Positions 1-64,000 of a stretch of DNA of 64,000 nt are shown here, piece by piece. Origin of the DNA: a virus (taxonomy: Duplodnaviria > Caudoviricetes); the IMG/VR virus record IMGVR_UViG_2974799246_000001, positions 96,001-160,000 of that record. One strand, written 5' to 3'. Under the pieces are notes generated by a model. It ran no database searches. It was not told the DNA's origin and saw only the letters and a list, made by a program, of their open reading frames with translations. Within the stretch, counting starts at the first letter, position 1, and the number at the start of each line of letters is the position of its first letter. The position numbers and the translations under genes are program-made.

Positions 1-129
1 AATCGTGCCACTCTTGTTATAGATCTTTACTCGGTACATGTTATCGACAGAGATGATATCGTCACGCGACCGAGCAGTACCTATAGCAGTGGCTTGCCCA
101 CCATCGGCGGGCATTAAGTAGTTAGCCAC
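1..129 (-). CDS. 5' part of a gene truncated by the window edge (probable tail/baseplate protein)
   Basis: AAGGAG Shine-Dalgarno, then GTG at 129; frame open to position 1 (MANYLMPADGG...). Confidence 0.6.
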   Translation of the reverse strand, partial: MANYLMPADGGQATAIGTARSRDDIISVDNMYRVKIYNKSGTI

Positions 130-141
130 ACAAACTCCTTA

Positions 142-2808
142 TCACATATAGCCCATAGTAATCATGTTCAACATCGGATCGTCCATAAAGATTGGAATCG
201 AATCGAGTGAATGACCAGCAGCAGGACTAGAACCACTATTGCCCGAAGCAGCGGGACGAGATACAGCGCCACCTTTAGGCTGATTAGCAACAGGTGCTGG
301 TGGTGCAGAAGGAGCTGGAGCAGCAGGTGCTTCCGTTCGAGCGATATCGCCCTCTGTTACGAGAGGCTGACGATCAACAGGAGCTTCTGGCTGAACTACA
401 GGCTCGATGCGATTGACCTCAGGAGCTTTCATTAATGCTGTAGGCTCCTGACCACCAAACTGTTCGTTACGCACATTGCGCCGAGCATCGGCCAATGCTT
501 CTGGCGTTGCTGCACGTTGGGTGTCAGTTTCAGGCGGTCGATAGTCAGAAGGTTTATGGCCATCTGCTACCTGTTGAGGCTTCGCAACGTCTGACGGTAG
601 TTGCTCGTTATTTACAGCTTTCTTCTTGCGATCTGCCTCTGCAACCTTAAGCAATACGTCCTTCTCATTCTGCGCTCGTGTCGCCACAGATTGTTGTGTC
701 TGCGCCGAGCTTGATTTGAAGTAACGGTCAGTCGTTGCTGCCTTGTAGTCCTGAATAGTCTTAATCAACTCTTCATCGGACATGCCGTTAACGTCTTTGC
801 CTTGAAGCGCATTGGCGATGACGCTTGTACCTGCACCATACTGCACAGCCGTACTGTACATCAGTTCTTTGACACCAGCACCACGCTTCGTCAAGTCCAC
901 ACCAACTTCGTTCTGCATCTTAGCCACGAGCGGTGCGTAATGAGTACGCGTGATATAGTCGGACTGCGCTTTATCGAAGTCGGCACCTTGAGTATTCGCA
1001 ACATCCTTATAGACGGAGTTGAACTGAGCAGTACCTGGAGCGAGTCCACCGAAACGTTGCAGGAACGGTTTGCCTTCAGGACTGTTCAGGAAGTTCATCA
1101 TGCTGCCGTTGTTCGTAGCGAGCTGGTGCTTACCGTACGACACACCACCAGCATCACCCTGACCAGTAGACACAGTGCCTACACCACGACCACCCGACTC
1201 GAACTGTTCCGACACTGAACCGAGACCGCCTTCTGCAATTGCGCGATTAGCGATATCGGTTACTTGCTTGCTGTCCATACGACGTGCAGGTTGAGCGCGA
1301 GCAAGTCCTGGGAATGTACCGCCACCAGAGCCAGGCATCCCGCCCATACCACCAAAGCCAAAAGGCATAATGACAGGCTGAGGGAATTTAGCTTTGTTCT
1401 GATTCTCTGCGGTAGTGTCGTTATACTCGTCCATCTTCTCTTTGCGGTCTTTCTCACCGTCAGCGAGCATCTTGTCCGATTCGTCAGTAATCTTTTCAGC
1501 GACATATTCGCCTACAGAACTACCGAAGTAGTCACCCAGTATGTTACCAAGCAGACCACCCAACGCAGCACCAGCAGCAGTACCAACAACAGGAACAACT
1601 GAACCGAGTGTACCGCCTATCCATGCACCAGCAATAGCACCAGTAGTACCGCCAGCAGCACCACCGATAGCAGAGCCGCCCGCTTTCTTCTTCTCTTTGG
1701 CCTTCTCTGCATCAGTCAGCGTTTCGTCTGCGTCGATGTGTTGCGTTTCGTTCGCATAAGACAGGCCGTTACCTAATGCAGGACCGATGATAGGAATCTT
1801 CTTCGATGCACCCGCCAGTAGTAGACTCGCGCCCGCTACAGCAGCATCCTGTGTTGCAGATGGAGGCGTTGGTACATCGCCCTTAGCAGCTTCTTCCGCA
1901 CGTTGAACCTCTGGTGCAGTAGGCATCGGTGTGGGCTTTGCCTCAGAGTCAGGAGCAGCCTCGGTCTTCTGGTAATCAGGAGCACCAACACCTCCATTCT
2001 CCGCGTTCTGCTCCTCAAACTTCTCTTGTGATCTGTGCTTCAACCACAAGCCACCAGCCACAGTAGCGCCTAGAGCTAGAGCAAGTCCCAGCTTACCTTT
2101 GAGCTTAGGCAAGCGGCTACGACGAGGTAGATTACGGCCTGGGCCTCTGCGTTCACCGCGATTGCGGCCGTAGCGTCTGCCACGTTTACGACGAGGGCGA
2201 TTATCTTCTGGGCCAAAGTCTGGACCAGCACCGTTGTCAGGCCCGTTATCGTCATTAGCAGAATCATCAGGACCGTTGTTACCGCCTCCACCCGCGCCAG
2301 GCTGATTGCCGTGTGGGTCTGACTTAGCGCGGTTCTTCTCTTTGAATGCTTCGCGCTTCTCCCACTCCAACCAATCTTCAAGGGCTTTCTGCGTCTTCGC
2401 AGATACTGCGTTACCCTCTTTGATTGCGTGAACGATATCTTCACCAGACTTCTCGCCTGCAATAAACAGGTCTTCCAGAGCGGATTCTACTTCACGTGGA
2501 TTAGGCTGTTGTGGTACGGCGCGCGGTGCAGCAGGAGCAGCATCATTGTTCTCCTGCACATAGCGCACACGCGTGTTGGCCATCTTCTCACGCGCAGCTT
2601 TAGCCGCACGGTTCTTAGCCCTTGAGCCTGGACCAACATAAACAATTTCGTCATCAAGCAGTTCGGGATCGTAATCATCCTCAATGTCATTGGCAGCACG
2701 CCGTCTGCGTTTCGGCTTAGGCATACCAGCGACTGAACCACTAATGCTGTCCGCATGTTCGATCATTAGTTCGAGTGCGGTTAGCTCTTTCTCTTTTGGC
2801 TTAGCCAT
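142..2808 (-). CDS. Tape-measure/baseplate-hub-like protein with a lysozyme-like peptidoglycan hydrolase domain
   Basis: 888 aa at the end of the tail module; TM-like segment LGLALALGATVAGGLWL; glycine-zipper stretch; SEQFESGG...DAGGVSYGKHQLAT motif resembling the VgrG3-type muramidase. Confidence 0.7.
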   Translation of the reverse strand: MAKPKEKELTALELMIEHADSISGSVAGMPKPKRRRRAANDIEDDYDPELLDDEIVYVGPGSRAKNRAAKAAREKMANTRVRYVQENNDAAPAAPRAVPQQPNPREVESALEDLFIAGEKSGEDIVHAIKEGNAVSAKTQKALEDWLEWEKREAFKEKNRAKSDPHGNQPGAGGGGNNGPDDSANDDNGPDNGAGPDFGPEDNRPRRKRGRRYGRNRGERRGPGRNLPRRSRLPKLKGKLGLALALGATVAGGLWLKHRSQEKFEEQNAENGGVGAPDYQKTEAAPDSEAKPTPMPTAPEVQRAEEAAKGDVPTPPSATQDAAVAGASLLLAGASKKIPIIGPALGNGLSYANETQHIDADETLTDAEKAKEKKKAGGSAIGGAAGGTTGAIAGAWIGGTLGSVVPVVGTAAGAALGGLLGNILGDYFGSSVGEYVAEKITDESDKMLADGEKDRKEKMDEYNDTTAENQNKAKFPQPVIMPFGFGGMGGMPGSGGGTFPGLARAQPARRMDSKQVTDIANRAIAEGGLGSVSEQFESGGRGVGTVSTGQGDAGGVSYGKHQLATNNGSMMNFLNSPEGKPFLQRFGGLAPGTAQFNSVYKDVANTQGADFDKAQSDYITRTHYAPLVAKMQNEVGVDLTKRGAGVKELMYSTAVQYGAGTSVIANALQGKDVNGMSDEELIKTIQDYKAATTDRYFKSSSAQTQQSVATRAQNEKDVLLKVAEADRKKKAVNNEQLPSDVAKPQQVADGHKPSDYRPPETDTQRAATPEALADARRNVRNEQFGGQEPTALMKAPEVNRIEPVVQPEAPVDRQPLVTEGDIARTEAPAAPAPSAPPAPVANQPKGGAVSRPAASGNSGSSPAAGHSLDSIPIFMDDPMLNMITMGYM

Positions 2809-3653
2809 TATCCACCTCTACGACCTCGCTTCGCTGCTAATGCAAGCGCTCGCTGTTCTTCGGCTTTGTTCTTATCGTGAACATAAGCACTATGCCAGTA
2901 CAGCAATTTGTTGATCGTTATATCATCTGGCACGTAGATGTTCTTGGCACTGGCTAGGTCCAGCGTCATGTTCATCATTGATGTGTCAGAAAACACACGG
3001 AAGTAGCCTAAGATATCAATCGGACTTTTATACGTGTAGGAGCGGAAGCACTTGTTGCATTTGTGCGTTGTCTCCAGCTCACAACTAACGTACACGTAAT
3101 TGCCTGCGTTCATTATCTCAATGGGGTCAGCGTATTCGAGCGTCTGCTCCAGTGGCAGGTCGCTGTCGATGTACATGGCATTCATCACCTGTGTAGCATC
3201 GCGCTCCTCACTAAGTAACACGGCTTCAATCCAGCGCTGAACGGTAGGATGGCGCAAGCCTTTTGGAAGGTCGCGCCATTTGTGTTCTACGATTCGTTGT
3301 CGCATGACTTCTTCGGTGTTAAGCAGGTTGCAGTCTACTTCTACGAATTTGCAACCACGCGGCCTGTCATAGTACCGCTCTCCGCGCATATCAACGAAGA
3401 ACGGTTGTGTGCATCGCCATTCGTATAGACGGTGCGACTGCGGCCAACTATTTCTATCGAACATCGCAAGCATATAACGGAAGTCTTCGAGGTACATGTC
3501 TCTGATCTTCACATTGGTGAAATGCTGCAACGTATCGACAAAGAGTTCAGGCAGTTTATACTTCTGGGCGTTGAACAAACTGGACATAGCGTTCGCAGTG
3601 ATTTGCTCAATACGCGCATCGGACCTGCCTGATGGGAGATATATCTCTAACAT
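2808..3653 (-). CDS. Baseplate hub assembly protein, T4 gp26-like with gp51-like C-terminus
   Basis: Start re-called to ATG 3653 (TAATG overlap with upstream stop); LPSG start, Cys pairs (CNKC); paralogous to 3653..4336. Confidence 0.5.
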   Translation of the reverse strand: MLEIYLPSGRSDARIEQITANAMSSLFNAQKYKLPELFVDTLQHFTNVKIRDMYLEDFRYMLAMFDRNSWPQSHRLYEWRCTQPFFVDMRGERYYDRPRGCKFVEVDCNLLNTEEVMRQRIVEHKWRDLPKGLRHPTVQRWIEAVLLSEERDATQVMNAMYIDSDLPLEQTLEYADPIEIMNAGNYVYVSCELETTHKCNKCFRSYTYKSPIDILGYFRVFSDTSMMNMTLDLASAKNIYVPDDITINKLLYWHSAYVHDKNKAEEQRALALAAKRGRRGG

Positions 3654-4336
3654 TAGCGCACGAACATCGCAGGGTTCATATCCCACGCACGGACGCTTTT
3701 GCGTTTACATGCAGGGCATTCGAGGCTGATATCAGTCAACACACCGTGACGAGAAGCAAGCACCCACTCGGATAATTGCAGCCACAATTTCAGGTCTTCC
3801 TGTTCTTCCAGTAGCGCAACGTTCGCATCGAAGTTACGACCCATGTGCGCTACATGCCAGCTAAACATATCCTCCGAAGCGCGTTCGAAGTGACGCATAC
3901 GAGGCAGGTCAAACGTTTCATGCTCTGCCGCCAATACAGCCACAGTCATGGAAGTCTCATCGACAATGCCGACGTTGTTTGCTGCACAAGGGAACGTATT
4001 GATAGCACCACCTTCAGGGCGCATCTCGTTAACGATGCCATCGGAATATTCAAACAGCGGTTTGTTGCAACGCCAGTGTGTCATCAGAGGCATTACGGAG
4101 TTCATCCACATACGCTGCTGGAAGACGAGCGCATAGGCATCAGGCACAGTCAGTTCATCGAGGGGAATAGACAGGCACGGAGCCAGTGCATCGAGAAGGA
4201 TATACTTCATGTCCTTCTTATCAATCGCTTTCGCAATCGCACGGTTCTCTTTACCGCCAAAACGACGCATCGTAAAGGCTGGTGGGAGTTGTGCTTTGTA
4301 ACCATGCGACGGTAAACTCGCTGTTTGAATTTCCAT
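3653..4336 (-). CDS. Baseplate hub assembly protein, T4 gp26-like
   Basis: LPSHG..MRRFGGKE..ELTVPDAYAL..CPAC pattern; lies between tube and tape-measure genes. Confidence 0.55.
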   Translation of the reverse strand: MEIQTASLPSHGYKAQLPPAFTMRRFGGKENRAIAKAIDKKDMKYILLDALAPCLSIPLDELTVPDAYALVFQQRMWMNSVMPLMTHWRCNKPLFEYSDGIVNEMRPEGGAINTFPCAANNVGIVDETSMTVAVLAAEHETFDLPRMRHFERASEDMFSWHVAHMGRNFDANVALLEEQEDLKLWLQLSEWVLASRHGVLTDISLECPACKRKSVRAWDMNPAMFVR

Positions 4337-4347
4337 TTATTCTTATC

Positions 4348-4860
4348 TCATATCAAAGGACGGGAAACATCAAGAGCCATTTGAACACTCCACATACCAC
4401 GACCTCCTGTGCCATTAAGCGTAATGCTTTGACCGCCAATAGGCCAACAGTTGCGGAGTTGTTGTTCGCCAACCATTTGCCCCTGGTTGTCGTATAGCTC
4501 AATGATAAGATTTTTCTTGTACACAGACGGCAATCTAAAGCCGCCAGTATACGGGTTCTGAATCAAGTTCTGCCACGCGTTCATATACTTCATGACAGCG
4601 AGCTTTTGGTCGAGGCCAAACAGCAAACTGAATCCATCAACACTTGAACCGTGTGGCCAGTTGATTTGCACAGTGGCCACTTCTTTCGATTTAGATTGAT
4701 AGACAGAGAACGGTAAGTCTACCTCTTCACATGCGAACGGGCTTAACGATATATTACCAATAACAGGAAATTCTCGCACACGCCACTTGTCCTGCATGAA
4801 AGGATCATCAAGGCCAGGAGCAGAAGAATCATTCAGATCGTCAAGTGTTGGCAGCGGCAT
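4348..4860 (-). CDS. Tail tube-like protein (tube initiator/second tube paralog)
   Basis: 170 aa; WQNLI..YKKNLIIELYDNQG...LRNCWP parallels the tube protein at 5589..6101. Confidence 0.7.
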   Translation of the reverse strand: MPLPTLDDLNDSSAPGLDDPFMQDKWRVREFPVIGNISLSPFACEEVDLPFSVYQSKSKEVATVQINWPHGSSVDGFSLLFGLDQKLAVMKYMNAWQNLIQNPYTGGFRLPSVYKKNLIIELYDNQGQMVGEQQLRNCWPIGGQSITLNGTGGRGMWSVQMALDVSRPLI

Positions 4861-4862
4861 GA

Positions 4863-5537
4863 TTATTCCTCTACTATGATAAGCACAGGTCGAACATCGC
4901 TATCGAGCTTGAGGAACGTAGCACCAACCAGATAGCCGTCATTCTCAATTTGCTTGACTACGGCTTTCTCGTAGTCCGTTTCCCATTTCTCACGCTGCGA
5001 GGCTTTGTAGCCTTCAAACGTTTCAGTTGCATCGTAGTAGTTATAGATACCACCAGTCGGCATAGGGATACGCGCAAGGAACTGAATACGACCAGCGTTC
5101 TTAAACTTGGTCTTATGCAGCGCTTGAGTCAGCTTGGTGTTCTCAGCTTTAGAGCCAGGAACAGCTTTAAACGGTTTCTTCGGTTGAGGCTCTTTAGGTG
5201 CAGCAGGAAGTTTCTCACGCGCAGGAGTATTCTTGTCTGTAGCTTTCTTAACGCGAATGCCAGAGACAGTTCCTGTGAATGGACGACTACGGCTTAACAG
5301 TGAACGTGCGGTCGCAGCGTCTACCGTGAATACCACAGACGGGTCATCCTTATGCAGCACATAGAACAGGTTGCGCTTTGCAGCCTTGATACCGAATACG
5401 TCTTTCTCCTCGATATCAGCCTCGTGCTCTTTGTTCTCAATGCTGACCTTGCGCTTACCTTCGAAGCGATACCAATCACAATCCATAATGGACGCGACAG
5501 GCAGTTTACGTGCGCTTTCGCTCAGTAAAATAAGCAT
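4863..5537 (-). CDS. Hypothetical virion protein with shared N-terminal domain
   Basis: 224 aa with SD; N-terminal LLSESA; N-domain similar to those of 14432..15565 and 21682..23598. Confidence 0.6.
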   Translation of the reverse strand: MLILLSESARKLPVASIMDCDWYRFEGKRKVSIENKEHEADIEEKDVFGIKAAKRNLFYVLHKDDPSVVFTVDAATARSLLSRSRPFTGTVSGIRVKKATDKNTPAREKLPAAPKEPQPKKPFKAVPGSKAENTKLTQALHKTKFKNAGRIQFLARIPMPTGGIYNYYDATETFEGYKASQREKWETDYEKAVVKQIENDGYLVGATFLKLDSDVRPVLIIVEE

Positions 5538-5546
5538 AGAGTCTCC

Positions 5547-5581
5547 AAAACGAAAAAGGGCCAGAACGAATCTTGGCCCTT
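5547..5581 (-). terminator. Intrinsic terminator after tail tube gene
   Basis: AAGGGCCA...TGGCCCTT stem followed by TTTTTCGTTTT on the minus strand. Confidence 0.8.
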
Positions 5582-5588
5582 GTGTTTC

Positions 5589-6101
5589 TTACGATACGAG
5601 TTCGGCGTAGTCGAAGGACCATTCGATTGAGACCGGAACAGCCTGTGCGGCACCAGAGAAGTTCAGATCTGGTACCTGCTTCGGCCACACGCCGTAGATG
5701 TTGTACTCAGCAACTACAGAACCATCCATATCGAAGATACGGAAGATTGCTTTGGTCGCGTAGTCTGCTTTACGTGCGCCCAGCTGGGTTTGAGTAGCAC
5801 GAACAAACTCATGCCATTCTTCCAGTTGTTTATACACAGCCATCTCGGAGTTTTCGTTGTACTCGGTAGAGAGCGCGTGAGAGAAGATCTTACGACCAGC
5901 GTAGTTGAGCTGGTGGCCGAACGCTTCTTTCAGAACTTCTTCCAGAGTAGAACCTGGCTTGATACCAGTCTTACAGAACAGACGCAGAGTACGCGCGTAG
6001 TCCGCACCACCGACAGGCGGGTTAGGAATCAGGAACTCGAAGTTGTCATCGAGTAACGGATCTTTAGTAGACGAAAATTCGTCAAGAGTTACCTTTGGCA
6101 T
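5589..6101 (-). CDS. Major tail tube protein (T4 gp19-like)
   Basis: 170 aa directly after sheath; YAGRK..F, IYGVWP, WSFDY motifs; high-expression codon usage. Confidence 0.85.
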   Translation of the reverse strand: MPKVTLDEFSSTKDPLLDDNFEFLIPNPPVGGADYARTLRLFCKTGIKPGSTLEEVLKEAFGHQLNYAGRKIFSHALSTEYNENSEMAVYKQLEEWHEFVRATQTQLGARKADYATKAIFRIFDMDGSVVAEYNIYGVWPKQVPDLNFSGAAQAVPVSIEWSFDYAELVS

Positions 6102-6112
6102 CTAAAAGCTCC

Positions 6113-7798
6113 TTAGAGTGCACCAGAGTTGATCAGTTGCAGCGCGTACTGGATATCACCAACAGGTGGTACGATAGCCGTTACGTGGATGCGTTTGGTG
6201 TAGCGAGTCGGGTCAAGGAACACGTCGATGATCAGATCGCCACGCGCTTCGTCTTCTGCGGTGTTGTTGGTGTAGTCACAAGTAACTGCATACCAACGTA
6301 ACCCACGACCTGTCTTAATCGGTTCGAGGATTGCTTCCATCGCAGACTTCTGGCGCTGTTTCAGAATGTCGTCGTTCGGTTCGAAGACAGCACTCAGGTT
6401 GTTAGCGCGGGCAGAGGCATGAAGCATTGCAAGCAGACGACGCACACCGATATCTTGCAGCGGAGACTTCGTAGTGTAGGTGGTATCAGCACCCCACATG
6501 AAGATACCTTCGCCTTCGAAGATAGCAATCGGGTTAATCTGGTTATCCACCAGAATATCGCGGTCACCCTGCTTGAAGCGATAGCGCACGTCAGTTGCGA
6601 AGTCCAGCTTACCGCGTTGCATACCGCCAGGCGCAAGCCATGAAGCGACTTGGTCCGCAGTCAACATGCAGTATGCCATACACACAGACGCTGGTACGTA
6701 GAAGTCACGAGCGTTGGTGTTGTCACGCGCTTTAACGTCGGCATTCGACAGCGCAGACCAAGAGCCGATGATAGAGAACTCAGCTTCTTTGTACGGCTTG
6801 TTACCGCGACGATACGCCACAGCGTTGTCACGCGCTTGATACAGCACGGGCACACCATGCGTTGCGATACAGTCCATGCGGCTCTCAGCCAAGTCATCGA
6901 TCTTGTTCGCAATAACAGGATGTTCCAGACCGCCAGAGCACAGAATGCCCGCCTGAATGTCTTCCCAGTCGCGGTAGTTATCCCACGCAGTCAGAACAGC
7001 AGACAGAGAACGGTTAGCAATCAGTGCATCGTTGTGGTCAATGTCAATCACATCGCCGTCGCTACCACCAGTGAACTGACCGTTAGGTGCAGTAGGTGCT
7101 GTTGGGTCAGCAGGGCCACCACCGATGGAGTTGATGACCACGAAGTTCGGGTCTTCCACCAGCTTGTAGTGATTTTCATTCAGCTTCACGCGAATGTATT
7201 TCGAGTTCACATTGATAACGTCTTCAATGTAGAACTGGTTGCCTGCTTCGTCTTTGTAGTAACGAGTAGTCACCACATGCGTTTCCAGCGGCGTCAGATA
7301 ACCAACGCGGTACACTTTGATGATGGACTTAATGCCCAGCGCATCAGTCACGTCAGGTTCAAACGTGATGTACATGTTGTTCGCATCAGCGTACTGTGAC
7401 ATGGCGTAGATCAGGCAGATATCACGATCAGAGAAAGCAATCTGCTCAGGGTCCACCAGACCAGCGTCACCGAGAGGACGGCAGGTAGCGAAGTTGTTAT
7501 ACGTTGTGAGATACACACCTGCATACTTCACGGAGAGAGCGACACGCGTGATGTTCAGCTTGGTCGCTTTCGTCATCAGAATCTTGGCGTTCTGGACGTT
7601 GTTAGCGTACTTCCCAGTTGCTGGACCAAAGATTGCGTCGATCTCATCTTTAGAGGTAACAGTTGTGTTCACACCCACAGGACCACGAGGGAACGGCAGA
7701 ACCAGAGTACACATGCCATACTGGACAAGTGACGCCTGATTCGAGCGGTCGTTCTCCTGCGTGTAGACCCCAGGAGAGGGGTGATTTGGTTGTAGCAT
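6113..7798 (-). CDS. Major tail sheath protein
   Basis: SPGVYTQEND start, FPRGPV, WLAPGGMQRG, NQINPI, VRRLL, VFEPND motifs of contractile sheath proteins. Confidence 0.92.
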   Translation of the reverse strand: MLQPNHPSPGVYTQENDRSNQASLVQYGMCTLVLPFPRGPVGVNTTVTSKDEIDAIFGPATGKYANNVQNAKILMTKATKLNITRVALSVKYAGVYLTTYNNFATCRPLGDAGLVDPEQIAFSDRDICLIYAMSQYADANNMYITFEPDVTDALGIKSIIKVYRVGYLTPLETHVVTTRYYKDEAGNQFYIEDVINVNSKYIRVKLNENHYKLVEDPNFVVINSIGGGPADPTAPTAPNGQFTGGSDGDVIDIDHNDALIANRSLSAVLTAWDNYRDWEDIQAGILCSGGLEHPVIANKIDDLAESRMDCIATHGVPVLYQARDNAVAYRRGNKPYKEAEFSIIGSWSALSNADVKARDNTNARDFYVPASVCMAYCMLTADQVASWLAPGGMQRGKLDFATDVRYRFKQGDRDILVDNQINPIAIFEGEGIFMWGADTTYTTKSPLQDIGVRRLLAMLHASARANNLSAVFEPNDDILKQRQKSAMEAILEPIKTGRGLRWYAVTCDYTNNTAEDEARGDLIIDVFLDPTRYTKRIHVTAIVPPVGDIQYALQLINSGAL

Positions 7799-7840
7799 CG
7801 TGAATCTCCATGAGAATGGGCATCGTGAAACGACTATAAC

Positions 7841-7847
7841 AAATTAG
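7841..7847 (-). promoter_or_regulatory. Putative late promoter element CTAATTT upstream of sheath
   Basis: TAATTT recurs 25-45 nt upstream of several structural gene starts. Confidence 0.4.
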
Positions 7848-7854
7848 CGTATTG

Positions 7855-8199
7855 TCAGTAGCAAATCACATTAACACGCTGATCAACGTCACTTACGAGA
7901 ACCGATTGCGCCATCTTACCAGTGAGAGTGAATTGGCCTTCGATGATCATCTGGCCACCAGCGAACTGCAAGATGATTGGCTCAGCCGTATCAATGTACA
8001 GCAGCCCTTTAATCTCAGGCAGTTGGTAGCCTTTAGGACCAACGATGATCGATTGCTCCATGAACAGTCCATCGAGAGGGATACCTACAGGATGTGACTG
8101 TCGCTTGAGCACAGAGTTTTGGTTGGAGGTGACTGAACGCACACGGCTATCAATCACAAGAGTGCGGTCGAGCTTACGATACTTCTCGCGTGTGTACAT
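7855..8199 (-). CDS. Hypothetical virion protein
   Basis: 114 aa, TAATG-coupled to the upstream gene. Confidence 0.6.
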   Translation of the reverse strand: MYTREKYRKLDRTLVIDSRVRSVTSNQNSVLKRQSHPVGIPLDGLFMEQSIIVGPKGYQLPEIKGLLYIDTAEPIILQFAGGQMIIEGQFTLTGKMAQSVLVSDVDQRVNVICY

Positions 8200-8906
8200 T
8201 AGTCATCGTCCTCTTCTTCTTCTTCTTCCTCTTCTTCGGTCTCCTGAGCCTTAGTTGCACGAGGCCCTAAGTCCATGTCGATTTCAACGTTCTCGGTGAT
8301 CTCACCGTAGTTGTTAATCTTGGCCTGCTCCATGTTGAAACCAATCTTGGTCATGATAGTGATTGGAATCTCCAGTTCGAAACTGCCTGGCGTACTACCT
8401 TCATCGAGGTCATCAATGTTAGGCAGAGGGATAGAGTCATCTATCTTAACGCGCACAGTCCATTTAGCTGTAGGCATTTCAATAGAGAAGCTCATCAGGT
8501 CAGTTAGGCCAGCAACCATTAGCTGTTGTACACACAGCAGCGCCTGATCGATGTTCATGAACTTGAGGTACAGGGAACCTGTAAGAGTGATAGGGAAGTA
8601 GTAGTTCGTTACCACAACGGCATTCGTACCATCGCTGCCTATAGCCCAACCAGAACCGTGACGTGCAATGTTCTTAATGTTCACGGATTCTTCGCGGTTG
8701 AAAGCCATAGTAGGTAGTTTGAACCAGCCGTACGGATAGTCAGTGCTTTGATTGTTCGTTGCACGAATACCCTGCTTCGGGTTGTTATGCACAGACCAAA
8801 CAAAACGCTTTAGGCCGAAGCCTTGTCGGAATTGGCGTTGAAAGCCAAAGATGGTTGCTCGTAACGATGTGCTGTTCTTGAGCAAGCCTGCAACGTTTGC
8901 GCTCAT
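8199..8906 (-). CDS. Putative tail terminator/head-tail completion protein
   Basis: Start re-called to ATG 8906 (GGAG SD; the longer ORF start lies inside a terminator); located between head and sheath genes; acidic tail. Confidence 0.4.
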   Translation of the reverse strand: MSANVAGLLKNSTSLRATIFGFQRQFRQGFGLKRFVWSVHNNPKQGIRATNNQSTDYPYGWFKLPTMAFNREESVNIKNIARHGSGWAIGSDGTNAVVVTNYYFPITLTGSLYLKFMNIDQALLCVQQLMVAGLTDLMSFSIEMPTAKWTVRVKIDDSIPLPNIDDLDEGSTPGSFELEIPITIMTKIGFNMEQAKINNYGEITENVEIDMDLGPRATKAQETEEEEEEEEEDDD

Positions 8907-8920
8907 GTGGAGCTCCAGAG

Positions 8921-8951
8921 ACGAAAAAAGGGCGGCCGAAGCCACCCTTTT
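8921..8951 (-). terminator. Intrinsic terminator closing the head operon
   Basis: GGGTGGC-TTCG-GCCGCCC-TTTTTTCGT on the minus strand (cUUCGg tetraloop). Confidence 0.85.
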
Positions 8952-8970
8952 GGTTACCCGTAGTCGGGTG

Positions 8971-9390
8971 CTAGTCGTCGAGTCGTAAGCGAATCAGAGA
9001 AGACGTGGCGGCAGAGTCGGATTCAACGGTAGCGTCGTCCTCCTCTTCCAGGTCTTCTTCATCGTCAAGGTCTTCATCTTCTTCCTCATCGGAATCGGAG
9101 TTCAGACTGATGATTTCGTCATCGCCATACAATGCAGCGACTTGTTCTTCCTCGGCATTAAGCGCTAAAGCAGCAGATAACGCAGCAACGGATTCGTTCA
9201 TACCTGATGCACTACTCACGGAGTTAACGAGGCATGACGCTTCGAAGTTATCCGTGAGTTCGCAACAAAGAAAGTCCTCAGTGTCTGGCGCTACAGCAGC
9301 TTGAGCAAGCAAGCGGGAAGCATCCATCCACTGTCCGTCACGCGCTGCGACGATTGCCAGTGCAGCTAAGGAACCAGATAAAGTCTTCAT
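8971..9390 (-). CDS. Small acidic head-associated protein
   Basis: 139 aa, D/E-rich C-terminus, several S-x-S motifs, GAGG SD. Confidence 0.65.
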   Translation of the reverse strand: MKTLSGSLAALAIVAARDGQWMDASRLLAQAAVAPDTEDFLCCELTDNFEASCLVNSVSSASGMNESVAALSAALALNAEEEQVAALYGDDEIISLNSDSDEEEDEDLDDEEDLEEEDDATVESDSAATSSLIRLRLDD

Positions 9391-9415
9391 GCTTGGTCCT
9401 CAGTTAGTAGAACAC

Positions 9416-10264
9416 CTATGCGGCAGCCAGATGCGGGTGAAGCATCTCGTCCATCATCGCATAAATCTTATCTTTCGTTCTCAGGCGAGTAGATGAAAGC
9501 GCAGAGTAAATCTGTTCCTTCACCTTAACGCGCTTACGCTCAGGCACCTGCTTAATCAAATGGCCAAGCCGCTTTTGAGCCGCCCATATTGCCCTTTGCT
9601 TAGGAGTAGCATTTGCGTGTCGCGCGTTTGCTTTAGCAGCAATCTTTCCCTTGAACTCAGCAAGATACAAGGGATCACTCTTTATGGTCTGCCACGCAGC
9701 CTTACCTGCTTCCGAGTAAACACGAGAACGATGTTCAGCGAATTTCTTATCGCGTTTGCATCGCTTGCGTGTTTCTTCAAAGCGTACCTTCTTAGTAGCT
9801 TTCATCTTCTCGATAGCAAGCCGTCCGTCCTCAGTAGCGTACTTAGCTAACAGGGCTGCGGACATTTCACGTTTGCGTTTGTCTGTGTACTTTTCGCGTG
9901 GAGCATCAAGTGCCCCCTTACCGCCCGCAGAAAGATTCAATAAAGGACCTCCGTACCGTATGCGTTTAATCTTCGCAATCAGTTCGAACTCTTTATCGTA
10001 GGCTTCTTCCTGCGTATCATAACGATACTTGATTTGGGCGATAGGCTCATAACCTTCATCGAGTAAGTGTCGGAATCTTGCGAGCTTCGGAGTATTGTCT
10101 CTCGTCTGCGCTTGATTCTTCAAGAACTTCGCCCAATGAACGTTGACCCTATCGCCTACACCCTTTCCCACGTAGAACGGCTCATGAGAAAATGTGTTGC
10201 GGCCGTAACGGAATGACCCAGGTCGTCTTGGGTCCATTAGTACATAAACATAATGACGTTTCAT
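9416..10264 (-). CDS. Free-standing GIY-YIG (LEM-3-like) homing endonuclease
   Basis: HYVYVLMDPR...EPFYVGKG...R...E...LLN motif set; basic C-terminal DNA-binding-like region; inserted right after the major capsid gene. Confidence 0.85.
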   Translation of the reverse strand: MKRHYVYVLMDPRRPGSFRYGRNTFSHEPFYVGKGVGDRVNVHWAKFLKNQAQTRDNTPKLARFRHLLDEGYEPIAQIKYRYDTQEEAYDKEFELIAKIKRIRYGGPLLNLSAGGKGALDAPREKYTDKRKREMSAALLAKYATEDGRLAIEKMKATKKVRFEETRKRCKRDKKFAEHRSRVYSEAGKAAWQTIKSDPLYLAEFKGKIAAKANARHANATPKQRAIWAAQKRLGHLIKQVPERKRVKVKEQIYSALSSTRLRTKDKIYAMMDEMLHPHLAAA

Positions 10265-10283
10265 AAAGAGTGATCCCTCGTAT
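9665..10283. repeat. 22-bp inverted repeat pair (9665-9686 and 10262-10283), 21/22 identical
   Basis: Plus strand 9665 ATACAAGGGATCACTCTTTATG versus minus strand 10283-10262 ATACGAGGGATCACTCTTTATG. Confidence 0.9.
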
Positions 10284-10364
10284 GGATAATGAAGAACAAC
10301 TCAAGTGGTAGCGAGTGATACGAGCACTCGCAGAGCTGGCCGGCCTTTTCCCACAAGAGTTGTT
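10277..10364 (-). ncRNA. Structured leader RNA (multi-stem junction with possible pseudoknot onto the RBS)
   Basis: P1 AACAACUC-UU-GUGG / CCAC-UU-GAGUUGUU; P3 GCGAGUG/CACUCGC; loop CUCGUAU is complementary to AUACGAG at 10283-10277. Confidence 0.7.
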
Positions 10365-10398
10365 TATTGCTTTACATCAGTGTTCTAGGCAATCAATC

Positions 10399-11499
10399 CT
10401 AGCCTCGAACAGCTTTTGCGACTGAACGCACGTTCGCCAGAGTGAAGGAGAAGGTGCTAGACAGCAACCAGCCGCGGTCGGTGTTACCCTGGTTAGCGCC
10501 AGAGGTCGGAGTAGACTGGGTGCCGCCACGAGTGGTGTACACTGCGTGGTAGTCCTGGTCAGCCAGAACGTACAGTTCGCCGTCCTGCAGAACGCGGTGC
10601 TCTGGAGCACGGAAGCCGTCAGTTACCAGTTCCATACCCAGCAGGGTACCCAGACGACCGGTGGTGATCAGGTCATACTTAGACACTGGGTCCAGAGCAG
10701 AGCTGAACTGATCGTTACCAACGATATCGTTCCAGTAGTCCTGCGCCATCACGGCAGTGCTTACAGGCAGCGGCCAGCTAGACACAGAATTTTTCAGGGT
10801 AGACAGCAGACGCGGAGTCAGGTCACCGTGAACGAAGGTCATCGGGTTAGCAACGCCGACTGCCTGGTCACAAGCACGTTTCCACAGACGGTCTTCTGCA
10901 ACCATGATAGAAGACAGGCCGTCTTGCTGCGCACGGTCCAGCAGGTCGCCGTTGATCTGGTCCAGGTCCATTTTGCTGACGCGGATGTTGGATTTCAGTT
11001 CGAACTCAGCAGGCGTGTATACACGACCGCGGAACTGGTAGTAACCCATGTCAGAAGGACCGGTCGCGATGATTGCTTCCGCCTGGTGAATTTTCAGTTC
11101 GATACGAGCGATATCGCCCTGACGAACGGTAGCGCCTTTACAAACTTTGCGCAGCAGGCCAGCACGTTCAGCACGGTCTTCGATAGATGCAACGATAGAA
11201 GCACCCAGAGAAGCCCACTTCTCACCAGAGCTGTCAGCCACAGCTTCCTGGAACAGTTCGATCTTCTCTTGCTCTGACAGGCCGCCAGCGTTTGCAGAAG
11301 TAGAGTGAACCAGTTCGCCGTTCTGGAATGCGCCCATCAGCTTAGTGATTTGGCCCAGCAGGTCTTTTTGGCTCGATGCGTTGATCTCACCAGTGGAAGA
11401 GGAAAGCGCCAGCTCACCTTTACCACCAAAACGCAGGTCTTCGATAGGCGCGCCATTACGCAGGGTTACTTTAGCGCCGCGCATTAAAGAGTTGTTCAT
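10399..11499 (-). CDS. Major capsid protein
   Basis: 366 aa; strongest high-expression codon bias; position after protease/scaffold/decoration genes; HK97-like features (AEDRLWK, GRLGTLLGMELVTD). Confidence 0.8.
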   Translation of the reverse strand: MNNSLMRGAKVTLRNGAPIEDLRFGGKGELALSSSTGEINASSQKDLLGQITKLMGAFQNGELVHSTSANAGGLSEQEKIELFQEAVADSSGEKWASLGASIVASIEDRAERAGLLRKVCKGATVRQGDIARIELKIHQAEAIIATGPSDMGYYQFRGRVYTPAEFELKSNIRVSKMDLDQINGDLLDRAQQDGLSSIMVAEDRLWKRACDQAVGVANPMTFVHGDLTPRLLSTLKNSVSSWPLPVSTAVMAQDYWNDIVGNDQFSSALDPVSKYDLITTGRLGTLLGMELVTDGFRAPEHRVLQDGELYVLADQDYHAVYTTRGGTQSTPTSGANQGNTDRGWLLSSTFSFTLANVRSVAKAVRG

Positions 11500-11561
11500 T
11501 AGTTGCTCCTGAGATTAATCTCGTAAGTTTTCAGATACTAAACAGTCACGGTGCGCGACGA

Positions 11562-12269
11562 TTAAGCGCCGTAAGAGGAAGTGGTTTCGATGATCAGGTA
11601 GCCGCGCTCAGTAGTTGGCGCTTGCTTGATGATCAGACCTTTCAGCTCGGTGCCGTTACCACCGATGGTCAGCAGGCCGTTTGGACCCAGGCTTGGGTGC
11701 AGCACGTTGTCAGCAGACCAGTCAGCAGTCGGGTCAAACATAGAGGTAGCAACGTTACCCAGTTTGATGTACGCGATGCGGCCTTCAACGTTAGACGGCA
11801 GACCACCGATAGGAGCATCAGCAGTGTAAGAACGCGCTTCGGTCACGGTCAGTTCGTAAGCATACTGGATGCGAACTTTCTTACCAATGTCGTCAGCGTG
11901 GAAGTACAGGTCAGCACCCTGAACACCGACTTTACCTTCGGCAGTAGGAGCAGCGTTAGCTTCCTGATCTGCTTTAGTACCGTCGATTTTAACCAGCAGT
12001 GCGCCAGCGTTAGGAACGCGGGATGCAGTGAACTTTTTGGTAGCGTCGATAACGAACTCTTCCACACGGTTCATGTTCGCAGGCGGCATAGAGCGAGCCA
12101 GAGCGAAACCGGCGAATACTTCGTCAGCAGCACCAGTAGACAGACGCAGGAAGGAGTGACCGCCTTCGCGAGTCCAAACCAGTGCGACGCCTTCTTCGTG
12201 GATTACTTCACCCGGCAGCAGATCAGCTTCCTGGGTCTGTACGATTGCGGTAGCGTTTTGAAACAACAT
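11562..12269 (-). CDS. Head decoration/structural protein
   Basis: Start re-called to ATG 12269 (GGAG SD); high-expression codons; directly upstream of capsid gene. Confidence 0.6.
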   Translation of the reverse strand: MLFQNATAIVQTQEADLLPGEVIHEEGVALVWTREGGHSFLRLSTGAADEVFAGFALARSMPPANMNRVEEFVIDATKKFTASRVPNAGALLVKIDGTKADQEANAAPTAEGKVGVQGADLYFHADDIGKKVRIQYAYELTVTEARSYTADAPIGGLPSNVEGRIAYIKLGNVATSMFDPTADWSADNVLHPSLGPNGLLTIGGNGTELKGLIIKQAPTTERGYLIIETTSSYGA

Positions 12270-12320
12270 AATCAAATTCTCCAATAAGAGATTGCGAGAT
12301 TAAACTACTGTCTGCCCGTA

Positions 12321-14354
12321 TTAGCGCAGACGAGCAAGTTTATCAGCGAAGGATGAGCCAGTGGAAGCTGAACTCTGGGAAGAAACAGACTCGAGGTCCT
12401 GATTCAACAGGTCAGCAGCAGTCTGTTGTTTGACTGGTGCAGTGGTAACCTGCTGTTGAACAACTGCCTGGCGGTCGGCACTAACAGTACCAGCAGCGGC
12501 GTCGATCGATTCAGAAATTTCGTTCTGGGCTACTTCTGACTTGCTCATCAGGTCCATCGCTTTTGACAGCGAAGCCGCGAGGAAGTCTTTACCGTGAGCG
12601 ATAAACGCACGTTCAATCAGAGCGCGTGGCTCTTTGAGACCGGCAGCAGTCAGAGAACTCGCCAGAGACTCAACGATTGGGTTACGCACATCACCCCAGA
12701 AGTTTTTGGTAACACCCAGCTGTGCAGCAGACAGCGCAGCGACCAGACGATCAGCGTGAGCTGAGGTAGCTTCTTCGATAGTCGCAGTGACGTTCGAGGT
12801 TGCTTCGTTGATACGCGCGTCGGATTCAGCCACCAGCAGTTTGTCTACCGGCATTTCGAACTGATACGGCATAAAGCCGAACGATTCACAAGTACCAGCA
12901 ACACCAGTCTGATTCAGAGAGTGTGATACGGCACGGATGAAATTATCAGTATCGAAAGATTTAACCGCATTTTCTTCGCCGACTGCATTAGATACAGAAG
13001 CGAGAGTAGCGCGGGCCAGAGGTTCGCCATCGTAGTACATGTGAACAGTGTTCACTTTACCAGCAGCGCGGCTCAGGCTAACGAGTGACGGGTCCAGCGT
13101 GCCGTGGTTGGCTTGCGCAGTGGACAGACTGTCGAAGGTGCGGCTGACGGCCTTACTTTCAGAATCGAAATCGTCTTCGTCATCGAGGTCGAGATCATCT
13201 TCTTCCAGTTCTTCGTCGTCGAGGTCTTCATCTTCGTCGTCATCGCTAGATGATTCGGAATCGAAGTCTTCATCGTCGAGGTCTTCGTCATCCAGATCTT
13301 CGTCGTCGAGGTCTTCCTCATCGAGGTCGTCTTCGTCGAAATCTTCGTCGTCTTCCTCGTCGTCGTCAGAGCTGGATTCAGAATCGAAGTCGTCTTCGTC
13401 TTCTTCCAGGTCTTCGTCATCCAGATCATCTTCATCCAGATCTTCGTCGTCGAGGTCGTCTTCGTCGTCGATATCATCTTCATCATCGTTAGAAGATTCG
13501 GAGTCGATATCGTCTTCGTCCAGATCGTCATCTTCATCGTCAAGGTCATCTTCCTCAACAATGTCGATATCGCTGTCGTCGCCAGATTGAGATTCAATCG
13601 GCTCATCAACCAGCGCGGCAGAACAGTGGGCGCAGAACACTGGCTCTTCATCGGAAGATACAGTGAATGGCTGGTCGCAGTTAGCAGAGCAGCTATAGAT
13701 ATGCGCTTCAACTTCATCGCCAGCAGAAGACAGAGCAGCGATTGCTTCTGGAGCTTCTTGCGGGTCACAGGAAGTAACTTCCTGGCCGGTGTACGGGTCG
13801 AAGTTTGCGGCAGTAGCAGCGTTAAAGCTACCAGTACCAGACACAGCGGTAAACGTGTGTGCGTTGCTCAGTGCCAGTGCGAAGTTGCGTTGTGCAGCTT
13901 CGGCAGTCTCGCCGGTAGCAACCAGACCAACGTGTTCAACCTGTTCGTCAGCAGAAGCTGATTCGGCCAGGAATTGAGTAACGCGTTCGTCAGTGATTTC
14001 GGACAGGTCAGCAGAGCACGATGGGCAGCAGCCCTGAACCAGAGCAGAGCTATCAGAGATAACGTGGCTACCACAACCATCAAGACAGATGGTGTAATGC
14101 GCTTTCACGTCACCAGCAGAAGACTGCGACTGGACTTCGGCTTTCTCAACCAAATCAGGATGCTCTACCAGCAGTTCTTCACCGCCGTTAGGATTGTAAA
14201 GGTCCGCGCCGCTCTGCGAAGCAAAGCCCACACCGGCAGAGTTCCCGAAAATCATCAGGTTCTGACCGAGTGCAGTACGGCGAAAGTTCTCTACTGCCTG
14301 ATTATGGTTTTGACCGACACACAGGATACCCGCGAGTTGGGTAATCTTTGGCAT
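12321..14354 (-). CDS. Prohead core/scaffold-like protein with Zn-ribbon motifs and a long acidic tract
   Basis: Start probably ATG 14354 (GAGGG SD); CxxxC/CxxC pairs occur twice; ~150-aa D/E tract; helical C-terminus. Confidence 0.6.
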   Translation of the reverse strand: MPKITQLAGILCVGQNHNQAVENFRRTALGQNLMIFGNSAGVGFASQSGADLYNPNGGEELLVEHPDLVEKAEVQSQSSAGDVKAHYTICLDGCGSHVISDSSALVQGCCPSCSADLSEITDERVTQFLAESASADEQVEHVGLVATGETAEAAQRNFALALSNAHTFTAVSGTGSFNAATAANFDPYTGQEVTSCDPQEAPEAIAALSSAGDEVEAHIYSCSANCDQPFTVSSDEEPVFCAHCSAALVDEPIESQSGDDSDIDIVEEDDLDDEDDDLDEDDIDSESSNDDEDDIDDEDDLDDEDLDEDDLDDEDLEEDEDDFDSESSSDDDEEDDEDFDEDDLDEEDLDDEDLDDEDLDDEDFDSESSSDDDEDEDLDDEELEEDDLDLDDEDDFDSESKAVSRTFDSLSTAQANHGTLDPSLVSLSRAAGKVNTVHMYYDGEPLARATLASVSNAVGEENAVKSFDTDNFIRAVSHSLNQTGVAGTCESFGFMPYQFEMPVDKLLVAESDARINEATSNVTATIEEATSAHADRLVAALSAAQLGVTKNFWGDVRNPIVESLASSLTAAGLKEPRALIERAFIAHGKDFLAASLSKAMDLMSKSEVAQNEISESIDAAAGTVSADRQAVVQQQVTTAPVKQQTAADLLNQDLESVSSQSSASTGSSFADKLARLR
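13150..13600 (-). repeat. Low-complexity coding repeat (DDEDL units punctuated by DSES)
   Basis: Repeated TCTTCGTCGTCGAGGTC-type units on the plus strand; four acidic blocks each ending F/I-D-S-E-S. Confidence 0.85.
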
Positions 14355-14431
14355 GGTTAAAACCCTCATAAATTTTTAGTCGTTGAATCGACAGGTTAAA
14401 ATTAACGATTGCAGAAAAAATTCAGGTATTT

Positions 14432-15565
14432 TTAAACTTTTCTGCTATCAATGTCAGCTTGCGGAATATAGCGATTTTCGAAGTATTTATTGACCACTTC
14501 TACTCCGTTTAACGTATAAACGTTACGCATACTATCACCCCAAACCATTAGCTCTGCGAGGGTCGCAAAGTGTTCTGCGGGCACTGTATTTATGGTACGT
14601 GCGTTCAAGCTATCTGGATGGATTTTCTTTCCTCGGATAGCCTGATCGAACTTCATACGGTCAACATTTCGTATCATCGTATGGTCAACAAAGTGCGCCA
14701 ATTCGTGGGTCATTGCATGGCCGAATGAACGGCTATTATAACCCCCGAACAAGTCCACCAACTGCTTTGGACTCATTGAAATTACACCATACAGGAATCC
14801 TGACACGGTATAAGTAGCAATATGTGACCCACCAACATCGTTACCATGTTTAACGATACCCACATATAGGCGTTTAAACGGCAGAGGCACATTAAGACCT
14901 ATGCCAGGCATGACGTTATCCTGAATGTCTTTGAGTACATAGTCAGGAGGACTCACACCTTCCAGCAGGATTTTCTTGCCACCTATACGCAGTTCGTCAG
15001 CACCCAATACTTCAAGATGCACATTGCCACAACGTGGTATCTTCTGGACTGCGTAGTTATTTGGCGTACCACCAGGATAGTTGGCATTTGCATACACCAA
15101 GGCTTTCATATCACCGAACTGCGGCATGTCCATTAGACGACGCTGTTTGGCTTTGAGCGACTCTGGCGTATCTACACCGAACTGATCAAGAGGACCATCG
15201 GCTGGTGTATTTTGTTCGGGCGCTGGAGCTTCTACTTGCTGGGGTTTCGCTTTGACAGGCACGGGCTTCGGCTTGGGTGCAGCAGCTTTCTGCTTTTCCT
15301 CGTAAGGAACGAAGTCGAATCCAGGCTTGAAGAGGGCGTCAGGCTTAGCCGTGAATGGGCGACTCTGCGATACTACGCGGTCACCGTCTTCTCCACTGAT
15401 TGCATAAGCCATGTCGTATTTAGGGTGGGCTATGTAGTACAGGTCGTCACTCACTTTGACCAGACCTACAACCTCACGTGTATGCAGATGCACACCGTTT
15501 GAGATCATAGCGTCTGGTCCAAGATAACGATAGTACGAATAGTCTGCTATGGACATATCGGACAT
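14432..15565 (-). CDS. Zincin-like metallopeptidase with shared N-terminal domain
   Basis: Start re-called to 15565 (TAATG overlap); HELAH motif plus downstream PAEHFA; N-domain shared with 4863..5537. Confidence 0.65.
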   Translation of the reverse strand: MSDMSIADYSYYRYLGPDAMISNGVHLHTREVVGLVKVSDDLYYIAHPKYDMAYAISGEDGDRVVSQSRPFTAKPDALFKPGFDFVPYEEKQKAAAPKPKPVPVKAKPQQVEAPAPEQNTPADGPLDQFGVDTPESLKAKQRRLMDMPQFGDMKALVYANANYPGGTPNNYAVQKIPRCGNVHLEVLGADELRIGGKKILLEGVSPPDYVLKDIQDNVMPGIGLNVPLPFKRLYVGIVKHGNDVGGSHIATYTVSGFLYGVISMSPKQLVDLFGGYNSRSFGHAMTHELAHFVDHTMIRNVDRMKFDQAIRGKKIHPDSLNARTINTVPAEHFATLAELMVWGDSMRNVYTLNGVEVVNKYFENRYIPQADIDSRKV

Positions 15566-16344
15566 TAAGCCATCCGCAGCAGATGTTCTTTGTACGTTGC
15601 AGCACACGCAAATGCTGGATCATCGACCGAGCTACATTCGAAGCCAGTCAACATCTTGCAATCACGATACACCAGACGGCCTGTACGACCATCGAGGTAT
15701 GTAGGCTTATTGAATGCCGTGTGCGAACAGAAGTTACGATGACGCGGTGTAACCAACTGACCACAGATACTGCACTTATATGCCTTGTACGTTGTGCCTT
15801 TAGAGTACGTGTTAAGCTCGCCACTCAGAATACGGTCACAACGCTCCTTGCAGCGTGTACGGTCAAACGCCAGCAGCAGAGTAAGACGCGCATGGTTGCC
15901 ACGGAAGTTTTGCAGCTTCGACAGGTTCGAGTCAAAGATCATGCCCATTGCCTGGCGGTAATCTTTATTGTTGTGCTCGATGAACGTCGGCTTACCAATG
16001 AACGTCTGATATGCAAGACGGCCTTGGTCTGGATTGAATGTCAGCCATTCTTGAAGTGAGAACGCATCACCGTTAGTGTTCGGCAGTTCAGTGATATTCA
16101 CAGGAACAGGCACGATGATATAGTCACGAATATCTCGCGAGGTGTTGTACTGCTCGGCCGCTTTAGGCAGCCACACGTTCACGTCAAGATTAAACGAGCC
16201 TGATTGAATGCCGAAACGCGACGCATCTACACGAATGGATTTAGCATCACGGCTAACATCTTCTTTGTGCATATCAATCGCGTTTAGACCAACAAGGCCC
16301 ATATCCGAGGTATCAAAAGACTCGGAGCGAATGGACTGGTCCAT
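15565..16344 (-). CDS. Prohead maturation protease
   Basis: NTNGDAF, FIGKPTFIEHN, GMIFDS, YSKG, FECSSVDDPAF pattern of HK97/herpes-fold head proteases; CSICG Zn insert; head-module position. Confidence 0.7.
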   Translation of the reverse strand: MDQSIRSESFDTSDMGLVGLNAIDMHKEDVSRDAKSIRVDASRFGIQSGSFNLDVNVWLPKAAEQYNTSRDIRDYIIVPVPVNITELPNTNGDAFSLQEWLTFNPDQGRLAYQTFIGKPTFIEHNNKDYRQAMGMIFDSNLSKLQNFRGNHARLTLLLAFDRTRCKERCDRILSGELNTYSKGTTYKAYKCSICGQLVTPRHRNFCSHTAFNKPTYLDGRTGRLVYRDCKMLTGFECSSVDDPAFACAATYKEHLLRMA

Positions 16345-16354
16345 CGTGTTCTCC

Positions 16355-16777
16355 CTATTGGAAATTGTTGATGTTATCGGCGCTTGCGTTAGCCAAACGA
16401 ACGCAACCCTCTTCGACTTGGAAGCCGTTGAGTCCGTCCATAGTGCTTAGCCAGTAGCGCAGCCGTCCATCTGAAATTACTGCGTTTTCAACATACGCAG
16501 GAACTTCTTTGCCTGAATCTTTGAACGTGGCAATGACTTCAACGCCAGGGTAGAACACGTCGAATGACTTCGTACTGAATATCGGTTTAACGATATCGGC
16601 CTCGGTCACTGGGTGCATTGCGTAGCGACTCTGAATCATGTACAGAGCCTCAGTTGCTCCGATAAGAATCGAGTTGATTGTGCCACGCAACTGACAACGT
16701 TCAGTGCCATCTAAATTGCGCCCGTGATAGAACGTCACGATATCGCCGATGTTATAATCAAAAGAGAACTGGGCCAT
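16355..16777 (-). CDS. Hypothetical protein (two SH3/KOW-like repeats)
   Basis: Start re-called to ATG 16777; repeated YNIGDIV/FYPGVEV pattern. Confidence 0.55.
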   Translation of the reverse strand: MAQFSFDYNIGDIVTFYHGRNLDGTERCQLRGTINSILIGATEALYMIQSRYAMHPVTEADIVKPIFSTKSFDVFYPGVEVIATFKDSGKEVPAYVENAVISDGRLRYWLSTMDGLNGFQVEEGCVRLANASADNINNFQ

Positions 16778-16778
16778 G

Positions 16779-17654
16779 TTAACCTCGCAGCGCACCACGT
16801 GCCCAAGACTTGGCAAGAGCCAGAGTCATACGGCTTGGGTTTTGCAGTTTGACTTCACCTTTATGTACGGCAGTGAATGGCTCATGAGCGTTCTCACCAC
16901 GGCCTGAACGATATGCAGCTTCATTGAAACCGTCGAATAGCGTTACAACCCAGCCCGTGGACTTATCAGAACATTCACCACACGCTTTGTCCCAGCTAAT
17001 CTTACCGCAAGTACGGCCACCAGCATTCACGGCATAACTTACTTGCTCGGTACCTTTATACAGGTCCTGAGATTTCAGCGCCTTGAATGTCACACGAGTA
17101 GAAGATTCGGAGCGTGGCATCATCTTCTCTTTCAGCGCCTCAATGTCCAGAGAACTCCAGAACGATTCAAACAGCGCAGCGAACTTCTGCTCAATAGGCA
17201 GGTCGATTGTGTTGATCTGTGCGATAGTGCTGGAGCTGTCGTTCAGCACACGGTTAAGGAAATAGCCGCCAAGAATTACAGGCATCTGGGTGCCTTGTGT
17301 GCCAGCCGTAAGGCCAGCACGTTTGGCGTACATATCACACATGCCGATAGCAAGACGCGCCAACGTCATGAACGTCTGCTTCTCGGTACTGTTAGCGATC
17401 TCCGTGTAGATACGCGCAGCGATTGCAGGCACTACAGTGCGTTTCGCCACGCTTAGGATATCTTCTGGAGAGATGGCCTGACCGAGTTTCTTCTTGGCAG
17501 CCAGCTCGAAAGCATTAATCAGGCTTGCTTTGTTCGCTGGTGTCAGAGACTCGCTCAACTTGATAGTCGTCTGCTCGGAGCTGTTCACCAGACTCGGCTG
17601 CGGTGCTACCTTCAGTCTGCGGACTCCCGTCGTGTTCAATCGAGCTACTGTCAT
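16779..17654 (-). CDS. Hypothetical virion (head) protein
   Basis: 291 aa with SD; LSESL and RSESS motifs. Confidence 0.65.
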   Translation of the reverse strand: MTVARLNTTGVRRLKVAPQPSLVNSSEQTTIKLSESLTPANKASLINAFELAAKKKLGQAISPEDILSVAKRTVVPAIAARIYTEIANSTEKQTFMTLARLAIGMCDMYAKRAGLTAGTQGTQMPVILGGYFLNRVLNDSSSTIAQINTIDLPIEQKFAALFESFWSSLDIEALKEKMMPRSESSTRVTFKALKSQDLYKGTEQVSYAVNAGGRTCGKISWDKACGECSDKSTGWVVTLFDGFNEAAYRSGRGENAHEPFTAVHKGEVKLQNPSRMTLALAKSWARGALRG

Positions 17655-18759
17655 TTGTTTCTTCCTGAGTAGGAGCCTGTAGATATTGCAGCAGGCCAGA
17701 GTTCATGATCTCCTCATTCACATCCTGACCACGAAGCGTAGCGAGATGTGCGAGGTAATTGAGTGCGGGTTCGACCATACCCAGATTGCGACAGCCCCAA
17801 TAGGCTATGTCATAACACAGGTCTAAATTAATAGCGGTCTGATCGAACAGGAAACCTTTTGGATTCTGCTTGGTTGCTTCGATACCTTGAACAGCCATAC
17901 CGATAGCATTGATGTTATCGCCGTGTCGGTAGAAGATATCGGCCAGCATCGAATACGCTTCAATGCGGTCAGGACGGAATGCTATGGCGCGATAACACGC
18001 ACACACCGCTTCCTGAGTGAAGCCCTGTTTGTACGTGGCTTTCGCTAGTTCGATGTTGGCGATTGTAACGTAATCCGCCCACTTAGCAATGCCAGCAAGA
18101 CGATCTACTTCACGCCGTGCATCTTCGAGCAAATCAGGACGTTCGTAATACGCAACGGCATAGCAGAGTTCACGCGCATAGTAGAAACTGCAACGGTCAT
18201 CATGCGGATAGTCACCAACATCAAGTCCAAGCTCTAGCAGATAGTTACGGCCTTTGCTGTGGTCTGGATAGTGATCGGTGGCGAACGGAGCTTCAACCGT
18301 TCTGAGTTGCTGTCCAGGCTTGCGCGAGGTCAGCACTTCATGCGCACGATATTTCCAGAAGTAAGAACGACGGCGGTAGGCCTTCATCTGACTGTAGTGG
18401 CTGTCACCATTGCGCATCAGAATCCAAACAGCTTCTGCCTTCTTAATGCCTTGCATTGTGCGCAGCTTCTCAACCCAATCAGGGTCATCAAAACGCTCAT
18501 CAATATCAAGCCACACTACAAGGTCATCTTCGGAGAATGGCGTAGCGGCCAGTTCACGACTTGCACCAAGGTTACGCTCTTGACTAACATCAAACGTGTG
18601 GTAGATGTTAGGGTGCGTGAACGCCGAGATGATGTTTGTGGTTTGGTCTTCGCTGCCTGTATCGACAATGCTAATCGCATCAGCCTTGGCTACGTGCTTC
18701 AACCACTCACTCATATTCTTTTCTTCATTGCGACAGATAGCCGCTACGCAAATTCTCAT
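17515..18759 (-). CDS. GT2-family glycosyltransferase with TPR repeats
   Basis: ICVAAICRNEEK, IVDTGSEDQT, DxD (WLDIDE), AHE, followed by TPR-like helices. Confidence 0.88.
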   Translation of the reverse strand: MRICVAAICRNEEKNMSEWLKHVAKADAISIVDTGSEDQTTNIISAFTHPNIYHTFDVSQERNLGASRELAATPFSEDDLVVWLDIDERFDDPDWVEKLRTMQGIKKAEAVWILMRNGDSHYSQMKAYRRRSYFWKYRAHEVLTSRKPGQQLRTVEAPFATDHYPDHSKGRNYLLELGLDVGDYPHDDRCSFYYARELCYAVAYYERPDLLEDARREVDRLAGIAKWADYVTIANIELAKATYKQGFTQEAVCACYRAIAFRPDRIEAYSMLADIFYRHGDNINAIGMAVQGIEATKQNPKGFLFDQTAINLDLCYDIAYWGCRNLGMVEPALNYLAHLATLRGQDVNEEIMNSGLLQYLQAPTQEETNDSSSIEHDGSPQTEGSTAAESGEQLRADDYQVERVSDTSEQSKPD

Positions 18760-18774
18760 ACATGCCTCATTGGG

Positions 18775-19692
18775 TTATACTAAAACGTTACCACTATCCC
18801 ACCAGCGCTTACCGTAGATATCAGACACACGGTATTCGAGGATGAGAGGTTGGTCCAGGTCGACTTGTGTTATGTATCGCTGTAGAGAAGGACTCCACAC
18901 TGTTTTCTCCTCAGTGTAAAGCCGTATCTCCAGCTCAACGTCGCCTTGAGAGTTCTTCGGTACGAACGGATGAGAATAGTCCCCATCGAAACCCGCACCA
19001 AGAGAGTCGTCGAAGTAAGTGAATGCGCGAACTTCTTCACCAGTGTTGATGATCGTGGGTGCATACACTTGACGGTTATAATACGCAGTATAGTCGGCAA
19101 CAGTTGTCTGCCAAACTGTACGGCGCTTATAGATACGCGTCACGCCTTTGCTGTCTGTCTCCGCACGATATTGGTTGTAGTACCAAGTTATCTGTGCGAA
19201 CTTAACAGGCTTCAACGGTGTTTGACCAGACGCATATTTCATGAACGGCTTCGCAGTGAAACGGTGATATGTCTTCTGCGTGTTCAAGCGATAAAGCAGA
19301 ACCTGATACGTGTACCACTGATAAACATCGAGGGTAATCGTACCTGAGTCTGATTGCTGCGTACCGTTAGTCAGGATGTATGCGAAACAGTCCGTACCAA
19401 CGTAGCCGCTGCGTGGGTTATAGAGGAACGCATCGCTAAAGTTGTTCAGTTGCACCGTGCCTACCATCGGGTCATTGACCTTGATCGCAGAAAGGCGCCA
19501 ACCCCTTTGAGCTGGCACCTTATCAAGCACACCCTCAGTCGGGCTATGCAACGTCACTTCATCACGAGCGCCTTGTAAGATCTTTTCGAGCGGTAACTCG
19601 GTCTTACCCGAGTTACGCACTCGCACCGTAAGGTTCGGAGCTAATGGTTTGTAATTGCGCCAATAGTCGAACGTACAAGGCAAAGAGAGCAT
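18775..19692 (-). CDS. Virion protein with Ig/cadherin-like domain
   Basis: FLYNPRSGYVGTDCFAYILTNG motif typical of Ig-like/tandem-95 repeats. Confidence 0.6.
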   Translation of the reverse strand: MLSLPCTFDYWRNYKPLAPNLTVRVRNSGKTELPLEKILQGARDEVTLHSPTEGVLDKVPAQRGWRLSAIKVNDPMVGTVQLNNFSDAFLYNPRSGYVGTDCFAYILTNGTQQSDSGTITLDVYQWYTYQVLLYRLNTQKTYHRFTAKPFMKYASGQTPLKPVKFAQITWYYNQYRAETDSKGVTRIYKRRTVWQTTVADYTAYYNRQVYAPTIINTGEEVRAFTYFDDSLGAGFDGDYSHPFVPKNSQGDVELEIRLYTEEKTVWSPSLQRYITQVDLDQPLILEYRVSDIYGKRWWDSGNVLV

Positions 19693-19694
19693 AG

Positions 19695-21641
19695 TTACTC
19701 CAGTTTGTACTTGCTCTTAAACTCTGCGAGTCCCATAACAGGGATGCCTTTGTCCATCGCTTTCTGGAGTTTCGCAGAACCAGAGCCAGGGTCTTTTGCG
19801 ATCAGTATCGTCGTATCGGCTTTCATGCTATCAGAAGCAGTACCACCAAGTTCAACGATACGCTTCATCAGGTCGCGATCACGAATGCCTGTGAATGCTA
19901 CGTTAACGCCTTTTAGCTTGGAGCTAACCACTTTCACTTTCTTCGGAGCAACGAGAGTCACGCCCATATTCGCGGCCATCATGTATGACTTAACAGCAGC
20001 TTCTGCGATGGCAGGACCGAGCTTGTCGATGCCGTGCATACCACTAATCTTGAGAACAAGGTCTGCGGTATATCCACGCTTGAGGTAATACTCAAGGTTA
20101 GGAATGGCGTCAACAACTTTGTCGAACGTAGTGTTAGCCCCGCGCATGAAGAATGACGCTGTAGCTTTTAGCCACGTATTCATCGGCACACCAGCTTTCA
20201 ACGCTTTGAGATCTTTAGCCAGTTGACGACCGCGAGAGTCGCCTACGATTTCACGCAGCGCACTCATTGAAGCACTAAACAACTGCTCAGGAGTTTTGAT
20301 GCCTGACTCAACAAGCATCTTACAAGTACCAGGTCCCGTGTTCGCAACGTCCAGTCCTTTCAAGAACGAGCCAAGCATACGAGCATCAGCAGCAGACGAC
20401 TTCGTTTTGACGACGAACTCTACACCACTGATCTTGTACGGCACGCCAGGCAACTTAGGCTTCTTAGCGGGCTTGAGAATCTCCATGATGTATGGGATTA
20501 CCTTACCGCTTCGAATCAACTTAACCTTAGCACCAGGGCCCAGCGGGCGTTTAGGGCCAAGCACTGCACCTTTCTTCTTCGGCTTGAGATAGCCGTGCTC
20601 AACGTAGAAACCGTTGTGCGCAGAAGCACGTTCGACAGTTACACCACCAGGCATAACAGTAGGTGGGAACAGTGCGACAGGAGCCAGTACGCCGTACTTG
20701 GACTCTTGATAGATAACGTCTTTGACAGTCACGATCACCGTGTCCGCTTCAACGTTCATCTTGAACTTAAAGGCATGTCGTGGGTTGCTTGCCGTAGCTT
20801 TCGGCGTGGCCACATCACGAGTCATCACGATGCCGTCGAGTTCATACTTCGCTTTGGCTATACGCTTGTCTAACCAAGGAATGAGTTCTTCCTGATTGTC
20901 GAAACGCAATGGACCAAAGTGACGCACTACCTCGAATCCCCACTTGTCTAACAGTTTGAACTGTTTCGACTGCGAGAGCGTGGCACCTTTACCACCGATG
21001 ATACCGAAGCATACCATGTGGACGTACTTGAACTCTTTAGAAGTTTCAAAGTTACGGATGAGTCCTGACGCAGCGTTACGTGCGGCCTTGAAGCGACCAC
21101 CAGCAGATTCGTGCAGCTTCGCCATAAAGGTCTTGTAGGGAATCAGCGCTTCACAGCGTATAACCACCTGACCCTTTTCTGGGATTTTCTGAGGAATGCG
21201 CATGGCCGGAAGGTGCTGAGACACATCCTTACCGTGAGTAGCATCGCCGCGAGTAAGAGCACGAACAGGCACACCCTTCTCGTAAACGATTTCAATACTC
21301 AAGCCATCGAGCTTATCTGTCAGAATCCAGTCAACGTCTTCGGCCAGAGCCTTAGACAGTTGCTTACCACCGAGCGTATACTGATCGAGACTCGCCATAG
21401 GAACAGGCAGCTTAACATCGGAATCATCACGAGCACCGATCTTACGAGCCAGCTTGGACTTAGGCCAGCGCGTGTCGATATAGCGACGAATATGGTCATA
21501 GACCGCATCCGATATCAAGCCTTCCGAATCAGTGTGGAACGCATCATCAAGATGCGCCACAAGTTTCGTTGTCTGCGTCAGATTGAGCGTGTCCAGAATC
21601 TTATCAGGATTCCTTTCGAGCCGCTTCAATGAGATTTGCAT
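19695..21641 (-). CDS. ligA: NAD-dependent DNA ligase
   Basis: ISDAVYD, MASL, KLDG adenylation motif, TRGD, RNAASG, LDGIV, IRSGKVIPYI, C-terminal BRCT; start re-called to ATG 21641 (GGAG SD). Confidence 0.95.
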   Translation of the reverse strand: MQISLKRLERNPDKILDTLNLTQTTKLVAHLDDAFHTDSEGLISDAVYDHIRRYIDTRWPKSKLARKIGARDDSDVKLPVPMASLDQYTLGGKQLSKALAEDVDWILTDKLDGLSIEIVYEKGVPVRALTRGDATHGKDVSQHLPAMRIPQKIPEKGQVVIRCEALIPYKTFMAKLHESAGGRFKAARNAASGLIRNFETSKEFKYVHMVCFGIIGGKGATLSQSKQFKLLDKWGFEVVRHFGPLRFDNQEELIPWLDKRIAKAKYELDGIVMTRDVATPKATASNPRHAFKFKMNVEADTVIVTVKDVIYQESKYGVLAPVALFPPTVMPGGVTVERASAHNGFYVEHGYLKPKKKGAVLGPKRPLGPGAKVKLIRSGKVIPYIMEILKPAKKPKLPGVPYKISGVEFVVKTKSSAADARMLGSFLKGLDVANTGPGTCKMLVESGIKTPEQLFSASMSALREIVGDSRGRQLAKDLKALKAGVPMNTWLKATASFFMRGANTTFDKVVDAIPNLEYYLKRGYTADLVLKISGMHGIDKLGPAIAEAAVKSYMMAANMGVTLVAPKKVKVVSSKLKGVNVAFTGIRDRDLMKRIVELGGTASDSMKADTTILIAKDPGSGSAKLQKAMDKGIPVMGLAEFKSKYKLE

Positions 21642-21671
21642 GTTGTTTTCTCCGATCGTCATCAACACTGT

Positions 21672-21680
21672 TATTTACAG
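21672..21680 (-). promoter_or_regulatory. Phage promoter motif CTGTAAATA
   Basis: Exact 9-mer 31 nt upstream of ligase start; recurs upstream of four other genes. Confidence 0.7.
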
Positions 21681-21681
21681 T

Positions 21682-23598
21682 CTAGCTGGCGATTGGGTCT
21701 TTGTTGACAGGATAATCTTCCACCATATCGATCACGCGATTGAACAGCTTAGGCGTCATATCTTTCACATGTTCGGCATAGTCAAAGAGGTTTTGTTTAC
21801 GCGCACGGTTCACACGGACCTGACGCACTTCATCAGGGCTGTTGGTGATATCGTACAGCGTATAGACCACGATATTATCAGAGGCGTTGTGCGTACTAAC
21901 ACGGACGATAACCCAATCACGATTGAGTTTGGCATCTGCTCTGAATCGCAGCACGTCACCTTCTTCCGCTTCTTCTGCGCGAGCATTAGGAGTGGATTTG
22001 TTGGCGGCAGCAATCTTCTTCGCAGTCTCTTTAGCTTCGGCTTCTGCGGCAGCAACGTCAGAGTCTTGGTCTTCCTCTGCGTCATTCTCATCTACCGCGT
22101 CAGTAGCGTCGGCTTCTGGGTCATCATCGGAGGCTTCGTCGTCTTCTGCTCCAGAATCTTCTGAGTCAGCTCCTTCGTCGTCAGCACCTTCATCATCCAC
22201 GGATTCGGAATCATCGTCGGCAGTGTCGTCCTCATTTGATTCATCATCAACATCTGGATCGCTATCGTCAACGTCTTCTTCTGCATCTGGGTCTTCCTCT
22301 TCCTCTTCCTCTTCACCGTCAGTAGAGTCTTCTTCCTCTTCTTCTGGCGCAGGTTTAGCAGGCTTGGCCCCTTTCTTAGGACGCACTTTAGGTGGCGGAG
22401 TATCTTCTTCGTCGTCTTCTGGTTCGTCAATATCAGAAAGGTCGAGCGCAGGTTCTTCGTGGTCTTCTGAATCATCACCACCAAACAGCGAACCTACAGA
22501 ATCTTCGATGTTGAACATGTCGCCTGCAAACGGGCTGCGAGATAACACGTCTTCGAGTTTCTGCTCATCGAAGTCCAGATCGATTTCGACTTCTTCAATC
22601 GCATCGTCCAGTTCTTCGTGCTCGATGACACGCACACGCTTACCACGTTTGTCGATACCATCTTCGTAGACAGTGCGCACTTCTGCTTTAGGCGCTTCGA
22701 TCTCACCGGACTTAACCTTGCTACGCAGGTCTTTCATCTCGGCAGCACGGGCCTGTTGCTTTTTGCGTGTCTCTTTCGCCAGCTCTTTACGCTGCTGCTT
22801 TTGCTCAAGAATTTTCGCGTTGTTGGCGAGGCGTACAGCTTCTTCCTCTTCCAGTTGCGAGCGCTTACGATGACGACGCACCTGCTTGCGATATGCTTTC
22901 AGTGTATCAATGTCCACATCACCTTTCGGCCAATCATTGAAAGGCAGAATGTTGGTGTCGTGAACAAGCAGATCGTATTGTGCGTCATCAATCTTAACGA
23001 ACAGGCCTTCGGTGTTAATGACCACACCACCTTTACCTTGTCGCAAGAAGCGTACACCGATCATGTCGTTTTTGTACAGCTTGAGCATACCCTTAGAAGT
23101 CTTAATAGGATATTCCATGCTCGGAACCATACGCCACTGATAGTTATCGAAGTTAACACCGTACACAGCCTCAGACTTCACAGACTTAGGCGAAAAGCGG
23201 GCAGCATCGAACTGCACACGATTGATTTGACGCTGCATGGTTTTAGCGCCAGCAGTCTTCGTGCGCGTTTCACGTTGAACAACATCGGGGACCTTGCGCA
23301 GTTTGGAGCTACGCTCAATCAGGAACAGGCCTGTTGTTTTATCGAGAGGGAAGTCAACGTGAGGCATGTCGGCAAAGATTAATGTGTAGCGACCGCCATT
23401 GCGCAGCGGGAGAATGCCGAAAGTATCTCCATCACGAATCATACGCTTATGAGTTCGTTGGGATACTTCCTTGCCGCGTGAACCTTTATACTTCATCCAC
23501 GCGTACTTCGTTACTGCATCTTCATGAGATGCGGACACGGAAAGTATCATGTTCTTGTCTCTATGTTGTCTGTCACTCATTGAAATTAGCTTACGCAA
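21682..23598 (-). CDS. Large acidic virion (head) protein with duplicated shared N-terminal domain
   Basis: Start TTG 23598 or ATG 23580; two copies of the shared N-domain, coiled coil, long D/E tract, small C-terminal domain. Confidence 0.7.
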   Translation of the reverse strand: MRKLISMSDRQHRDKNMILSVSASHEDAVTKYAWMKYKGSRGKEVSQRTHKRMIRDGDTFGILPLRNGGRYTLIFADMPHVDFPLDKTTGLFLIERSSKLRKVPDVVQRETRTKTAGAKTMQRQINRVQFDAARFSPKSVKSEAVYGVNFDNYQWRMVPSMEYPIKTSKGMLKLYKNDMIGVRFLRQGKGGVVINTEGLFVKIDDAQYDLLVHDTNILPFNDWPKGDVDIDTLKAYRKQVRRHRKRSQLEEEEAVRLANNAKILEQKQQRKELAKETRKKQQARAAEMKDLRSKVKSGEIEAPKAEVRTVYEDGIDKRGKRVRVIEHEELDDAIEEVEIDLDFDEQKLEDVLSRSPFAGDMFNIEDSVGSLFGGDDSEDHEEPALDLSDIDEPEDDEEDTPPPKVRPKKGAKPAKPAPEEEEEDSTDGEEEEEEEDPDAEEDVDDSDPDVDDESNEDDTADDDSESVDDEGADDEGADSEDSGAEDDEASDDDPEADATDAVDENDAEEDQDSDVAAAEAEAKETAKKIAAANKSTPNARAEEAEEGDVLRFRADAKLNRDWVIVRVSTHNASDNIVVYTLYDITNSPDEVRQVRVNRARKQNLFDYAEHVKDMTPKLFNRVIDMVEDYPVNKDPIAS

Positions 23599-23611
23599 GG
23601 TAAAGCGGGGA

Positions 23612-26600
23612 TTAACCCCCGCTTAAATACCCTCTTGCAGCACATGACATAGAGCCACAAGATTCTTCGCACACGGTGATTTGTGCCCACGTCCAGTAAC
23701 CGTTAGGCTGCTGAATCGCATACACCACAGACGGATCAAAGCCCCAGACCTGCGTAGCATTTTGAAGTGCCAGCAATTCTGTTTCGAAATAACCTTCTTC
23801 GAGTGGCTTATCAATTGAACCGTGGTTAGGCTCAACAGTCCATGCCTCAACTACAGGCGCAACAACAGCATACGACTTGTTGTTGTCTGCTTTACGTGAC
23901 GTCCTAATCTCGACTGAAATAGGAGGACGTGTTGCAGGTGCGCCTGGAGTACGAGCAACAGGAATGATTCTCGGCGCCTTGATAAGATCAGGCTCAAGTA
24001 CATCCGTGTCGATTTGAGGCGCACTTTGAATGAACTTACCTTCTATCAGATGCAGATAGACAGTCGGCGCATCCTTAGAAGACGGCTTCGCAACGTCAAC
24101 AGGCGCAGCAATCAGCTTGAGTTGTTCGAACTCACCAGCAGCAGGACTCACAGGGTACTTAACAATATGCTCCATACGCACAGGCGTAGCTGGGCCATAG
24201 TGATAGATCTGTGAAGGCTGCAACCAACGAGTGAACGGGATCTCAGGCATGAACAGCACGGCCGGATGGTAGTCAGGATCGACATACTTCGCGGTCATCG
24301 TCTTGGCTTTATATGTCACATAAGCAGGGCGCCACAGAGGACGTGCCCAACCCACATGATAAATAGCAGACGGCTCAACGTACTGCGGACCGAATGCTTC
24401 TGGATGGAACAGTCCACCGAGATTAGCCTGACGCGGCTCTGTCATACCCTGCTGGAACAAGCCACCAGCATTTACCTTCTTGACCTCAAGCGCGTCTACT
24501 GGATAGTTGCCTTTCGTATCAGCAAATCGAGGCAGAATTTGGTCAGACTTCGTTTTAACACCAGTACGATACACAGGGTCTCGAAGATCGAAATACTGTG
24601 GCGCATCGTCCATGTGCTCAACAAAATTGTTGATGAACGTGTCATTGACCGTAGCAACATCGGTGGCGAAGGTCGGCCAGAACCAATCAGAAACAACATC
24701 ATCACCTACAGTCGCTTCAAACAACGGGAAATCCGTTGCAGTATCGACCTGTCCTTGCGTCAGTTCAAACAGAGGGAATGTAGCAGTCGATGCACCTTCG
24801 TTCGTGCCAATGAAAGCAGGAAGAGGCGTAGTGACGACAACATCCTTCTGACCCTCAGTGAGTTCAAATAGAGGGAAGTTATCAGACGCAAGTGCTGGCG
24901 CTTCTGTCAGTTCAAACAGAGGGAATCGGTCGTAGATGATATCCGAACGGTCAATCAAATCGGCCATGCGGAAGTTATCCACAAAGTCCTTATGACCAGT
25001 ATCGAAGGGAATGACTTCGATAACCTGCACAACGTCACGATCTCCAGTAGCGATCACACGGTCAGCAGCACCCACAGCGTGAGTAGCAGCGTCTTCGAAG
25101 TCAAGCCACTGTAGTTGAACATCCAGCTCAGGGTCGTACACAGGCGTGAGGACAATGTTCTGGTCAGACGCAGCAACATAGGTCTTAGCGTCCAACACAG
25201 ACACTGCATCGGTGGTAGCGTCCAGATAGGACACGTCAAACAACTGAACAGAGTCAGTGCCATAAGCTGTGTACGTCGGGTCGACCGTCATGTTGTACAG
25301 CCAGCCAACTGACGCATCACCGAACTTCAACGAGTGAGGTTGATTCTGCGAAGGCAAGCCGTAGATCTTGAGCATCGTGTCCGCACATTCGAACGGACCT
25401 ACTACAAGGCCTTGCTCTTTGTACACACCACGACTATCAAGCTCTTGCTCAACACGCACACCATCAATGTCCAGCAGCATACCCGCAGGAACCGTGAAGT
25501 ACGTCCAGAAGTTATCTGGAATGTTGTCGATGAAGAACGTACCGCTGTTGTCCATGACATAACGTTCAGCACGTTTAGCAGCAGGCACCGTGCCTAGCCA
25601 TTGCTTGTCAGCCCACACATACCATTCATAAGTGAACTGGTCTGAATGGAACTTAACGGCATACTGCTTGTTCTCTTTGGGCGCGAACTTAATGCTGGTA
25701 CTTGCGCCAACGGCCAGAGTAATCGTCTGCGTACCGTTCGGGAATACAGCATCGGTATCAGTGATTGTCAAGACCAAAGGGATGGTGCCTGTGTTCTTCA
25801 TCGCATCAGACTGGACTTCTTTGCCAACAGGCACGTATGCCCAGTGACGTCCAACATCCAATTGCGCTTCGACGATAGTGAACACGCTGAAACGAGAAGT
25901 GCCTTGTCCTACATCAACATCAATGCGGGAGGTATCGTTCTCATGCAGAATCTCAAAGCCGAGTGTCTGATTGTTACGGATAAGCACAGGCATTGCTGTC
26001 TCTACACCGTTAACGAAGATCTTCACACGACTGTAATCTTCCACACCATCGACAAACACTTTCACAGGAACGGACACGTTGATGCCAGTGATGGCCACGT
26101 CTTCCGTACGGTTCCATGTGTCGTTATCAACACCAACGATGTTCTGCCACGAGAAAGCATTAGGCGTATCGTCAGCTTTCATCTCAAACTGGTAGACAGT
26201 ATGACCGATTGTAATCGGGAACGATGAGCTGGTGATGTACTCATGGCTTAACGTGATAGTGACTTCCTGCCCATCATACACTTTGGTCACAGGCACGGTC
26301 GTAACCGTAGTAACCTCTTTACCGTCTACGATATCAGTCGTGGTGACGTCAATAGTTGCAGCAACAGTAACGCCAGCAGGCGCAGTGATAGGCAGAGGAA
26401 TATCAGGGTCGCCAGCATCGACGAGAACCTTGAACTTGACAGTCGGACCAAGCTGGACAGAAGACAAGTCAGGCCACACGATATCGTAATTGCGAATCGC
26501 CAAATGCTTCAAGCCAGTAGTCGGCCGCGCAACGTAATAGAACAGGCGATCATACGTGTCGGCTTGAGTGTACGACGGAGTGATGAGTTCTATGTATGGC

Positions 26601-27799
26601 CAACCAGAACGAGTCTGCGTAGGTGTTTCAGCAGATGCGAAGTTGAACAGTGCGTTACTACCGTTCGTGTCCATACCTGAAACGAGCTTACCACCCTTAT
26701 CAGTCCATGCAGCAGTCGTGTTAAACACAACGAGGTCGTTAGCGACAAGTGGACGAGCCGCTACGTTCTGAACGTTGTCTCGCAGGTTGAACTGATAAAT
26801 GTTTGTACCGTCATGACCGAGCACCAACAATGAACTCGGAACGAACTGGTACCAGAAGACAGACGCAGGAGCAGCGGCAGTGTTACCGCCCACCAGCTTG
26901 CCGTCTAATGTTGACAGCACATCGTAGCTGTCTGAGCCGTTAACGTAGAACTGGTCTGACTTAACAGAAGTCTCTACGAAAGATGCGTTAAGGTAATGCG
27001 CACGGCCATCTTTATCGAAAGCCACATAGCTATCGACTGTGTTTGTACCGACGCCAGCACGACGACAGATAACGCGATTGACTTCGTAGCCTAACTGCTT
27101 AGGTTCACCGAACTGCGTCATCGCTTCATCGAGAACATCAACCTGACCAGACGTGTGGAAGACTACCGCGCTGCGTTTGTTGTTCGTGTCGTAACTGACT
27201 TTATAGCCAGCGATATCAACGTCATCCATGCTGCCGAACACTTTCGTATTCGAAGCATCACCGTCAGTGTGCAGATAGTACAGTCGGCGGCCTTGACGGT
27301 CATGTACGATAGATATTGGTTTGGTTAAATCAAAGAACGTACCTTCAAAGTCCGAGAACTTCGCTACGCTACTTTGCTGCATGTCCTGTGTGGTAGGGAT
27401 GCGCACACCGCCACCGAGAACAAGACCACCATAGGTAGGATTGAGTGCGCCGCCAAGTGGCATAGCATCCATACCCTGTGTGACTAAACGATAGTCCAGC
27501 TCTTTCGTCTGCGGTCTGACAAAGATGCGAGACAGTGAATGCACAAGCACCCACGTATCACCGTCAAGATAATACAGCACAACAGGTTGCGTAGCAGCGG
27601 CAGAGACCGTTACGTTAGCACTAAGACTAACATCATAGTCAGAGCCTGAACTCGGCGTGATATCTTTCTCTGTGGAAGCATCAGCAAATGTTCCGCCAAC
27701 AACACGGAACTTGAGTGCGTCAGTATGGCCGTTAACTGAAACAGTACCAGACCAAGACTGCGCACCCGTCGCTGATACGACAGGAATCATTTCAGCCAT
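23612..27799 (-). CDS. Large fibre/adhesin-like virion protein
   Basis: 1395 aa, beta-rich, DDTPNAFSW Ig-like motif, FPLFELTE repeats, C-terminal Cys cluster. Confidence 0.6.
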   Translation of the reverse strand: MAEMIPVVSATGAQSWSGTVSVNGHTDALKFRVVGGTFADASTEKDITPSSGSDYDVSLSANVTVSAAATQPVVLYYLDGDTWVLVHSLSRIFVRPQTKELDYRLVTQGMDAMPLGGALNPTYGGLVLGGGVRIPTTQDMQQSSVAKFSDFEGTFFDLTKPISIVHDRQGRRLYYLHTDGDASNTKVFGSMDDVDIAGYKVSYDTNNKRSAVVFHTSGQVDVLDEAMTQFGEPKQLGYEVNRVICRRAGVGTNTVDSYVAFDKDGRAHYLNASFVETSVKSDQFYVNGSDSYDVLSTLDGKLVGGNTAAAPASVFWYQFVPSSLLVLGHDGTNIYQFNLRDNVQNVAARPLVANDLVVFNTTAAWTDKGGKLVSGMDTNGSNALFNFASAETPTQTRSGWPYIELITPSYTQADTYDRLFYYVARPTTGLKHLAIRNYDIVWPDLSSVQLGPTVKFKVLVDAGDPDIPLPITAPAGVTVAATIDVTTTDIVDGKEVTTVTTVPVTKVYDGQEVTITLSHEYITSSSFPITIGHTVYQFEMKADDTPNAFSWQNIVGVDNDTWNRTEDVAITGINVSVPVKVFVDGVEDYSRVKIFVNGVETAMPVLIRNNQTLGFEILHENDTSRIDVDVGQGTSRFSVFTIVEAQLDVGRHWAYVPVGKEVQSDAMKNTGTIPLVLTITDTDAVFPNGTQTITLAVGASTSIKFAPKENKQYAVKFHSDQFTYEWYVWADKQWLGTVPAAKRAERYVMDNSGTFFIDNIPDNFWTYFTVPAGMLLDIDGVRVEQELDSRGVYKEQGLVVGPFECADTMLKIYGLPSQNQPHSLKFGDASVGWLYNMTVDPTYTAYGTDSVQLFDVSYLDATTDAVSVLDAKTYVAASDQNIVLTPVYDPELDVQLQWLDFEDAATHAVGAADRVIATGDRDVVQVIEVIPFDTGHKDFVDNFRMADLIDRSDIIYDRFPLFELTEAPALASDNFPLFELTEGQKDVVVTTPLPAFIGTNEGASTATFPLFELTQGQVDTATDFPLFEATVGDDVVSDWFWPTFATDVATVNDTFINNFVEHMDDAPQYFDLRDPVYRTGVKTKSDQILPRFADTKGNYPVDALEVKKVNAGGLFQQGMTEPRQANLGGLFHPEAFGPQYVEPSAIYHVGWARPLWRPAYVTYKAKTMTAKYVDPDYHPAVLFMPEIPFTRWLQPSQIYHYGPATPVRMEHIVKYPVSPAAGEFEQLKLIAAPVDVAKPSSKDAPTVYLHLIEGKFIQSAPQIDTDVLEPDLIKAPRIIPVARTPGAPATRPPISVEIRTSRKADNNKSYAVVAPVVEAWTVEPNHGSIDKPLEEGYFETELLALQNATQVWGFDPSVVYAIQQPNGYWTWAQITVCEESCGSMSCAARGYLSGG

Positions 27800-27816
27800 T
27801 GTTCACCTCACGATGT

Positions 27817-27847
27817 AGAAACGAAAAAGGGCGGCCGAAGCCACCCT
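27817..27847 (-). terminator. Intrinsic terminator
   Basis: GGGTGGC-TTCG-GCCGCCC-TTTTTCGTTTCT. Confidence 0.85.
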
Positions 27848-27860
27848 GTGAGGAATAGGC

Positions 27861-29042
27861 TTAGCCGCCTGTTACTTCTGGTTCTTTGTAACCCTGCAGG
27901 AAGAAGATACGCATACCGGTGTTGTTCGGACTGTTAGCAGTCAGAGCTTTGTAGGTACGTTTCTTCGGCGTGCTGCCGTCATCTTCCATTTCGTTGTACA
28001 CCTGCACGTCGATCAGGGTACCGTTGGAGATAACGTCAGAAGACGCGTAACCCACGATATCCATTTCGTACGGATAGCTGTAGCGCTGGGTGTTGAAGCC
28101 AGCAGGCAGACGGAAATCGAAGTGGTTATCTTCGGAGAACGGAACCATCTGGTACGGGTTGATAACCGCGTAGCTATCAGCACTGTGTACGTGCGCTGGT
28201 ACTGGCAGAGTCGGCGCGTTCACATCAGACTCACGCACGGTGTAGCGCATGATCTGGAACGAGCCTGGGCTGTTAGTCGCAGGACGAACTTCCAGATCGT
28301 TGTTGATAGAGCCGCCGCCGTTAACAGAGAACATGCAGAACAGAGGCGCTTTACCATCGACGACAACAGATCCATCAGAGTTGATAGCACGTTGAACTAC
28401 CAGCCATGCACCACGGCAACCATCAGAGTCACGACCTTCAACTGCGAGATGCAGAGCGAAGCCATGCTCAGTCAGAGAGATGTGGTAGGTGAACGGTGAT
28501 GCTTCTGGGTCTGCCCAAATCAGGCTGTCTGGGTTCTGCTGGCCAGCAGTGGCGTTGGTGGCGTTGGTTGGGTACGCCATGGTGCCGCCATAGTAAACAG
28601 CGCCGTTACTGTTTGCAATGCCACGGTGCCAGAAACACACATCGTAGTCGCCAGTAGTACCACCAGTGTTACCATTAAAGCGAGCACCGACCTGACCAGC
28701 ATACTCAGGGAAAGAAGTACCGCCAACAGTAACAGTACCCGTCTTAGCGATGGTGCCTGTGTCAGAGATCTGCTCCGGGGCAGCAACGTACAAGTTGGTA
28801 CGCTTATCAGTGACTTTACAAGCTACACGCCAGCGCTGTTTGCCTGCACCAGTACCAGCCAACGGATCGATAGTCGAAGTAGCTTCAATAACGAATGAAG
28901 CCAGGTCAGTGGACGGAATCGTCGAGGCGACGGTACCGTTAACGCTCACCAGCTGGAAACCATTATCCACCAAATCCTGAAGGATAGATTTCCACATCTT
29001 GATGTTGCTGGTGAAGCCAGATTTCACAATCAGTTTGTTCAT
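27861..29042 (-). CDS. Abundant virion structural protein (fibre/whisker subunit candidate), paralog A
   Basis: High-expression codon bias; paralog of 29062..30048. Confidence 0.65.
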   Translation of the reverse strand: MNKLIVKSGFTSNIKMWKSILQDLVDNGFQLVSVNGTVASTIPSTDLASFVIEATSTIDPLAGTGAGKQRWRVACKVTDKRTNLYVAAPEQISDTGTIAKTGTVTVGGTSFPEYAGQVGARFNGNTGGTTGDYDVCFWHRGIANSNGAVYYGGTMAYPTNATNATAGQQNPDSLIWADPEASPFTYHISLTEHGFALHLAVEGRDSDGCRGAWLVVQRAINSDGSVVVDGKAPLFCMFSVNGGGSINNDLEVRPATNSPGSFQIMRYTVRESDVNAPTLPVPAHVHSADSYAVINPYQMVPFSEDNHFDFRLPAGFNTQRYSYPYEMDIVGYASSDVISNGTLIDVQVYNEMEDDGSTPKKRTYKALTANSPNNTGMRIFFLQGYKEPEVTGG

Positions 29043-29061
29043 GAGTCGTTATCCCCTAATA

Positions 29062-30048
29062 TTAAGCCGCGTCGCCAGTACCGATAGGAAGCATCAGACG
29101 CATACCACGGTTGTCTTTACCGTTTGCGTTCATGCCCAGGTACTTGGTTTTGTTAGTCGCTTTCAGCGGGTTCAACTGTACTTCGGAACCAGCAGAGAGA
29201 ACGTCAGCAGAGGTGTAACCCAGCATGTCCAGTGTAGCGAAGTACACATATCGTTGGGTGTTAATCATCTGCGGGAACAGCACGATGGCGCGGTTACCTT
29301 CTGCAATCATAACCTGTTGGAGCGGGTTGATGATTGGTGCGGAGTCAGGAGTCGGCTGTACGGCAGACAGAGGAACTGTCGCGCTGTAGATACCTGCTTC
29401 GATAACAGTGAAGCGCTGAATTGCTTCAGGCTTGATTGTATCAGGGTCGCCAGCCAGACCGCCGCCACACGAGAAGATGCAGAACAGTGGGCTATGATCA
29501 CCCGGCTTAGTATCGCCAGTCTGTACGCCACGCTGTGCAACGAACCAACTGAACGCGGTGCCAGTGTTGTCGAAACCTTCTGCGTTGATGTGCAGAGCGA
29601 TACCGTGGTCGGTGGTGATGAAGTCATAGGTCAGCGGGTATGCTGCCATGTCAGCGGTCGCATCCATCTTCCAGTCAGCAACCAGATCGATGAAGCTGTT
29701 AGCAATCAGACCAGACTTGGACAGACGGCCGATTTCTACGGTAGCAGAACGCTTCGCCGCAGTGTAGTCGTTCTCACTCACCTGAAGGTCAGGCAGAACG
29801 TTGATTGACAGAGTTTTAGCCGCGTTGTCAGCTTTGAGGATGATGCCCCATTGCTGCGTATCAAACAGCGGATCAACTGCGTCAGAGGCCATCAGGTAGA
29901 ATGCTTTACCATCTGGTTTGATCTGAGTACCAGCAGTACCATCGACTGCAACGAGTTCAAAACCCGCAGCAACCATTTTAGCCACCAGGTCACGGGTCAG
30001 AGCTTCCAGACCAATGATCTTAGTGGCAGTTACACGTTGAATAGCCAT
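29062..30048 (-). CDS. Abundant virion structural protein, paralog B
   Basis: Shares PLFC.FS..GGG, INP.Q.V, NTQRY.Y and GMR motifs with 27861..29042. Confidence 0.65.
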   Translation of the reverse strand: MAIQRVTATKIIGLEALTRDLVAKMVAAGFELVAVDGTAGTQIKPDGKAFYLMASDAVDPLFDTQQWGIILKADNAAKTLSINVLPDLQVSENDYTAAKRSATVEIGRLSKSGLIANSFIDLVADWKMDATADMAAYPLTYDFITTDHGIALHINAEGFDNTGTAFSWFVAQRGVQTGDTKPGDHSPLFCIFSCGGGLAGDPDTIKPEAIQRFTVIEAGIYSATVPLSAVQPTPDSAPIINPLQQVMIAEGNRAIVLFPQMINTQRYVYFATLDMLGYTSADVLSAGSEVQLNPLKATNKTKYLGMNANGKDNRGMRLMLPIGTGDAA

Positions 30049-30055
30049 AAGTTAA

Positions 30056-30841
30056 TCACTCCATTACCAGATAGGTTACAGTGAGTTTCGGTTTCGACGG
30101 CGAGGTGCCGATATTCTTCATACGCCACGAAATTGTAGGCGTGTTGTCCTTGTTGGACAAGAAGCTGTATCGGCGCAGCTTACGAATGACAGGATTGCCT
30201 TCGCTATCCACATCAGAGAACACGCCGTCATCTTCAAGAAAATTAGCAGTGGAGCGGAATAAATACGGATTTCTGTCGTCGCGTTGCGCTGTAGGGAATG
30301 CGGAGAGTTCCACATCAAACGCATTGAGTTGAACAGAAAGCAGCATCACGGTGCGGTTCATCTGCAAATCAAAATCAATCTGCTGACCAGGAGTAATGTA
30401 CGAAGGTGATTCGTACTCCACAGTCTTACGCACACCAGCACTCTCATTGCCGCTCAAGTCGGCCCAGAACATTGTACCATTAGCGCCAGACACGAGGGTC
30501 ATCCCTGCGTATTCAGGCTCAGGCACTTGTTTACTTGGGTCGAGGCCTACAACAGTCAGACCTGTCTCATCCACAGCAGTAACGAAAGGCGACTCGAACT
30601 TATACTCCGAGCCACCAAATTTCGCTTCTTCCCATGTCACGTTGTCGGCACCAAGCTGATACATCTTCTTGGTCTCGGTCACGTAACACAACATCCCAGG
30701 CTTTTTATTACCTACGGACATTGTGTCACGCAACGCGAGTGTAGCAAGACAACGCATACCCCCACGAAGATAAACATCCTCGAGGAGGTATGGGAGAGCT
30801 GCGGATGCTGGTAACAGGAACGAAGTCATCATTACCGGCAT
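30056..30841 (-). CDS. Fibre-associated virion protein
   Basis: Start re-called to ATG 30841 (AAGGAG SD); GMLCYVTETKKMYQL motif of fibre N-terminal domains. Confidence 0.6.
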   Translation of the reverse strand: MPVMMTSFLLPASAALPYLLEDVYLRGGMRCLATLALRDTMSVGNKKPGMLCYVTETKKMYQLGADNVTWEEAKFGGSEYKFESPFVTAVDETGLTVVGLDPSKQVPEPEYAGMTLVSGANGTMFWADLSGNESAGVRKTVEYESPSYITPGQQIDFDLQMNRTVMLLSVQLNAFDVELSAFPTAQRDDRNPYLFRSTANFLEDDGVFSDVDSEGNPVIRKLRRYSFLSNKDNTPTISWRMKNIGTSPSKPKLTVTYLVME

Positions 30842-30851
30842 CTTATTCTCC

Positions 30852-33800
30852 TTACGCGGTACCTGAACCTGGGGTCGAAGAACCATAGGTCAGTTTAAAC
30901 GTATACGCCAGATTATCAAACGGGAAGTCGTTACGATAGACAACGTAATCAACACCATTGATAGTCACTTCGGCAGGACCAGCAAAGTTGAAGTCATCGA
31001 ACTCCAACGCACCATCCCATGAACCAGCGAAGCCTTGAGCAGACTCGACGAAGTAACCATAGCCCAGAGACTTCGGCCACGCAACGTAGAAGAACACGTT
31101 GTTCGTAGAGGTACTCGTTCCACCAGGACAGTTCAAGAGTTGCTGACCAGTCAGAGTCAACGCAGTTTGCAAACCCTGCACGAACGCTGCGTCATAACCA
31201 GAGACAGACTTGATCTTAGAGTGCCAGCCGAAGCGAGCGCCCAGGTCAGAAGACTGTTGTGGTTTGAGCGTAACGTCTTTCGTTGCAGTAACAGTCTTAC
31301 CGTTCTTGACATACGACACAGTGATAGTTACCACGGCATCAGCAGTCACAGCGTTAGACTTCAACGAACCGCCTACAACACTCAGGCCAGTCACCGTACC
31401 GGACTTCACAGCCACAGACCACGTTGTACCGCTATCCGCAGTAACGTCAGGTGTGGTGCCATCAGACAGAGTTGCCGTTGCAGTGTATGCAGTGGTCACG
31501 CCGCCAATGATAGAAGCAGGTCCAGTGATAACCACTGAGTCAGGCGTCGGTGGAGCTGGCGTGTTCGTTACAGTCAGGTTCGCAGTTTGCGCTTGGCTGT
31601 TATACGAAGCAGTACCAGTGATCACCGCAGTCTGAGTCGTGCTCACAGTGTTACCTGTGATGGTGTTGTTGCCATTGAACGTGAAGCCCGTAGTGGAGCC
31701 AGAGCTACGCGTTACAACAGGTGTCAGATCAACCGTCGTGCTATCAGAGAACGTCAGGCGCAGGATATAGGTACCTGTCTCACCTTTGTTCACAGCAGTA
31801 GGACCAATCAGCTCGCGCTTAGTGATCGTTGCTGCCTGATTGATAATCTGGATGGTCTTCTCTGGTGCATACGTTTTGCCGTCAACGACGACGTTAGCAG
31901 CACGGAGGATTACCGTCTGGTTCTGCGTGATGGAGTTTGGCGGTGAAGTCAACTTCGCACGAGTCGAAGTAGTACCAACACCAAGCGTCACATATGCAGC
32001 ACCTTGAGGCAATGACCAAGTAGGCAGAGAAGTGTACTCAACCTGCGAACCAGACAGACGAGTAATACGCACCAGATAGTCACCAGATGCAGTACCTTCG
32101 GTGATGCTGTCTGCGCCGATGATTTCTACAGTGCTCACGTCATCCGTAGGACCAGTGACAGTGAACTGAACGCTACCAGTCTTCGTTACGCTGCCAACAG
32201 TAGCGACAACGTTAAGCTGGAAGGTCAGAGTACCGAAGAAGCCAGTCAGAGCAGCTTTCGTACGGATGCGCCATCCTGTTGTTCCACCAGCAACAATCTC
32301 AAAGTAAGTTTGTGCATTAGAGGACAACGTATAGCTAAGTTCGCCGCTTGTACCCTCACGAGTAGAAGAATCAGAGAACGTCAGAGTGCTATGCAGGTCA
32401 CGGGTCACAGCCGCAGCGGTACCGTAATCAAACGCAGGCGATGGAGCCAGAGGTTGAACGGACAGCAGACTGATCACGATGATGTTTTTAACCAGCACAG
32501 ACTTCTGCGCGTTACGACCATCGTAAGTAGCACGAATCAGAACAGTGGTGTCCTGAGTCACTTCACCTGCCGACAGGATGCCCGTCTGCGCGATGCTTGC
32601 GATTGCGCTACCCTGAATGACAGACCACGTTGGCGCAGATACCTGACGCTCTGTACCGTTTGAAAGAATCTCCCACGCTGTAAACTGCGACGTGGTGTTT
32701 TCGTTCATCTGGTCAGCACCGCGAACTTCCAGTGAGGTCACAACCGGTGGATTACCAACGATAGTTACGCCCAGAGTCGCAGTCTTAGTGATACCGTTTT
32801 CAGTGTACGATGCGTAGATCGTTACGCTGGTATTTGCAATGTCTACTGCACCAGCAACAAGGTTGGAGTTGGTGAACGTTGCATAGTTCGACGGCTGCTG
32901 CAAGCGGAACTCGTTAGGAGTAATCGTCGCAGTGTGACCATCAGAGTAAGTAGCCAGCACGGTGTACGGTGTGGTGGTCTTCTCTTGTACGGACGACGGC
33001 CCAACAATCTTGATGCTCGACAGGTCAACAACAGGCACAACGTTCACGATAAGAATATCGAGTGTCGCGCTCTTAGTGATGCCGTTTTCCGTGTACGTTG
33101 CAGACAGCTTCACAGGAATGTCAGAAGACACTTTGCCTGCGTTAACGGTCTTGTTCACGATAGTCACAACATCCAGACGGTCGGCAGTGAAGGTCGTCGG
33201 GTCAATCAGCTTCGTGCTTCCGTCAGAGTAGGTAGCGAGGAACGTATAGTTCGCGCTTTCCTCGCTGCGGATTGTGTTCGCACCCTGGATTGCCAGAGAG
33301 GACAGCACAACAGCTTCTGTCTCTTTCAGAATCGTAACGTTCTTCGTGCCAGTCACTGTCTGGTCGGCAGTGATGTACGTTGCAGTCAACACAATCTGAC
33401 GGTCAGAGACAGTCTCTTTACGAGCCGTGACCACGTTGCCACTGATAGTGGTGTACGTTGTAGGTGCAGCCGTGAAGGAGTTCTGCGTAACCATTTCGGT
33501 ATCGCCGTTCGACCACGTAATACGGAACGTGTATGTCGCGCTCTGCTGAGAAACGATGGTAGAAGCACCAAGCACCTCAAGCTGAGTAATCAACTGCGCT
33601 TTAACCGTCACGTTCTTATTCGCCGTGAAGGTAACGCCGTTGTACACGTAGGTCGCAGTCAGTTTGACGACGGTATCGACAGAGACTTTCTTCGCAGTAC
33701 CCTGCAGGCCAACGAGGTCCAGAGCGTTTGCGTTATCAACCACGAAGTTCGTAGGCATGATAGTCGCAACGTTACCAGACTTGTAGCGAGCAGTGACGGT

Positions 33801-34862
33801 GTAGGTCTCTTTCTGTTTGTAGAACAGAGTGCCTGTGCCAACGATTGCGATAGACACCAGCTCATCGTCGATGATGAAGGTATTCTTGATCAGCAAGTTG
33901 TAGGTGGCTGTTACCCAGTTACCGTAAACAGGGTCACGCTTACGTGCAGTCACTTTCAACACAACGTCAGCAGCGAGGTCAGGAGCAGTAACAGTACCGT
34001 CCTGAGAGATAGTCACACCGATAACGTTTTCTTCGATAGACCACTCAACACCGTCAGGCTGGTGCTCGATACGATCAGACCATTCAGCGTCGATGTTCAG
34101 TTTGACGCTACTGTTATCCGACATGTAGCTCGCGTTACCCGGCAGGCTGATACGCAAGTTCATCAGGTGAGGAGATTCCCACTCGACGTTATCAGCAGTA
34201 GGCTTAACCCACTTACCGATGTACTTGTTCGGATTCGTTGGGTCTTGATCAACGATAGCCAGCACGTAGCCTTCTTGCGGTTCGTTAGAGCTTGAGACTT
34301 CAACGAATGCAGTGGCGTTCAGACGAATCATGGTACGAGCATAATCAGGATGATCGTGATTAGTCGGATAACGTGCGTTAGACATGCGCGGGTCAGAGCT
34401 GGACACAGCAACAGTCTCGTCCGAAGAAGCAGGTTCGTCTTTAGTGACGACACTACCCAAACGGTTAGTAGTTGCGTGTGGTACTTCCAGTTCACCTACG
34501 TCAATGCCGAGGTCGCCAGCGTTCTCCACAACAAAGCGGAAGAACTGTTTCTGGCTAAACAACTGCGCGTAGTCATTTACGGTGACCCATGAGCCACGGT
34601 GATTACCATCAGACACGCTACTGGTACGGCGCAGCACATACATATACTGCGGGCTACCAGAGTTGGCATCAATCCAAATCAGGTTGTACGGCTTTTCAGA
34701 AAACGACGGCTCGGTCATAGACACGACAACCTGATGCACTTCCGTTTGATCGTTCGCGTTAGGTCGGAACAAGAAAGTGATTGGGTTACGTGGCGTCAGA
34801 CCGCGAGTGCGAGCCAGGCCGATATACTGTTTAGCAAAGCCGTCGATCGTGGTTACGCTCAT
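30852..34862 (-). CDS. Ig-like repeat fibre/whisker protein
   Basis: 1336 aa; about nine ~95-aa Thr/Val-rich repeats (L.SI.I.G...YT..A.YSDG). Confidence 0.8.
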   Translation of the reverse strand: MSVTTIDGFAKQYIGLARTRGLTPRNPITFLFRPNANDQTEVHQVVVSMTEPSFSEKPYNLIWIDANSGSPQYMYVLRRTSSVSDGNHRGSWVTVNDYAQLFSQKQFFRFVVENAGDLGIDVGELEVPHATTNRLGSVVTKDEPASSDETVAVSSSDPRMSNARYPTNHDHPDYARTMIRLNATAFVEVSSSNEPQEGYVLAIVDQDPTNPNKYIGKWVKPTADNVEWESPHLMNLRISLPGNASYMSDNSSVKLNIDAEWSDRIEHQPDGVEWSIEENVIGVTISQDGTVTAPDLAADVVLKVTARKRDPVYGNWVTATYNLLIKNTFIIDDELVSIAIVGTGTLFYKQKETYTVTARYKSGNVATIMPTNFVVDNANALDLVGLQGTAKKVSVDTVVKLTATYVYNGVTFTANKNVTVKAQLITQLEVLGASTIVSQQSATYTFRITWSNGDTEMVTQNSFTAAPTTYTTISGNVVTARKETVSDRQIVLTATYITADQTVTGTKNVTILKETEAVVLSSLAIQGANTIRSEESANYTFLATYSDGSTKLIDPTTFTADRLDVVTIVNKTVNAGKVSSDIPVKLSATYTENGITKSATLDILIVNVVPVVDLSSIKIVGPSSVQEKTTTPYTVLATYSDGHTATITPNEFRLQQPSNYATFTNSNLVAGAVDIANTSVTIYASYTENGITKTATLGVTIVGNPPVVTSLEVRGADQMNENTTSQFTAWEILSNGTERQVSAPTWSVIQGSAIASIAQTGILSAGEVTQDTTVLIRATYDGRNAQKSVLVKNIIVISLLSVQPLAPSPAFDYGTAAAVTRDLHSTLTFSDSSTREGTSGELSYTLSSNAQTYFEIVAGGTTGWRIRTKAALTGFFGTLTFQLNVVATVGSVTKTGSVQFTVTGPTDDVSTVEIIGADSITEGTASGDYLVRITRLSGSQVEYTSLPTWSLPQGAAYVTLGVGTTSTRAKLTSPPNSITQNQTVILRAANVVVDGKTYAPEKTIQIINQAATITKRELIGPTAVNKGETGTYILRLTFSDSTTVDLTPVVTRSSGSTTGFTFNGNNTITGNTVSTTQTAVITGTASYNSQAQTANLTVTNTPAPPTPDSVVITGPASIIGGVTTAYTATATLSDGTTPDVTADSGTTWSVAVKSGTVTGLSVVGGSLKSNAVTADAVVTITVSYVKNGKTVTATKDVTLKPQQSSDLGARFGWHSKIKSVSGYDAAFVQGLQTALTLTGQQLLNCPGGTSTSTNNVFFYVAWPKSLGYGYFVESAQGFAGSWDGALEFDDFNFAGPAEVTINGVDYVVYRNDFPFDNLAYTFKLTYGSSTPGSGTA

Positions 34863-34865
34863 TCA

Positions 34866-35492
34866 TTATTCTCCAAGAATGTCGGTCGCAATCAGATGGC
34901 CGTATGATGCTTTCACGTTAGTGTCAGCAATGAACGTAGAACCGTTGTCGCCAACGTCTGCATCCATGTTCACTTTGTCCTGCACGGTCTTCACTTCAAC
35001 CAGCGGCTTCTCTGGGTGCATTTCATCATGCGGCAGAGGAGTACGCTTGTCGGTGTTACGTGGGTCCGTTGTGGACACGAACGTAGGACGACCAACAGCA
35101 GCAGGCTCAGTAGTCAGACGCGCAATACCGTATTCGTCCACAGACGCGTTCGGGATGTTATCGCTACCACTGATATCAGACGGATCGTAATACTGCGGTG
35201 CCCAGAACGAGTTGAAGTTCTTCACTTCTTCCCAGGTATTCTGGAAGCCACCAGCAGGCGTCTTAGACTTACGTGCAAGGAACTTACGATAGTAAATGCT
35301 ATCGCGTACCATGCACAGCCAGACGACGTTCATTGGCAGCACGATGCCTACAGGCTCTTCCTGCGCAATGATGTGCGTACAACTGATGTTGAGTGTCGGG
35401 TTAATCTGACGAACAACTTGCTCTTTAGCAGTGTCGTCCATGAATCCCGTTACAGCCAACAGAGCAGCAGCGATATCGTTCAGTGTAGTCAT
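34866..35492 (-). CDS. Fibre adaptor-like protein, paralog of the 1336-aa protein N-terminus
   Basis: LPMNVVWL, DPRNTDKRTPLPH, HPEKP motifs shared. Confidence 0.6.
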   Translation of the reverse strand: MTTLNDIAAALLAVTGFMDDTAKEQVVRQINPTLNISCTHIIAQEEPVGIVLPMNVVWLCMVRDSIYYRKFLARKSKTPAGGFQNTWEEVKNFNSFWAPQYYDPSDISGSDNIPNASVDEYGIARLTTEPAAVGRPTFVSTTDPRNTDKRTPLPHDEMHPEKPLVEVKTVQDKVNMDADVGDNGSTFIADTNVKASYGHLIATDILGE

Positions 35493-35501
35493 AACCGCTC
35501 C

Positions 35502-36140
35502 TTAATCAGTAGGCTGGCCGAGTTCAGATTCACGCACCTTACGCCATTGAAGCGTAGAGTCTTCAAGCACCATGACCTGATTCACAGCAGGAACCAGCTG
35601 GTCTTTAATCGGTACGTGTTCTTCGCCATAACTACCGTTGATGCTGATCATGGTAGCAGGCTTCTCAGGGTGCGTGTGGTCAAGCGGGTCACGATTGTTA
35701 GTGAGTGTTTCATCACCTTCAATCAGAACGCGAGACTCTGCTTCGGGATAAGACAGATATCCCACACCACGAGTGATTGAAGTCGCAAGTGGTGGCAGCG
35801 CACGGTTGATGATTTGCAGATCGTTCGGGTCATACGTCTGTTCCATCATGGCATCATCATAGAAATACAGCGCAGTCCAAACATCCTGATACGGGTCTGA
35901 ATTGTTCTTGGCAGTACGTTTGAACGCAGTACCATACGTGGACGATTCAGGGTTGTAGTCAATCCAGATCGCATTGATCGGAAGGACCACGAAACGCGGA
36001 ACTGCATACGAGCAGTAGAACAACAGGCCCAACTGCGAACCATCTTTGGGAAGACGGAACATGATTGGGTTTTTGTTCTGCTGGTGGATATTCGTAAGCA
36101 ACTCAACGTTACTGATGAACTGTTCAAGTTTCAGTTCCAT
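35502..36140 (-). CDS. Fibre adaptor-like protein, paralog of the 1336-aa protein N-terminus
   Basis: NPIMF, LPINAIWID, RDPLDHTHPEKPATMI motifs shared. Confidence 0.6.
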   Translation of the reverse strand: MELKLEQFISNVELLTNIHQQNKNPIMFRLPKDGSQLGLLFYCSYAVPRFVVLPINAIWIDYNPESSTYGTAFKRTAKNNSDPYQDVWTALYFYDDAMMEQTYDPNDLQIINRALPPLATSITRGVGYLSYPEAESRVLIEGDETLTNNRDPLDHTHPEKPATMISINGSYGEEHVPIKDQLVPAVNQVMVLEDSTLQWRKVRESELGQPTD

Positions 36141-36174
36141 TGTGTTCTCCGTTTACCAGAAGCGGTGGTTAAAA

Positions 36175-36870
36175 TTATACAGGGTCACCGGACTTAGGAC
36201 TGGTGGAACCGTATTTAATGCGGAACACATAGTCGAGACTATCGAACGGGAAATCGTTCCTGTACACGACATAATCAAAGCCACCAAGTGATACTTCCGC
36301 TGCGCCTACAAAGTTGAAGTCGTTAAACTCCATGGCGCCATCCCACGAACCAGAGAAGCCCTGTACCGTCTCTTGGAAATACCCATAGAGCAGTCGCTTA
36401 GGCCAGGCCACGTAGAAGAAGCGGTTGTTATCAGAAGTAGATTGGTTCGGTGGGCAAGTGATTTGTTGCGGACTAGTCTCACCCAAAATGGTAGGGAGAG
36501 AACGGAAGAAGGTGTCGTTGTAATCAAGTATCGACAACACTTTATCGTGAACGCCGAAGCGTGGACCGTACTCACCACTGAACGGCACAGACACTCTTAC
36601 TTTGTTTGACGTAGCGTTGAGCGTCGTGCTGACGTTATACGCCTTAGCAACAAGGTCGTGTTCACCAGTATCGAATGGCAAAGTGAAGTCAAAGTAGGCA
36701 GTCGAACCTGACGTCGGCATATCAAGTTTCTTGAGCACCGTACCCGCAGCGTTTTCAATCTGGAGTGTACCACGCAGTGGTGGGTTGTCCATACTTACCA
36801 AGAAGCGGAGCTCCTTGTTACGCAGCGAGAAGCAGTATTCCAAGTTACCTTGAATGGTCAAAGTAAGCAT
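36175..36870 (-). CDS. Short fibre-tip protein, paralog of the 1336-aa protein C-terminus
   Basis: FFYVAWPK..YGYF...QGF.GSWDGA.EF.DFNF and DYVVYRNDFPFD shared almost verbatim. Confidence 0.7.
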   Translation of the reverse strand: MLTLTIQGNLEYCFSLRNKELRFLVSMDNPPLRGTLQIENAAGTVLKKLDMPTSGSTAYFDFTLPFDTGEHDLVAKAYNVSTTLNATSNKVRVSVPFSGEYGPRFGVHDKVLSILDYNDTFFRSLPTILGETSPQQITCPPNQSTSDNNRFFYVAWPKRLLYGYFQETVQGFSGSWDGAMEFNDFNFVGAAEVSLGGFDYVVYRNDFPFDSLDYVFRIKYGSTSPKSGDPV

Positions 36871-36883
36871 AGAACCTCACAAT

Positions 36884-36912
36884 ACGAAAAAAGGAGGACC
36901 GAAGCCCTCCTT
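36884..36912 (-). terminator. Intrinsic terminator
   Basis: AAGGAGGGC-TTCG-GTCCTCCTT-TTTTCGT. Confidence 0.85.
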
Positions 36913-36916
36913 AGTG

Positions 36917-38593
36917 TTACAGACTCAGACTTGTGGAGGTACTGCCTGACGGGTTGATGTTGAAGCGATAGATCAGACGCTTGGTAGTGCGCGTCGGGTC
37001 TAACACGATATCCAGAATCAAATCGCCGTTAGCGATAGTCTGGTTCGTGTTGTTGTTCTCATCACACACAACCTGATAGCCTTGAGAGCCAGAGCTACCG
37101 CCACGAAGACCGCGAGCGAGTTTAATCTCCTCGAGGAACTTCTCAACAATACCCTTCAGGTAACCACGAAGGATGTTGTCGTTCGGGTCGAACAGGCCGA
37201 CTTTACAGGTGCGATGACACACCTCAAGCACGTAGCCAACCATACGCTGAATCTGAATCTGCTGGAAGGCAGAGTTCATGTTATACTGCGTACTCGCTTC
37301 CCAAACTGCGTAGCCACCACCAGAGATATCTGGCAGCTTACGGATGTAGTTGACCTGCTCACGGGTCATAGCATCACGGTCGTCCTGATCATACTTCTGC
37401 GCGATAGCGAGGAAGTCGAGAGGGCTAGATGCAGTGATACCTGCAGGTGCGAACCACGTACCGCGGTTGTTGTCAGTGTACGCAAACACAGCACAGATCT
37501 GACCGACACAGGCTGTCCACAGGTAGCGGCCAGTATCTTCATCGAAGATTTTAATGTCAGGCGTATACAGTGCCATGTTGGTGTCGTTCACGTTCAACGT
37601 CTGGCGACGATAGCGAATCGCTTTAGACACAGACTGCTCGGCAGAAGGGATGCCGCAGATAACGAAGCAGTTGATGTGCGCAGCAGCCGCAGCTTTCATA
37701 CCACGGTGGATGATGTAGTCCTGAGTAGGGCTAATCAGCAGAGTCACACGAACTTCTTCTGGATCACCGAAGTAATCCTGATACGCTTGCGCCAGTTGGT
37801 CAGAACCAACAGTATCACCGTCTGAGCCACCTTGGAAGAAGATGAAGTCAGTGGTGAAGAAGTCGATATCAGTCGTGAAATATTCGTTACGGATGAAACG
37901 GAAGTTTGAACTCTCGTTCTCCATAGCGTGATCAACACGATACTGACGGTCGAACTCATCGGCATAGTCAAACAGACTGCACTGATAAGAGTTTACTGGC
38001 GCACTGCCGTTCTGGTAGTTCTCGAACTCGTCGATGTAGAACAGCTTCGTGTTGTACGATTTGCGGTCGTCGAACGGGTCGAGGCCACGTGGCGTAGCAG
38101 GACGAATCTGCAACGACATTGCGTTGTTCCAGTCACCTGGGTTTTCCAGAATGATGTAACCGATGATGTTTTCATTCAGCGGGTCATCAGGCAGGAAGCC
38201 TAGCTGGTCTGGAGAATCTACGCCAACGATATTACCTTCATCGTCAGTGTATGGAGTCAGGCGAAGTACAGGCTGTACAGCCGACGCGTCATCCACAGTC
38301 AGAACACCAACAGCGTACTTCGCGTTTTTAGTCACACGAACGTATTTAAGCTGATTGGTCTGTTTGGCTACAGGCAACGCTAAATATAAGCCGAGGCCAT
38401 ACTTGGGATCTTTTGCACCGAAGATGTTTTTCAAATCATCTTTATTACGCACATCAACACGCTGATTAACAGGACCTCGACGGGCCTGACCAACGATGCC
38501 TACGACGGACGTAGATAAAGACGTTGCACCAACGGAGAGATCCCGTACACCGGTGTAAACACCAGCAGAGGAATGCGTTGAGTTAACGGGCAT
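36917..38593 (-). CDS. Second tail sheath-family protein
   Basis: SAGVYT, RRGPV, GGSDGD, WFAPAG, LFDPND, DPTRTTKR motifs, collinear with 6113..7798. Confidence 0.9.
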   Translation of the reverse strand: MPVNSTHSSAGVYTGVRDLSVGATSLSTSVVGIVGQARRGPVNQRVDVRNKDDLKNIFGAKDPKYGLGLYLALPVAKQTNQLKYVRVTKNAKYAVGVLTVDDASAVQPVLRLTPYTDDEGNIVGVDSPDQLGFLPDDPLNENIIGYIILENPGDWNNAMSLQIRPATPRGLDPFDDRKSYNTKLFYIDEFENYQNGSAPVNSYQCSLFDYADEFDRQYRVDHAMENESSNFRFIRNEYFTTDIDFFTTDFIFFQGGSDGDTVGSDQLAQAYQDYFGDPEEVRVTLLISPTQDYIIHRGMKAAAAAHINCFVICGIPSAEQSVSKAIRYRRQTLNVNDTNMALYTPDIKIFDEDTGRYLWTACVGQICAVFAYTDNNRGTWFAPAGITASSPLDFLAIAQKYDQDDRDAMTREQVNYIRKLPDISGGGYAVWEASTQYNMNSAFQQIQIQRMVGYVLEVCHRTCKVGLFDPNDNILRGYLKGIVEKFLEEIKLARGLRGGSSGSQGYQVVCDENNNTNQTIANGDLILDIVLDPTRTTKRLIYRFNINPSGSTSTSLSL

Positions 38594-38670
38594 GTTTCGT
38601 CTCCTTATATGACTGTCTGAAATTATTGAATGGACGGCCTAGAACAAGGAGAAGGGTGCTATTTGGGTTA

Positions 38671-38705
38671 GAAATGCAAAAAGGGCAGCCGAAGCCACCC
38701 TTTTT
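38671..38705 (-). terminator. Intrinsic terminator (possibly bidirectional)
   Basis: AAAAAGGGTGGC-TTCG-GCTGCCC-TTTTTGCATTTC. Confidence 0.85.
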
Positions 38706-38707
38706 GA

Positions 38708-39790
38708 TTAGCAATCACAACCTACTGAGTCAAAATCCAGTTTCAGGCCAGGATAAAGTTGGTTAAACTCCTCCAGAGGCATATTGAAACCAGCAGCACT
38801 AACATGTCCATCACCACCGCGCGAACGTGCAATGAAACGAGCACTACCCGCATGACCTTCAGGATAACCTTTAGAACGGCAGCTAACGTAAACCTTTGTA
38901 GGGTCACGATGGCCCTTACGTACCAGCATCACTGTTTGGAAGTGAGCATAGTTGTCATAGACGTAAGTACCAGTCTCGGATGCAATGCCCTTATCGCAAG
39001 GCACCACTGCATGTTTCACACCAATCAGGTGATTGGGTTCCGAGAAGTAGCTGTTCGTTTCAATCAGACCGCGAATTACTTCGTTGCGTTCTTCGATAGC
39101 GACAAAACCTTGTGCGATGATCTGTTCGATATCACCAGACAGGATAATCTTGTACGCAGCGCGAACGGTAGGAGGCATATCCGTGTAGAAACGACCACAC
39201 TTCTCAACTTCCTTGAACACGTCCTTAACGTAGCCTTCATAGAAAGCGAAAGCACGTTCATTGGTACGAATCCACAGGTCACGGTCAGACACCAGTTGCG
39301 CCATGCGAATGATGTTATCAGTGCAGGCATATTGGTGTTGCTGGAAGTCAGATACGTGCGCCATGTAGGCAAGCAGAGTACCACTACCACCAGCTTTGAA
39401 CGTCAGGTCTAGAGGCGATACACCCAGCGCAGCACATTCTTTGGCGTACAGCTCTGGGTCACGGCAATCATGGTGGTCAAGCACCTTGAAGTTACCGCCG
39501 AAGCGTTTTGTCATGACTGCCATCTGGCGCTCAGTCAGAGAGAAGTCAACAACGACAACGCGCGTGTAGCCTGTTGGGTTTTTAATGAAATCGCCTTTAT
39601 CGTCTTTGATACCTTCGAGACCCTTCATGTCTTCGAACTTAGTACCTTCGGCGTCAACGATATCTCCCTGGTCGTTCGCGTAGACAGCAGGGAAGAAGTG
39701 GAGAGTATCGTTCGGGTACGCAAGTGCTGTAATGGCAGCGGCGAAACTACCATCAGCACATCCTTGATGATAGACAACAAGTGTAGTCAT
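38708..39790 (-). CDS. DHH/DHHA1 phosphoesterase (NrnB/oligoribonuclease-like)
   Basis: YHQGCADG, VVVDFS, VLDHH, DRDLW, SCRS, GGDGHVSAAGF motifs. Confidence 0.88.
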   Translation of the reverse strand: MTTLVVYHQGCADGSFAAAITALAYPNDTLHFFPAVYANDQGDIVDAEGTKFEDMKGLEGIKDDKGDFIKNPTGYTRVVVVDFSLTERQMAVMTKRFGGNFKVLDHHDCRDPELYAKECAALGVSPLDLTFKAGGSGTLLAYMAHVSDFQQHQYACTDNIIRMAQLVSDRDLWIRTNERAFAFYEGYVKDVFKEVEKCGRFYTDMPPTVRAAYKIILSGDIEQIIAQGFVAIEERNEVIRGLIETNSYFSEPNHLIGVKHAVVPCDKGIASETGTYVYDNYAHFQTVMLVRKGHRDPTKVYVSCRSKGYPEGHAGSARFIARSRGGDGHVSAAGFNMPLEEFNQLYPGLKLDFDSVGCDC

Positions 39791-39792
39791 TG

Positions 39793-40653
39793 TTAAACCC
39801 AGTGGTTATTGTGATTTGCTCCAGATTGGACGCTACGCATATGCTCAAGCATTTGGCGCAGGCCCGCCAGCGTCTGTTCTAACGACATGCGGTATTGGTC
39901 AGAGGCAACGTTCTCTCCGTAATGCAGTGAGAGAACGTACAGCGACCATTCTTCGGACTGGCGCAGGCGCTCCATTTTCTTATAGAGGTCTTGACGGCGT
40001 TCACGCGCACGTAACAGACGCTCCATTAAATTAAGTGAATCGTGAGATTTTTTCAGCAACTCGATATGAATCGCGTCGAGTCCCTCATAGTCCAAACGAA
40101 TCACTGCCTCTTTTGCCTTAAGGAACAACTCGCGGCGGCGCTTCTGTTCTTCGGCAGGAAGATTACGGCATTTGTCTGGATGCGTAATACGTGCGATGAT
40201 CTTATAGAGCGCTTTGCACTTCTTACGCAGGAGGGCCTTGGAGATTATCGCGTTAGACGCCTCACGGTCCGCTGCTTCTTCGTTGTCTTCCGTTTCGTGC
40301 TCGGTGTCCTGAACGAAGTTATCATCCATGAGCTTTTTCAGATCTTCTGCATTCGCCTGGTCTTCGAGATCGTCAGAGTCAGCCATCTGCAACATCAAGG
40401 CTTGAATCTGATTGTTAGTGATCTCAATCTCGGCGATGATTGGACGGTGTGTTGCATTGAGTCCGTCCACCAGCTTTGTAACACGTTCGCAGTCTGCGCC
40501 GTAACGCAGTTCAAGCGCGGCAACTTCTTCGAGAATCTCATCGAGAGTTTCGCCTGTCGCTTCTTCAAACTGCTGTACTTCTTCCGCCAGGTCCATGTTT
40601 GGTGGAACTGGTACTGGGAGTTGAGGGATAACCATCAACTGTGTATTTGTCAT
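39793..40653 (-). CDS. J-domain (DnaJ-like) co-chaperone
   Basis: KALYKIIARITHPDK with HPD motif, flanked by coiled coils. Confidence 0.75.
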   Translation of the reverse strand: MTNTQLMVIPQLPVPVPPNMDLAEEVQQFEEATGETLDEILEEVAALELRYGADCERVTKLVDGLNATHRPIIAEIEITNNQIQALMLQMADSDDLEDQANAEDLKKLMDDNFVQDTEHETEDNEEAADREASNAIISKALLRKKCKALYKIIARITHPDKCRNLPAEEQKRRRELFLKAKEAVIRLDYEGLDAIHIELLKKSHDSLNLMERLLRARERRQDLYKKMERLRQSEEWSLYVLSLHYGENVASDQYRMSLEQTLAGLRQMLEHMRSVQSGANHNNHWV

Positions 40654-40844
40654 GGGCGCACAAGCTCCGAAATAGGTTTAGCTACCAGCTCTGCAATGCG
40701 CTGTGGACATTGCGGGTTGCGCTTCAAGTTCTTGTGCAACCACTGCAAGTTGTTACCTGACGTAGACACCTCAGCACGGAAGCTGGGCAGTTTAAGCTCG
40801 TCACGGTGTTTGTTTAACAGCGCATTCAGTTCGTTCAGTAACAT
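40650..40844 (-). CDS. Small hypothetical protein
   Basis: 64 aa, AAGGA SD, ATGA overlap with next gene. Confidence 0.6.
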   Translation of the reverse strand: MLLNELNALLNKHRDELKLPSFRAEVSTSGNNLQWLHKNLKRNPQCPQRIAELVAKPISELVRP

Positions 40845-40853
40845 CGTTTTTCC

Positions 40854-41474
40854 TTAAAGAGATGAGGTCATTAATTCGAGAACGTTTGATACCACATGCG
40901 CAGGACCGATTGAAATACCAGTGTGCGCCTGCAGGTGAATACGTTTAGTGAATAGCTCTAACGGGTCTGGCCCGCCGCCAGTCACTACGATGCGAGGTAT
41001 CTTCGGGAACATCTCAAGGATATCGCGCAGTCGTTCAATCTTATAACTGGTGCTGTCCATTGTTACGTTTGTCAGCACCAACAACGATGGTCGTTTCTGT
41101 TTGAGTTGTTCGTAGTCGAAACGATCACCATACAACGTTACCCAGCGTGGCTTTAACGCAGTTGCCTCACTATCCTCTACTGCTGCATTGAAGATAGACA
41201 ACGCAGCCATCTTCGCACGATAATCATTTGGGAAACTACTGATCACCGTGATACGCGGGTCAAACGAGAAAGGGTTTTGAATCATCTTCGCAAGATGCGT
41301 AAGCTGTTTGGTCTTACTTACTACCTTACCTTTAAAGTAAGGCGACAGTGGCTTATAGTCCTGTGCGGCTTCGGCCACATCGAACTGTTCACGCTTACCG
41401 AATAATAGCTGTGGGTCAACGCCCAGAGTCTGCATCTGCTTTGCTACAGCAGGTTCAAAGTCAAATGTTAGCAC
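40854..41474 (-). CDS. Degenerate DnaC/IstB-like AAA+ protein (putative helicase loader)
   Basis: PSLLVLTNV and IPRIVVTG resemble DnaC Walker B/sensor regions; no intact Walker A. Confidence 0.4.
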   Translation of the reverse strand: MLTFDFEPAVAKQMQTLGVDPQLLFGKREQFDVAEAAQDYKPLSPYFKGKVVSKTKQLTHLAKMIQNPFSFDPRITVISSFPNDYRAKMAALSIFNAAVEDSEATALKPRWVTLYGDRFDYEQLKQKRPSLLVLTNVTMDSTSYKIERLRDILEMFPKIPRIVVTGGGPDPLELFTKRIHLQAHTGISIGPAHVVSNVLELMTSSL

Positions 41475-41499
41475 AATACCCTCCGTTATTCATGTTAGG

Positions 41500-41508
41500 T
41501 ATTTACAG
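41500..41508 (-). promoter_or_regulatory. Phage promoter motif CTGTAAATA
   Basis: Exact 9-mer 26 nt upstream of start 41474. Confidence 0.7.
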
Positions 41509-41856
41509 ATTCTGTAAGCGCTGCCACACAACGAATTTGACGTTTAGGGCATGTTCTTCACTCTCGGCAGCACGTCGGGGTTCATACTTAGGAGCGTACT
41601 GACGCAGATGGTCCTGACGGACTGCGAGTTGCGCTTCAATTTTGTGGATTGGATTCAGCACTTGACTGTACGAATGGTCTTCGATGATAACAAGGTTATC
41701 AATACGGAGAACACCAGGAACTTCAAACACTGTGGGCAGTACGCCGGGTTTGAATGCTGAACCCATAACTGTCTCATGGTATTCAACAAGCGCTTTAACC
41801 AACAAGCGGCCTGCGGATTGACTCAGTGTAAGATTGTACTCAGTACGGAATTCCAT
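41503..41856 (-). CDS. Hypothetical protein
   Basis: 117 aa with AAGGAG SD. Confidence 0.6.
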   Translation of the reverse strand: MEFRTEYNLTLSQSAGRLLVKALVEYHETVMGSAFKPGVLPTVFEVPGVLRIDNLVIIEDHSYSQVLNPIHKIEAQLAVRQDHLRQYAPKYEPRRAAESEEHALNVKFVVWQRLQNL

Positions 41857-41872
41857 GATGTTCTCCTTGATA

Positions 41873-42244
41873 TTACATCAGTGCCAGTTCAGGGTCGATA
41901 TACGTGTACGAGAACACGACGTTCCAACCAGAAGCAGCATCTTTGTTTTGATGATAGCGGAAGCCGTAGATCATCAGCTTGCCTTTGGTATCAGGCTCAA
42001 GCGTAGACTCATATTCAAGCCAAGCCGCCTCCAGCTTCATCTTCTCGGCAATGTCTTTCGACCAGCCATCGAAGTCATACGGACCTTCTGGAACTTCCCA
42101 GGACAGCGAATGCTTAGGCCAGTGTTCGGCTTGCATGTCAGTGTCTTTGGAAATCCAGTCGAGATGGTTAACGCCCATGTGATATGCAATTGCATGGGCA
42201 TAGCCACGCTCTTTCATGTAGCGTTGCAGTTGATCAAGACGCAT
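41873..42244 (-). CDS. Hypothetical protein
   Basis: Start re-called to ATG 42244 (AAGGAG SD). Confidence 0.6.
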   Translation of the reverse strand: MRLDQLQRYMKERGYAHAIAYHMGVNHLDWISKDTDMQAEHWPKHSLSWEVPEGPYDFDGWSKDIAEKMKLEAAWLEYESTLEPDTKGKLMIYGFRYHQNKDAASGWNVVFSYTYIDPELALM

Positions 42245-42554
42245 TAGGTTGCTCCTTGTAGCGCGGGAATACGGTAACGCTAATGCGCGTAGTGTCCTTA
42301 TGGTGTGGCTGCTCATCATGCGACACAAGCAGGACGTCGGTGACTTCCAGAGTGTTACGAATGAGAATAAGCAACTGACCTACAACGGACAAAGGATGGA
42401 TGAAGTTAGAGACAATCATGTTGATCTCGGTCACCTGAGCATGATCGCCTACGCTAACATCACCATCCCATTCTTCTACGTGCATACACGCACGGACAGC
42501 TTCACTCTTGAGCATATCCATATCGAGAGTGAAGGGTAATCGCTCTTTCATCAT
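42234..42554 (-). CDS. Hypothetical protein
   Basis: 106 aa, AAGGAG SD. Confidence 0.6.
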   Translation of the reverse strand: MMKERLPFTLDMDMLKSEAVRACMHVEEWDGDVSVGDHAQVTEINMIVSNFIHPLSVVGQLLILIRNTLEVTDVLLVSHDEQPHHKDTTRISVTVFPRYKEQPNAS

Positions 42555-42594
42555 AAACTCCTTATAGGCTGCTGAAAAAGAGACAGTCTATAAA

Positions 42595-43059
42595 TTAGAA
42601 AGCGACACCCTTAAGGAACGTCCGGGCGAATTTAATGAAGATCTTTTGCTTGGCTTCGGGCAGCTTACGATAGCGCTGGATAATGTCTTCCAGTGAATCG
42701 TCTTCTGTCAGATCAACAGGTGAGACTACACCCACTTCACCTTTGTGCCAGTTAGCTTTCGTGACAGTCAGCAGGAACGTGCCTCGAACTTCGTCCGCAA
42801 CACGTTCGCCTGGACCGCCTACAGGAACACGCACTTTGGTATGTTCGATATCGGCAATGCGCTGAATAGCAACACCGTCTGGGAACTGAGCGAACACCTC
42901 AGTCAGATCGATATCGGCTTCATTGTTCGGCGCAGGGTTTTTAGCAGTGAACGACACGCGAAACGTAATGCCACCATCAACGTCGTACTGACCGTCGAAG
43001 ATGATCTTTTTGTTTGCGCGTAGAGTGTTGCAGATTAGAGTATGTAAGGGATCGAACAT
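42595..43059 (-). CDS. Hypothetical protein
   Basis: 154 aa, GAGG SD, tight packing. Confidence 0.6.
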   Translation of the reverse strand: MFDPLHTLICNTLRANKKIIFDGQYDVDGGITFRVSFTAKNPAPNNEADIDLTEVFAQFPDGVAIQRIADIEHTKVRVPVGGPGERVADEVRGTFLLTVTKANWHKGEVGVVSPVDLTEDDSLEDIIQRYRKLPEAKQKIFIKFARTFLKGVAF

Positions 43060-43060
43060 G

Positions 43061-43597
43061 TTACTTCCTCAGATAGTCGGCCAGCATTTCAACATGATTA
43101 CGAATCATCCGCTTCTGGTCGAGTGTGAGTTTACTGAAAGGCGGCAGGTCTGGATAGATTCCCTGCATCGCCAGATACGTTGTCTGGATGTTGCGCTTAG
43201 GTGCAGGCTCTTCCTTTAGACACTTAAACATAACGTTAGTTAGCGTCCACGTATGCGTCTGACCATCAACAAGAATCGTTGAGTCTTCTGCATTTGTGAT
43301 CACAAGGTCGATGGAGTCAATAGCCATGCACACTTCATCAAGGCCAGACACGCTAACATCAAAATCATCATAGACACAGGTGCGTCCTGCACATGCACCA
43401 GTGCGCTGCCAGACGATCTTGATATCTGCCTTGTAGATGCCACGCAATTCACCGAGGTCTTTCTCGTACAGCGAATGTACCTTAATGTTACTGCCTGACT
43501 TCTTCAACAGCGCATTCATTTGCTGAACTACCATCAGCATTTGTTGTTGCAGCACATCCTCTGTGCTGACTACTTCGTTCAATGAAGTTTGCGGCAT
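43061..43597 (-). CDS. Hypothetical protein
   Basis: 178 aa, TAATG-coupled to the helicase gene. Confidence 0.6.
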   Translation of the reverse strand: MPQTSLNEVVSTEDVLQQQMLMVVQQMNALLKKSGSNIKVHSLYEKDLGELRGIYKADIKIVWQRTGACAGRTCVYDDFDVSVSGLDEVCMAIDSIDLVITNAEDSTILVDGQTHTWTLTNVMFKCLKEEPAPKRNIQTTYLAMQGIYPDLPPFSKLTLDQKRMIRNHVEMLADYLRK

Positions 43598-45198
43598 TAG
43601 AATCGCCTCATACCTAAGTTAGACGGCTGGCCTTTCACACGCGCTTCTGGTTCAAAGAAGTCTGGCAGTTCTCCATCGAGCGCTTCTTCTCTCGACACGA
43701 CTCCCATCCAGTCACGCAGTTTCTTCGGTGTACGCTTCGCTTTCGCGTAACCAAACTTCCAGCACATCTTGAGAACTGAACGAGCACACTGCATCGAGCG
43801 GTCCATCTTAGGATCAATGAACATACGAATAACAGGTGTGCGTTTGTTTTCCATCGGCGTCAGAATACGACACGATTCCTGTTTCCAGTTCGGTTCGTTA
43901 TTCATTGGCATGATGTAGTACAGCGTGTCCCACTTCGGAACGTTCAGGCCGCGCTGCATCAATTTCCTCATACCGACGACACAACGAATCTTACCTTCAC
44001 GCGCTGCATCAATGATTGGCTTACGACGCTTCGCCTCTTTCGCACCGCCGAGGAACACGGCTGCGACTTCTTCCATGTAATGCTCATTGATACGCTGCAC
44101 CAGACGACGAGCCTGATCAGTGAACATAATAGGTATCGCAATGCTTCGACCAGCATCAAGGTCTTTGATAATCCATTCAAAGATTTTGTCGTTACGGTCT
44201 GGATGGTTCGCCAGGAACTTACAGAACCGCACCCAACCACTTTTGTTGTTGTAGTTCGCTTTCGACTGCACACGCGATGAGGTCTTGTGCAACGTTACTT
44301 TCGGCACAAGCTCTTCCACGAATGCTTCGGCAATCACAGGCCCGAAGATAGATTCAATCAGGTAGTGACGTCCGTCTTTACGCTTAGGTGTTGCAGTCAG
44401 GCCGAAACGATACTTCATCTTGAGCGAGGCCAGTACGCGGCTGTAGCAGCTTGCGTTACCAGCGTGACACTCATCGACGAACAACGTACCGTAGTTCTCG
44501 TTCAGCAACTTGAGTCGCTTCTTCGAGTTCTTGCTGTCAGAGATCAACGACTGATAGGTCACCAGAATGATCTGGAAGTTCTTATAGTCATCGAGAGTTT
44601 TAGGGAAGCCATACAGCTTCTTACCTGTCTTCTCCTCCAGCTCTGGCAGGTTCGTCATCTGCTCGATAGTCTCCAAGAAACCATCAAGGAAGTCTTTCTG
44701 GTCAGCCATAATGACTGTACGGAATCCAGAGTGACACGCACCAGCAGTACCGATAACTGTCTTACCAGAACGAGGCGGTGCTTTAAACACACCACACAGT
44801 TCGCCGAACATCTTCTCGAACGGCTCTTCCTGATAATCACGCAGCTTACCAGTGAACTTCACTTTATAGTCGAATGGCACACGGCTCGTACCATTGACGA
44901 ACTTCACTTCTTTCAGGCTTAACCCTGCTGTACGTTCGAAGCGGTGCATCTCGCCGTAAGGAATCGAAACGTAACGCTTACCCTTAATGTCAGAGTATTT
45001 GGCCAGCACGGTTATATCAACCAGTCCACCTTTAGAACACTGACGGCATTCTTCGGATGGACGTATAGAACGAAACTCACAGTTCTTACAAGCGGCGTTG
45101 TCGAACTCGTAGTGAGTCATCTTCTTGATGATGTTGTCAGCGTCTACATGCTTAACAGGAATGTGCAGACGGCTATCGACCAATACTTTGGCAGTCAC
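43597..45198 (-). CDS. SF2 DNA helicase (UvsW-like)
   Basis: LRDYQ, APPRSGKT, VDECH, GLTATPKRKDG, RGLNVP motifs. Confidence 0.9.
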   Translation of the reverse strand: MTAKVLVDSRLHIPVKHVDADNIIKKMTHYEFDNAACKNCEFRSIRPSEECRQCSKGGLVDITVLAKYSDIKGKRYVSIPYGEMHRFERTAGLSLKEVKFVNGTSRVPFDYKVKFTGKLRDYQEEPFEKMFGELCGVFKAPPRSGKTVIGTAGACHSGFRTVIMADQKDFLDGFLETIEQMTNLPELEEKTGKKLYGFPKTLDDYKNFQIILVTYQSLISDSKNSKKRLKLLNENYGTLFVDECHAGNASCYSRVLASLKMKYRFGLTATPKRKDGRHYLIESIFGPVIAEAFVEELVPKVTLHKTSSRVQSKANYNNKSGWVRFCKFLANHPDRNDKIFEWIIKDLDAGRSIAIPIMFTDQARRLVQRINEHYMEEVAAVFLGGAKEAKRRKPIIDAAREGKIRCVVGMRKLMQRGLNVPKWDTLYYIMPMNNEPNWKQESCRILTPMENKRTPVIRMFIDPKMDRSMQCARSVLKMCWKFGYAKAKRTPKKLRDWMGVVSREEALDGELPDFFEPEARVKGQPSNLGMRRF

Positions 45199-45200
45199 AT

Positions 45201-45752
45201 CTATTTCCTTGAGTTCGGCAGACCGTACTCACGCTGATTGATCAGGCTCATCGTATCAACCAGTGCGCGATAAGCAAAGCCACACTTGTCGATATCCTTG
45301 ATATACAAATCAAGTTCCTCTTTGAGCAAATCAAGTTGATCAGCGTAACGGTAATACTCCGCCATAATGTTTCTGACACAACGCTCACGCTCTTTGGCGG
45401 CGCCGACGGCTTTCAGATCTTTTGCATACGTGACCGAAGCGTAATCCTGAAATCGTTCCAACATGTCATTTAACAGTTTCGAGGCTGCGTGAACATGCGT
45501 CATAATCTCAGTCATACGGCTTCGGTACGATTGATCTTGAATTATCGACTCAGCCACCTTGTTGAGAGCGTTAGGGTCACCAGAGACATTCAGCGTTCTG
45601 ACTTTACGAATCTTAAACAACTGCCGAGCTTCATCCTGATACTCTGCTAATGGCAGTTGAAACAGATCGTTGGTCTTATAGATATCGCGCAACTTTTTGT
45701 AGCGCTTATCCTCTTTGACCTTTAATCGTATACGCTTTAGGTCGTCCATCAA
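45201..45752 (-). CDS. Putative UvsY-like recombination mediator
   Basis: Helical; C-terminal IKDIDKCGFAYRALVD resembles the UvsY C-terminus; adjacent to the UvsW-like helicase. Confidence 0.4.
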   Translation of the reverse strand: MMDDLKRIRLKVKEDKRYKKLRDIYKTNDLFQLPLAEYQDEARQLFKIRKVRTLNVSGDPNALNKVAESIIQDQSYRSRMTEIMTHVHAASKLLNDMLERFQDYASVTYAKDLKAVGAAKERERCVRNIMAEYYRYADQLDLLKEELDLYIKDIDKCGFAYRALVDTMSLINQREYGLPNSRK

Positions 45753-46183
45753 TCACCTCTATCGGTTACCAGAAGAGGACTGTCTGGAGTCTTGTGCGGC
45801 ATAGCGAAGAAACTACCATGCTCATCACGATACACCAACAGACCTCCAGATGACCCTTCAATCGGGCAGGTAAAGTTAAATATCTTTTCAAGAGGCGGCA
45901 TATAGCTAACAGACACGTCATTAAACGTGCACCACTTGGCAGACACTTCAATCAACGAACCAACGACAGTATCGGCAAGGCGCAGGTAAGACTGCTTGAA
46001 GTGGTAACTATGTTCGATAGGAGCCACACTATCAATCGTCAGCTCATCACCGTACACAGCCTTATAAATTAGGCAGAAGCGGCGACGGCCACGAGGAGCA
46101 TTCGGTATTTCATACAGTACATCATGTATGAGTGAAGAAACGTCCCCACAGAGGACGTTTTTCTTGATCACCAGATTGATCAT
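45749..46183 (-). CDS. Hypothetical protein
   Basis: 144 aa, 4-nt overlaps at both ends. Confidence 0.55.
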   Translation of the reverse strand: MINLVIKKNVLCGDVSSLIHDVLYEIPNAPRGRRRFCLIYKAVYGDELTIDSVAPIEHSYHFKQSYLRLADTVVGSLIEVSAKWCTFNDVSVSYMPPLEKIFNFTCPIEGSSGGLLVYRDEHGSFFAMPHKTPDSPLLVTDRGD

Positions 46184-47358
46184 GCTGGCAGGTAACCGAA
46201 GTACAACAGCGTGTGCGTGTCGAACTTGTAGTTCAGGCTGAATGCGTTCAGGCTATTGATGCTGCTGCCGTGGAAGCCCATGTTGTGGCGTTCTTCACGA
46301 CCGATGTTACGCAGCAACTCACGGATGATACGCATATCGAGAGCGGTAGTGAATTCCTTCTCGATTGGTTTCGCCAGCTTGAGACTATCCTGTACGCTAC
46401 CGCTATCGTTACCAAACTTGAGTCGAAACTCTTGCTTCTTAACGTGGAGCTTCGCGTTCGTGTTACCCTTCTTCTCAATCAGAGTCGAGATGTTGGCGAA
46501 CGGCGCGGACAGGTCACCTTTGATTACACAACCCAGAATCGGTTTACCGAGTTGCGCAATCATGTTGTCCATGTAGCGATAGTCTTCATCGCTTGCCTGA
46601 ATCGGAGGCAGAGTCAGTACGAACGATTCCGCTTCGGCAGCAAACGAACTGCTATCAACATGGAACGTTACCTTCTCCTCACCGCAGAAGCGATACACCA
46701 GATCGAACATCTCGCCCGTCATACTGAAACGGAATGGCTTCACTTTCTTTTTCAGTTCAGAACGATAACGAGAAGACGTCCAGTGACCAGGACTAACGAG
46801 CGACAGACTTGTACCGTCACAGATAACGCGACACATAACAGTCTGACCTGTGATGGTATCTTTCAAGCGAGTCAGCTTAACGCCTTGAGTCATCGCGTCG
46901 ATTACTTCACGCGTCATCTCATGGCCACCTTCGATATGGTGATGCAGACCCTGTTCAACCATCGGGATTTGTTCGGCAGACACAGGACGCAATTTAAGCT
47001 CGGCCTTGTATTTGCCTTTCTGTTCGCTGATGTGCAGCACCTTACCGTCGAACTCAACGTTCAGTTCCTTACGCTTGTTGATCAAGCCAGTCAACTGAAT
47101 CGGGTCGATGTTCATTACTGTATCGGTGTCAGCAGTTGCGCCAGGTACCAGATACGCAACGAAGGTATCTGGAGTACGGCCCAACACGAACACGTCAGAC
47201 TTGTACGTTACCAACAGATGGATATGCGTCAACTTATCGTCCGACTCGGAGAAGCGCGTTACCAGATCAACACGTTTCAGAATGTCTGACAGGAACGTAC
47301 CATTTAGTGTCAGGTTGCAGCTCTTAGCGGGGTTCTTCGGCAGTCGGCAAGTCTTCAT
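46180..47358 (-). CDS. DNA polymerase sliding clamp (DnaN/beta-like)
   Basis: 392 aa, three-domain alpha/beta pattern; LSDILKRVDLV..LTHIHLLV start and ALDMRIIRELLRNI end resemble DnaN; next to polymerase. Confidence 0.65.
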   Translation of the reverse strand: MKTCRLPKNPAKSCNLTLNGTFLSDILKRVDLVTRFSESDDKLTHIHLLVTYKSDVFVLGRTPDTFVAYLVPGATADTDTVMNIDPIQLTGLINKRKELNVEFDGKVLHISEQKGKYKAELKLRPVSAEQIPMVEQGLHHHIEGGHEMTREVIDAMTQGVKLTRLKDTITGQTVMCRVICDGTSLSLVSPGHWTSSRYRSELKKKVKPFRFSMTGEMFDLVYRFCGEEKVTFHVDSSSFAAEAESFVLTLPPIQASDEDYRYMDNMIAQLGKPILGCVIKGDLSAPFANISTLIEKKGNTNAKLHVKKQEFRLKFGNDSGSVQDSLKLAKPIEKEFTTALDMRIIRELLRNIGREERHNMGFHGSSINSLNAFSLNYKFDTHTLLYFGYLPA

Positions 47359-47620
47359 CTCTATCCTCTAAAACAAATTGTAGTGTGCCCTGTATATTTA
47401 CAGCTTCAAGGCGCTTACCTGTAGGCATTAACAGGCCATTCAACACACCCAGCATATCAGCGCTGTGGCAGTCAGGTGCTATCTGGTGAACGTAGATATC
47501 ATCAGGCACATCACCTGGGTTAAGCTGCCAAGCAGTACGCAAGGCAGCACCCATGAATGCCGGGCGCTCTACCAGATGCCTGTTCAAAAATGAACATACG
47601 TCTTCGGCGCTCAACGTCAT
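47324..47620 (-). CDS. Hypothetical protein
   Basis: 98 aa, ATGA overlap with polymerase stop. Confidence 0.55.
   Translation of the reverse strand: MTLSAEDVCSFLNRHLVERPAFMGAALRTAWQLNPGDVPDDIYVHQIAPDCHSADMLGVLNGLLMPTGKRLEAVNIQGTLQFVLEDRDEDLPTAEEPR
47395..47403 (-). promoter_or_regulatory. Phage promoter motif CTGTAAATA
   Basis: Exact 9-mer 37 nt upstream of clamp start. Confidence 0.65.
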
Positions 47621-50600
47621 TTCTTACCAATCCCCTTAAGTGCGGAACGGAGCATCGACTTACTGATTTTGATTTTCTTAGGAGCACCATCACCCATCGC
47701 AGCCGCTGCTTTCTTAGCTTTCTCGTCTGCTTCGTATTTCTCAAAGGTTTTGATGTTCTTCGGAAGTTCAGCAAGCCACTCTTTGATGTTCTTCTTGTCC
47801 TTGTTGGTGAGTGGATTGACCTTGTCCATCGACCGAATCTTAATGTCGTTGGCCCAAAGTTGTTTCTTCATCCAATCGGACATAAGGTGATACTGGTCCT
47901 GCATGATGCTGTCAGTTACTTTGTCAACATCGAGGTCCTTCTCACCCAGCTCATCACGTTTGACGATCAGACCATCACGAATGAGTTTCTTGAGTTGAAC
48001 GTAAGAGAAGTTCCAACCCTGCACGTCTTTCTCCGATGCACCGATTTCAAAGTCAATCTCAGGCACGGATGTGAACGCAAATCCTTCGTGACGTTTCTGT
48101 ACGACTTCGACCACTGCGCTGGTCATCGCACGTTCGATCATATCGAGCGCAAGGAAGATCCATTTATAATCGCAGTCAACGGTCAAGGAGTCGTGTACCG
48201 ATACGTTCATATCGAAGTCAGGGTACTCACCATTCGCTTTGAAGTAGTCATACTTCATGCGGTCCAGAATACGAATCGCACTCATCATCAAGTCAGAACC
48301 GAATCCCTGTACTGGACTGTTTACCGCACGACGGTCACAAGCGGCATGAACCATGTTCGCTTCTTTGTGTGACTCAGGCAGCATCAATCCCCAGAGGTGA
48401 CGACGACGACCAACTGGCGATTCGACATAGAAGTTCTCGTGTGCAAACTTCTTGATCTTGTCGAACCATTTTAAGCCAACAGGGAAACGAGTAAGGAACT
48501 TGCCTTTGATTTCGGCAATCTCTTTCACGTCACGACCAGTAGACTTCGCAAGACCCTTATCGCCCTGCTGATAGATCAGTCCGAAGATTACGGTCTTAAC
48601 CGCGTTACGTACGGACTTGGTTACGTCCATTACGTTTGGAATACCGAAGAAGTATGCGGCGTTGATTTTGTGAACGTCACCTTCTGCTTCGACGCGGTGC
48701 TCGATCCACGGGTCAGGTACTGTACGGAAACGATGACGTAACTTACGGCCTTGCTCGAATACGTCTGCAACGCCTTGGTCACCTGAGATGATCGACCAGC
48801 CCCTTACTTCGTGGGCTGAGTAGTCGACCTTGATTAGTAAACGGTTCTTACGTGCAATCAAGATACGCTTGATCAGTTTACCCATCTCACTACGACTCGG
48901 TACCTGTTGCAAGTTCGGGTCAGACGCCGAGGTACGACCCGTTACAACTCCAAGATAACCATACGTCGGTCGGATTGATCTATCGTGTTTGAAGTCTTCC
49001 GATTCGCCCCAGAGTTTAAGCAGGCTGTTAACGTAGGCGTTCTTGAGCTTGTACGCCTTTCCGAGTTTCGAGTAGAGAGCAACAAGCGGTATATCTGCAT
49101 ACGCCGCTTGGAAGTCCTTGTCCAGCTTGCCTGTCTTCTTACCGTTCTCACGTAGCTGTTCCCCTTCTTTCAGAGGCTTGAGTTTCATCACGTCGAAGAA
49201 CAGGATTTGTTTATGCTCCGACTTCGACATATCGAACTTCGTGACCTCGACTTTGCCCATAAGACCCATCTTAGGAACATTGTCGTCTTTGCAGATCAGT
49301 TTGTTCGCAGCCTTAACTTCAGGGCTGTTCATGAACTCACGCTCTACGTTCCGAATCTCCTCGTTAATAGGAGAGTTCGGCAGGTTGAGCTTAAACAGGT
49401 AGTCTATATCAGCACCAGCACCTGTTGTCTCCAGAATCGAGAACGCATGAATCTGGTCGGAGATTTGCTCACTGACCATAGACTCATACTTGGCGTACTT
49501 GATATCGTTGGCTCGCTTGAGTTGTTGCTCTGCGATTCGGAAAGGAACGATAACGTCAAGCCCTGCGTATTCCTGAACACTCTCGTCCAAGTCAACGTCG
49601 GCAATCGTCGCTCGCATCTCTTTACCGAACGATACTTCATGATACACCTGACAGCCGTACTGCATCGTCAGGTTCGCTAAGTTGTAATAACCAGCGCCCG
49701 TAACGTTAAGCAATGACTTGGCGTTCTCATCGTTCGCAAACTCACCAGCCTGAATATCCCACACGTTCGCGGCGTAACTACGAATGCCGAAGTTGGAACG
49801 CATTACGTTCAGGTCGAACTTCGCGTTGGTGTAGATTTGATACTTGTTCGAGTTCTCCTCAAAGAAGTCTTTGAATAGCTCACGAACCTTGCGTAGTTCT
49901 TTCGGACTGAATGGACTGTCGCGGTGATAAATCGGAATGACATACGCCTTCTGACCGTCGTCCGATAACTGCACCGTTAAGAGTTTATTCTTGATACGGT
50001 TAAGGTTCTCGGTTTCGGTATCGACTGCAACCTTCTTGGCGCGCTTCATACGCTTCAAGATTTTCTCAAGTTGCTTGACCTTCGTTACATACACGAGATC
50101 CCAGTTACGCTTCTTACCACACGTAACCTCTGCGATCTTATAGCGCATCCCCTTGTTAAGCCACGGCAACATCCAGCGAGCCATGTAACCAAGCGTGTAC
50201 GATGAGCCAGCAATGTGCATCGGGTTTAGAACGGTATGATAACTAACGTTCGGCAGATGGACGAAGCTGTGTTTCTTCGAACCGTGTTTGACCTTTGTCG
50301 GTATCTCAACACCGTACCAATGCTCATAGTGATCTTTCGAGAATTGAATCTTCTCGTTGTTCAGCGCTTTGAATGGCGCCTTACCAAACGTCAGCACGTA
50401 ATCAGGTTTGTAATCTACAATGATCTCCCGAATACGGTCAGCGAATGCGGCATCGGCATCTTCCTTAAACTGTTCACCCTTGTCATAGGTCTTGAACATG
50501 TTGTACGAGACAACGAGGAAGTTCCAATCGTCGAGAGTCGTCTTGGTCGGAAACGTATCTTCAAGATACTGAATCTGGTTCAAGAACAACTCACCTTCTG

Positions 50601-50784
50601 TCGAGGTAAAGATTCTGCCGCTACGCAGATCTTCGGTCGGCATATGATCGAGGACGAGAAGTGCTTTGCCACCTTTAGCGCTTTTACTTACGCTTTTCAA
50701 AAGTCGAACGCCATCGTAGGTCTGCATGTCTGCAAACTGTTCAGGCGGTTCGAAGTCGAGGGATATAAACTTTGGTTTTTCCAC
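47617..50784 (-). CDS. Family A DNA polymerase with N-terminal UDG-like and 3'-5' exonuclease domains
   Basis: Exo motifs VAVDTET, NAKFDL, YAGLD; PolA motifs TGRTSASDPNLQQVP, DYSAHEVR, RNAVKTVIFGLIY, NSPVQG, VHDS. Confidence 0.95.
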   Translation of the reverse strand: MEKPKFISLDFEPPEQFADMQTYDGVRLLKSVSKSAKGGKALLVLDHMPTEDLRSGRIFTSTEGELFLNQIQYLEDTFPTKTTLDDWNFLVVSYNMFKTYDKGEQFKEDADAAFADRIREIIVDYKPDYVLTFGKAPFKALNNEKIQFSKDHYEHWYGVEIPTKVKHGSKKHSFVHLPNVSYHTVLNPMHIAGSSYTLGYMARWMLPWLNKGMRYKIAEVTCGKKRNWDLVYVTKVKQLEKILKRMKRAKKVAVDTETENLNRIKNKLLTVQLSDDGQKAYVIPIYHRDSPFSPKELRKVRELFKDFFEENSNKYQIYTNAKFDLNVMRSNFGIRSYAANVWDIQAGEFANDENAKSLLNVTGAGYYNLANLTMQYGCQVYHEVSFGKEMRATIADVDLDESVQEYAGLDVIVPFRIAEQQLKRANDIKYAKYESMVSEQISDQIHAFSILETTGAGADIDYLFKLNLPNSPINEEIRNVEREFMNSPEVKAANKLICKDDNVPKMGLMGKVEVTKFDMSKSEHKQILFFDVMKLKPLKEGEQLRENGKKTGKLDKDFQAAYADIPLVALYSKLGKAYKLKNAYVNSLLKLWGESEDFKHDRSIRPTYGYLGVVTGRTSASDPNLQQVPSRSEMGKLIKRILIARKNRLLIKVDYSAHEVRGWSIISGDQGVADVFEQGRKLRHRFRTVPDPWIEHRVEAEGDVHKINAAYFFGIPNVMDVTKSVRNAVKTVIFGLIYQQGDKGLAKSTGRDVKEIAEIKGKFLTRFPVGLKWFDKIKKFAHENFYVESPVGRRRHLWGLMLPESHKEANMVHAACDRRAVNSPVQGFGSDLMMSAIRILDRMKYDYFKANGEYPDFDMNVSVHDSLTVDCDYKWIFLALDMIERAMTSAVVEVVQKRHEGFAFTSVPEIDFEIGASEKDVQGWNFSYVQLKKLIRDGLIVKRDELGEKDLDVDKVTDSIMQDQYHLMSDWMKKQLWANDIKIRSMDKVNPLTNKDKKNIKEWLAELPKNIKTFEKYEADEKAKKAAAAMGDGAPKKIKISKSMLRSALKGIGKK

Positions 50785-50822
50785 CAGCTAGTCCTATCAA
50801 TGTCTCACAATGTGATGGCAGT

Positions 50823-50831
50823 TATTTACAG
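50823..50831 (-). promoter_or_regulatory. Phage promoter motif CTGTAAATA
   Basis: Exact 9-mer 39 nt upstream of polymerase start, immediately after a terminator. Confidence 0.75.
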
Positions 50832-50836
50832 ATTTT

Positions 50837-50870
50837 AGAAACGAAAAAGGGCACCCTAAGGCACCCTTTT
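50837..50870 (-). terminator. Intrinsic terminator
   Basis: GGGTGCC-TTAG-GGTGCCC-TTTTTCGTTTCT. Confidence 0.8.
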
Positions 50871-50873
50871 GTA

Positions 50874-52052
50874 TTAAAGTTTACGCAGACCTTTCTTAAT
50901 AGCCGCTTGCGCTTGGGCCGCAGTAGGGTCTTTCGTCGCAAACAGTTCGATAACGTTCTTGATTGATTCCAGCTCGCCCAAATGAATCTGAACGTTTTGC
51001 ACTTTCTTCAAATGGTCACCGATAAAGGTCATCAGCCAACCCTTCTGCTTCATAACGACAGAAACTTCCAGTCCCTTATATTCGAAGGAGAACTGGTTGC
51101 CCGTAGTGCGAAGCAGTTTAGCAGCGCCTGGGGTAGGCTCAACAGCACGGATGAACTTCGGCGCGTACTTGCTGGCCGTCTGAGTACGCAATACTGAGTA
51201 CGCAGGGTCGAATGTCACAGCACCCGCGGCCACAGTCGCAGCTTTCTTGCTCGGCGTACCGACCTTGCCGACCAGCTTAGTGATTGCAGCAGCGAATGCA
51301 GCAGGCGTAGGACGACGCAATTCCTGACCGATCACAATACCACCAGTGTTGGTAGTAGCGCCGATATGCCATGAAGTCGAACGCTCGTACTCATGGAACT
51401 CATACGGTGGGTCGATATGAATCTCACGGTAGCGGGCGTTAGGGTTTGCAGCACTGAACGTCCAGTCAGACGACTGACCATTGCTTGGTGTGTGCTCGCC
51501 AACAAACGTCAGGCCTGTTGCTTCTGACAACGCGGCAGCAATAGAATCAATCTGCGTCTGCGTCACGTTGTTCATGAATTTAGGACCAATACGTGCGAGA
51601 TCGATCTTAGGCAGAGTGGCGTTCTGGTTCACGCGTTGCGCTACGACTTTAGCAGGCTTGATGCCTGTATCACCCTTAGTCTTAGCGACACGCTGAGGTT
51701 TGACCGCAGCTTTTGCAGTATCGTTCGGCGCAGTCACTTTGATCTTGACCGCACGAAGGCCGTTGATAGTAGCCACCAGCGTCTTCGCCTTGTACAGGTT
51801 CTTGATCGCAGTGACTGCATTCTTACCGGCAGCCTTCTTCGCAAAGGTAGTGGTCGCTTCGGTATCTTTCAGGATATCGAGAATGGCTTCGAGCTTGGCG
51901 GTGTCCAGCTCTTTGATTTTTACCAGCTCGTCGATACGCTTGATCAGCACTTTGGCATTCTTACCAAAGAGAATCTCTGCGTTAGCGACTTGAGCTTTGG
52001 TAGCAGCAGAGATAGACACCACTGCACCGCTGTTCATTGTCATTTCGTACAT
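50874..52052 (-). CDS. Lys/Ala-rich putative internal head protein
   Basis: 392 aa; N-terminal VVSISAA; AAGGA SD. Confidence 0.6.
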   Translation of the reverse strand: MYEMTMNSGAVVSISAATKAQVANAEILFGKNAKVLIKRIDELVKIKELDTAKLEAILDILKDTEATTTFAKKAAGKNAVTAIKNLYKAKTLVATINGLRAVKIKVTAPNDTAKAAVKPQRVAKTKGDTGIKPAKVVAQRVNQNATLPKIDLARIGPKFMNNVTQTQIDSIAAALSEATGLTFVGEHTPSNGQSSDWTFSAANPNARYREIHIDPPYEFHEYERSTSWHIGATTNTGGIVIGQELRRPTPAAFAAAITKLVGKVGTPSKKAATVAAGAVTFDPAYSVLRTQTASKYAPKFIRAVEPTPGAAKLLRTTGNQFSFEYKGLEVSVVMKQKGWLMTFIGDHLKKVQNVQIHLGELESIKNVIELFATKDPTAAQAQAAIKKGLRKL

Positions 52053-52061
52053 TGCTGTTCC

Positions 52062-52613
52062 TTATCGCTTCTTGGTCCAGTTGGAGTTCTGCTTAGGCTG
52101 CTGGTTATGTGCAGGTGCAGGCGTGTTGTCGTCCTCAATGTCATCTTCTTCATCGTCGATGACTTCTTCTTCCTTTTCAGGCTCAGGCGCTTTCACCTGA
52201 GTATTAAGGACAGAGGCTGCGAGTGGGGTCTGCTGCACAGTATTTACAGTAGCAACAGGCTCTTGCACTGCGGCAGCACGCGCAGCAGCAACTTCACCAA
52301 CAGCGTGTTCGTGGACCATAGCAACAGTAACCAATTGACCTTTCTCTTTCAAGATCTCATCGGCGCGAGCTTGATCCCACTTGTCCCAAAGAATATCGAG
52401 GCCCTTGTGCATATAGTTCATGCCAGCAGGGAGCTTGCCACGACCATTGAACGGCAGACCGTTCGAAGGAGTAGCTGGCTCGAACTCGTCCATCATCTCC
52501 CACTTACGTTTTGCTTCAATACACTTAGGGCCCCAGACGCCGTCACACAAACCATCATAGAGTCCCATCATGGTCATGATAAGCTGGAGCTTCTGGTAGA
52601 ATTTATTGAGCAT
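52062..52613 (-). CDS. Peptidoglycan-binding-domain protein
   Basis: LQLIM..MGLY.G.CDGVWGPKCIEAKRKWE matches the PGBD pattern; no catalytic domain apparent. Confidence 0.65.
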   Translation of the reverse strand: MLNKFYQKLQLIMTMMGLYDGLCDGVWGPKCIEAKRKWEMMDEFEPATPSNGLPFNGRGKLPAGMNYMHKGLDILWDKWDQARADEILKEKGQLVTVAMVHEHAVGEVAAARAAAVQEPVATVNTVQQTPLAASVLNTQVKAPEPEKEEEVIDDEEDDIEDDNTPAPAHNQQPKQNSNWTKKR

Positions 52614-52630
52614 TATGTTTTCCTTGCGGC

Positions 52631-52654
52631 AAATGAAAGGGGCCGAAGCCCCTT
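52631..52654 (-). terminator. Intrinsic terminator
   Basis: AAGGGGC-TTCG-GCCCCTTTCATTT. Confidence 0.75.
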
Positions 52655-52660
52655 ATCTGA

Positions 52661-55600
52661 TTACACTGCCTTGTTCTTGGTAGTGGTCAGTTTCAGACGA
52701 TCAAGAGCCGTCGTCAACTTCTTGATGTTCGTGATGTTGTAGCCTGCTTTCACGATCTTGTTGATACGTGCTTTCGCAGTAGCGACATTCTTCACGAAGC
52801 CAATCCACATACCTGGAGAAACATCGAAGGTACCAAACTTACGAGTGTTCGGAATCTTCGTACCGACGAAACGTTTCATCTGCGGGTTAGTGTTCAGGTC
52901 GAACATGATACGCAGACGATCTTCCATTACCATCGGGTATGCCTTGACGTGTTTCTTATCAGAGGCTGCCTTGTGGCGAATCAGGAAGAACTGTTTCAAC
53001 TGCTCCTGAGCTTTCAACGCCAGTTTGATGTTGAAGCCCATACGCGGCGTAGACTCATCGAAGAAGTCCAGCACGAACTCCAAGCGCTTCTCGGAAGGCT
53101 TGTCGAATGCCAGTTTCTTCTTAACCTCAATGAAATCGAGCATCTTCTCGAAGTCTTCATAGTAGGCACAGTCGTAATACACGTAGTCACCGAACTCCAC
53201 GAAGTCGAATGCCTTGAGGGCTTTCGCATCAGGGTCGGTAGCGTTCGCGTAAATAGCCACGAAGCCGTTGTACACGGTAGGCGTCAGTTCGAGCGCCATG
53301 TCTGCACCAGTCGCTTCTTCAACAGCGGCAGCAACAGGTTTCTTACGACGAGTCGTGTTATCCAACACAGGCAGGTCAGCAGGCTTACGACGACGAACAC
53401 GGCCAGCAGCCTCAGCAACACCTTCGTTGATTGGCTTACCTTCTGCTTTGTTCGTAGCACGTTGTTTGGCGCGAGCGGTCTTACGCGCTACAGCCACAAC
53501 CTTCTTCTCTGTCTCAACGGTATCGGCAGTTTCTGTCTCGTCCTTAATCGTATCTTCAATTTCAATACGATTCGCTTCGGCCGTAGCACGTTTGCGATCT
53601 TTCTCGTTCGCCCACGGTTTACGCGCTTCGAAGAACTTCTTGAGATCAGCCTTGTCGACCTTAGTTGCGATGTGGACTTTGTTGGCAGAAATGCTAACAG
53701 TCTCACCTGTACCAGCCAGACGCACACGCACCGTACTGATAGGACTATCTGCACGGAGTTTGCCGTCAACTGTACGCGCAGTCACAGACACGATAACACC
53801 ATTGCCGTACTCAGTAACGACAGGTGCACGGTTCAGAGAATCTTTCAGGTTCTCACCGTTCGTGAAGTTGCGGTTACGTGTCCAGTCCAGCAGACGCTCC
53901 AGACCCCAGCCGTAGCGATCAGGAATCTTCTGGTTGGCAACAAACGGAGTCTGCTCCATAACACGGAAGTCGTTCAGCGCTGGCGTAGCTGGCAGTGCCT
54001 GCATAGCCGCAACAGTCGTCTTACGCATCTCATGGAATTCCTGAGACTCGATTTCGTTCAGGTCGCGCTTGGCAAAGAAGTACTGGGCGAAGTCTTCCAT
54101 CGTGTTGTTGTCGATGAGCAGTTTCGCACTCATCTTGATCGGGTCCAGTTTGTACTGGTCGAGTGCTTCGTAACGCTGGTTGCCCTTCTCATCGAAGCGC
54201 GTTTTCTCCAGTGTCTTCCACATCAGACGAGCGACCTTACCAACTTCAAGGGTCTTGTTCGTCATTACCCAGTCAATGAACACAACTTCACGAGCCATGT
54301 CGCCTGGCTTACCGTTCTCATCCAGTTTTGCAGCAGCAACGTCAGGACGGAAGATACGCGCAGTAGACTGATCGTAAGTACCTGGTGACCACGGAGTATC
54401 GCAGCGGATGATACGGCTACCCATCTGCATGTTGTGGCCTTCGGAGATTGCCTGTTCGTTCGCAATCAGAATCTGGACATTGTTGTCAGTTTTGAATGCG
54501 TCGAGGTTAGCGTCTTTGTTCTGGCCCAGCTTACCAACTTCACCGTGATACACTACAGCAACTTTCTTGTAGTTCTCAGGCAGAGCGTTGTAGATAGCGT
54601 TAGCCGCACGAACGTAGCGCGTAAAGACAATCAGCTTGCCCTGCACCTCTGGTTTCCAGTAGTCCGGATCGTCCGGAGGCGGAACCATTGAAGGCGGTAA
54701 GGCTTGACGTTTGTACTCTTCGGACTGCTTACGTGCCAGATACTTCTGACCGTTGTAGACAGCAATGTCCAGTTCACGAGGAGTAACGCCTGGCTTCCAG
54801 TCGAAGATCTGCTGTTCACCAACCATCGGGTCACGTTCAGGCTGCACTTCGAAGTGCTTCTTGATACGGTCGATAATGGTCAGCACTTTCGCAGATACGA
54901 AGTTGGTAACACCAGCGGCTTCAAACGTCAGACGTGCAACGTCATCACCCATCGGGTCAGTCAACATCATTTCCATACGCTGGAAGTACATGTTCAGGTC
55001 GGCGTTACCTGCGAGCAGTGCGCCCAGGTCATCACCTTCCTCGATATCGTCTTCGTCAATGTCGGAAGCGTTATCATCAGCGCCACCAGCATCATCGTCT
55101 TCGTCATCGTTACCAGCAGAGGCTTTGCGCTTCGCAGCGTTGGCCGCGTCCTGCAATTTCTCCAGCACCTGTTCGTACATCGCGTTATACACCTCTTGGT
55201 GCAGCGCGGAGTTAGGAACAGACGGGTCATCGATCTCAACCTGAATGAAGGTATCAATCGGGTTAGGCAGCATGAACGCCCAGTGCTTACGCTTGAACGA
55301 GATGAACGCAGTGTGGTTCGCCATACGAGAGTGAGCACGACGAATCATTTCGATATCGTCTTTCGCACCATCATACGCAACGTCCAGTGAATCACCGAAC
55401 ATCGCAGGCGTCATCAGCGCAGCCTGGCCAACGATATCACGCACACGGTCAGTCACCAGCGTACCAGTAGCGATACGAGCATAGCGAACGGACGGAGCAG
55501 TGAATACCGCTTTGGTGTTGAAGTGCACCTGAGAGCCCGCCTGACCACCAGAGAAGTTCTTCACTTTATGCGACTCATCGAGCAGCACATAGCTGAAACG

Positions 55601-58510
55601 GAAGCGGTTAACGAACTCCACAGCACCACGCACACGAACACGCACACCGCCGATATCAACGTTGAACGTACCAGTCTGGAGGAAGCTCAGGCCAACGATA
55701 TAGATCGTGTTGCGCGGAGCCTGCTGGATAACGTCATACATGCGGTCTTCGCCCCACGTATTAACAGTGTCAGCAGTGATAGGCACTGCGTTCCAACCAT
55801 CAACAACTTTGTGGAGGTCATCACACCAGTTCGCTACGAGGTTAGACGGACAGATGATCAGAGGACGAATCGTTTCTTCGCCAAGGTCATCCAGCTCTTT
55901 GATTAGAGCAGCAACGTCGGTCAGACCGATGATTGTCTTACCGCCGCCAGGTGCGATAAAGATTGTTGCGAAGCGTGGACGACGACGCAGAGTTTTGTGC
56001 GCTTCAACCTGATGCGGTAGTAACGCTGCACCTGCTTTCAGACCAGGGATACGGATATCTTCAATCGTGATACCGCTGTCCGGTTTCAGCTTCTCAATCT
56101 CCACTTCGGCCTGTTCGAAGTATTCGAGTGATTTAGGAATCACATCGCTGTACATCGTGGCGAACGGCAGAATGATTTGTTGCAGACGGTCAGAGCCTGG
56201 GGCCTGTTCGTCTTCAATCAGAGAGCTGAACAACTTCTTACGATCACTACGCGCCAGAGCCTGAGTCACCTCACGATACAACGCACCACCGAAGTAGTTA
56301 TTCAGTCGCGCCATGTCAGACAGCTTGGAGCTTTCACCCATCACGAAGTAGTGAGTGTGGTTCGGCAGAGATTCGGTTGCAGCCTGAATGCTACCCATCT
56401 CATTGAGAGAGGTCATAATCAGGTTAGACCCACGCAGACCAGCAGCATCGTTCAGCACACGAAGCATCACGCGCATCATCGTCATTGCAGGGCGTTCGTT
56501 AGCGAGGTCTGGAATTGAGAAGTCGTTCTCAATCAGGTTCTGATACAGGTTCTGGTCCATCGGGCTTTCGGCCAATGAAGCATTCTCTGCGTCCATACCG
56601 ACAGCAACACGCGCCTGCTGCACCAGAGTTTTCAGATCAGGAACTTGTTTGTTCTTGAGCATGAACTCATAGGTCTGACAGGTAGATGCGATAATCTGCA
56701 CCAGCTCATGGAGGTTAGAACCTTCGGTGCTGTTATACTTGATGGTACTGTCTGAGACAGCTTCCACCAGACGGCCAGCGCCAGATTCTGCTTTCGCCGC
56801 TTCGATCATCATGTCGTTAGACACGCGATATGCAGCCATACCACCAGAAGACTGATTGTGGTGGATGTTACCGATTACGTTAGATGCAGAACGGAAGTTA
56901 GGTGCTTCACCAGGCTCTGCGAAGTCGTAGCCAAGTGAGTCAGCAACGTCCAGAGAGTTCGGCGCTTTCATGCCTACGGTACGTGTCTCTTTAACATCGA
57001 GACCGCCACCATTGGACGTGTTCACGATCAGCGCGAAGTCAGGGTCAATGCCGATGCACACGTTACTGAAACGAGAGAGCGACTTGGCCTTGGTCTGCAC
57101 TTCACGGTCGAAGTCCAGATTGCCGTTCTGAATTGCGAACATGTTGGTACGCAGGGTATCGTGCTCGGTAGACAGAGGCACACCCTTTTCGAACAGGTCT
57201 TCGAGTACGCTGTTGAGAGAAGACTCGTAGGTCTTAACCATCTCAATGTCGATATCTTCACGACGAGGCAGCACTGCGAGAGTACCGTTCGGCATGATCG
57301 TCAGACCGTTATCGTCTGCAACCACATCGTTTACCACATAGCCAAACTTCTCACGGAGTTTCTTCAACTCAGGCAGAGTGGTGGCCGAGGTAACGTAGCG
57401 TGGAATACGCGCAGCACGAGTGATACCAGTACGAGTAGAGCCAGCAACACGGAAGTAGTAGCTCGCCCAACCCTGGAACCAACGATACAGACACATGGTC
57501 TGCGTGTCAGCACCCTGAGAGATGTACTCGACCATTTCTTTTTCGAAGTTAACGATCAGGCCGCCTTCAACGCGAACGTCAGTAGCGAGAGCGACAGGGT
57601 TAAAATCGACAGGCGTATCGTGGCTGATTTTCATCGCTTGAATCTTGCGATCAATCATCGCCTTGCCTGGGATAGGACGAATACCGATCGTCATGAAATC
57701 GCCCAGCGCTTCGGCAGCACCTTTGTCCAGATTACGGAACAGGTCGATATCCATGTTGTGCATCAGCGGGTGAATGGAGCGCAGAGCCGCGTTATACACA
57801 GTCCAGTCTTTATCGAGAGGAATGCGGACCATCTTCGTTTCGAATGCGTTGGAGTTGGTGCGCTCAACGCCGAAGATATCTTTGTACAGAGTCTTCGCCA
57901 CACGAATCGCAGCCTGTGCGATATCAGAACTGTAGGTCTGAATGTTGGCGCGTTCGAAGTTGGCGTCATTGTCCACACGAGGACGGTCGCTACCCTGATT
58001 GTTCAGGACGTTGAAGTTACCGTTCGAGGCCAGAGGACTTGTCGGGCATGGCGTACCAGACATGATAATGTCACGACCGCCTGGGAAGCGCGTACTATTT
58101 TCAATCACGGCACCAGATGCTGCGGACAGGTGTTCAGCCAGAGAGGTCTTAATCTCACGACTCAACTTGTCGCCGTTCAGTGACATATTGATACGCATGA
58201 TGGACAGATCGATGTTGTTCTTAACACGCTTAACAAAATCGTCTGGCGCTACTTCCAGCATGTCTTCGAACTCTGCACCGTTGGTAACGATGTAGTTGAT
58301 CAAATCGAATGCGGCGTAGATGCGAGCAACGGTAGATGCGGTGAACACTGCAAGGGTTTCGTAGTTACGACGAGACTTCCCTGTAGCGTACATTTTCGAC
58401 ATTTTACCATCGAACTCGGGCGGCAACGTCTTCACAGCCAGAGCCTGATTAAACGTATCGGCGATCTGCTGGGTTGCGGTTGCTGAGGTACTGATCATTT
58501 GATTCATCAT
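52661..58510 (-). CDS. Giant SNF2-family helicase/ATPase
   Basis: 1949 aa; LLPHQ, APGGGKT, LIICP, LDESH, ATGT, LIVFT, SEGHNMQ, Q..ARI.R motifs. Confidence 0.9.
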   Translation of the reverse strand: MMNQMISTSATATQQIADTFNQALAVKTLPPEFDGKMSKMYATGKSRRNYETLAVFTASTVARIYAAFDLINYIVTNGAEFEDMLEVAPDDFVKRVKNNIDLSIMRINMSLNGDKLSREIKTSLAEHLSAASGAVIENSTRFPGGRDIIMSGTPCPTSPLASNGNFNVLNNQGSDRPRVDNDANFERANIQTYSSDIAQAAIRVAKTLYKDIFGVERTNSNAFETKMVRIPLDKDWTVYNAALRSIHPLMHNMDIDLFRNLDKGAAEALGDFMTIGIRPIPGKAMIDRKIQAMKISHDTPVDFNPVALATDVRVEGGLIVNFEKEMVEYISQGADTQTMCLYRWFQGWASYYFRVAGSTRTGITRAARIPRYVTSATTLPELKKLREKFGYVVNDVVADDNGLTIMPNGTLAVLPRREDIDIEMVKTYESSLNSVLEDLFEKGVPLSTEHDTLRTNMFAIQNGNLDFDREVQTKAKSLSRFSNVCIGIDPDFALIVNTSNGGGLDVKETRTVGMKAPNSLDVADSLGYDFAEPGEAPNFRSASNVIGNIHHNQSSGGMAAYRVSNDMMIEAAKAESGAGRLVEAVSDSTIKYNSTEGSNLHELVQIIASTCQTYEFMLKNKQVPDLKTLVQQARVAVGMDAENASLAESPMDQNLYQNLIENDFSIPDLANERPAMTMMRVMLRVLNDAAGLRGSNLIMTSLNEMGSIQAATESLPNHTHYFVMGESSKLSDMARLNNYFGGALYREVTQALARSDRKKLFSSLIEDEQAPGSDRLQQIILPFATMYSDVIPKSLEYFEQAEVEIEKLKPDSGITIEDIRIPGLKAGAALLPHQVEAHKTLRRRPRFATIFIAPGGGKTIIGLTDVAALIKELDDLGEETIRPLIICPSNLVANWCDDLHKVVDGWNAVPITADTVNTWGEDRMYDVIQQAPRNTIYIVGLSFLQTGTFNVDIGGVRVRVRGAVEFVNRFRFSYVLLDESHKVKNFSGGQAGSQVHFNTKAVFTAPSVRYARIATGTLVTDRVRDIVGQAALMTPAMFGDSLDVAYDGAKDDIEMIRRAHSRMANHTAFISFKRKHWAFMLPNPIDTFIQVEIDDPSVPNSALHQEVYNAMYEQVLEKLQDAANAAKRKASAGNDDEDDDAGGADDNASDIDEDDIEEGDDLGALLAGNADLNMYFQRMEMMLTDPMGDDVARLTFEAAGVTNFVSAKVLTIIDRIKKHFEVQPERDPMVGEQQIFDWKPGVTPRELDIAVYNGQKYLARKQSEEYKRQALPPSMVPPPDDPDYWKPEVQGKLIVFTRYVRAANAIYNALPENYKKVAVVYHGEVGKLGQNKDANLDAFKTDNNVQILIANEQAISEGHNMQMGSRIIRCDTPWSPGTYDQSTARIFRPDVAAAKLDENGKPGDMAREVVFIDWVMTNKTLEVGKVARLMWKTLEKTRFDEKGNQRYEALDQYKLDPIKMSAKLLIDNNTMEDFAQYFFAKRDLNEIESQEFHEMRKTTVAAMQALPATPALNDFRVMEQTPFVANQKIPDRYGWGLERLLDWTRNRNFTNGENLKDSLNRAPVVTEYGNGVIVSVTARTVDGKLRADSPISTVRVRLAGTGETVSISANKVHIATKVDKADLKKFFEARKPWANEKDRKRATAEANRIEIEDTIKDETETADTVETEKKVVAVARKTARAKQRATNKAEGKPINEGVAEAAGRVRRRKPADLPVLDNTTRRKKPVAAAVEEATGADMALELTPTVYNGFVAIYANATDPDAKALKAFDFVEFGDYVYYDCAYYEDFEKMLDFIEVKKKLAFDKPSEKRLEFVLDFFDESTPRMGFNIKLALKAQEQLKQFFLIRHKAASDKKHVKAYPMVMEDRLRIMFDLNTNPQMKRFVGTKIPNTRKFGTFDVSPGMWIGFVKNVATAKARINKIVKAGYNITNIKKLTTALDRLKLTTTKNKAV

Positions 58511-59004
58511 TCACCCAGTTTAATATAGTTGTCGATTACAGACGTCCACACTCCAGGTACAGGCAGGTTTCGGTCAGCAGCGATATCAGAAAGCACGATA
58601 GCCAGTGCGTAAGCACGAAGCGGTTCGAGGCCTTCAAACTTATCACGCGTAAACACAGACGTGAGTTGTTCGTTGGTCAGCGTCTGATACTGCGCACGGT
58701 ACTCCGTCAAGTACAGGCGATACTTGCCGTCATCAACAGGAGTAGTGTCTGGTGTGCTCTGCACATACAGCAGTGCTTTACCCAGCGCGTCCAGAAGCAG
58801 CAGCAGATCGTTTTGATCGTACGGCGTAATTTCTGGAACGTTGGAACTGCCCATCAGTTCGAGGACCGAGTCAGGCAGTTGAATAGGCTCTTTCGCCTCA
58901 GAGATGGACTCGATAATCCCTTGAGCCGCATTTGCGTAGCGCTTATCGCTCGTCGCAATGCCAGACAGCAAGGAATGGAGCCGCGTATTTACGTCGTGCG
59001 TCAC
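58507..59004 (-). CDS. Hypothetical protein
   Basis: Start re-called to GTG 59004 (AGGAG SD), which removes the overlap with the upstream gene. Confidence 0.6.
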   Translation of the reverse strand: MTHDVNTRLHSLLSGIATSDKRYANAAQGIIESISEAKEPIQLPDSVLELMGSSNVPEITPYDQNDLLLLLDALGKALLYVQSTPDTTPVDDGKYRLYLTEYRAQYQTLTNEQLTSVFTRDKFEGLEPLRAYALAIVLSDIAADRNLPVPGVWTSVIDNYIKLGE

Positions 59005-59014
59005 GGTTCTTCTC

Positions 59015-59797
59015 CTAGATAAAAATGCTCTTGACCAGAGAGTTGAGTCGCTTTTCCACGGCGTGTCGTTTGTGTGTCGAAAGGAAACAACACATACGGC
59101 GCGACTGTAGATGCAGCGCAATGGCATTGCCCTTGACGCGAGCGCAGTCAATCCCAAGGTCAATGTTCCACGGATGCCAAGCACGAGGTGCAAGCATCAC
59201 CTGTTGGATGTTCGGATAAGTGTCCATCAATACAGGAATCGCAGACTTTGCCAGTTTCTTGGTCAAATTATCAGTTTTGAACAAAGCCTTAGGCTGTTTG
59301 TTCGAAAACCAGTACGGAACCTGCTTGTGGAGTATCTCCCCGACTTTAGGAATGCCACCACGAGTAGTCTGAGGCACATACACCAGATAGATATCGATCG
59401 TGGTGTTGATGCAGTTCGCTACGCGGTTGTAATCGCTGTTAGTACGCGAATGCACCTCGGCCAGTCTGAACTTATTGCTGAACTCGATACGCTGCAACCA
59501 CTGGCGCAAGTCCTGATGCTGCAACTTGAGAAGGACACGGGCCTGCTCAAGAGAATGCTTAGTCACAGACGGGACTGGACGTATCAGATACTTCGTGGTA
59601 GTCTTAGACAGCGAGGACATGAAGCCTTCAACAACACGCTGCATACCAAGAGGCTGCGGCAGTGAGTGAAAGAGATCGACTGCGGTTTGGGTTGTGATGT
59701 ACGAACCCCACGCCTCAATATACTCAGGGTCAATGCAGTCTGGGAAAGCACGTAGGTTCAATCCTACTTCGGAGCCATATGTTTTCAAACGACTCAC
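59015..59797 (-). CDS. Hypothetical protein
   Basis: 260 aa, GGAGG SD, GTGA overlap. Confidence 0.6.
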   Translation of the reverse strand: MSRLKTYGSEVGLNLRAFPDCIDPEYIEAWGSYITTQTAVDLFHSLPQPLGMQRVVEGFMSSLSKTTTKYLIRPVPSVTKHSLEQARVLLKLQHQDLRQWLQRIEFSNKFRLAEVHSRTNSDYNRVANCINTTIDIYLVYVPQTTRGGIPKVGEILHKQVPYWFSNKQPKALFKTDNLTKKLAKSAIPVLMDTYPNIQQVMLAPRAWHPWNIDLGIDCARVKGNAIALHLQSRRMCCFLSTHKRHAVEKRLNSLVKSIFI

Positions 59798-60159
59798 TTT
59801 CTACCTCCGTGAAGCAATCGAGAGCCGCGTCGGTTTGCAGTACCGATTTGGTTATTGTCGCACGTATAGCAAAGCAGTTCAAGGTTATGCTTCATGTTCG
59901 AACCACCATTGGCATGTGCAACTTTATGGTTGAGAATCAATTCGCGTGTGGGCTTACCACAGCGCTCGCAGTAGTAACCACGCTCGTCGATGATGCTCAT
60001 CTTGAGTTTGGTCCAGTCTGCTCTGTCCATGCGAACGTGTGTACCTGCACGGGCACGTTCAAATCCCGTTACGCCAGCAAGACGTTGGGAAGTAGACAGA
60101 GTACGTCCACGCCCACCTTGCGTTCGAGCGGCGATGCCGCCTCTTGGTCTGTATGCCAT
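59794..60159 (-). CDS. Small HNH endonuclease-like protein
   Basis: CERCG...NHKVAHANGGSN..HNLELLCYTC motif. Confidence 0.8.
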   Translation of the reverse strand: MAYRPRGGIAARTQGGRGRTLSTSQRLAGVTGFERARAGTHVRMDRADWTKLKMSIIDERGYYCERCGKPTRELILNHKVAHANGGSNMKHNLELLCYTCDNNQIGTANRRGSRLLHGGRK

Positions 60160-60181
60160 GATGTTCTCCTAAATACAATGA

Positions 60182-60190
60182 TATTTACAG
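60182..60190 (-). promoter_or_regulatory. Phage promoter motif CTGTAAATA
   Basis: Exact 9-mer 23 nt upstream of HNH start. Confidence 0.7.
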
Positions 60191-60192
60191 AC

Positions 60193-61005
60193 TTATGCAG
60201 AGGCGGAGAAGATCTGTACCGTCTTATCCAGACCAGCTTGATAGGACTGTTCGATATCTTTGGCCGAACGGCTGATAATCTGCTTAGTTGAGTTAGACGC
60301 AGCAGCAATCAATTCAACAGGCAGGTTCTTTTTGTTCCATGCGTTAATCTGGTGGAATACTGAAACGAGAACGGTACCAGCAGACTCGGCAAACGGACCA
60401 AGCACCTCAGCATTGAGGATTTCAGCCAACTGACCAACATCGCGCAGCGCACGAAGGTCAGCAATGATTTCGCGCATCTGGTCATAGAGTTTCATCAGCG
60501 CATAAATATCACGACTCTGTTTCTTTTGCAGATACAGGTTTTCACACTCACGCGCCATAGCCTGACACTGCTTGAACATGGTCATGTATTCTTGAATCTG
60601 GTCATTCTCCTGCTTGATGGCGTCAGGGATATCAGCCATGACCTCCATCAATTGACCTTCAAGCACGGCAACATCAGTGCCAAGCGCTTTCCTGTCTTTC
60701 TTTTTCTTCTTCTTGATGACCTCGACGGCGTTCTCTTTTTTCTTTTTCTTCTTCGCTTTCGGTTTGTCTTCAATGGAAGCGATTGCCTTTTGGGTACTGG
60801 CGATATCAGCGTAAAGTTCTTCTGGGTTAAGCACACCAGGCATGATATCACTCGAAGGGTCTTTCTTTTTCTTCTTTTTGACCTTCACGCCTTTGCTAAC
60901 TGTCTTAGCTTTAACGGCGGTGGTCTTAGCTTTCACTTTCGCTTTGCCTTTCTTTTTAGCAGGCTGTGCGTAAGAGCCAATGTCATCCAAGCTTATGGCC
61001 GCCAT
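60193..61005 (-). CDS. Hypothetical protein with Lys-rich N-terminus and helical C-terminus
   Basis: 270 aa, poly-Lys tracts; function not supportable (nucleic-acid binding plausible). Confidence 0.6.
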   Translation of the reverse strand: MAAISLDDIGSYAQPAKKKGKAKVKAKTTAVKAKTVSKGVKVKKKKKKDPSSDIMPGVLNPEELYADIASTQKAIASIEDKPKAKKKKKKENAVEVIKKKKKKDRKALGTDVAVLEGQLMEVMADIPDAIKQENDQIQEYMTMFKQCQAMARECENLYLQKKQSRDIYALMKLYDQMREIIADLRALRDVGQLAEILNAEVLGPFAESAGTVLVSVFHQINAWNKKNLPVELIAAASNSTKQIISRSAKDIEQSYQAGLDKTVQIFSASA

Positions 61006-61020
61006 GTGAAAATCCTCTGT

Positions 61021-61055
61021 AGAAACGAAAAAGGGAACCCCGCGAGGCTCCCTTT
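61021..61055 (-). terminator. Intrinsic terminator
   Basis: AAAGGGAGCC-TCGCG-GGGTTCCC-TTTTTCGTTTCT. Confidence 0.8.
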
Positions 61056-61064
61056 AGGGTTTGA

Positions 61065-61871
61065 TTAGAAGCTGTGACCTTTGATGATACCAGCAATCTT
61101 GCTGTAGTAGTCCGGGCTGTAACGGAATACCTGAGCGTAGTAGCTCAACAGCTTAGGCACGTCAACGCCAGCAGCGGCAGACACGCTATCGACAGCAGGG
61201 AACTGGTTAGGGTCCAGCTCGTCACCAGACAGTACAGCAACCATAGACATGGAGCTGATCTGTTCTTCGTTACCCTGCTCGTCAACCACCAGCATGGTGT
61301 TGTCGTCGGTAACGTTAGCAGCAACGAAGCCAACTTTCAGGTCACCGCTGTTTGATACGAAGCTGACCATATCGCCACCAACAGCAGCGGCCAGAATCGC
61401 TTCATTGCGCAGGATAGCCTGAGCCAGTTCAGGACGCTGGGCAGCAAAGTTAACGCCCTGTGCGCCACTGACAGAACGAATCATATCGATCAGTTCGGCG
61501 TTATCGTTAGCAGAGCTATCGCGTACCAGAACGTCTTCGCCAGATTCAGAACGACGGACATGCCACATGCGCTCGCTCTTGTCCATGTACATGTTCTTAG
61601 ACAGTGCCTGGAACTGGTCGCCCATCTGAGACACAGGAATGATATCCTGCATACGGTTCATGATGGTGCGCACGAAGCTGGTGGTCTTGCCGCCTTCGAT
61701 CAGAGTCGAAGCGCCTTCAACTGGCAGGAACTCGCGGTCGCAGGAAGCGCTCACGATTGCGCCGAAGTTGTCAGCGATGTTCTCACCGTGTGAGTGAGTT
61801 AATTGCACGATAGCCACGCTCTGGTTGTCGTTGAGCTGGTCAATCTGTTTGATGAAAGCCTTCATTGTCAT
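61065..61871 (-). CDS. Abundant virion (head) protein
   Basis: High-expression codons; upstream TAATTT element; own terminator; several S-x-S motifs. Confidence 0.6.
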   Translation of the reverse strand: MTMKAFIKQIDQLNDNQSVAIVQLTHSHGENIADNFGAIVSASCDREFLPVEGASTLIEGGKTTSFVRTIMNRMQDIIPVSQMGDQFQALSKNMYMDKSERMWHVRRSESGEDVLVRDSSANDNAELIDMIRSVSGAQGVNFAAQRPELAQAILRNEAILAAAVGGDMVSFVSNSGDLKVGFVAANVTDDNTMLVVDEQGNEEQISSMSMVAVLSGDELDPNQFPAVDSVSAAAGVDVPKLLSYYAQVFRYSPDYYSKIAGIIKGHSF

Positions 61872-61912
61872 CTCCTGAATAGTTCGACAATATGAAATTA
61901 GTATTTCGAGGG

Positions 61913-63109
61913 TTAGCCAGTGACGCGATAACGTGCATTGACCCAGATACTGCGGTTACCAACAGTAGCCCATTTGGTGGTTGGGCTGTTTGTGATGCCG
62001 AGCTTGCCGAGTGAACGTGCACCGTCAATCGCATTGGCACCCTGAGAACCATCACCGTCGTTTATTCCGGCTTTAGACAGCTTGTTCTTCAAGTTCGTAA
62101 CAGGACCTTGTATCTCTGTCTCAAGTCTGCCTAACGCAGATTCAATTGACGGAGTACGGTCCATGTTTAAGTTAACGACCTGACCTGTGAAGTCAAACGC
62201 TAACTGGCCCTCTGCCTGTAGTTGCGCGGCGAGAGCATAATACGAAGCGCAGATAACCCAACCGTTAAGAATGGTTCCCTGCATGTTCGTACCGTTGAAG
62301 CCTGTAACACGAGGACCAATCGTGTTGAACAACGCAAGTCCACGATACAAGTAGTTCATGATATCAGCCTGAGTGTATTCCAACTCAGGGATAACGTTCA
62401 TTGCTCGGGCTTTGTTGATGTGGTCTTCAACCATTGACGCTGCGATAAGAATCTGCGGCGTTACAACCCAGAGCTTGTACGTGAACATCTTCGTGGTCTT
62501 GCGTGTGTTCGAAGTATGCTGTGCGATTAAGCTGATAGGCTCCAATCGACGAACAGCAACCCAGACAGGAATCTGGAACACGCAGGTCTTGGCGCGGTTC
62601 ACAACCATCTTCACACCAGAATCGCCAGAGTCGATATCAGATGCGATGATTTGGTTGTTGAGTGCCAGTTGGAATTTCAGCTTATCGCCTCGCGTGTCGT
62701 AGTGAAACGGTAACGTCATCTCAAACGTTTCGTCATCACCGAACAGGCATACGATATCTGTCACACGGTTTTCAGTCAGTGGCTCAACGATGAGTTCCTG
62801 ACGGGACTGCATGATTCCTTCTTCGGACTCATAGCGCCATGAAAGCAGCAGACGCTTATCGTCCACCAGCCCCATGTTCGGCACGGCAACATCAGCGGTC
62901 CAGGCGCCAGGAATTTCACCAGGCGTTGCAACCACTTGAGCCAGTACCGATCTATCTTCGGGATCAATGAGGCTTACTACAGGCCCCATGTCATCCGATA
63001 GTGGGTACAGAGGTTCGTCGAGGTCGTTATAGAAACTTTCCTCGACTACCAGTACGTTACCTTCTGTTGTGCGCATATCAGTCTGCCTTAGTGAGTCCCA
63101 GATACTCAA
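61913..63109 (-). CDS. Putative neck/head-tail adaptor protein
   Basis: 398 aa; C-terminal FTGQVVNLNMDR..IESALGRLETEI resembles T4 gp13-type neck proteins. Confidence 0.4.
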   Translation of the reverse strand: MSIWDSLRQTDMRTTEGNVLVVEESFYNDLDEPLYPLSDDMGPVVSLIDPEDRSVLAQVVATPGEIPGAWTADVAVPNMGLVDDKRLLLSWRYESEEGIMQSRQELIVEPLTENRVTDIVCLFGDDETFEMTLPFHYDTRGDKLKFQLALNNQIIASDIDSGDSGVKMVVNRAKTCVFQIPVWVAVRRLEPISLIAQHTSNTRKTTKMFTYKLWVVTPQILIAASMVEDHINKARAMNVIPELEYTQADIMNYLYRGLALFNTIGPRVTGFNGTNMQGTILNGWVICASYYALAAQLQAEGQLAFDFTGQVVNLNMDRTPSIESALGRLETEIQGPVTNLKNKLSKAGINDGDGSQGANAIDGARSLGKLGITNSPTTKWATVGNRSIWVNARYRVTG

Positions 63110-64000
63110 TCAGATTGCGTAGCTGGTCGTTATACCCACCTTCGATTAGCGCTCTCGCCATTGACACGTGGTTGGAGTTCGCTGTACGCACTACCTTAGC
63201 CTGATAGTCAGGAACGTTTTGCATGTTCTGATTCAGGTTGTAGAAGTAGCTACGCACGAAGTTCGTTCGTTCCACGTTACTCGCTTCCATATCGCTGGTG
63301 TCCTGTGTAGGAGTCAGCAACAGGTAGAGGGCAGCAAGCAGTTCAGGACTCTGATCAACAATCGGCGAGGCGAGCGAAGCAGCAATCTTCATCAGGCCTT
63401 TTGCAACGAAGTCAACCACAGTCTTCTCGATGTACGCCGTGCCAGCTTTGCCCACGTTAGGCAGATACAGGCCAGGCAGAATGAAGATACAGAAGTACAG
63501 CGGAAAGTCTTTACGCATCACGTCGGGGATAAGCATCTCCGAGTAATCTTTCCAGATGTTCACGTTGAAGTGCCACTCATCGTATGGCACTGTACGCATC
63601 AGGTTCGATACCGATAGGTCTTTCACTTGGTTCGCCTGCGATGCAAGATCGCGAGCGCTCTGCGAAGGAGCAAGGTTCGAACTCGATACCAGTTGAACGT
63701 AGTTGCGGGTGACAACACCCACAGTGTTATACGTCACATTCAACATCTCAACGCCGTTACCGTTCAGGCCGAAGATAACAGAACGAGGAAGACCGATAGT
63801 GATGTACTCGTTGTTATTGTCCACGCCCCACAAGCGCCAGTAACGCCCGCGACCAAGTTGAGTCATAGGCTGCGGGAGAATACGGTTGGCGCGAGCTTTC
63901 AGGCAGAACGTGAAACAGATACCGCTGTCAATCATAATCACCGAATCATCTGGACGATTCGAATAACCCATCGACATATCGTTATCGGTACTGTACACGT
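63078..64000 (-). CDS. Hypothetical protein, probably 5'-truncated by the window edge
   Basis: Open frame running to the window end. Confidence 0.6.
   Translation of the reverse strand, partial: VYSTDNDMSMGYSNRPDDSVIMIDSGICFTFCLKARANRILPQPMTQLGRGRYWRLWGVDNNNEYITIGLPRSVIFGLNGNGVEMLNVTYNTVGVVTRNYVQLVSSSNLAPSQSARDLASQANQVKDLSVSNLMRTVPYDEWHFNVNIWKDYSEMLIPDVMRKDFPLYFCIFILPGLYLPNVGKAGTAYIEKTVVDFVAKGLMKIAASLASPIVDQSPELLAALYLLLTPTQDTSDMEASNVERTNFVRSYFYNLNQNMQNVPDYQAKVVRTANSNHVSMARALIEGGYNDQLRNLIEYLGLTKAD

Follow-up and report, generated by a model that had tools for sequence, protein, structure and literature searches.

In the hok/sok system and in the MS2 maturation gene, translation is possible only from non-equilibrium or processed RNA, and a distant complement closes the initiation region when the RNA is finished. 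The fbi element of hok lies at the 3' end and is trimmed off to activate the mRNA, with an antisense RNA involved; the complement of the MS2 maturation gene lies upstream. In ColIb-P9 repZ and in pseudoknot riboswitches, the loop of a leader hairpin pairs with bases at or next to the Shine-Dalgarno (SD) sequence. The T4-type homing endonuclease genes I-TevI, I-TevII, I-TevIII, segB and Aeh1 mobE carry hairpins that sequester the ribosome-binding site (RBS); their complementary strand lies close by on the upstream side, and transcription from a late promoter within the hairpin yields a shorter, translatable RNA (PMC2988022). An internal complementary sequence (ICS) in E. coli gnd, at codons 67-78 and about 200 nt downstream, has been proposed to repress initiation, and both of its strands are conserved (bioRxiv 10.64898/2026.10.22.760973). 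In B. subtilis, initiation is blocked and decay promoted when anti-SD-like sequences located several hundred nt downstream pair with the RBS (PMC12697547). Such long-range anti-SD sequences are depleted from natural genes, and 8-mers were used in the reporters (Gill et al. 2025, PMC12697547).

The locus described here resembles the T4-type genes in that a phage homing endonuclease gene lies in a host polycistronic transcript with RNA structure, here predicted, over its SD (PMC2988022). It differs from them in that the complementary strand lies 550-700 nt downstream in the gene's own coding sequence (CDS), and no sigma-70-like internal promoter was found. Because this strand is inside the CDS, every full-length transcript carries it.

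The window that we analysed is a stretch of 64,000 nt from a 265-kb viral record; in GenBank, the nearest relatives of this record are jumbo phages of Erwinia amylovora (genus Alexandravirus). Its major head (capsid) protein gene (10399..11499, minus strand) is an ORF of 366 aa, annotated as major head protein in RefSeq relatives, and the protein is 100% identical to the capsid protein of phage Alexandra. Next to it we found an insertion of ~1 kb, a leader plus an ORF (9407..10404, minus strand), delimited by alignment boundaries and by flank-only matches in relatives. In an alignment with pEa_SNUABM_28 and Alexandra, it stands in place of a short intergenic GC hairpin. Since the insertion is absent from the relatives and its ORF encodes a 282-aa GIY-YIG protein, we regard it as a free-standing homing endonuclease cassette. 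The endonuclease gene was missing from 48 of 48 GenBank relatives, all of which match both flanks only, and 13 metagenomic loci carry it in the same slot, which amounts to a presence/absence polymorphism at one fixed intergenic site of otherwise collinear genomes. Homology to the phages without the endonuclease gene resumes at the RBS of a downstream 139-aa gene (8971..9390, minus strand) that is conserved in relatives. We also observed that the final capsid codons are recoded synonymously beside the insertion, GTTCGAGGCTAG (10399-10410) against GTTCGCGGCTAA or TGA in relatives lacking the endonuclease gene (compared with L001 and L002, around 1590-1602). Judged from the sequence, this is the type of change expected near a homing endonuclease cleavage site or in a co-conversion tract.

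The capsid gene, directly upstream, would be the expected origin of read-through transcripts entering the cassette. An earlier, sequence-only reading of this DNA had seen no terminator between the capsid gene and position 8951. A simple terminator scan agreed, listing none on the minus strand from 10399 to a hairpin at about 8947-8922. That hairpin, which the scan also missed, is a GC hairpin followed by a T-run (8922..8947, minus strand), and by direct reading it is the first canonical terminator-like structure past the capsid gene. No sigma-70-like promoter was found in 8800-11700, leader included, with a sigma-70 model only, and the phage may use other promoters.

The endonuclease ORF (9416..10264, minus strand, 282 aa) is single-copy in the 265-kb genome, and a 134-nt leader separates it from the capsid gene. 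It matched the Pfam family LEM-3_GIY-YIG (PF22945; E 4.6e-12, residues 5-142). Across 18 homologues Y5, Y7, Y31, G33, R39, H43, E92 and N110 are invariant, marking conserved nuclease-core residues, and the conserved N-termini of these homologues confirm the ATG at 10264-10262 as the start. It is an intact homing endonuclease gene of the LEM-3-like GIY-YIG type, with cleavage and homing predicted. A protein search returned full-length homologues at 90, 87, 85, about 44 and 31-38% identity. DNA was compared for 13 full-length loci (a count that leaves out P0007, P0011, P0013, P0015, P0016 and P0017), which form seven sublineages (A, B, D and C1-C4) at 31-90% protein identity; lineage A comprises the window, L006, L008 and L009, and lineage B is at 44%. 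A gene for a major-head-like protein of 364-371 aa lies immediately upstream in 13 of 13 loci, and the capsids of the host phages are 47-100% identical to that of the window. At L012-L014, L093-L101, L018 and L095 the same post-capsid slot holds diverged members of this GIY-YIG family, with capsids 47-51% identical to the window's. The comparison suggests that the family has either long been specialised on the post-capsid site or been transferred repeatedly between phage genera. A locus search with the family-specific C-terminal half of group C alone found no more than a known member in metagenome contigs, and nothing in viral contigs.

The sequence-only reading had pointed out that this gene carries an antisense copy of its own RBS and start codon, with 21 Watson-Crick pairs and one wobble, and had called a chance match very unlikely. 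Our analyses confirmed each of these points. A repeat finder recovered the two arms, 9665-9686 and 10262-10283, as 22 nt each, 95% complementary and 575 nt apart. The initiation arm, ATACGAGGGATCACTCTTTATG (10262..10283, minus strand), starts with ATAC just upstream of the SD GAGG (10279-10276), continues through an 11-nt spacer and ends at the ATG (10264-10262). The internal anti-initiation arm, CATAAAGAGTGATCCCTTGTAT (9665..9686, minus strand), occupies CDS positions +578 to +599, where it encodes (T)IKSDPLY, 250 nt ahead of the stop codon. The one pair that is not Watson-Crick, G10279 with U9669, is G:U in the mRNA sense and C/A on the opposite strand. A search allowing at most 3 mismatches found just the two sites, and none of 100 dinucleotide shuffles gave a match.

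We then compared the gene with the other long ORFs of the window, 52 in all. None of the others forms so long a contiguous helix of its initiation region with its CDS (22 bp here; at most 13 bp in the other 51) or has so favourable a core duplex energy (-36.6 kcal/mol here, against a mean of -21.4 and an sd of 4.7). The duplex is also present in the minimum-free-energy fold of the 1001-nt mRNA. The next-strongest ORFs, 141-2808 (minus), 52106-52742 (plus) and 58506-59127 (minus), reach -28 to -31 kcal/mol on the core measure with helices of 9-10 bp, which is probably background. An extended pairing of about 40 bp, from -38 to +11, was rejected as a measure: with RNAduplex (52 x 80 nt) the median of the other genes was -33 kcal/mol and this gene ranked fifth. 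As the extended pairing is not above background, we relied on the core helix alone. In lineage A and the C lineages, GAGG and ATG stand 11 nt apart according to the leader sequences; for enterobacterial initiation regions this distance is rather long, and it may reflect a deliberately weak initiation site.

For every homologous locus we searched for the 40-nt CDS window that pairs best with the gene's own initiation region (-25 to +5), with no prior site assumed. One outstanding internal partner was found in 13 of 13 full-length loci, at -30 to -43 kcal/mol, with the next-best site at -16 to -19. The alignment of homologues that the earlier reading had proposed as a check thus came out in its favour: all 13 keep the complementarity, with compensatory changes and a relocated internal arm. 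The initiation regions vary by lineage (...GAGGGATCACTCTTTATG, ...GAGGGATCATCTCTTATG, ...GAGGGAGCATCCCAAAATG, ...GAGGCGTTTCAACAAATG), and the partner lies at one of three CDS positions, about +553, +578/+590 or +676 to +697. Within lineage A both arms are identical. Lineage B has the spacer ATCATCTCTT in place of the ATCACTCTTT of A, and in the same alignment column its internal arm reads AAGAGATGAT instead of AAAGAGTGAT, matching the B spacer; the codons at this column spell RRDDPSK in B and IKSDPLY in A. In lineage D, GAGGGAGCATCCCAAAATG pairs with a segment at about +553 that includes an invariant Trp codon, and in lineages C1-C4 GAGGCGTTTCAACAAATGAC pairs with the codons of an RLGHLLRR motif at +676 to +697. 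The core helices measure 22 bp in A, 20 bp in C1, C2 and C4, 11+10 bp in C3, 15 bp in B and 12+7 bp in D. Because the partner, the initiation sequence and the partner's position have all changed and the pairing has nevertheless been kept, this is very probably a selected long-range RNA lock. These comparisons of sequence show the complementarity to be real, selected and tied to the initiation region.

Covariation was counted on MAFFT alignments built without reference to the pairing, with slid helices as controls. In the helix shared by A and B, 92% of cells were paired (slid controls, 38-57%); four adjacent pairs had changed on both sides and two pairs showed G:C/G:U exchanges. In the C helix, 94% of cells were paired (slid controls, 33-46%); both partners had changed in one pair and a single partner in five others, all five being wobble-preserving. 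Three of these five one-sided changes fall in LLRR(F/L) codons and include non-synonymous changes of R to K and F to L. A shuffle control on the C alignment was not significant (113 of 500), because the sequences are few and similar. Few sequences and few independent events lie behind these counts; the four adjacent pairs that distinguish A from B may represent a single event. The gnd ICS is the closest functional analogue: there too, a stretch of the CDS is complementary to the RBS region of its own gene and both strands are conserved; here they also covary. Unlike in gnd, the distance is about three times longer, the cover runs from the SD through the AUG, and there are up to 22 contiguous pairs; furthermore, gnd is a housekeeping gene, whereas the gene here encodes a mobile nuclease.

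Conservation of the internal arm was also seen at the nucleotide level. The longest invariant run in the CDS of lineage A, 38 nt (+576 to +613; 9651-9688), contains the arm, which has 0 of 22 variable columns compared with 23.6% over the whole CDS. The arm of lineage B is likewise invariant, as are only 23 of 831 windows of the same length. Some 55 GIY-YIG genes that share the nuclease domain only showed nothing above background, the sole exception, L018, being a full-length family member. Eight further genes that share the leader had no internal anti-initiation arm, with pairing at background. Together these control genes gave -7 to -25 kcal/mol and contiguous helices of at most 14 bp, and some 65 endonuclease genes outside the family lack the internal partner. 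Both the leader motif and the lock are also absent from L004, a distant GIY-YIG gene. Unlike the short reporter sequences of Gill et al. 2025, a full anti-initiation segment is thus kept by selection in a natural gene family.

Partition-function folding of the seven lineages, which is pseudoknot-free and describes equilibrium only, predicted that the SD-AUG region is paired to the internal arm with a probability of 0.91-1.00 in the full mRNA. For a transcript that stops 20 nt short of the arm, the predicted probability that SD-AUG is unpaired was 0.35-0.47; for the full mRNA it was 0.00-0.09. In these models the region closes only once the arm is present, and the helix prevails in the equilibrium ensemble predicted for the full mRNA. 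We further asked which strand the changes favour. The core helices contain 8 G:U wobbles in the mRNA sense against 3 A/C mismatches, and in lineages A, B and D stability favours the sense over the antisense duplex by 4-17 kcal/mol. In C this energy difference is neutral, so the strand specificity rests on the wobble counts and on the link to SD and AUG. The complementary stretch spans SD to AUG in all lineages, whatever its sequence.

The proposal of an RNA-level fold-back over the RBS is well supported by the kept complementarity, by the arm being the most conserved part of the CDS and by the closure of the ensemble when the arm is present. On the strength of these alignments and folding models, we consider it very likely that the 22-nt copy is the 3' strand of a selected helix that acts in the mRNA to close the RBS. 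The downstream anti-SD sequences that act in vivo (PMC12697547) and the gnd ICS are in line with this view. The helix would bury the SD, the spacer and the AUG of the endonuclease mRNA and so form a translational self-lock. With the arm 550-700 nt downstream, the initiation region would be free only on nascent RNA, or briefly when an elongating ribosome unwinds the arm. A timer, in which translation proceeds only until RNA polymerase passes the arm, is a reasonable inference. Little nuclease would then be made, and its amount would hardly follow the very strong late transcription that reads through from the capsid gene. One point counts against the lock: if it is as stable as the models predict, it would sit poorly with making enough enzyme. 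Conceptually, hok/sok and the MS2 trap are relatives in which a distant segment closes the initiation region of a toxic or dose-sensitive gene. Unlike in hok, there is no removable 3'-terminal element here, and a promoter scan for an antisense RNA found none; because the arm lies inside the CDS, its removal would truncate the protein, so trimming cannot activate the mRNA.

The lock would act on top of a leader that is common to other homing endonuclease genes. RNAalifold and pair counts defined a structured leader at 10295..10364 (minus strand; the same strand holds for all its parts). It consists of an outer stem, P1 (10364-10351 with 10308-10295), with 9 of 10 pairs changed on both sides; a nearly invariant 20-nt motif, GAAAAGGCCGGCCAGCTCTG (10350-10331), found exactly in 21 IMG/VR loci; and a hairpin, P2 (10331-10325 with 10317-10311), with 5 of 7 pairs changed on both sides. 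The 7-nt P2 loop, CTCGTAT (10324-10318), is complementary to the SD flank. Its target, ATACGAG (10277..10283), would form a putative pseudoknot over the first SD bases and at the same time makes up the 5' end of the long-range arm. Loop and target are paired in 100% of cells in 12 sequences, with 3 of 7 pairs changed on both sides (CTCGTAT/ATACGAG, CTCGTAC/GTACGAG, CTAGTAC/GTACTAG, TCGCAC/GTGCGA). All lineages have three leader elements in common, a covarying stem, a single-stranded motif GAAAAG(G)CCGGCCAGCYCTG and a hairpin with a loop of 6-7 nt. ColIb-P9 repZ likewise has a leader loop complementary to the SD flank; the leader here differs from repZ and from riboswitches in having its own 20-nt motif, in being linked to homing endonucleases and in matching nothing in Rfam 15, a scan of which over 9300-10500, with E up to 1, returned no family. 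In the literature we found no relevant description of a pseudoknot motif in homing endonuclease leaders.

The 21 exact loci in the IMG/VR scan compare with fewer than one expected by a rough estimate. The motif also precedes homing endonuclease genes of other types, which encode GIY-YIG proteins of different architecture and with NUMOD3, a protein resembling I-HmuI, and a DUF723 protein. When we looked for a partner of the motif within its own RNA, the energies did not exceed background and the positions were inconsistent. The idea that the motif is a general phage promoter was rejected, there being one exact copy in the 265-kb genome. A leader RNA with the stem, the motif GAAAAGGCCGGCCAGCYCTG, an SD-complementary loop and a UAC/UAG junction was observed before diverse phage homing endonuclease genes; the leader also occurs at L106, L108, L110-L112, L117, L119, L121 and L124-L126. 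Because MAFFT misaligned the loop and initiation columns of 17 diverse leaders, we used a permutation test instead, in which the longest match of a loop was 6.35 nt to its own SD flank and 3.17 nt to those of other genes (17 leaders, 13 distinct loops). As the leader precedes other endonuclease genes that have no arm, it is a general cassette module, with the arm an extra layer of the post-capsid family. It may be an uncatalogued RNA element by which endonuclease cassettes can be recognised in phage metagenomes.

How the leader and the long-range helix fit together differs between lineages. The loop target overlaps the helix by 1-3 nt in lineages B, C and D and by 7 nt in A. With so small an overlap in B, C and D, the pseudoknot and the helix could form together; they abut in most lineages and so could jointly cover about -22 to +4. 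In lineage A, going by the sequence, the two would compete for the 7 nt. A broader and tentative reading, which we hold to be possible but on balance improbable, is that the arm is one strand of a multi-state riboregulator. The leader would then be the domain that senses or recruits a trans factor, be it protein, ribosome, RNase or small molecule, and that decides on SD release; the post-capsid family would have added an intragenic second lock. If true, this would be an uncatalogued class of cis-regulatory RNA dedicated to phage mobile nuclease genes.

The duplex could also serve mainly as a signal for processing or decay and not as a simple steric lock, since a helix of at least 20 bp between distant segments would be an RNase III-type substrate. 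RNase III requires about two helical turns, and the stems of rRNA precursors form across more than 1 kb. Cleavage would free the capsid message with the leader at its 3' end and irreversibly destroy the endonuclease mRNA. The core helices are indeed long for plain SD occlusion in A (22 bp), in C1, C2 and C4 (20 bp) and in C3 (11+10 bp), but the uninterrupted helices are shorter in B (15 bp) and D (12+7 bp). The cassette replaced the post-capsid hairpin of relatives without the endonuclease gene, so a substitute 3'-end structure would be useful, and long-range anti-SD pairing promotes mRNA decay in vivo (PMC12697547). The helix, however, always covers SD and AUG, which a pure processing site does not need. 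We therefore judge it unlikely that processing is the main role, although such a role is compatible with a translational lock and not exclusive of it.

We think it far less probable that the arms act as DNA, as half-sites of an inverted operator to which the endonuclease or some other protein binds, giving transcriptional autorepression. The inverted DNA sites of one protein would covary too, and I-TevI represses its own promoter via an operator that resembles its homing site (PMC2988022). The earlier reading had listed paired operators as an alternative, and here they found no support: the arms, the motif and the leader matched the locus without the endonuclease gene no better than shuffles did (p 0.5-0.96; 240 nt around the insertion site). 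Operators also fit poorly with a complementary stretch that always runs from SD to AUG whatever its sequence, with an internal copy relocated to three CDS positions, with one-sided changes that all preserve wobble pairing in the mRNA sense, and with adjoining leader stems that covary as RNA. The scan, moreover, found no sigma-70-like promoter in the leader, though the phage may use others. That the arms delimit a DNA segment prone to inversion, as the earlier reading had also considered, or to recombination, or that they are a chance match or recent duplication without function, is hardly credible even though the window holds a near-perfect 22-bp inverted repeat: all 13 assembled members have the coding orientation, flipping would destroy the ORF, the arms are short, differ between lineages and form an imperfect repeat outside the window's lineage (15 bp, or 12+7 bp), the shuffles and the 52-ORF comparison exclude chance, and a recent duplication cannot explain different yet matched arms at 31-44% protein identity.

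The proposed translational self-lock bears on a problem common to homing endonucleases: their expression must be only as high as spread requires, so that the carrier is not harmed. Directly upstream of this family lies the late gene that a jumbo phage transcribes most heavily. In T4-type phages the known answer combines local hairpins with promoter choice; here the silencing strand would be written into the CDS 550-700 nt away. Selection keeps the pairing even though the proteins share only about a third of their residues, and the arm has been re-created at different codons. RNA structure also constrains amino-acid choice in the nuclease. The family thus offers a natural, phylogenetically supported case of long-range mRNA self-pairing, which works in reporters and is generally selected against in bacterial genes, and a compact system for how co-transcriptional timing and ribosome traffic set protein output.

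Follow-up and report, generated by a model that had tools for sequence, protein, structure and literature searches.

The 134-nt leader preceding a GIY-YIG homing endonuclease gene in the window (the whole stretch of 64,000 nucleotides analysed here, which comes from a 265-kb jumbo phage akin to the Erwinia and Dickeya Alexandraviruses) folds into a three-way junction, one loop of which matches the Shine-Dalgarno (SD) region of the nuclease gene, and a covariance model found the same leader in about 40 distinct phage sequences. We consider it probable that this is the cis-acting 5' leader of a mobile homing-endonuclease cassette, which represses translation by means of an SD-sequestering pseudoknot. 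Judged by sequence comparison, the leader is confirmed as a real structured element, far beyond chance.

All features of the locus are on the minus strand. The major head (capsid) protein gene (10399–11499; taken from the ORF list and annotated as major head protein in relatives L001–L003) ends 34 nt 5' of P1, the basal helix of the leader. The leader (10265–10398) is followed by the nuclease gene (9416–10264; P0001, 282 aa), a LEM-3-like GIY-YIG homing endonuclease (PF22945) with invariant catalytic-type residues (alignment A4) and a clear mark of purifying selection on its ORF; no PDB entry matched the nuclease in a sequence search. The cassette of leader and nuclease, about 1 kb in total, is missing in 51 of 51 related GenBank phages. 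In these nuclease-less relatives only 52 nt separate the capsid gene from the next conserved gene, and it is this spacer, with its simple GC-rich hairpin, that the intergenic leader of the cassette replaces. Presence/absence polymorphism between close relatives, which characterizes a free-standing homing endonuclease cassette, was found at this one intergenic site, with the empty allele in metagenome contigs and in the 51 relatives and occupied alleles in Logan contigs. The 1008-nt insert (leader and nuclease) had no blastn match among 50,697 phage records; absence from the relatives and the lack of a DNA match mark it as a typical insertion of a free-standing homing endonuclease. Searches for other copies, using the P3 hairpin in IMG/VR and the leader in the phage's own genome, returned a single copy only.

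In the nuclease-less relative L001 (1600–1645; the same place in L002 and L003), the hairpin 3' of the capsid gene reads GAGGGCGGCAU...UGCCCUC followed by UU. The last codons and the stop of the nuclease in the window (9391–9430; GCUGCCGCAUAG GUGUU) still resemble the loop side of this native hairpin, and because of this resemblance the cassette seems to have landed in the 5' arm of the native post-capsid hairpin. The empty-site allele was also seen in a phyllosphere DNA run (X1) and in a straw RNA-library run (X17). Two 151-nt wastewater metatranscriptome contigs (X11) match 10070–10345, in the leader and the 5' part of the nuclease, with 1 and 4 differences; as contigs, they are no proof of transcription and give no RNA ends, and lack of cover elsewhere carries no meaning.

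The leader reads, in window 10262–10368 on the minus strand, as a three-way junction in the order P1, GAAAA, P2, CU, P3 and UA. P1 joins the 5' arm AACAACUCUUGUGG (10351–10364) and the 3' arm CCACUUGAGUUGUU (10295–10308) over 14 bp with a tandem U-U. The junction J1/2, GAAAA (10346–10350), which is GACAA, GAAGA or GAACA in relatives (alignments A5 and A6), leads into P2, a mini-hairpin of 3 bp, GGC[CGGCCA]GCU (10334–10345), with a near-invariant core. P3 is the hairpin GCGAGUG[CUCGUAU]CACUCGC (10311–10331), with 7 bp and a 7-nt loop, and the junction J3/1, UA (10309–10310), is nearly invariant in the alignments. The P3 loop CUCGUAU (10324–10318) is the anti-SD strand and the exact complement of AUACGAG (10283–10277), the 3' strand of the pseudoknot, which overlaps the SD sequence GAGGG (10279–10275) located 10 nt before the AUG at 10264. 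The pyrimidine-rich linker CUUCAUUAUCC (10284–10294) varies in length and sequence among relatives. An initial annotation made from this DNA had described P1 with its tandem U-U, the P3 hairpin and the complementarity of its loop to AUACGAG over the SD, and all of these sequence statements are correct for the minus strand. The short stem it had drawn around GGCCGGCC corresponds to the P2 hairpin (10345–10334), which appears in the minimum free energy (MFE) fold and is backed by compensatory changes. The same annotation had offered an alternative fold that would bury the ribosome-binding site (RBS); the 12-bp pairing is indeed present in the sequence, but its role as a switch could not be upheld, as it is 14.6 kcal/mol worse than the MFE fold, does not survive the compensated P3 of L010 and has no counterpart in clade B.

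The thermodynamic stability of the leader alone is unremarkable, with an MFE z-score of -0.97 for the 146-nt intergenic stretch and of -3.2 for the junction alone. In the MFE fold, window 10262–10284 forms a small local hairpin (CAUA-C-GAGGG with CUCUU-UAUG, loop AUCA), which would be a third way of burying the SD and the AUG in clade A. Pairing of the linker with GAAAA and a hammerhead-like junction were also considered, and on inspection neither had a consistent pattern.

The fold is carried by comparative evidence. The protein search retrieved relatives of the nuclease at 85–90%, 44% and 33–38% identity, and all fetched nuclease loci (8 of the closest 15, on related or more distant jumbo-phage contigs) have a capsid-sized gene upstream and a leader of 120–135 nt. 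Across relatives the core GAAAAGGCCGGCCAGC is almost invariant, and the helices are rewritten with compensation on both sides: in place of CAACUCUUGUGG/CCACUUGAGUUG, P1 has CAUCUCACACAC/GUGUGUGAGAUG or yet other sequences; in place of GCGAGUG/CACUCGC, P3 has GCGAAUG/CAUUCGC (L010), GCCUGUA/UACAGGC (clade B), GAUUAG/CUAGUC and more; and the P2 stem is compensated as GCC/GGC (L226), GUC/GAC (L266), GAC/GUC (L174, L150) and AGC/GCU (L148, L122). In alignment A6 (35 sequences), 89% of the cells assigned to pairs are paired, versus 55% after shuffling and 35–47% with slid partners, and the covariation score is 0.84 versus 0.22 for shuffled alignments, none of 500 shuffles scoring as high. Double changes were seen at all 14 pairs of P1, at two of the three pairs of P2 and at all three outer pairs of P3; because the model aligned A6 on P1 and P3, its pair counts lean to that structure, a bias that touches neither P2 nor the loop-SD test. 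P2 is 98% paired in A6, and this pairing is unbiased because P2 is absent from the model (R1).

The loop and its SD partner change together (e.g., CUCGUAU/AUACGAG, CUCGUAC/GUACGAG, CUAGUAC/GUACUAG and UCGCAC/GUGCGA). The perfect complement between cognate loop and SD region has a mean length of 6.45 nt versus 3.31 nt in 916 non-cognate pairs, of which only 2.3% reach 6 nt. Nearly all of the 31 distinct P3 hairpins (about 25 loop sequences) have their own complement of 5–9 nt, and the end of this partner lies 7–14 nt before the start codon, overlapping the G-rich SD. The loop-to-SD pseudoknot, proposed in the initial annotation from a single sequence, has thus gained many independent compensatory changes, and the covariance-model check on homologous loci that was recommended there finds P1, P2, P3 and loop/SD all covarying. 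G-U pairs exceed A-C oppositions in the helices (46 versus 17), which places the structure on the mRNA strand. In the closest clade the leader is 96–99% identical, versus 85–88% for the coding sequence and 72–79% for third codon positions; the leader is therefore under stronger selection than the protein.

We then estimated the spread of the leader with covariance models (R1, then R2), which were built and run over all fetched loci. About 34 of the 155 loci encoding relatives of the GIY-YIG domain match the model, about 27 further matches are at loci reached only via the core motif, and the empty-site loci gave no match. All model matches are on the gene strand and end at a start codon. The exact 15–16 nt core pattern has at least 119 matches in IMG/VR, roughly as many as expected by chance, of which only about 15 passed the model; the 17-mer core occurs in 31 IMG/VR stretches, and 12 of the 20 previously unseen among them passed. 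In 185,579 bacterial and archaeal genomes the exact 20-mer core has seven matches, none of which is the element by inspection, as they come without P1, P3 and a following start codon; two of the seven read as an open protein frame. In this search, which covered exact matches only, no sign of the family was seen outside phages.

In most cases the gene downstream of the leader encodes a LEM-3-like GIY-YIG nuclease, which in some carries an N-terminal extension and NUMOD3. The leader also precedes an HNH gene (L309), DUF4379/phrog_559 endonucleases (L084, L317), two DUF7487/phrog_3339 homing endonucleases on one contig (L122) and a ParB-like nuclease (L054). From these gene neighbourhoods, the leader is best described as a portable module of homing endonuclease genes and not the accessory of one protein, and its presence on unrelated nuclease families argues against nuclease autoregulation and against a guide or cofactor role. 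The earlier proposal of a cis-regulatory leader that travels with the nuclease agrees with these findings, as the leader lies inside the insert of about 1 kb and recurs before homing endonuclease genes elsewhere. In one locus (L168), a complete group I intron match (1459–1748; RF00028, 83.8 bits), into the start of which an ORF extends, lies about 150 nt 5' of the leader and its GIY-YIG gene (1902–3152), and this copy of the leader may be intron-borne. In two others (L211:1868–2081 and L080:12272–12485) the leader is intact and the GIY-YIG ORF ends after 39 codons, which may represent a decaying nuclease gene that retains its leader. In many unrelated jumbo-phage contigs (L153, L156, L160, L166, L147, L191 and others), the ORF upstream of the leader is 367–392 codons long, similar in size to the major head protein gene here; this nuclease lineage seems to have landed repeatedly behind the capsid gene.

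In the mechanism that we propose, the leader would be transcribed behind the heavily expressed capsid gene; the three-way junction of P1, P2 and P3 would form first and present the P3 loop of 6–7 nt, which would capture the SD region as soon as it emerges. The pseudoknot would then compete with 30S binding, and translation of the nuclease would remain low. What the comparisons demonstrate is the fold with its strand, the pairing of loop and SD, the association with nuclease genes and strong purifying selection; from this we infer that the pairing holds down translation, with the conserved junction and the P2 loop stabilizing or positioning the pseudoknot. As a bare duplex the loop-SD helix amounts to -6.9 kcal/mol, versus -6.4 kcal/mol for the 16S anti-SD with the same region. 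With the two about equally strong, the conserved junction probably adds stability or geometry; as this short helix is, on its own, no stronger than SD/anti-SD pairing, repression may be partial.

The analysis turned up nothing that would open the lock, and no promoter-like element. No sigma-70-type site (a type that may not be this phage group's) was found in 9300–10700, and the linkers of relatives share no conserved motif. The TGTAAA sequence just 5' of P1, which the initial annotation had read as a promoter-like core, had to be abandoned: it is not part of a sigma-70-type site, it is not conserved, and it has 54 matches in the window versus 57 expected.

The start region also has a predicted partner in the interior of the ORF. 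An intragenic anti-start-region site (9665–9686, minus strand), about 580 nt inside the nuclease ORF, pairs with 10283–10262, from the SD through the AUG, by 21 Watson-Crick pairs and one G-U pair. Clades B, C and D each have their own start-region/ORF pairing, with differing sequences and amino-acid contexts, 540–680 nt into the ORF and with 17–20 Watson-Crick pairs. These duplexes amount to -29 to -35 kcal/mol with z-scores of -7 to -9 in clades A, C and D and are weaker in clade B, and together they hold nine G-U versus two A-C oppositions. More distant members of the leader family are without such pairing. The two-layer RNA lock suggested earlier is thus supported for this nuclease clade, in which the 22-nt start region and the intragenic site keep 17–21 Watson-Crick pairs and the sequences differ among clades A–D. 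The long-range duplex would act as a second, thermodynamic lock after transcription of the ORF, with the pseudoknot as the kinetic lock. A duplex of 22 bp would also be long enough as an RNase III substrate and might be cut.

About 25 nucleotides of the junctions and P2 (GAAAA, GGC[CGGCCA]GCC, CCU and UA) are nearly invariant across nuclease families, which goes beyond simple SD masking and is a level typical of a binding site or an aptamer. The leader could therefore be a riboswitch-like or factor-responsive switch, the core of which acts as a sensor (a metabolite aptamer, a site for a host or phage protein or the ribosome, or a kissing loop) that stabilizes or releases the SD pseudoknot and so times nuclease synthesis; we regard this as unlikely. 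In its favour, the core persists while the nuclease proteins drop to 33% identity and even change family, and the leader has the riboswitch-type combination of a conserved aptamer-like core and an SD pseudoknot as expression platform. Several riboswitch classes share this architecture of a helix-enclosed conserved junction with an SD pseudoknot. The P2 loop (10337–10342) is usually palindromic, with GGCC in most members and GAUC, UAGCUA and UAAUUA in variants (L184, L261, L157), which would allow a kissing dimer; three of five variants without GGCC keep a palindrome, which is suggestive but, in so small a sample, not significant. L150, L154 and L298 are exceptions to the palindromic loop. An intramolecular partner for the P2 loop, sought as GGCC in the flanks or the ORF, has no consistent position and is lacking in some members. 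Against a switch, no alternative conserved pairing or anti-terminator was found and the only candidate switch is not conserved; there is no Rfam match, the gene context gives no ligand logic, and the P2 loop itself is altered in the most diverged members (GACG, UAGC, CUGAUC, CUAGCUA).

Three further explanations were weighed against the pseudoknot lock. In the first, the element would be an insulator or 3'-end structure for the capsid mRNA, which would take over from the native hairpin as terminator, processing site or exonuclease block, with or without SD masking in addition. In its favour, the GC-rich hairpin and following UU that the nuclease-less relatives carry here were removed by the cassette, and in most loci the element starts 16–40 nt past the stop codon of an upstream gene that is often capsid-sized (367–392 codons). 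This reading is nevertheless improbable, as the minus strand has no intrinsic-terminator-like site in 9300–10700, P1 is followed by the mixed pyrimidine tract CUUCAUUAUCC instead of a U run, the downstream structural genes must still be transcribed, and the loop-SD covariation is left unexplained. A compact, structured and conserved element adjoining a nuclease gene could as well be a separate small RNA, either C4-like or antisense, or a guide or cofactor RNA of the nuclease, and both ideas had been raised in the initial annotation. We give them very little credence: the ratio of G-U to A-C favours the sense strand, an own promoter or terminator was not found, and Rfam gave no match, the C4 family included. 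The variable segments (P1, the P3 stem and the P3 loop) are all used in pairs within the leader, which leaves no free guide segment, and the same leader serves unrelated nuclease families. Moreover, GIY-YIG and HNH homing enzymes recognize DNA by protein. Equally far-fetched is an element acting at the DNA level, i.e., a nuclease operator, a recombination site or a cruciform. It has in its favour that GGCCGGCC is a DNA palindrome and that I-TevI represses its own promoter via an operator (PMC2988022), but the covariation is of the RNA type and rich in G-U pairs, the P3 loop has the SD as its partner, always 7–14 nt before the start codon, and the core occurs with unrelated nucleases, for which a common operator is not conceivable.

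A portable brake on nuclease synthesis is thus the most likely role of the leader. A homing endonuclease gene can lie directly behind the gene that a phage expresses most strongly, here that of the capsid protein, and yet harm neither phage nor host. The leader offers a concrete, testable explanation: the nuclease would bring its own compact RNA brake, which is exchanged among unrelated nuclease genes. As a small portable translational off-module it may also be of use. The invariant core makes the leader a candidate for a new sensing RNA and, if the sensor reading were true, for a new riboswitch-like class that times the expression of a selfish nuclease during infection. In the capsid-slot clade, the 22-bp pairing between start region and ORF is a rare covarying long-range lock inside a protein-coding gene.

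The leader is not a named RNA family, as the initial annotation had surmised. An Rfam 15 cmscan (E up to 10; C4, riboswitches and self-cleaving ribozymes included) of window 9000–12000 gave four chance-level hits, none of them in 10262–10398, and an Rfam scan of eight homologous loci gave no match on the leader. Literature searches outside the 2023 catalogue of phage structured RNAs (PMC10690425; over 10,000 candidates) turned up no description of it. With neither an Rfam match nor a description from those searches, it is therefore classed as a new RNA family within a known kind of homing-endonuclease control, and with a three-way junction, a pseudoknot and covariation in every helix it is fit for submission to Rfam.

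The known kind of control is that of the T-even homing endonuclease genes, which are regulated by RBS-sequestering structures on read-through transcripts; such hairpins are reported for I-TevI, I-TevII, I-TevIII, segB and mobE of Aeh1 and are bypassed by a late promoter inside the hairpin (PMC2988022). As in the T-even hairpins, a cis RNA structure hides the SD of a mobile nuclease gene within a phage operon and would keep the selfish nuclease low; here the SD lies within the structure by loop-SD complementarity and by covariation in 31 distinct P3 hairpins. Unlike those hairpins, which are simple, gene-specific and without shared sequence, the leader combines a loop-SD pseudoknot with a conserved three-way junction in which about 25 nucleotides are invariant; many phages and several nuclease families share it, and an internal promoter was not found. 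With the C4 antisense RNA of P1/P7 it shares the make-up of a small structured phage RNA whose loops pair with the RBS region, but C4 is processed, trans-acting and has its own family model, whereas the leader comes without an Rfam match and without evidence of processing. The start of the MS2 maturation gene is closed by a long-distance interaction, and similarly the start region here is predicted to pair with a distant segment, so that initiation would be limited to nascent or unfolded RNA; the difference is that the predicted partner lies inside the gene's own ORF, about 540–680 nt downstream, and occurs together with an upstream pseudoknot. In the preQ1-II and SAM-II riboswitches, a conserved core is combined with a pseudoknot that buries the SD as expression platform. 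The leader is built alike in having a conserved core and an SD-burying pseudoknot, and it differs from both in that it has no Rfam match and no known ligand and controls selfish nucleases instead of metabolic genes.
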